Virus record (IMG/VR): IMGVR_UViG_3300025015_000024
Location: 56,838 to 76,837 of that record
Strand: one strand, 5' to 3'
Length of the DNA stretch: 20,000 bases
Source: an uncultured virus (IMG/VR IMGVR_UViG_3300025015_000024)
Taxonomy: Duplodnaviria; Heunggongvirae; Uroviricota; Caudoviricetes
Made by a program: the position numbers and the translations under genes. Below, one piece after another: positions 1-20,000 of this stretch. The notes beneath the pieces are model-generated. The model ran no database searches, was not told the origin of the DNA, and saw only the letters and a list, made by a program, of their open reading frames with translations. The number at the start of each line of letters is the position of its first letter. The first letter of the stretch is position 1.

Positions 1-1
1 T

Positions 2-595
2 AATGATTCTAATGAAATATTTGATTTTTCACTAAAAAACCTAATAAAGGGTTTATCTGCCAACAGAAATACAATATCATTTTTTAAACCTATATTAGCA
101 GCTTCAATATATAATCATTATTTGCCAAAAAACATTGAAAACCCTATAGTTTTTGATCCTTGTTGTGGATTTGGTGGAAGAATATTGGGGTTTAAATCTT
201 TGTTCCCACATGGAAAATATATTGGATTAGAACCAAATAAAAAGATATATGGCGAATTATCAATACTATCTTCAAAATTTGAAGATAATAATGAGTTATA
301 TAATTGTAAATTAGAAGATTTTAATAAAAATATAAAATATGATATTTGTTTTACAAGCATTCCTTATTTTGATTTAGAGAATTATAATAATTATTTTGAT
401 TATAATTCATATAGTCAATGGAAAAAAGAATTTATTGATAAGTTACTAACCTATAATAAGTTAATTATTAATATGTCAGAAGAATTATGTAATAAATTGA
501 ATTTAAATAAATATATTGATTCTTATATAATAAAATCTCAATCTCATTTTGGAAATAAGGAAAAAGAAGTTATGATAAAATTAAACTTTTCATAA
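2..595 (+). CDS. SAM-dependent DNA methyltransferase-like protein (5'-truncated by window edge)
   Basis: Frame is open from position 2 (NDSNEIFDFSLKNL...SFFKPILAASIY). Contains the SAM-binding motif VFDPCCGFGGR and a motif IV-like FTSIPY (cf. SPPY of amino-MTases). The TTG start at 122 in the track is probably not the true start. Confidence 0.75.
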   Translation, partial: NDSNEIFDFSLKNLIKGLSANRNTISFFKPILAASIYNHYLPKNIENPIVFDPCCGFGGRILGFKSLFPHGKYIGLEPNKKIYGELSILSSKFEDNNELYNCKLEDFNKNIKYDICFTSIPYFDLENYNNYFDYNSYSQWKKEFIDKLLTYNKLIINMSEELCNKLNLNKYIDSYIIKSQSHFGNKEKEVMIKLNFS

Positions 596-603
596 CTAAC
601 AAC

Positions 604-611
604 TATTTATA
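604..611 (+). promoter_or_regulatory. Putative phage late promoter motif TATTTATA
   Basis: AACTATTTATATAAAAA. The same octamer recurs shortly upstream of most plus-strand genes. Confidence 0.65.
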
Positions 612-638
612 TAAAAAAATAATTAAACTTAATAAATT

Positions 639-1040
639 ATGCCACTATTTACAGATATTTGTGGGGCGGTAGATCAATTTGAAAGTACGATTGCTAATGA
701 AATTGCCACAATGACTACTCATGCCCAATTTTTAACAGCTGCTGACAATATGTCAAGTGGGAAAACTGATATGAATCTTCAATTATCAGGTACACTTGGT
801 ACTCATGTGACTAGATTATTAATTGACAGACTAACACTGGTTGAAGCAGATATGAGAAGGTTTTCTACAATGAAGGGTCTTGCTCAAAATATTAATCAAG
901 TTCATGAAGTTTTAAGAGAGCATGCCAAAATTACGGCAGCAATTATCAGGGGTGGAACAAGATGTGCAAATGGAAGTGGGACTTCTGCTGCTGATCAAAG
1001 ATTTTATAAAGATACCATATTTAAAGAATTTGGCAGGTAA
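639..1040 (+). CDS. Hypothetical protein, probably late/virion-associated
   Basis: 133-aa ORF with natural composition, preceded by the TATTTATA motif. No recognisable domain. Confidence 0.7.
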   Translation: MPLFTDICGAVDQFESTIANEIATMTTHAQFLTAADNMSSGKTDMNLQLSGTLGTHVTRLLIDRLTLVEADMRRFSTMKGLAQNINQVHEVLREHAKITAAIIRGGTRCANGSGTSAADQRFYKDTIFKEFGR

Positions 1041-1065
1041 TTAAATAATTTTTTTAATTAATCTA

Positions 1066-1104
1066 TTGACTTTTTAGAATATTTTATTTATCTTTGTATT
1101 TATA
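1066..1104 (+). promoter_or_regulatory. Bacteroidota-type sigma70 promoter (TTG-N20-TATCTTTG) directly followed by a TATTTATA motif
   Basis: TTG at 1066-1068, TATCTTTG at 1089-1096 (consensus TAnnTTTG), TATTTATA at 1097-1104. Confidence 0.7.
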
Positions 1105-1112
1105 ATAATATA

Positions 1113-1193
1113 ATGAAACAGATAACGACATATTTTGGTGGAAATGGTGATGGCACAACTGATGCGATAACCATAATGGCCAGATTATGTTAA
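1113..1193 (+). CDS. Putative attenuator leader peptide (26 aa, MKQITTYFGGNGDGTTDAITIMARLC)
   Basis: ATG at 1113 in A-rich context just after the promoter, TAA at 1191-1193. Phe/Gly/Asp/Ala-rich core, followed by a terminator and then tRNA genes. Confidence 0.65.
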   Translation: MKQITTYFGGNGDGTTDAITIMARLC

Positions 1194-1214
1194 AAATATA
1201 AATAACAACTATAT

Positions 1215-1249
1215 AAAAACCCTGGCTAATAAAAAGTCAGGGTTTTTTT
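1215..1249 (+). terminator. Intrinsic terminator/attenuator upstream of the tRNA cluster
   Basis: Stem AAAAACCCTGGCT (1215-1227) / AGTCAGGGTTTTT (1235-1247) with one G-U pair, and a T7 tract at 1243-1249. Confidence 0.85.
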
Positions 1250-1264
1250 GTTTATATGATAAAT

Positions 1265-1341
1265 GGTGATACAGCATATTGGTGCATGTTGCTTCCCTGT
1301 CACGGAAGAGATTGTCGGTTCAAATCCGTCTATCACCGCCA
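1265..1341 (+). tRNA. tRNA-Asp(GTC), atypical
   Basis: Acceptor GGTGATA/TATCACC, anticodon arm CTTCC-ctGTCac-GGAAG, T-loop TTCAAAT, G73 and encoded CCA. Has C at position 8 and a T-T mismatch in the T-stem. Confidence 0.85.
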
Positions 1342-1342
1342 A

Positions 1343-1415
1343 GGAACTTTGGTGTAGGTGGTCTGCACAACTGTTTGAAGCACAGTGGGTCTTTGTTCGA
1401 TTCAAAGAGGTTCCA
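1343..1415 (+). tRNA. tRNA-Phe(GAA)
   Basis: Acceptor GGAACTT/AGGTTCC, anticodon arm ACTGT-ttGAAgc-ACAGT, T-arm CTTTG-TTCGATT-CAAAG, A73. CCA not encoded (CAA follows). Confidence 0.85.
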
Positions 1416-1418
1416 CAA

Positions 1419-2702
1419 GGTTATTCATTTTTACATCAAACATTACATTTGAGTTCAAATGATTTTACAAATTCAACTTTGTATGGGTTAAACCCTAACC
1501 CTATATTCCTTATGTTACTTATGAATTTTTCACATTCAGGAATTACTTTTGATTTTAACATTATTCCAATTGCACCATTAACATCAGCATTTATTGTTTT
1601 GCCAATACTACTTAAAAATAAACCACGCTTTATTCTTTTGCCAAGATAAATTGCTTGTTTTTGTATCGGTTCAAATGCCAAATGGTCGCATTTACTGGTA
1701 TAACTTTCTTCCTGCTCAACAAGTTTTATGCTGTTGAGTTCTAACTTATATTTTATTTTATCTATAAGTTTGGCATGAGGGATAGAAACAAAATTCTGGT
1801 TATTACGGCTACCAATATTTATTTTCTTCTTCCAATGTTCATTTTTACCGATAACAACTGTCCCAATATTATACTTTAAACAGTATTTAAGAATGAAATC
1901 GCCTACCTGGTGCATTGCATTTTCTATCTTGTTATTCCTGTCAAAAGTTAATTTATTTATTCTGTTTGACGTCCCTTTATTACCAACATAACTCATTAAC
2001 TTGGCTCGCTTTTTATTAAAATACGCATTGATGGATTTTAATCCTCTACCGTTGATAATGAAAGGATTATTACCGACATTATCTATTGCTGTGATAAGAT
2101 TGTTTAATCCCAAATCAATGCTTAATACATTTTCTTCTTTTATTTTTTCATGTTTTACCTCCTTTTTTTCATAGACAACTTCTATTACAAAACAAGTTGC
2201 TTGTGGAATTATTCTCACTTGTGATATATTATCTACTTTTGTTTTTAATGGTTGAATATTTGCTTGTTTTGGAAAATGTATAAGTCCCCCTTTTAAATTA
2301 ACTTGCTGATTAGTGAAAATGCAAATAGAATATCCAGCCTTATCTTTGTATTTTGGTTGCTTAGGGTTTCCTTTAAATTTGCTTGGGCATTTTTTATATT
2401 CTTTTAATGCTTTGAAATATGACTTCCAGTTCTTAAAAAGTAATTTTATTATTTGCTGCGATGTTTGTGCCGGCAATGCCCTATAATCTTCCTGGTTAAA
2501 TTCAGCAAGCAATTTAGATAATTCATATTCCTCAAATTTCTGTATATTACCAAAAAATGCTTGCCGTTTGTGATAATTACAAAAATTATACAATCTGGCT
2601 GATTTAAAACAAATATCCTCTATTGCTTTATCGTTTATCCTAATATGTCGCTCTACGAGTTGCATTATTTATATAAAACTTAAAGTTTTACACTTATAAA
2701 TA
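1419..2702 (-). mobile_element. Non-autonomous IS200/IS605-superfamily (tnpB-only, IS1341-like) element; ends approximate
   Basis: tnpB without tnpA, sitting antisense between tRNA-Phe and tRNA-Gly. Hairpins at 1446-1461 and 1485-1501 (3' end) and 2666-2702 (5' end). Confidence 0.6.
1436..2665 (-). CDS. tnpB: TnpB RNA-guided endonuclease (IS200/IS605 family accessory protein)
   Basis: SARLYN HTH region, RuvC-I SIDLGLNN, VIGKN...QEESYTSKC, RuvC-III INADVNGAIGI; 409 aa. Confidence 0.92.
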   Translation of the reverse strand: MQLVERHIRINDKAIEDICFKSARLYNFCNYHKRQAFFGNIQKFEEYELSKLLAEFNQEDYRALPAQTSQQIIKLLFKNWKSYFKALKEYKKCPSKFKGNPKQPKYKDKAGYSICIFTNQQVNLKGGLIHFPKQANIQPLKTKVDNISQVRIIPQATCFVIEVVYEKKEVKHEKIKEENVLSIDLGLNNLITAIDNVGNNPFIINGRGLKSINAYFNKKRAKLMSYVGNKGTSNRINKLTFDRNNKIENAMHQVGDFILKYCLKYNIGTVVIGKNEHWKKKINIGSRNNQNFVSIPHAKLIDKIKYKLELNSIKLVEQEESYTSKCDHLAFEPIQKQAIYLGKRIKRGLFLSSIGKTINADVNGAIGIMLKSKVIPECEKFISNIRNIGLGFNPYKVEFVKSFELKCNV

Positions 2703-2765
2703 TCTTTCTAAAATAAAAAACTCAATAAAATGAATACATAAGAAATAAATAATATCAAAAATTAC

Positions 2766-2773
2766 TATTTATA
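2766..2773 (+). promoter_or_regulatory. Putative late promoter motif TATTTATA upstream of tRNA-Gly
   Basis: ACTATTTATATAAGA, 11 nt before the tRNA 5' end. Confidence 0.55.
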
Positions 2774-2784
2774 TAAGATAATGT

Positions 2785-2860
2785 GCATCAGTAGCTCAAT
2801 TGGTAGAGCGCCGGTCTTCCAAATCGGAGGTTGTGGGATCATAGCCCATCTGATGCTCCA
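2785..2860 (+). tRNA. tRNA-Gly(TCC) with non-canonical T-loop
   Basis: Acceptor GCATCAG/CTGATGC, D-arm GCTC-AATTGGTA-GAGC, anticodon arm CCGGT-ctTCCaa-ATCGG, U73 and encoded CCA. T-loop reads ATCATAG. Confidence 0.88.
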
Positions 2861-2875
2861 GATTAAATAAAATAT

Positions 2876-2948
2876 GGGGGTACATGTACCAAGGCTGGCG
2901 AAGAGCATTTGCAATGCTTTTGGGTGGATTGGATTTCCACTATCTCCA
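2876..2948 (+). tRNA. tRNA-Ala(TGC), atypical
   Basis: Acceptor GGGGGTA/TATCTCC with the G3-U70 alanine identity pair, anticodon arm GAGCA-ttTGCaa-TGCTT, T-stem GTGGA/TCCAC, A73. D-arm weak, T-loop TTGGATT. Confidence 0.75.
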
Positions 2949-2985
2949 CTAAATATATAAATGATTTCTTTTTCAATCATCAAAC

Positions 2986-2993
2986 TATTTATA
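2986..2993 (+). promoter_or_regulatory. Putative late promoter motif TATTTATA
   Basis: CAAACTATTTATATAAAAAT upstream of ATG 3009; near-identical context at 4443-4462. Confidence 0.65.
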
Positions 2994-3008
2994 TAAAAAT
3001 ATATTCTT

Positions 3009-4124
3009 ATGGCAGATATCACAACAAGTGAAAAAGACAAATTATTTACAAGAATAAAACATCAACTTGGTGCCCCATTAAGACAAATTGAAATTGATAA
3101 TTCTCAACTGGAAACATTTCTTGAAATATCAATTGAAGATTATTCATCTTATGTTAATAATTGGCTAATTGATCAGCAGTGGGATAGTTTAATAGGTTTA
3201 GATACAAATTCAACAGATTTATCCTTTGCATTTACTACACGTTCTTTAGATTTCACAAGGTCATTTAGTTTTGCATATTCAAAACAAGTTGGCCTTGGAA
3301 CAAATAGTCCCTGGGAACTTAAAAAAGATTTTGTTGTTATTACTGCCGGAACACAAGTTTATACAATACCAAAAAACAGGGAAGTTAATGAAGTTTTATG
3401 GGTAACTCCCCCATTAATAGATAGAGGTTTAATAGATCCATTTTCAAGGTCTAATTGGTCAGCAGAACAATTTGGATGGAGTTATATTGGTCGTGCTGCG
3501 GAATATGTTCAACCTGTGTTTAATATTTTATTATCCGCTCAGGATAGAGGTCTTAAAGATAGAATAAGAAGAAGTGAGTTAACTTATAGAATTGTTGGTG
3601 GACCAAATGGAACAAAATTATTATATTTATATCCTGTTCCAGGTGGAAAATATCAACCTGGAGGAGGAATGGGTGGAGGATTAGCTAATCCAGCATGGAA
3701 TGGTGCAAAAATTTGGTATTGGTATTATGATACTAATTCAACCAGTATAGATCAATGTAAAAATGAAAATAAAGATATTGTAAGATTACCAAGTGATGTT
3801 GATATTGATAATATTCAGTGGTCAGAATTAAATAAACCAGCCCAAACATGGGTTAGAAGATATTTATTGGCAACAACTAAACAAACTCTTGGAAAAGTGA
3901 GGGGTAAATTTGGTGGTGTTGTTGGTGTTGGTGAAGCAGAGAGAATAATGGATTATGCTGATTTATTATCTGAAGGTATTGCAGAACAAGAAAAACTTAT
4001 TGAAGAATTAAAAGAAAGATTAGAAGAATTAACTTATGTAAACATTTTAGAAAAGAAAGCAAGAGAATCAAAAGCATTAAATGATACAATGTCCAATATT
4101 CCTTTAGGGATATACGTAATATAA
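3009..4124 (+). CDS. Neck/head-completion protein (T4 gp13-like)
   Basis: N-terminal IKHQLGAPLRQIEIDNSQL and C-terminal WVRRYLLATTKQTLGKVRGKFGGV...EQEKLIEEL match gp13-type patterns; structural gene context. Confidence 0.8.
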   Translation: MADITTSEKDKLFTRIKHQLGAPLRQIEIDNSQLETFLEISIEDYSSYVNNWLIDQQWDSLIGLDTNSTDLSFAFTTRSLDFTRSFSFAYSKQVGLGTNSPWELKKDFVVITAGTQVYTIPKNREVNEVLWVTPPLIDRGLIDPFSRSNWSAEQFGWSYIGRAAEYVQPVFNILLSAQDRGLKDRIRRSELTYRIVGGPNGTKLLYLYPVPGGKYQPGGGMGGGLANPAWNGAKIWYWYYDTNSTSIDQCKNENKDIVRLPSDVDIDNIQWSELNKPAQTWVRRYLLATTKQTLGKVRGKFGGVVGVGEAERIMDYADLLSEGIAEQEKLIEELKERLEELTYVNILEKKARESKALNDTMSNIPLGIYVI

Positions 4125-4150
4125 TACTTAAAATTAAAAATATAAAACTT

Positions 4151-4408
4151 ATGAAAAAAATAATAAAAATAAAAGAATCAGAATTAATAAAATTAATTGA
4201 GTTATCAATTTTAAAAGAACAATTACAACCAAAACCAGAACATAATGAACCAGATATTGAAACTATTGATCCTGAAGTAGAACCTGACATTGAAATCGAT
4301 AGGCCAATAACACCAGAAAAAGAGCCTTGGGAAGATCCATTTACTCCAAGAAGAATTCAACCAGGAAGTGAACCTCAACCACGAGCAAGATTCAGAGAAA
4401 AAAGATAA
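4151..4408 (+). CDS. Small Pro/Glu-rich protein with conserved N-terminal leader
   Basis: MKKIIKIKESELIKLIELSILKEQ followed by a low-complexity Pro/acidic tail. Confidence 0.7.
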   Translation: MKKIIKIKESELIKLIELSILKEQLQPKPEHNEPDIETIDPEVEPDIEIDRPITPEKEPWEDPFTPRRIQPGSEPQPRARFREKR

Positions 4409-4447
4409 AAATTGTATATAACTTGTTGTTATTTTAGTTTTTCAAAC

Positions 4448-4455
4448 TATTTATA
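4448..4455 (+). promoter_or_regulatory. Putative late promoter motif TATTTATA
   Basis: CAAACTATTTATATAAAAAT upstream of ATG 4474. Confidence 0.65.
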
Positions 4456-4473
4456 TAAAAATATTTACTTTAT

Positions 4474-5571
4474 ATGAATTTAAAAAAAGAATTGCATAAA
4501 TTATTATTAAAAGAAGAGGATTTTGGTGATTATGGTCATTGGATACCATCTGAAAACAAAACCCCAGATGAAACATATTCTGACAAGTTTATTCAACAAC
4601 TTGGTTCTGAGCGATTTAAAGATGTTGTTGAAAAAGTAAAAAAATATACACAAAGGGAAGATGTCGATGAAAGACAACTCATATCATTAGCAATTAGTGC
4701 TTTTAATAAAATAAAAGATATTGAGGAAGAACACATATCTCAACTGGAACAACTTGCGATTGATATTGTTAAATATGATTTCAATATTCCAGAAGGAAAA
4801 ATTGAATTTGATGCAAAAATTAGTGATAATCTTGATGTTGGTCGTAAAATTAAATATTTTGAAAAACCAGAAGAAATAAGTCCAGAAATACTATCAACTT
4901 TTAAAAATAAAGAATCTTTTGATTCAAGAGTTAATAAAAGAAGATTGGTTAATGCATTAACTGTTGGTATGTCTACAAAAGGACATTATATGTTTCATTT
5001 AGCAGATAAACAATTAAAAAAAATTCATCCAGATTTAATTAATTTATATGGAACAACTATGTCATTGGGTGAATTAGGATATTGGATAGTACCTGATGAA
5101 CTTCACATTAAGGTTGGAAAAGGAGAAATTGGTGGTGGTCAACAAGAAGGTGGGAAAATGAGAGTGGATTTATCTGGTGAAAAACCAAAAATAATTGCCC
5201 GCGCTAAACTATTTCCTGCTTTAGTTCACGAATTAATTAAGGGTGTTATGGAAATTATGTCAATAAACTCTCTTCCGAAGGATGATCAAAAATCAGAAAT
5301 AGTAAAAAGACATGCCGATTATATGAGCACAGAATCAAGAGATATAAGGTTTGGTCCAAAAATATGGGAAAAATTCATTGAATCAATACCAGATGATGAT
5401 TTGAATATAAAATCATATATTTATAGCTATATTATTAATTTACCTCATAAGGAATTTAATTCTTTAATGAAAGAAGTAATAGATGGAACAGATTTTTCAA
5501 AAAAAAGAATGAAAGAAATATCTGATATAATAAAAAGGAAATTAAACATCAGAGAACAAAAAAATATTTAA
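4474..5571 (+). CDS. Hypothetical phage protein (late-motif, possibly head-associated)
   Basis: 365-aa ORF preceded by the late motif. N-terminus ends in LLLKEE. Function not recognised. Confidence 0.75.
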   Translation: MNLKKELHKLLLKEEDFGDYGHWIPSENKTPDETYSDKFIQQLGSERFKDVVEKVKKYTQREDVDERQLISLAISAFNKIKDIEEEHISQLEQLAIDIVKYDFNIPEGKIEFDAKISDNLDVGRKIKYFEKPEEISPEILSTFKNKESFDSRVNKRRLVNALTVGMSTKGHYMFHLADKQLKKIHPDLINLYGTTMSLGELGYWIVPDELHIKVGKGEIGGGQQEGGKMRVDLSGEKPKIIARAKLFPALVHELIKGVMEIMSINSLPKDDQKSEIVKRHADYMSTESRDIRFGPKIWEKFIESIPDDDLNIKSYIYSYIINLPHKEFNSLMKEVIDGTDFSKKRMKEISDIIKRKLNIREQKNI

Positions 5572-5580
5572 AGTAAATAA

Positions 5581-6894
5581 ATGAAAAAAACAATTTTAAT
5601 AACAGAATCTCAATTTGAAAATCTTGTTAATACATTATTAAATGAAGATGACAGAGATAACAGGATTAATAAATTAAAAAAAATATTCCCCAAAATAAAG
5701 GACAAAGAATTTAATAAAATTATTGAGGCTGACCCAACTAAAATATTGGAGTTTCTTCCATGGCTATTAAGACAATATAATAATATATTAAAACATGAAA
5801 TAAAAAATATTAAGCCAGATGTATTTTTAGAAGATTTACCAAAGATAAAAGATTATCTTACAATTTATAAAAAAATAAGGTTTAATATTGAAATTGATCC
5901 ATTATATAGAAATATAAATTATTTGAAAACATACAATGAATTATATGACCTTATTAAACCCCATAAAGAAAGTAAACTTATGGGAATTGAACAACGAGAA
6001 TTGGATGAATTATTAAAAACAAATGCTGCAAAAAAAATATTTGAAAGTAATAAATGGATAATATTGTGGCCAAAAACTGAACTAGCATCTTGTATTATTG
6101 GGAGAAATTCAGAATGGTGCACAACATATGGACCTGGGGGCACACATCCAGAAAAAAGTGAAAATGCGTTTAAAAGTCATATTATCCATGGAAATTTTAA
6201 CTATATTTTAAATAAAAGTAATCCAAAAGAAAAATATGCTTTTTATTTTAATAATGAGCCAATGGATATTGAGGTATATGATATAGATGATAAAAAAGTA
6301 TATACTTTAGAAACCATTGATAGTTTTTTCAAAAATAAAAAGGAATTATTAAAACCATTAATTGAATCTGGAAAATTATTTCATCATTGGAAATTTTTAT
6401 TAAAAACTGGAGTTATAAGTTGGGTTAGTTTTGTTGATCCAAATATCTTAAATTTAAATTTGCATGGCCTAGGATTAACACGATTACCTGATGATATTGG
6501 ACGATTAACCAATATGACTATTTTTAGTGTTGGTAATAACAACTTAACATCTTTACCAGAATCAGTTGGAAATTTAAAAAATTTAACTGCTATTTCCGCC
6601 CCATATAATAATCTAAGAGCATTACCTGAAAGTATAGGTAATTTAAAAAAATTAACTGACGTTATGATAAATCATAATGAATTTACTGAAATTCCTCCGG
6701 TACTAAGTAAAGTAACAAAATTGCGAAGTTTGTATTTGTCTGAAAATAAAAACATAAAAAAAATATCAGAACAAATAAAAAGGTTTCCTAATTTTAAAAA
6801 TTTAAGATTTTTAACTTTAAAACAAATGAATGTATCTGATATTGAATTAAAAAAGATAAGGGAATTATTACCAAATACATCAGTAATTAATTAA
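5581..6894 (+). CDS. Multidomain protein with N-terminal leader, central SEWCT-containing domain and C-terminal leucine-rich repeats
   Basis: 23-aa LRR units: LPDDIGRLTNMTIFSVGNNNLTS / LPESVGNLKNLTAISAPYNNLRA / LPESIGNLKKLTDVMINHNEFTE / IPPVLSKVTKLRSLYLSEN. Confidence 0.85.
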   Translation: MKKTILITESQFENLVNTLLNEDDRDNRINKLKKIFPKIKDKEFNKIIEADPTKILEFLPWLLRQYNNILKHEIKNIKPDVFLEDLPKIKDYLTIYKKIRFNIEIDPLYRNINYLKTYNELYDLIKPHKESKLMGIEQRELDELLKTNAAKKIFESNKWIILWPKTELASCIIGRNSEWCTTYGPGGTHPEKSENAFKSHIIHGNFNYILNKSNPKEKYAFYFNNEPMDIEVYDIDDKKVYTLETIDSFFKNKKELLKPLIESGKLFHHWKFLLKTGVISWVSFVDPNILNLNLHGLGLTRLPDDIGRLTNMTIFSVGNNNLTSLPESVGNLKNLTAISAPYNNLRALPESIGNLKKLTDVMINHNEFTEIPPVLSKVTKLRSLYLSENKNIKKISEQIKRFPNFKNLRFLTLKQMNVSDIELKKIRELLPNTSVIN

Positions 6895-6898
6895 AACA

Positions 6899-6961
6899 AT
6901 GAAAATAAGATTAACAGAAAATCAATTAAAACAAATAATGGAAAAAGTTATTGTTTTTTAA
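6899..6961 (+). pseudogene. Leader-only mini-ORF/gene remnant (MKIRLTENQLKQIMEKVIVF)
   Basis: ATG 4 nt after the LRR gene stop. The peptide matches the N-termini of the ORFs at 5581 and 9563. Confidence 0.55.
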
Positions 6962-7026
6962 ATATTTTTTATATATATTTCTATTATTTAATGAATATGT
7001 TAATAACACTTACTTTTTTTAATTCA

Positions 7027-7113
7027 ATGATATATTTATGTAACATAAGAAGAAATATTAATAGGAGACAAAAAACAGCTAAGGGATATAAATGGGAATA
7101 TAAAAATAAATAA
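7027..7113 (+). pseudogene. NUMOD1-like C-terminal remnant of a homing endonuclease
   Basis: Translates as MIYLCNIRRNINRRQKTAKGYKWEYKNK. KTAKGYKWEY resembles the NUMOD1 terminal pattern. Confidence 0.5.
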
Positions 7114-7115
7114 TT

Positions 7116-7649
7116 ATGGCTGGCAAAAAAAGTAATAAAATCAAACAACACCTTCCTCTTCGCAGAATTTCATCTTTTTTTAATGAAGATGAATTTAATC
7201 TTGAAGTACAAATGGGTAGAGAATGGTTAGAGGGTGATTTAAATACTATTGTAGTATTATTTAGAATTGATATAAATAAAACACAAGTTGATGATTTATA
7301 TGGTGAATCAAAGCCACATGAAAAACATTACTTACCACCAGTTGAGCTAAAAGTTAGAATTGATAGTATGGAGGAATCAGAATTAGAGACAAGAGATAAT
7401 ATTACAAGTCGTGAATCGCAGATAAAAATGTCTCTGAGCGTGTTCACTCAACAATTAGAAGAAAAAAATGTAGATCCAAAAAGAGGAGATTACCTAGGAT
7501 ATAATGATGGAACAAAGGGAATGAGATATTTTGAAATTATTAATGCAGACAATCGTAATTTTTCACTTAATAAAACTATCATGGGTTATAAACCATATTG
7601 GAGAAGAATATCATGTATATTAATTGATTCAGATGTTTTTGATGGGTAG
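7116..7649 (+). CDS. Head closure/neck protein (T4 gp14-like)
   Basis: VDDLYGES...YLPPVELK...PKRGDYL...YFEI pattern typical of gp14-like proteins; near the gp13-like gene. Confidence 0.7.
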   Translation: MAGKKSNKIKQHLPLRRISSFFNEDEFNLEVQMGREWLEGDLNTIVVLFRIDINKTQVDDLYGESKPHEKHYLPPVELKVRIDSMEESELETRDNITSRESQIKMSLSVFTQQLEEKNVDPKRGDYLGYNDGTKGMRYFEIINADNRNFSLNKTIMGYKPYWRRISCILIDSDVFDG

Positions 7650-7654
7650 AAAAT

Positions 7655-7828
7655 TTAGTAATCTTTATCATGATATTTCATATAGTGACCCCACCAAACC
7701 AATAATATTATCATTGGCACCATAATCGCCCACCATTGCCACATTATAAATGTTATATTGGCAATGCCCAATATTCCACCAAGATATCCGAAAGCAACCC
7801 AATTTAAATATTTTTGTAATTTTTTCAT
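7655..7828 (-). CDS. Small two-TM, Trp-rich membrane protein (57 aa; absent from ORF track)
   Basis: MKKLQKYLNWVAFGYLGGILGIANITFIMWQWWAIMVPMIILLVWWGHYMKYHDKDY. Has its own host-type promoter and the conserved AAAACTTAAAAA leader. Confidence 0.8.
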   Translation of the reverse strand: MKKLQKYLNWVAFGYLGGILGIANITFIMWQWWAIMVPMIILLVWWGHYMKYHDKDY

Positions 7829-7874
7829 AATTTTTAAGTTTTAAAAAGATTAATAAATTAAGTTAATTAGAATA

Positions 7875-7906
7875 CAAAGATAAGTGAAATAATTGGAATA
7901 AACAAA
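7875..7906 (-). promoter_or_regulatory. Bacteroidota-type promoter TTTG-N20-TATCTTTG
   Basis: Plus strand shows CAAAGATA at 7875-7882 and CAAA at 7903-7906. Confidence 0.75.
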
Positions 7907-7914
7907 TATTTATA
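7907..7914 (+). promoter_or_regulatory. Putative late promoter motif TATTTATA
   Basis: Upstream of ATG 7933; abuts the divergent host-type promoter. Confidence 0.6.
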
Positions 7915-7932
7915 TAAAAAAATAATAAACAA

Positions 7933-8235
7933 ATGGGATTTATTGAATCTGGAGACACTATAACATTAAATGCTTATTTAACACCATTAGGTAGAAATAG
8001 ATTATTATCCAAAAATATACAAGATAAAACTATTGTAAGTTTTTCTTTGGGAGATTCTGATACTAATTATAATATTGATAATCCTTTACCAACTGGTAAT
8101 ATTCCAGATTTAACTGGTGATGATACAGGATGTGTAAAATCTATTGCAGAAACAGATATTAAACATAAAATAAAAGTATTTATTCCAATATTTAATGGGG
8201 AATTGGACGGTATAACTGATATAAACATAGAATAA
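7933..8235 (+). CDS. Putative baseplate/tail-fibre attachment-type virion protein
   Basis: AYLTPLGRNRLL...IVSFSLGDSD resembles the LTxxG...FxxGD N-terminal motif of tail-fibre/collar proteins. Confidence 0.5.
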   Translation: MGFIESGDTITLNAYLTPLGRNRLLSKNIQDKTIVSFSLGDSDTNYNIDNPLPTGNIPDLTGDDTGCVKSIAETDIKHKIKVFIPIFNGELDGITDINIE

Positions 8236-8240
8236 TAATT

Positions 8241-9539
8241 ATGAAATTATCTCAACTAAAAATATCTAATCCAATAATATTATCAAAAAAAAATAAACAA
8301 TCTTTATTGGATTCTGTTAGAATAAAACAACGTACAGAAACCAGGAAAATTAAGTTTAAAAAAAATGATGATTATATAAAATCTGGAGATACCACATTTT
8401 ATCATAATTTGGATATCACAATTAAATTGGATAGAATGATTAAATATATGTTAGCAGAATCATCAGAAGGTAAAAAAGGTAAAGTAATTGATAATAAATT
8501 TGATAATAATTTAAAATCGCCCTTTGCAGATTTTTGGTCAGAAGTATTTGTTCATATTGAAAAAAGTGATAATTCATCAGATATTATAAGAAAAAAAATA
8601 GAATTTATTCCAGATAGTGGGTCTTATGATGAAATAATAAGATTTAGTAGATTTTTTAATATAAATCAATTAATTGATTCTAAAGATAATAGAATAATAA
8701 ATGATAATAAAATTTTAGAAAAAAAGGATGAAGATATTTTTAAATCACCATTTGTACTGTGTTTATCTTCTTATGATAATGAATTAAATAAATTTTCAAA
8801 TGAGTTTAGCAGTGATTTAATAACTGGTGCTGGACCTGGGGGAATACTAATACAGCCAGAATCTTATGGATATTATTCAAATATTCATAGTAATAGTTCT
8901 TCAAATGAGAATATTAACTCTAAAACATATTTTAGAATCTCGGATATAGAGAAAGAATTTGACTTTCAACAAAAAGATATAAAAGATAATATAAATAATG
9001 CTTATATTGTTCCTGCTGCACTCATTGGGAGACAATTTAATAATACATCTCAATTTAATGTAGAACAAATTAGAATTAATGAAAATGTACTTTTAGGATT
9101 TGTTAAAGGTACTGAACTTACCACTAGTAAAACAATTAATAATATAATGGAAGAATCATTAATAAATAAAGATAAAGCATTTAATAATCAATATTTAAAA
9201 TTATTTAACAGGCAATTAGTAAAATCAAGAATAGATTATTTACAACATTTTGTTGAATATTATTTAACAAATACAGATAAAAACTTAAATTTATTTACAG
9301 AATTAAATACAAATCACTATATTTCAAAACCAATTGTTTTAAAACCAAAAACAGACAGTAGTTTTGATATTGGTGGAAGAATAAGTATTAAATTTGAATT
9401 GGATATTAGAAATGCGGTAAGTAATAGTTATGTGGGAGGATTAAGTAAGTATGGAACAACCTCACTATCAAATTGGAAATTAGACACATCAGATTCTGGT
9501 GAATCATATGTATCAGAATCTTTTGTTGTTTATAATTAA
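8241..9539 (+). CDS. Hypothetical protein (probably virion/baseplate)
   Basis: 432-aa ORF co-oriented 5 nt after the preceding gene. No recognised motif. Confidence 0.7.
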   Translation: MKLSQLKISNPIILSKKNKQSLLDSVRIKQRTETRKIKFKKNDDYIKSGDTTFYHNLDITIKLDRMIKYMLAESSEGKKGKVIDNKFDNNLKSPFADFWSEVFVHIEKSDNSSDIIRKKIEFIPDSGSYDEIIRFSRFFNINQLIDSKDNRIINDNKILEKKDEDIFKSPFVLCLSSYDNELNKFSNEFSSDLITGAGPGGILIQPESYGYYSNIHSNSSSNENINSKTYFRISDIEKEFDFQQKDIKDNINNAYIVPAALIGRQFNNTSQFNVEQIRINENVLLGFVKGTELTTSKTINNIMEESLINKDKAFNNQYLKLFNRQLVKSRIDYLQHFVEYYLTNTDKNLNLFTELNTNHYISKPIVLKPKTDSSFDIGGRISIKFELDIRNAVSNSYVGGLSKYGTTSLSNWKLDTSDSGESYVSESFVVYN

Positions 9540-9545
9540 TAATTA

Positions 9546-9553
9546 TATTTATA
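9546..9553 (+). promoter_or_regulatory. Putative late promoter motif TATTTATA
   Basis: TATATTTATATAAGAA just upstream of ATG 9563. Confidence 0.55.
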
Positions 9554-9562
9554 TAAGAATAT

Positions 9563-10135
9563 ATGAAAATAATAATCACAGAAAATCAATTTAAAAAATT
9601 AATTGAGAATATTATTGACGAGAATAATAATGATATTAAAAGACAAGAATTTATTGATATATTAAATAAAAAAAATATTTCTTATAAAATAAAAAAGAAT
9701 AAACAACCACCCGCAGGGGTGGATAAAATTATTATTGGTGGTGATGATATATATTCAAATTTAATAACATATATTCCAGATAATGTTGAATTTAATAATA
9801 ATGGTTATTTAGAGTTATCTTCTCTTAAAGAAATGGGAAATAATATTATATTTAATAATCATGGGTATGTATGGTTATCTTCTCTTAATAAAATGGGAAA
9901 TAACCTTCCGAAGGGAAGGAGAAATAATATTAAGTTTAATAATAAAGGTAATGTAAATTTATATTCAATTATATGGTTTGATACATTTTCTGTTAATTTC
10001 ACAAATAATGTTGAAAATGTATTTTTTGGAGAAGAATTATTCTGGGGAAATGAATTCGCCTATCAGTTATATAATATTAGAGGAAAATTTAAAATATATA
10101 ATGATAAAAAAGGTAATTATGAAATAATAAAATAA
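9563..10135 (+). CDS. Protein with conserved N-terminal leader and short LRR-like/solenoid repeats
   Basis: Starts MKIIITENQFKKLIENII. Repeats: FNNNGYLELSSLKEMGNN / FNNHGYVWLSSLNKMGNN / FNNKGNVNLYSI. Confidence 0.75.
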   Translation: MKIIITENQFKKLIENIIDENNNDIKRQEFIDILNKKNISYKIKKNKQPPAGVDKIIIGGDDIYSNLITYIPDNVEFNNNGYLELSSLKEMGNNIIFNNHGYVWLSSLNKMGNNLPKGRRNNIKFNNKGNVNLYSIIWFDTFSVNFTNNVENVFFGEELFWGNEFAYQLYNIRGKFKIYNDKKGNYEIIK

Positions 10136-10675
10136 ATGACAATATTTAAATTAAATTTAACAAATTTGGGGTTGGATACTAGAAGAAGATTTTCTTCTGA
10201 TATTATAGATGATTATAGAAAAATTGAATCTAAAACCATTAAAAATTATAAAATATCAGGGAAATCATTACCAGAACTAAGACCAAAATTTATATCTGTA
10301 TCAAATGGTAGAGAATTTTATTATATAATTGAAGATATTAAAAATAAAGACATTGATTTGTTAAATCAAATTACTCAAACAGAAGAAAAACAGATAAAGG
10401 GAACGTTTGATATAACTAAGAGTAAACAATTATTTGATAATGAACAAATTGAAAGAACAGATAATTTAAAAAAAGATGATAGTATATTTAAAACAAGATT
10501 GGATAGTAAAATTGAAAATATAGACATAACACCAGAAATAAAAAAAATAAAGTTATTTTTTTCTGGAAGGGATTCATTAAATATTTCAATTCCAGATGAC
10601 CCGAATGAAATTGGTGCCAAATTTATTTTAAAAGATTCAAATTTTTTAAAAGAGGGAGATTTTGTTAAAGTTTAA
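10136..10675 (+). CDS. Hypothetical protein
   Basis: 179-aa ORF abutting the upstream stop. Confidence 0.65.
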   Translation: MTIFKLNLTNLGLDTRRRFSSDIIDDYRKIESKTIKNYKISGKSLPELRPKFISVSNGREFYYIIEDIKNKDIDLLNQITQTEEKQIKGTFDITKSKQLFDNEQIERTDNLKKDDSIFKTRLDSKIENIDITPEIKKIKLFFSGRDSLNISIPDDPNEIGAKFILKDSNFLKEGDFVKV

Positions 10676-10700
10676 AGATATATAATAAAATAAATGACAA

Positions 10701-10708
10701 TATTTATA
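10701..10708 (+). promoter_or_regulatory. Putative late promoter motif TATTTATA
   Basis: Upstream of the gp25-like ATG at 10729. Confidence 0.65.
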
Positions 10709-10728
10709 ATAAAAAAAACAATAATTAA

Positions 10729-11208
10729 ATGTCAATAGGCATAAAATTTCCATTTGAGGAAGATCCGAAAGGATTCTTTCTTGCAACTACAAAAACATCA
10801 GCAGAAGAAATTAAATCAAATCTCATACATTTACTTTTAACCAGAAAGGGAGAAAGATTATATAATGTTGACTTTGGTACAAGATTACTTGAATTTTTAT
10901 TTGAACCAAATGACAATGATACTTATGAAGATATAAAAAGTTCACTTCAGGAAGATATAAGTAAATGGATTCCTAATCTCACAATCAACAATATTGAAGT
11001 AAAAATGGACGATGTTTCAGATTTGGATGATACAAGTTTAGATCAAACAATTATAGATAAACAGGGTGGTTTAATTACAAAAACACATATAAAGGGAAAA
11101 TTAAACACATCATCAGGAGAAGAAGGAAATTCAATTAGTGTAAAAATAGATTTTTCTATAAATGAGGGAGTTTTTGAAAGTAAAGATACAGTTATTTTAA
11201 AATTTTAA
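10729..11208 (+). CDS. Baseplate wedge subunit (GPW/gp25 family)
   Basis: IKSNLIHLLLTRKGERLYNVDFGTRLLEFLFEP is the gp25 signature. Confidence 0.9.
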   Translation: MSIGIKFPFEEDPKGFFLATTKTSAEEIKSNLIHLLLTRKGERLYNVDFGTRLLEFLFEPNDNDTYEDIKSSLQEDISKWIPNLTINNIEVKMDDVSDLDDTSLDQTIIDKQGGLITKTHIKGKLNTSSGEEGNSISVKIDFSINEGVFESKDTVILKF

Positions 11209-12320
11209 TTGTTTAAAAACTCATATAATTTTTTATTATCAAAATTTATTAAATATTCATTAACTGATAATACTTTTTTATCAATCAGCGTAAAAAATAA
11301 TCCAGTGAATAATTCAATATTATTTTGTTTGCAGATATTAAAAACTCTTTGAGCATATAATTTTCTTTCCTCCTTTGTTATATTTATTGGTTTTTCTAAC
11401 AGATTATCCCATATATTATTTAATCTTTTAAGTAGTAAATCATATTTTTCTTTTAAATTTAATAATTCATCCTTTCTTTCAGGAATTGTTGAAACATATT
11501 CTTCAATTTCATTTGACTTTATGATTATTAATATATGATGTTGAGCAGTACTTGATTTGAGATAATGTACTGCCAGATATTTTGGATTTTTTATTTTAAT
11601 TCTATTAAAATATTTATCAACAATCACATATCCCTCTTCATAATACGGCATATTTTCAAATGTGTCTATTAAGGTTTGAATATTTTTATCTTTAAAATTA
11701 AAAGATTTAACTACTGGTAAACTATATAATTGTCCTGTTTTTAAAACATCTTCTCTTGATAATTCTTTTAGATTATGTAAATCACGTAACGTTAATAACG
11801 TAATTTTTGATTCTTTGTGAGGGGTAACAACAATATTATATGGGGTTGTTAATTCAAAAATATAAATATATTGTGGGTTAAAAGAATTTAATGTTAAATT
11901 ATATTTTTCTTTTAATATTTTATTAAATAAATTATTAAATGTTAATCCTGGTTTATTATTAACTTCTCCTTCACCTTCTCCAGTTCCAGATGTTCCCATA
12001 TACCATTTATTATTATAATTATAAACTTGAATATAAGAACCGTCTATTTTCTCAAGTATTTCAGCAGAATCCCAATCAATTTTACTGGCCCATTGTTCCC
12101 CGTGATTAAAGAATTTTTTAAATCCCAAAGATATTACATTATAAGTATTTTTTTCTAATATTAGTCCTCTGCATTCCCTTACTTCTTGTTTTGAAAAATC
12201 AGAATCAATTTGTTTATATTTTAAAAGAAACCTATTATCATATTCTTTATATATCAAATCAAAATCATTTATGGTTTTCTCTAAACCATGTTGTTTTAGA
12301 TATGTTTGGATTTTTAACAT
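11205..12320 (-). CDS. ATP-dependent RNA ligase (T4 Rnl1-like)
   Basis: ECRGLIL, KFFNHGE, motif I EKIDGS, YIFEL, motif IV EGYV, motif V RIKIKNPKY. Confidence 0.9.
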   Translation of the reverse strand: MLKIQTYLKQHGLEKTINDFDLIYKEYDNRFLLKYKQIDSDFSKQEVRECRGLILEKNTYNVISLGFKKFFNHGEQWASKIDWDSAEILEKIDGSYIQVYNYNNKWYMGTSGTGEGEGEVNNKPGLTFNNLFNKILKEKYNLTLNSFNPQYIYIFELTTPYNIVVTPHKESKITLLTLRDLHNLKELSREDVLKTGQLYSLPVVKSFNFKDKNIQTLIDTFENMPYYEEGYVIVDKYFNRIKIKNPKYLAVHYLKSSTAQHHILIIIKSNEIEEYVSTIPERKDELLNLKEKYDLLLKRLNNIWDNLLEKPINITKEERKLYAQRVFNICKQNNIELFTGLFFTLIDKKVLSVNEYLINFDNKKLYEFLNN

Positions 12321-12335
12321 AAAAAATAACTTAAA

Positions 12336-12677
12336 TTAATTATTTATAGTTGTTACTCCATTCAATTTTAAATGTTTTTCCAACATATCAATAACCATTA
12401 TGACCTCACTACCAGTTGTTGGTCTCCTCAATTTTAAATGTTCTTCCAACAGATGACCAGTTATCTCCTTGATTTCCCGACAGCTACAATGATATTTAGA
12501 TTCAAAAATTGACCAAATTCTATTATAATTTAACCAGGCATACTTAATTCTTTTATTGTATTCAATATAAAATTTATCTTTATAAATATAAAATATTGAA
12601 TCTGGATATTCATTAAGAGTTTTTGGTTTTAAAACTTTTAATAATTCAATAAAATAATCTTCTTTTGATTTTTCCAT
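12336..12677 (-). CDS. Hypothetical protein
   Basis: 113-aa ORF in a tightly packed minus-strand operon, with a C-terminal LEEHLKL/LEKHLKL repeat. Confidence 0.7.
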   Translation of the reverse strand: MEKSKEDYFIELLKVLKPKTLNEYPDSIFYIYKDKFYIEYNKRIKYAWLNYNRIWSIFESKYHCSCREIKEITGHLLEEHLKLRRPTTGSEVIMVIDMLEKHLKLNGVTTINN

Positions 12678-12681
12678 AACT

Positions 12682-12864
12682 TTATATTTTATTTGTGTAT
12701 TTTGGTATTTTTATAATATCATCATACCATTTAAAATTATCAAGGTCTTTATTTTTCATATCATCTAATAAAATCCCATATTCCATCCCTGTTTCATAAT
12801 AATTTTCAATAAACCATTTAATTCTTTCTTTATATGTTAATTTTCTATTTTTTGATTTTTTCAT
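12682..12864 (-). CDS. Hypothetical protein, paralogous to the C-terminal half of 19507..19908
   Basis: KNRKLTYKERIKWFIENYYETGMEYGILLD...DNFKWYDDIIKIPKY is shared between the two. Confidence 0.7.
   Translation of the reverse strand: MKKSKNRKLTYKERIKWFIENYYETGMEYGILLDDMKNKDLDNFKWYDDIIKIPKYTNKI
12698..12853. repeat. Dispersed ~155-bp direct repeat, copy 1 (copy 2 at ~19559-19714)
   Basis: Colinear, highly similar nucleotide and protein sequence. Confidence 0.85.
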
Positions 12865-13036
12865 TTTTTAATTGTGCCCCATAACTTAATTTTTTTTGAC
12901 AAAAGTCATGAATTTCCCAAGCTGTTCTTTCATCAATTGTAAGTGTCAAATAATCCTCACAGTTGGGATATGTACAAAAAGTAATTTCTATATTATTATC
13001 TGGCATTTTTTGAATATCTGATATTCCTGTTTGCAT
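12845..13036 (-). CDS. Hypothetical protein
   Basis: 63-aa ORF overlapping the next gene start in the operon. Confidence 0.6.
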   Translation of the reverse strand: MQTGISDIQKMPDNNIEITFCTYPNCEDYLTLTIDERTAWEIHDFCQKKLSYGAQLKNEKIKK

Positions 13037-13073
13037 AAGTATTTTATTTTAAAAAAGTTAATAAATTAAATAA

Positions 13074-13337
13074 TTATTTTTTTCCAAGCCCAATATTGAT
13101 AACTCCGTCCAATCTACGACTGCGCTCTTTTTCAGGTAGAGTATCAAAATCATCAGGAAAAGATAATCCATGTATTGTACCAAGCATTCTTTTTTTCCAA
13201 TCATTTTTTTCTTTATCCGTTTTGCCAAAAATTTCACCCAATAAAGCAATTGTTGAAACAGTTTTAAGTGGGGAATTTGTTTTATCATCTTTTTTTAATT
13301 TTCTTTTCTTTGATTCCTTTTTTGTTAATTTTTTCAT
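13074..13337 (-). CDS. Hypothetical protein
   Basis: 87 aa, preceded by the TTAAAACTTAAAAACAATG leader and a host-type promoter. Confidence 0.75.
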   Translation of the reverse strand: MKKLTKKESKKRKLKKDDKTNSPLKTVSTIALLGEIFGKTDKEKNDWKKRMLGTIHGLSFPDDFDTLPEKERSRRLDGVINIGLGKK

Positions 13338-13383
13338 TGTTTTTAAGTTTTAATATTAGTTAATAAATTAAATTAATTAATCA

Positions 13384-13415
13384 CAAAAGTAAGTAAAATT
13401 TTTGACATATCCAAA
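13384..13415 (-). promoter_or_regulatory. Bacteroidota-type promoter TTTG-N20-TACTTTTG
   Basis: Plus strand shows CAAAAGTA at 13384-13391 and CAAA at 13412-13415. Confidence 0.75.
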
Positions 13416-13422
13416 TAAAAAA

Positions 13423-14043
13423 TTATTTATTGTTAGCAAATGGATTTTCTTTTGAAATATTATTATTGCCCTCTTCTTTTTTATTGATATTGATATGTGT
13501 AGCACGAAGTTCGTCAAACCATTTTCGTTTATCCTCAGCATTTTCTGGTGGATAAAAGCGAGGAGGATTAAGACCTTGGTTTGCATAAGTCATTTCTTTT
13601 CTATATTTTTTTAATAATTGCTCTTCTTCATTTTTATTATCTCGTAAAAAATCTTTAAACCATTTAACAAATTCATCATCTGGTGGCCAAGTTATTTTAT
13701 CCCTATGAACTTCTTCTAATAGTTTTTTGTAGTAAATAAGTCTCTTTTCTCCGTTTGTTATAAGTGGTCTTAAAAAATCTTGTTCTGTTATTGGGGGATT
13801 AATAATTTGATTTGCATAATCCTTAGTTATTGCTTTTATTAGTTCTTTGAAATTTTGTTCTTCAGTATTTTTAGCATTTTGTAAATGTTTATACTCTTTC
13901 ATTTCTTCACCATCTAGTGGATGAGTTATTTTATCCCCATAACGTTCTTTAAACATTCCTGTATAGTCCATAAGTCCCTTTCTTTTGTCTCTTATATATG
14001 CGTTTAACCCTTCTTCATATTTTTTCTCCTTTTCTGTTTTCAT
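13423..14043 (-). CDS. Hypothetical protein (probable early gene)
   Basis: 206 aa, with the same leader and its own host-type promoter. Confidence 0.75.
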   Translation of the reverse strand: MKTEKEKKYEEGLNAYIRDKRKGLMDYTGMFKERYGDKITHPLDGEEMKEYKHLQNAKNTEEQNFKELIKAITKDYANQIINPPITEQDFLRPLITNGEKRLIYYKKLLEEVHRDKITWPPDDEFVKWFKDFLRDNKNEEEQLLKKYRKEMTYANQGLNPPRFYPPENAEDKRKWFDELRATHININKKEEGNNNISKENPFANNK

Positions 14044-14077
14044 TGTTTTTAAGTTTTAAAAAAGGTTAATTATAATA

Positions 14078-14109
14078 CAAAGGTAAGTAAAATATTTGAA
14101 TTATCCAAA
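14078..14109 (-). promoter_or_regulatory. Bacteroidota-type promoter TTTG-N20-TACCTTTG
   Basis: Plus strand shows CAAAGGTA at 14078-14085 and CAAA at 14106-14109. Confidence 0.75.
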
Positions 14110-14137
14110 TAAAAAGTGAATTATTTTCAATTATAAA

Positions 14138-14145
14138 TATTTATA
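14138..14145 (+). promoter_or_regulatory. Putative late promoter motif TATTTATA
   Basis: Upstream of the gp6-like ATG at 14170. Confidence 0.6.
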
Positions 14146-14169
14146 ATAGAAACATAACCAATATAAAAA

Positions 14170-16005
14170 ATGGCACTAAAGCAAGCAATTTCTTACGATA
14201 AACGTAATTTTCAAGAAATCAGGGAACAACTTATAAATTTCACAAAACAATATTATCCTGATTTAATCAGTTCATTTAATGATTCTTCAATTTATTCTCT
14301 TCTTGTTGAACTAAATGCTGCGGTTGCCGACCAATTAAATTTTACAATTGACAGAAATTTCCAGGAAACACAACTCCAACAAGCACAAGAAAAAAGGTCT
14401 TTATTTGGGCATGCTGCTAATATGGGACTGAAAATAGGTGGTAAAAAACCAGCAATAACAATAGTTGATTTTTCTGTAACTGTACCAACATTTGGAGATA
14501 CATTTTCAAAAGAATATTTGCCAATATTAAAACCTGGGACTCAAGCAATTGGTGCTGGAAAGGTCTATGAAACTACTGAAGAAATTGATTTTAGTTCACC
14601 ATTTGGAAGGGGAGGAGCACCAAATAGATTAATTATTCCTAATATTGATGCAAATGATAAAATTCAAAATTATAAAATAACAAAAAGAGAATTGGTTATT
14701 AATGGTGTATCAAAAATTTTTAAACGAGTTATAACTGCAGAAGATATTAAACCTTTTTTTGAAATTATTTTACCAGATAAAGATGTTATTTCTATTGAAC
14801 AATGTATTTCATTAGAAGGTACTAATTTCATCAGAACCCCAACAATTGATGAATTTTTAGATGATGATAGGAGATTTTTTGAAGTAGAACATCTTGCACA
14901 AGATTCTATATTTAAAGAAGATTTTACCAGAGTTAGTGATAGAAGTGGGGTTGTTCCTGGAACTTGGAAAACAGCTAATAAACGATTTATTAAAGAATAT
15001 ACTCCAAACGGTTTTTGTAAAATTACTTTTGGATCTGATTTTCAATCAGAAATATATGAAAATGTTATAAAAGGAACTGGATTTGAAACTCAATTAGGAG
15101 ATTTTCTTAATAATAATGCACTAGGCCAAGGTCCAGTTGTGGGAACTACTATTTTTATACGATATAGAGTTGGTGGTGGCGCAGATTCAAATATTGGTCG
15201 TAATGTTTTGACAGAAGTTGGAAATGTAAATATGACAGTTGATGGTCCTCGGGCAGATATAAATAGATCTGTAAGGACATCATTAGAAGTTTCTAACCCT
15301 GTTCCTGGCTTGGGTGGAAAAGACGAATTAAGTATTGAAGAAATGAGAAAACTTATAAGTTATAATTTTTCGAGTCAATTGCGCACGACTACTGTACGGG
15401 ATTATATGAGTCAAATTATGAAAATTCCGGGGAAATTTGGAAGTGCATTTAGAAATAGCTGCTTTGAAGAACAAAATAAAGTTAAAGTTAAAATATTAGC
15501 ATTGGATGAAAATGGTAAATTAGATAACACCTCAACCCAAACATTAAAAGAAAATATTGCCGAATATCTTACAGAATTCAGAATGTTAAATGATTATGTT
15601 GAAGTAAGTGATGGAAGAGTTATAAATCTTTCTTTTGAATTTGATCTTTTCATTGATCAACAATTTTCTCAAAGTGAGATTGCATCAAATGTTATAAGTG
15701 TTGTAACTGACGAATTAGATATAAAAAAACATACAATGAATGAAAATATATATATTGGAAATTTAATAGAAAAAATTAATAATCAACCAGGAGTTATCAA
15801 CATTATAGAGACCAGAATTTTCAATAAAGTGGGAGGTGGTAAATATAGTTTAAACGAGATTTCCCAAGAATTGTTAAATAATAATACCAGACAAATTAAA
15901 CTTATTGATTTTACGCTATTCGGAGAACCATCAAGCATGTTTGAAATAAAATTCCCTGAAAAAGATATAAAAGTTTTTGTAAAATCAGGAAGAATAACAA
16001 TTTAA
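14170..16005 (+). CDS. Baseplate wedge protein (T4 gp6-like / baseplate J family)
   Basis: YDKRNFQEIREQLINF...QETQLQQAQEKRS; ITFG...IRYRVGGGADSN; GGKDELSIEEMR...QLRTTTVRDY. Confidence 0.88.
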   Translation: MALKQAISYDKRNFQEIREQLINFTKQYYPDLISSFNDSSIYSLLVELNAAVADQLNFTIDRNFQETQLQQAQEKRSLFGHAANMGLKIGGKKPAITIVDFSVTVPTFGDTFSKEYLPILKPGTQAIGAGKVYETTEEIDFSSPFGRGGAPNRLIIPNIDANDKIQNYKITKRELVINGVSKIFKRVITAEDIKPFFEIILPDKDVISIEQCISLEGTNFIRTPTIDEFLDDDRRFFEVEHLAQDSIFKEDFTRVSDRSGVVPGTWKTANKRFIKEYTPNGFCKITFGSDFQSEIYENVIKGTGFETQLGDFLNNNALGQGPVVGTTIFIRYRVGGGADSNIGRNVLTEVGNVNMTVDGPRADINRSVRTSLEVSNPVPGLGGKDELSIEEMRKLISYNFSSQLRTTTVRDYMSQIMKIPGKFGSAFRNSCFEEQNKVKVKILALDENGKLDNTSTQTLKENIAEYLTEFRMLNDYVEVSDGRVINLSFEFDLFIDQQFSQSEIASNVISVVTDELDIKKHTMNENIYIGNLIEKINNQPGVINIIETRIFNKVGGGKYSLNEISQELLNNNTRQIKLIDFTLFGEPSSMFEIKFPEKDIKVFVKSGRITI

Positions 16006-16062
16006 GATAGAAAATTTTTTTAAAAAAAATTAAAATAATTAGTTTTTTGCTATTCTATTATA

Positions 16063-16082
16063 TATTTATATATGTACGTACA
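16063..16082 (+). promoter_or_regulatory. TATTTATA motif plus palindromic operator candidate TGTACGTACA
   Basis: TATTTATA at 16063-16070 and a perfect 10-bp palindrome at 16073-16082, upstream of the RHH ORF. Confidence 0.55.
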
Positions 16083-16108
16083 AGTTAATAATTTAAAAAT
16101 ATAATATT

Positions 16109-16261
16109 ATGAAACAAAACGGAAGAGTTAATATAAGATTAAAAAAAGAATTATTTAATAAATATTTTCAATATTGCAAATTAAATAATATATCAATGTC
16201 AAAAGACATAAGAGAATTTATTAAAAAAAAAATAAAAAATTATGAGAAGAAAAACAACTGA
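16109..16261 (+). CDS. Ribbon-helix-helix (Arc/CopG-like) DNA-binding protein (50 aa; absent from ORF track)
   Basis: MKQNGRVNIRLKKELFNKYFQYCKLNNISMSKDIREFIKKKIKNYEKKNN: beta strand RVNIRL, a helix, then SMSxxIRxxI. Confidence 0.7.
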   Translation: MKQNGRVNIRLKKELFNKYFQYCKLNNISMSKDIREFIKKKIKNYEKKNN

Positions 16262-17393
16262 AGAATTTATAAAAGAAGCAAAAAAAATTCATGGAAATAG
16301 ATATGACTATTCTAAGGTAAAATATATAAATTATTATACTAAGGTTATCATTGGTTGTAAATTACATGGGTATTTTAGTCAAATTCCAGCAACACATATA
16401 AATAATGGCTCTGGTTGCATATTTTGTGGAAGGAAATCGTGCGGTGAAAAAAAGAATAGTAATACAGAAGAATTCATAAAAAAAGCAATTAAAATACATG
16501 GTAATAAATATGATTACTCTAAAGTAAATTATATAAATGCTAAAACTAAAGTAGAAATAATTTGTAAACAACATGGTATTTTTAATCAAATTCCAGATAA
16601 ACATTTAAGCGGGAATGGGTGTAAATTTTGTGGGTATAAATCTAATAGTATAAAACAAATATTGGGTAAAGAAAAATTTATAGAAATGGCTAATAAAATT
16701 CATAATAATAAATATGATTATTCATTATCAGAGTATGTAAATAATAATACAAAAATTAAGATTATTTGTCAAGCAAACCACATATTCGAGCAAACTCCAG
16801 ATATACATTTAAGAGGGAATGGGTGTAAATATTGTAGTGGGAATTATAATAGTAATACAGAAGAATTCATAAAAAAAGCAATTAAAATACATGGTAATAA
16901 ATATGATTACTCTAAAGTAAATTATATAAATGCTAAAACTAAAGTAGAGATAATTTGTTCTAAATGTGGAATTTTTGAACAGACACCAACCACCCATTTA
17001 AGTGGGTGTGGGTGTATATATTGCAGAGAATCTAGAGGAGAAAGAGAAATATTTAAAATATTAGATAAAATTATTATAAAATATGAAAGACAAAAAATAT
17101 TTATTTATTGTAGATATAAGTGGCCGTTAAAATTTGATTTTTATATTCCAGAAATTGGTTGTATTGAATTTGATGGTATTCAACATTATGAACCAATAGA
17201 ATATTGGGGCGGGATAAATAACTTTAAAGAAATAAAAAAACGAGATCAAATAAAAAAAAATTATTGTAAAGATAATAATATTCCCTTATATATTATTAAG
17301 TATGATGAAAATATTGAAGAAAAAATGAAGGAAATTTTAAAACAGTTAAAAAAAAATTATAATAAACGCATATTTGAAAAAGAGGTTATTTAA
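16242..17393 (+). CDS. Putative homing endonuclease: tandem DUF723-like zinc-finger repeats plus C-terminal Vsr/PD-(D/E)XK-like nuclease
   Basis: Four repeats of the type EEFIxxAxxIHGNKYDYSxVxY...IxCxxHGxF...HLxGxGCxxC, then SRGERE...LKFDFYIP...IEFDGIQHY...RDQIKKNYC. Confidence 0.8.
   Translation: MRRKTTEEFIKEAKKIHGNRYDYSKVKYINYYTKVIIGCKLHGYFSQIPATHINNGSGCIFCGRKSCGEKKNSNTEEFIKKAIKIHGNKYDYSKVNYINAKTKVEIICKQHGIFNQIPDKHLSGNGCKFCGYKSNSIKQILGKEKFIEMANKIHNNKYDYSLSEYVNNNTKIKIICQANHIFEQTPDIHLRGNGCKYCSGNYNSNTEEFIKKAIKIHGNKYDYSKVNYINAKTKVEIICSKCGIFEQTPTTHLSGCGCIYCRESRGEREIFKILDKIIIKYERQKIFIYCRYKWPLKFDFYIPEIGCIEFDGIQHYEPIEYWGGINNFKEIKKRDQIKKNYCKDNNIPLYIIKYDENIEEKMKEILKQLKKNYNKRIFEKEVI
16455..16958 (+). 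repeat. Intragenic 111-bp direct repeat (16455-16565 and 16848-16958)
   Basis: Copies appear identical except for one synonymous GAA/GAG change. Confidence 0.85.
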
Positions 17394-17448
17394 TTTTTTA
17401 ATATAAATCCTTACTGTATAACATAGTTGATGAATATAATATATTTAT

Positions 17449-17661
17449 TTAATCTCTATCACCCCAATCTTCATGAACCATATCAAGATCTGGTGGCATT
17501 GGATCTAATGAAATATTTTCTGATGCTAATTCTTGAATACCATTAGAGATATTGATTATTTTATTTTCTAATAACCAAAAAATATAATTTGGATCGATAA
17601 TTGCAATTTGTTCTAATTTTTTATTTTTATATTTTCCAAAACCCAAAGTTTTATTTTTCAT
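17449..17661 (-). CDS. Small protein with FGKYK motif (DUF3820 / exonuclease X C-terminal-like)
   Basis: LGFGKYKNKKLEQIAIIDPNYIFWL. Confidence 0.7.
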   Translation of the reverse strand: MKNKTLGFGKYKNKKLEQIAIIDPNYIFWLLENKIINISNGIQELASENISLDPMPPDLDMVHEDWGDRD

Positions 17662-17669
17662 AATATATT

Positions 17670-17894
17670 TTATTTAATTTCTTTAAATATTTGTTTATAA
17701 GATTTTATTTCTATATTATATTTAAAGGCCTTTTTCATTTTACCAGATGTTGATTTTAATTCGTTTGTTATAAGTAAATTTGTTTCTTTGTTTAGTCCTG
17801 TATGAGTAAATCCCATGGATTCCATAAAATTAACAAAATCCTCTTTTGTTTCAAAAAGTGGTTTAGGTGAACCAGTCATCTCAAATGTTTTCAT
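17670..17894 (-). CDS. Stand-alone BRCT-like domain protein
   Basis: FEMTGSP...GF...LNKETNLLIT...SGKMKKAFKYNIEI resembles the BRCT domain of NAD-dependent ligases. Confidence 0.7.
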   Translation of the reverse strand: MKTFEMTGSPKPLFETKEDFVNFMESMGFTHTGLNKETNLLITNELKSTSGKMKKAFKYNIEIKSYKQIFKEIK

Positions 17895-17923
17895 AAAATT
17901 TTAAGTTTTATCAGTGCCTTCAT

Positions 17924-18760
17924 TTATTTTAATAATTCTTTTGATTTATTATATTTGTATTTAACATTGTTAATTCTAAATTTTCTTCCATATATTGTTT
18001 TATAATTATTATCATTTAAATAGTTACAAATATTTTTAAAATTCATTTTTTTGTTATTTCTTAAATTAAAAATCAAATCAAAAATTTCTTTTTTTTCAAA
18101 ATATCTTTTTTTTAAATTATATTTAGTCCTTAACTTATGATAATGACCACTTGAATAACATATTTTATATATTGCTTGTTGAGTTGTTATACCATAATTT
18201 TTATTAATTATATCGGTAGCAGTTAATTTATTGTTGAAATAATCATTAATAATACTTTTATTTCTATTTTGTAATATAGAAGATAATGATAAGTTTAATC
18301 CATGATAATTTCTTAAAATTCCCATATCTCCATAAGTTAAATTAAATTTTATTCGTATATCTTGATATGTGGCATATGGATTATTTTGAACATATTGATA
18401 AATTTTATTTATTAATTTTTTATATTTTTTTCTTATATTTTTCTGACGATGAATTTTATTATTATAAGCAATTTGATTAACTCTTTGTTTAGTTATTCCA
18501 TATTTATTAGCAATATATTGAAATCTAAATCCTTTATGGATCATTTTTAAAATTTTATTTTTTCTGTTTGTATAATATTTATTAGGTTTTAAACTTGTAT
18601 CTATGCCATTTTTAATTAATATTCTTCTTATTGTCGATTTATTAAGATTATGAATTTTAGCTATTTTTGAGCAAGATATTTTTTTATTTGTATATAAATC
18701 AATTATATAATCAATATTTAATTTTATTGATGGTTTATCTTGATATTTTTTAGTTTTCAT
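17924..18760 (-). CDS. Basic multi-HTH DNA-binding protein
   Basis: SCSKIAKIHNLNKSTIRRIL, FQYIANKYGITKQRVNQI, and a C-terminal FKNICNYLNDNNYKTIYGRKF (recombinase-domain-like helix). Confidence 0.7.
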   Translation of the reverse strand: MKTKKYQDKPSIKLNIDYIIDLYTNKKISCSKIAKIHNLNKSTIRRILIKNGIDTSLKPNKYYTNRKNKILKMIHKGFRFQYIANKYGITKQRVNQIAYNNKIHRQKNIRKKYKKLINKIYQYVQNNPYATYQDIRIKFNLTYGDMGILRNYHGLNLSLSSILQNRNKSIINDYFNNKLTATDIINKNYGITTQQAIYKICYSSGHYHKLRTKYNLKKRYFEKKEIFDLIFNLRNNKKMNFKNICNYLNDNNYKTIYGRKFRINNVKYKYNKSKELLK

Positions 18761-19055
18761 ATTTTTCTAATTGTTTGTTGTTATATAATTTTTTAAGAGA
18801 ATTTATAATTGAATCTAAGTTTTCTTCTGTTTTTTCAAAGATTTTATTGGAAACTTTGTAATGTCCAAAAATTGATTTTTCGTTTTTAAAATTTTTAAAG
18901 ACCAGACTCGGATTTTTTCTTAAATATCTAGCAACTGTTAAAGACAGACTATTATCAATTATTTTGCTAATTTTCTGTTCTTTTTTGGTTTTAGTTGGTT
19001 TTTCTTTTAAATTTCTAACCTTTTTTAAGATAAATAAATTTTTTGTTTCAATCAT
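18750..19055 (-). CDS. Hypothetical basic protein
   Basis: 101 aa, overlaps the next gene start, with a host-type promoter upstream. Confidence 0.65.
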   Translation of the reverse strand: MIETKNLFILKKVRNLKEKPTKTKKEQKISKIIDNSLSLTVARYLRKNPSLVFKNFKNEKSIFGHYKVSNKIFEKTEENLDSIINSLKKLYNNKQLEKYEN

Positions 19056-19098
19056 TGTTTTTAAAATATTGAAATTGATTAATAATTTAATCGGGGTA

Positions 19099-19130
19099 TA
19101 AAAGTAAGTAAAATAAATAATATTTTCAAA
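19099..19130 (-). promoter_or_regulatory. Near-consensus Bacteroidota-type promoter TTTG-N20-TACTTTTA
   Basis: Same spacing and AAGTAAAAT flank as the 13384 and 14078 copies, with one mismatch in the -7 box. Confidence 0.55.
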
Positions 19131-19179
19131 TATTTTTGTAACTTATTAAAAATCAATAAATTTTAAGTTTTAATATTGA

Positions 19180-19345
19180 TTAAGTAGCATATCTTTTTTC
19201 TGTTCGTTTTATTCTGTCTCTATAATGGGCAGCACTTTTATAATCTTCTTTTTTAACAGATTCTTGTTCTAATTCTTTAAGTAATGATAAAATAAGTATT
19301 TTACTTTGTTTTTTTTATTGTTAATTTATTTGTATTGTTTTTCAT
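19180..19345 (-). pseudogene. Small UVR (UvrB/UvrC-motif) coiled-coil gene, frameshifted in an A8 run
   Basis: The ATG frame MKNNTNKLTIKK stops early. The shifted frame reads QSKILILSLLKELEQESVKKEDYKSAAHYRDRIKRTEKRYAT. Confidence 0.55.
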
Positions 19346-19361
19346 ATTTTATCATAATTCA

Positions 19362-19496
19362 TTAATTTTTTATTTCTTTTATTGATTTTTCTAATTTTTC
19401 TATTCTTTCTCTTAAAATACGGATAGCCTCAATAATGGAAGTTATAGTTTTTGTATGTTCACCTATTATACTTACAAGTTCTTCTGATATATTCAT
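19362..19496 (-). CDS. Small coiled-coil protein (44 aa; absent from ORF track)
   Basis: MNISEELVSIIGEHTKTITSIIEAIRILRERIEKLEKSIKEIKN, with an AAAAAAACAATG start context that fills the operon gap. Confidence 0.6.
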   Translation of the reverse strand: MNISEELVSIIGEHTKTITSIIEAIRILRERIEKLEKSIKEIKN

Positions 19497-19506
19497 TGTT
19501 TTTTTA

Positions 19507-19908
19507 TTATAATGCATTTTTAATTAATTGCCATTCTTCTTTGCTCATTTCAGAAACATATTTTGGAATTTTTATTATATCATCATACCATTTAAAATTA
19601 TCAAGATCTTCATTTTTCATTGTATCCAATAATATTCCATATTCCATTCCTGTTTCATAATAATTTTGAATAAACCATCTAATTCTTTCTTTGTATGTTA
19701 ATTTTCTATTTTTTTTTGTTATTTTCATATTTTTTTCATTAAGTAATTTTATTATTTTTTCAAGAGCTTTCTTTTTGTATATTTCTAAAAATTCATCTTT
19801 GGGCAATTCTTTTTTCTTATCTTCACCCGCAAAATAACAAGATTGACCATAGAACTCACCATATAATTGTAGAGTATCCTCAAGTATTTTTTCTATCTTT
19901 TTTTTCAT
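19507..19908 (-). CDS. Hypothetical protein (C-terminal half paralogous to 12682..12864)
   Basis: 133-aa ORF directly downstream of a host-type promoter. Confidence 0.7.
   Translation of the reverse strand: MKKKIEKILEDTLQLYGEFYGQSCYFAGEDKKKELPKDEFLEIYKKKALEKIIKLLNEKNMKITKKNRKLTYKERIRWFIQNYYETGMEYGILLDTMKNEDLDNFKWYDDIIKIPKYVSEMSKEEWQLIKNAL
19559..19714. repeat. Dispersed ~155-bp direct repeat, copy 2
   Basis: Matches 12698-12853. Confidence 0.85.
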
Positions 19909-19916
19909 AATTTAAA

Positions 19917-19948
19917 CAAAGATAAACATAATATTTGAAAAAGTCAAA
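19917..19948 (-). promoter_or_regulatory. Bacteroidota-type promoter TTTG-N20-TATCTTTG
   Basis: Plus strand shows CAAAGATA at 19917-19924 and CAAA at 19945-19948. Confidence 0.75.
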
Positions 19949-20000
19949 TTATTTAACTAAAATAAATTCTTTTTCTGTTATATTCCATAACATTACTATT

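Follow-up and report, generated by a model that had tools for sequence, protein, structure and literature searches.

A putative leader-peptide attenuator upstream of a tRNA array in an uncultured jumbo phage

Introduction

The reason why phages carry tRNA genes has been under debate for half a century and, to our knowledge, the control of these genes has hardly been addressed; we likewise know of little on attenuation control in Bacteroidota-type hosts. Both questions arise at a locus in the 20,000-nt stretch of an uncultured virus genome analyzed here (the window), where a short open reading frame and a terminator-like hairpin stand immediately upstream of tRNA genes. Is the expression of these tRNAs gated, and by what signal? 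A first-pass annotation had proposed a trp-type attenuator with control codons matched to the tRNA array, a proposal supported by conservation of the unit, by the codon match and its reading frame, and by covariation of the antiterminator. From such sequence evidence we consider it quite likely that the unit is a ribosome-mediated leader-peptide transcription attenuator gating the phage tRNA array, and the phage probably makes the array tRNAs only when ribosomes are short of them.

Results

Organization of the leader and tRNA genes

The proposed order of promoter, ORF, terminator, tRNA-Asp, tRNA-Phe, tnpB and tRNA-Gly is confirmed, but the tRNA-Ala placed at its end is doubtful. The parts are as follows:

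1066–1096, + strand: promoter of the phage's repeated family; TTG box, then TAnnTTTG with its end at 1096
1113–1193, + strand: leader ORF; 26 codons, ATG start, TAA stop
1134–1166, + strand: control codons 8–18; Phe, four Gly, two Asp and Ala, plus Asn and two Thr
1127–1151, + strand: region 1, 5′ half of the in-ORF hairpin (1127–1191, −22.5 kcal/mol)
1165–1191, + strand: region 2, 3′ half of the in-ORF hairpin; core 1177–1183, alternative partner 1222–1228
1215–1227, + strand: region 3, terminator 5′ arm (terminator scan, folding)
1235–1249, + strand: region 4, terminator 3′ arm; T run 1243–1249, hairpin −16.8 kcal/mol
1265–1341, + strand: tRNA-Asp (GTC); ARAGORN, Rfam 46.6 bits
1343–1416, + strand: tRNA-Phe (GAA); ARAGORN, Rfam 52.6 bits
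1436–2665, − strand: tnpB (IS605-family OrfB/Cas12f-like); PF01385 E 8.6e-16, PF07282 E 2.5e-8
2785–2860, + strand: tRNA-Gly (TCC); ARAGORN, Rfam 61.7 bits
2878–2949, + strand: tRNA-like element, anticodon loop for Ala (TGC); function as a tRNA doubtful

A scan for sigma-70 promoters is uninformative in this AT-rich DNA (178 sites against 169 ± 12 expected). The genome has 31 copies of the motif TTG-N16-20-TAnnTTTG, where block shuffles have 13.4 ± 3.4. About 19 of the genomic copies (counted by eye), including all three leader promoters of this genome (see below), have a longer consensus in common. We take this family to follow the Bacteroidota-type −33/−7 consensus, and transcription would start a few bases downstream of 1096.

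The terminator-like hairpin at 1215–1247 has 13 pairs, then seven T at 1243–1249. Six terminator-like sites are predicted across the 20-kb window, compared to 4.5 ± 2.2 in shuffled sequence, and little can be read from their number alone. The annotation had considered that tRNA-Asp and tRNA-Phe might have their own promoter downstream of the terminator: only 15 nt separate the terminator from tRNA-Asp, too short a gap to hold a promoter, and there is thus no bypass promoter in this unit.

Default ARAGORN does not call a tRNA-Ala at 2878–2949, and a call at ~2878–2949 appears only at a lowered threshold that gives 51 calls in the 76.8-kb genome compared to eight by default. The Rfam tRNA model has no match there even at E ≤ 10 in a 106-nt search; the element has a cloverleaf-like fold (z −2.3) with a poor D arm. 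The tnpB gene is inserted antisense between tRNA-Phe and tRNA-Gly, and the Gly and Ala elements are thus separated from the attenuator by 1.37 kb of antisense gene; the spacing is identical in two near-identical contigs, and Gly and Ala may be read from the same transcript as Asp and Phe across the antisense tnpB. An RNA ligase 1-like gene lies 8 kb away from the unit; in T4, RNA ligase 1 repairs cleaved tRNA.

Alternative folds of the leader RNA

Both pairings that had been picked out by eye were found by folding: the hairpin within the ORF (1127–1191) and the pairing of 1177–1183 with 1222–1228. The free minimum-energy fold of 1100–1260 contains hairpin 1127–1191 together with the terminator, at −45.2 kcal/mol compared to −22.9 ± 3.3 kcal/mol in shuffles (z −6.8; 0 of 200 equally good). 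When 1100–1165 is masked in a nascent-RNA fold, 1177–1183 pairs with 1222–1228, and in this model a ribosome on the matched codons gives the antiterminator whereas one at the stop codon leaves the 5′ arm free. Of the 16 arms compared, region 2 forms its best-ranked duplex with that of its own terminator (−10.1 kcal/mol).

An equilibrium fold in which 1130–1165 is kept single-stranded, proposed earlier as a check, did not reproduce the switch: the terminator persists, and switching is seen only in the nascent-transcript model. At equilibrium the terminator (−16.8) is stronger than the antiterminator (−8.6) and wins even with 1130–1165 single-stranded, so the switch needs kinetic control. The parts expected of a leader-peptide attenuator are all present in the window, namely a short ORF, control codons, a terminator with no later promoter, a 2:3 pairing, and a 1:2 hairpin (1127–1191) to retain region 2 in the absence of leader translation. 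On the folding model, ribosome stalling would raise read-through into the tRNAs.

Codon match of the leader to its array

Codons 8–18 encode Phe, Gly, Gly, Asn, Gly, Asp, Gly, Thr, Thr, Asp and Ala, just as first read. Among 425 short ORFs (ATG start, 20–40 codons, both strands, whole genome) the window leader is the only one with at least eight Asp/Phe/Gly/Ala codons in 11, in keeping with the earlier remark that the cluster is striking in such an AT-rich genome, and it is again the only one with at least seven Asp/Phe/Gly in 11. The match over the whole ORF is marginal (7 of 25; 0.162 expected; binomial p 0.097): five codons are strict-wobble cognates of array anticodons, and four more (three Gly, one Ala) match only with four-way reading by U34. 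The array has no tRNA for five Thr codons, one Tyr codon and one Asn codon that lie in or near the control stretch, nor was one found elsewhere in the 76.8-kb genome fragment. Taken alone, the window unit is a weak case for codon matching (p 0.097; five strict-wobble codons). Its leader ORF is presumably translated.

Two other explanations draw on these data. One is that the leader is an ordinary small gene or a self-terminated small RNA, the tRNAs then arising from leaky read-through and the match of codons being due to chance. The marginal whole-ORF enrichment is consistent with this, as is the terminator stem, which is flanked by an A run on its 5′ side and a T run on its 3′ side, as in a bidirectional terminator; the local enrichment reached by 1 of 425 short ORFs argues against it. 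The other is that the attenuator senses general translation capacity or infection timing, any slowing of ribosomes opening it rather than a lack of particular tRNAs, and a point in its favor is that many leader codons are matched by no tRNA of the array. Such a sensor, however, needs no array-specific vocabulary.

The same genome has two further units of like build, each before one of its other two tRNA arrays, Pro/Leu/Gln and Asn/Ser/Trp/Ser/Ile/Arg/His. The build is common to all three units: a promoter of one type, a short ORF with an ATG start, a hairpin within that ORF and, 8–24 nt upstream of the first tRNA, a strong terminator, whose placement before all three arrays speaks against a small gene with a chance match. 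In the leader of the Asn/Ser/Trp/Ser/Ile/Arg/His array, 15 of 16 consecutive residues are amino acids of that array, which is reached by 1 of the 425 short ORFs. In the three units, region 2 pairs with its cognate terminator arm at −9.7, −12.2 and −10.1 kcal/mol (rank 1–2 of 16).

Leaders and arrays in related jumbo phages

Units were collected by a pipeline from structural features alone (a hairpin with a T run; an ORF of 15–45 codons that starts with ATG and ends at most 75 nt upstream; a tRNA at most 600 nt downstream), which gave 26 terminator-then-tRNA rows and 16 qualifying units in seven related jumbo-phage records. Before matches were counted, tRNAs were merged across two weak hairpins and two Rfam-supported tRNAs were added by hand. 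The leader ORFs of all 16 units are 22–36 codons long. The excess of leader–array matches is 112.2, compared to 0.2 ± 17.2 (maximum 73.8) when arrays are permuted, and 0 of 20,000 permutations reach it; units of different phages are homologous, so the unit counts are not independent events. In all five genomes with at least two units the true assignment of leaders to arrays ranks first (of 6, 6, 24, 2 and 2 orders). The match is specific to the leader frame, with 230 of 458 codons in frame 0 and 83 of 442 and 100 of 442 in the others, and 182 of the 232 matched codons are strict-wobble cognates of an array anticodon. Co-variation of codons and arrays in relatives, a test put forward in the first-pass annotation, thus holds both within and between genomes. 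The permutations weigh heavily against a chance match, and the best fit of leaders to their own arrays is not what a sensor of general translation capacity calls for.

Region 2 pairs better with its own arm (mean −6.57 kcal/mol) than with swapped arms (−4.32 ± 0.51; 0 of 5000), and in eight of the 16 units the duplex is weak (−4.5 kcal/mol or weaker). When a ribosome mask is moved along the nascent RNA, sequestration of the 5′ arm stands at P 0.5–0.9 with the A site inside the matched cluster and drops to 0–0.3 just past the cluster in 16 of 16 units. The 1:2 hairpin is present in all three units of the window's genome and is weak or absent in most relatives; relatives without it sequester the arm when untranslated (P 0.5–0.9), which is a second point for a general sensor.

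There are also several departures from the common pattern. Two more units in one genome (G005) are without an ATG start, and one unit in another (G009) has promoter-like motifs between terminator and tRNAs that provide a possible bypass. The spacer between terminator and tRNA is 176–279 nt in some relatives, and the one inspected contains such motifs. In a third genome (G002) the leader keeps Gln, Lys, Thr and Gly codons, yet only Tyr and Pro tRNAs are called downstream.

Conservation and covariation in the Phe/Glu/Asp/Ala class

A leader profile of the Phe/Glu/Asp/Ala class was used to find viral contigs, and conservation of the ORF, for which the annotation had looked to relatives, is borne out in this sample: all 27 class contigs have an ATG ORF of 27–31 codons, a terminator and a tRNA-Phe-led array. 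Leader codons 7–19 are without Gly in 27 of 27 contigs and no Gly tRNA is downstream, and tRNA-Glu is present in 26 of the 27; in contrast, Gly occurs four times in the window leader and Glu not at all, and the array that follows includes tRNA-Gly but not tRNA-Glu. Such co-variation of leader content across phages (Gly versus Glu) is further evidence against a general sensor, which we regard as improbable.

Across 21 distinct class sequences the antiterminator helix is 85.6% paired, with changes on both sides in six of seven pairs. Its covariation score among these 21 relatives is 0.524, compared to 0.224 ± 0.033 when shuffled (0 of 500) and 0.02–0.10 when the helix is slid; the terminator helix of the class scores 0.627. 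Covariation of an antiterminator helix within coding sequence is not expected of an ordinary small gene or small RNA with a chance match, and we give that explanation very little credence. It also bears on whether the leader peptide itself is active, by nascent arrest or in trans, in which case C-terminal conservation would serve the peptide and not RNA pairing. The C-terminal halves are indeed conserved within leader classes. However, the C-terminal part is the site of the antiterminator helix and substitutions there are matched by compensating ones in the terminator arm, and the N-terminal clusters change with array content; an active peptide is similarly hard to credit.

A last alternative dispenses with the ribosome, the leader RNA binding tRNAs directly in a T-box-like manner with several specifier codons. 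The codons are complementary to array anticodons and lie in a structured leader before a terminator, as this would require. But neither the T-box model (specifier loop, T-box sequence) nor other Rfam leader families (such as the Trp, His, Leu and Thr leaders) have a match at E ≤ 1 across the 20-kb window, the codons are in an ATG-to-stop frame conserved in all 27 relatives of one class, the codon match is frame-specific, and the mask position that frees the terminator arm follows the end of the codon cluster. Direct tRNA binding is therefore very unlikely.

Distribution of the window leader

Outside its own genome, the window's particular leader was found only in the two near-identical contigs. 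A degenerate DNA pattern for seven leader residues matched 118 stretches, of which 80 were examined; eight are in open frames of at most 60 codons and none has a tRNA within 600 nt, so we regard these matches as noise. The two near-identical contigs were also all that was recovered with a profile of the Asn/Trp/Ser/Ile/His/Arg-class leader and with the upstream 133-residue protein as query. Among 80 of 165 relatives of the downstream 371-residue protein (~39–48% identity), none but these contigs has an adjoining tRNA. A blastn search with 600–3100 returned only tnpB and tRNA pieces, and a tblastn search with the 371-residue protein returned no match. The baseplate protein led to Flavobacterium phage immuto (26% identity), in which there are three tRNA matches (four by ARAGORN) and no leader–terminator unit. 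No cultured close relative was thus found by blastn, tblastn or baseplate-protein searches.

Discussion

A model for attenuation of the tRNA array

We propose that host RNA polymerase starts at the 1066–1096 promoter and that a ribosome translates the 26-codon leader. A ribosome running freely to the stop codon would cover region 2, so that the terminator at 1215–1249 forms and transcription stops 15 nt short of tRNA-Asp. When charged tRNA for the Phe, Gly, Asp or Ala codons is scarce, the ribosome would be held on codons 4–17 with region 1 covered; region 2 would then be free, and 1177–1183 would pair with 1222–1228 before the 3′ arm is made, giving read-through into the tRNAs. The new tRNAs would relieve the stall and close a negative feedback loop. 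If there is no translation, hairpin 1127–1191 would hold region 2 and the terminator would form. We infer transcription–translation coupling in the host, and likewise the cause of the tRNA depletion.

A broader and more tentative suggestion, which we put forward as a possibility well short of even, is that each array is an independently gated spare-parts module. The leader would probe the host tRNA pool codon by codon, and the module would be an inducible counter-measure that supplies exactly those tRNAs removed by host defences (anticodon nucleases and other tRNA-cleaving immunity) or by the phage's own shut-off. The RNA ligase 1-like gene 8 kb away suggests that the phage invests in tRNA upkeep, which fits such a module. 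If the suggestion is right, the amino acids named in a leader point to the host tRNAs that are endangered in a given phage–host pair.

Relation to known systems

Enterobacterial amino-acid-operon attenuators include trp, his, leu and pheA as well as the multivalent leaders of ilvGMEDA (Ile/Leu/Val) and thr (Thr/Ile). The phage unit resembles them in its short ORF with control codons, the mutually exclusive 1:2, 2:3 and 3:4 pairings, the terminator, and the sensing of several amino acids by one leader. It differs in that tRNA genes are controlled instead of biosynthetic enzymes, and the stall is thus lifted directly by the product, in that from three to ~11 amino acids are listed per leader, in being phage-borne, and in having a promoter presumed to be of the Bacteroidota type and no Shine-Dalgarno sequence. 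By its predicted workings it is like the Rfam amino-acid leaders, but it is not a member by sequence. A closer parallel is E. coli pheST, where a leader-peptide attenuator (pheM leader) also acts on a decoding component for the same amino acid; there a synthetase for one amino acid is controlled, and here a tRNA array. The pheA scheme is described in PMC3082878.

A Phe-rich leader before the E. coli tRNA-Phe genes was considered as a precedent and set aside, since in MG1655 there is only ~105 nt of spacer upstream of pheV and pheU; the sequence upstream of pheV, the one inspected, has no Phe-rich ORF and no terminator. T-box riboswitches similarly sense the state of a specific tRNA and use a terminator/antiterminator switch before translation-related genes, but there the tRNA is bound directly by RNA, with no ribosome, through one specifier codon and conserved T-box motifs.

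Spare tRNAs held back until needed have a counterpart in the Anabaena trn operon, a 26-gene array that is described as TrcR-repressed and induced by translational stress (PMC10272220). Both arrays would be off until translation is in trouble, but the Anabaena control, as described there, is a promoter-level protein repressor without codon resolution and outside phages. Phage tRNAs have also been presented as counter-defence against tRNA-cleaving immunity (PMC10264068, PMC11555353), replacing host tRNAs lost in infection much as we envisage here. In the accessible parts of those two papers the tRNAs have nuclease-resistant anticodon loops and a strong constitutive promoter, unlike the unit in the window, and neither 'attenuat-' nor 'leader' was found there. 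A literature search outside subscription journals and old scans gave no account of leader-peptide attenuation of tRNA genes. One further study is said to deal with phage-tRNA counter-defence against tRNA-cleaving immunity.

Implications

Placed ahead of a switchable terminator, a leader vocabulary drawn from the leader's own array would mean that the phage gauges how specific codons are decoded and provides tRNAs as they are needed. This would explain the sorting of arrays into fixed amino-acid sets, and the vocabulary of a leader would show, with no data beyond the sequence, which tRNAs are limiting for a given phage. The leaders would be natural multi-input sensors of ribosome stalling, of use in engineering, and the reach of classical attenuation would go beyond amino-acid synthesis to include tRNAs as such, and hosts of the Bacteroidota type.

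Organization of the leader and tRNA array

The virus record is 76.8 kb long with a completeness estimate of 28%, and is therefore a fragment of a jumbo phage; the window makes up its final 20 kb. The tRNA array of the window is preceded by a promoter, a short leader ORF and a terminator, and is organized as follows.

1113–1193, + strand: leader ORF, 26 codons with an ATG start
1215–1247, + strand: terminator hairpin, 13 pairs and then seven T
Downstream of the terminator, + strand: tRNA-Asp, tRNA-Phe and tRNA-Gly, two programs (ARAGORN and Rfam) agreeing
1436–2665, − strand: tnpB, encoding a 409-residue TnpB, between tRNA-Phe and tRNA-Gly
~2878–2949, + strand: tRNA-Ala candidate, found by ARAGORN at a lowered threshold only

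The ORF, terminator, three tRNA genes and tnpB all lie where the first-pass annotation placed them, and this arrangement of promoter, ORF, terminator and tRNA genes is real, with the exception of the tRNA-Ala that it also included. The lowered ARAGORN threshold yields many false calls as well, and the Rfam tRNA model does not match ~2878–2949 even at E≤10; the segment folds roughly into a cloverleaf, and is a doubtful tRNA, perhaps a decayed one.

The promoter proposed ahead of the leader is backed by repetition of its motif and not by a sigma-70 scan, which was uninformative. The motif (TTG, 16–20 bases, TAnnTTTG) is present in 31 copies in the genome, compared with 13.4 ± 3.4 in shuffled sequences, and a longer consensus is common to about 19 of them (counted by eye). 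These ~19 near-identical 31-nt promoters (TTG box, conserved spacer, TAnnTTTG) precede genes on both strands (e.g. 23179–23209, 47769–47799 and 70915–70945 in genome coordinates). We take the motif to be the Bacteroidota housekeeping consensus.

Similar units in the same genome and its relatives

Resemblance to the terminator region led to two further units ~34 kb upstream, outside the window (~455–905 and 1874–2674 of L090, the segment C1:23000–28000 of this genome, G000). Both combine a promoter of this type with a short ATG ORF that has a hairpin inside it and with a strong terminator, the first tRNA lying 8–24 nt beyond. One heads tRNA-Pro, tRNA-Leu and tRNA-Gln, and Leu, Pro and Gln make up six of the eight residues in one stretch of its leader. 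The other heads tRNA-Asn, Ser, Trp, (Ser), Ile, Arg and His (Asn was assigned by reading the anticodon loop of the Rfam-aligned sequence, and the second Ser is a low-threshold ARAGORN call only), and 15 of 16 consecutive residues in its leader are those six amino acids. The local enrichment of the three G000 leaders is reached by 1, 10 and 1 of 425 short ORFs, the leader itself being counted. Taken alone and over its whole ORF, the window unit is marginally enriched (p = 0.097); its leader has only five strict-cognate codons, and the array offers no partner tRNA for five Thr codons, a Tyr codon and an Asn codon.

We found no cultured close relative of this phage by blastn of 600–3100 or by protein searches. 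For a 371-residue protein encoded downstream of the array, viral contigs yielded 165 relatives, of which the best 80 loci were retained; in none of those at ~39–48% identity do tRNAs lie beside the gene. The whole records behind five such loci, and then 22 more, were searched for tRNAs and the tRNA regions analyzed with a pipeline blind to amino-acid information. To qualify, a T run needed a hairpin ahead of it (−9 kcal/mol or stronger), a 15–45-codon ATG ORF ending no more than 75 nt upstream, and a tRNA within 600 nt downstream. This gave 26 terminator-then-tRNA rows, of which 16 units in seven records were kept. Ten rows were dropped: in five the distance to the first tRNA exceeded 600 nt, two G005 units had no ATG ORF, one hairpin reached only −7.5 kcal/mol, another lay within a tRNA region and had no ORF, and the last row had no ORF and its tRNA at a distance of 916 nt. 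Before counting, two Rfam-supported G000 tRNAs were added by hand, tRNAs behind two weak hairpins were merged into the preceding unit, and one leader was taken from additional sequence.

Leader codons change with the tRNA content of the array

The 16 leaders contain an excess of ~112 residues within their own array's amino-acid set over the genome-composition expectation. Permuting the arrays among leaders yields an excess of 0.2 ± 17.2 (maximum 73.8), and none of 20,000 permutations reaches the observed value; the true assignment is the best order in all five multi-unit genomes (with 6, 6, 24, 2 and 2 possible orders). The matching is specific to the ORF frame (230/458 codons, versus 83/442 and 100/442 in the other frames), and 182 of 232 matched codons are strict-wobble cognates of an array anticodon. 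Units in different phages are homologous and the 16 do not represent 16 independent events, and joint change of leader and array content is a stronger argument than unit counts.

A profile built from four leaders of the Phe/Glu/Asp/Ala class identified 27 viral contigs. All 27 have an ATG ORF of 27–31 codons, a terminator T run starting 46–56 nt past the stop codon and a tRNA-Phe in the downstream array; tRNA-Glu is present in 26, and none has either Gly in leader codons 7–19 or a tRNA-Gly. In the window, Gly occurs four times in the leader and Glu is absent from it, and the array carries tRNA-Gly and lacks tRNA-Glu. In G000, leader and array alike group Pro and Gln with Leu; in relatives these two go with Thr, Tyr, Lys and Gly. 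The codon/tRNA co-variation proposed for related jumbo phages is borne out by the permutations and by the Gly/Glu difference.

Alternative RNA structures

Folded freely, 1100–1260 forms the terminator and a hairpin within the ORF (1127–1191; z = −6.8), the 3′ half of which (region 2, core 1177–1183) was proposed to pair instead with the terminator 5′ arm. This antiterminator pairing (1177–1183 with 1222–1228, −8.6 kcal/mol) does form in nascent RNA extending to 1234 when 1100–1165 is masked to mimic a ribosome stalled at codons 13–14. With the ribosome at the stop codon, the nascent model has nothing paired and the terminator arm free; with no ribosome, the 1127–1191 hairpin (−22.5 kcal/mol) sequesters region 2. 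The terminator is favoured at equilibrium even when 1130–1165 is kept single-stranded, so that the simple fold check offered with the original proposal gives no switch, and the model therefore needs a kinetic folding order. The trp attenuator likewise depends on the order in which its helices fold.

In the set of 16 units, pairing between region 2 and the terminator arm of the same unit averages −6.57 kcal/mol, versus −4.32 ± 0.51 with the arms of other units (0/5000). The three G000 units score −9.7, −12.2 and −10.1 despite differing terminator sequences; scores are weak in half of the 16. Scanning the ribosome position, we found the terminator arm sequestered (P 0.5–0.9) with the A site in the matched cluster, dropping to 0–0.3 within a few codons past it in all 16 units.

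Covariation was scored in 22 of 29 Phe/Glu/Asp/Ala-class leaders (21 distinct rows), the other seven having a leader peptide identical to that of a kept row. Although located within coding sequence, the antiterminator helix shows 85.6% pairing across the 21 rows, with both-side changes in six of seven pairs. It scores 0.524, compared with 0.224 ± 0.033 in shuffles (0/500) and 0.02–0.10 when slid, and is close to the terminator helix (0.627).

Departures and other features of the arrays

There are several departures among the relatives. Two G005 units lack an ATG (L124o ~760–872 and L121o ~10320–10441) and retain the leader 3′ part and terminator fused directly to the same promoter; these may be leaders that have decayed or that start in another way. 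In one G009 unit, promoter-like motifs lie downstream of the terminator, and a G002 leader still names amino acids for which the tRNAs are no longer present behind it.

A conserved ORF of ~55–65 residues lies between attenuator and Asn/Trp/Ser/Ile/His/Arg-type array in G003, G004, G005 and G012; it follows a TnpB-like fragment in G002 and is absent from the G000 unit.

L121o 10450–10640: ~55–65-residue ORF
L127o ~1420–1610: same
L129o ~1693–1880: same
L135o 2810–2985: same
L132o ~1640–1855: same

Lys-rich 13-codon ORFs (five and four Lys) lie just ahead of Lys tRNAs in G005 and G009 (L124o 3800–3842 and L134o 16594–16636); the hairpin after them lacks a T run, and they may represent another, distinct type of leader. 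ARAGORN also reports stop-reading anticodons inside Phe/Glu/Asp/Ala arrays, tta in G005 (L123o 5242–5314) and tca in three other contigs (L153, L156 and L159), a possible sign that these phages suppress or recode stop codons.

The window array is split by tnpB, and no phage-family promoter was found ahead of tRNA-Gly; tRNA-Gly and the tRNA-Ala candidate are therefore predicted to need transcription through 1.37 kb of antisense tnpB. The terminator (1215–1249) could also stop tnpB-strand transcripts, because an A run precedes its stem and a T run follows it. The tnpB stop codon is 20 nt from the tRNA-Phe 3′ end on the opposite strand, so that the element's guide RNA region would run into the tRNA gene, or directly up to it, in antisense. 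In G002 a tRNA array also adjoins a TnpB-like C-terminus, seen in translation only (L132o ~1250–1590), and TnpB elements may insert preferentially at tRNA arrays. Several ORFs interrupting arrays in G004, G005 and G009 look by eye like homing endonucleases, and window 16242–17393 (+) matches an HNH/homing-endonuclease family (phrog_559, E = 2e-87). Elsewhere in the window, the phage protein encoded at 5581–6894 (+) contains leucine-rich repeats (PF23598, E = 2.7e-15).

Relation to known attenuators

The window unit has the same working scheme as the enterobacterial multivalent amino-acid-operon attenuators, agreeing in every structural criterion that could be tested, and matches no Rfam leader family or T-box family. 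In E. coli K-12, the tRNA-Phe genes pheV and pheU have only about 105 nt of spacer ahead of them, and the sequence upstream of pheV contains no Phe-rich leader ORF or terminator. Our full-text literature search found no account of leader-peptide attenuation of tRNA genes, and neither 'attenuat' nor 'leader' occurs in two papers on phage-tRNA counter-defence (PMC10264068, PMC11555353). The nearest control of a spare tRNA array that we found is the TrcR repressor of Anabaena (PMC10272220).

Window 11205–12320 (−) matches phrog_562 ('RNA ligase and tail fiber protein attachment catalyst', E = 6e-41), the family of T4 RNA ligase 1, which mends nuclease-cut tRNA in T4. An RNA ligase 1-like gene fits with a phage investing in tRNA upkeep. 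We hypothesize that loss of host tRNAs to defence nucleases would be the trigger of the attenuator. Comparison and covariation make the attenuator a well supported, probable reading of the window unit, and what is new is the thing controlled: phage tRNA genes, behind leaders that each cover between three and about eleven amino acids.
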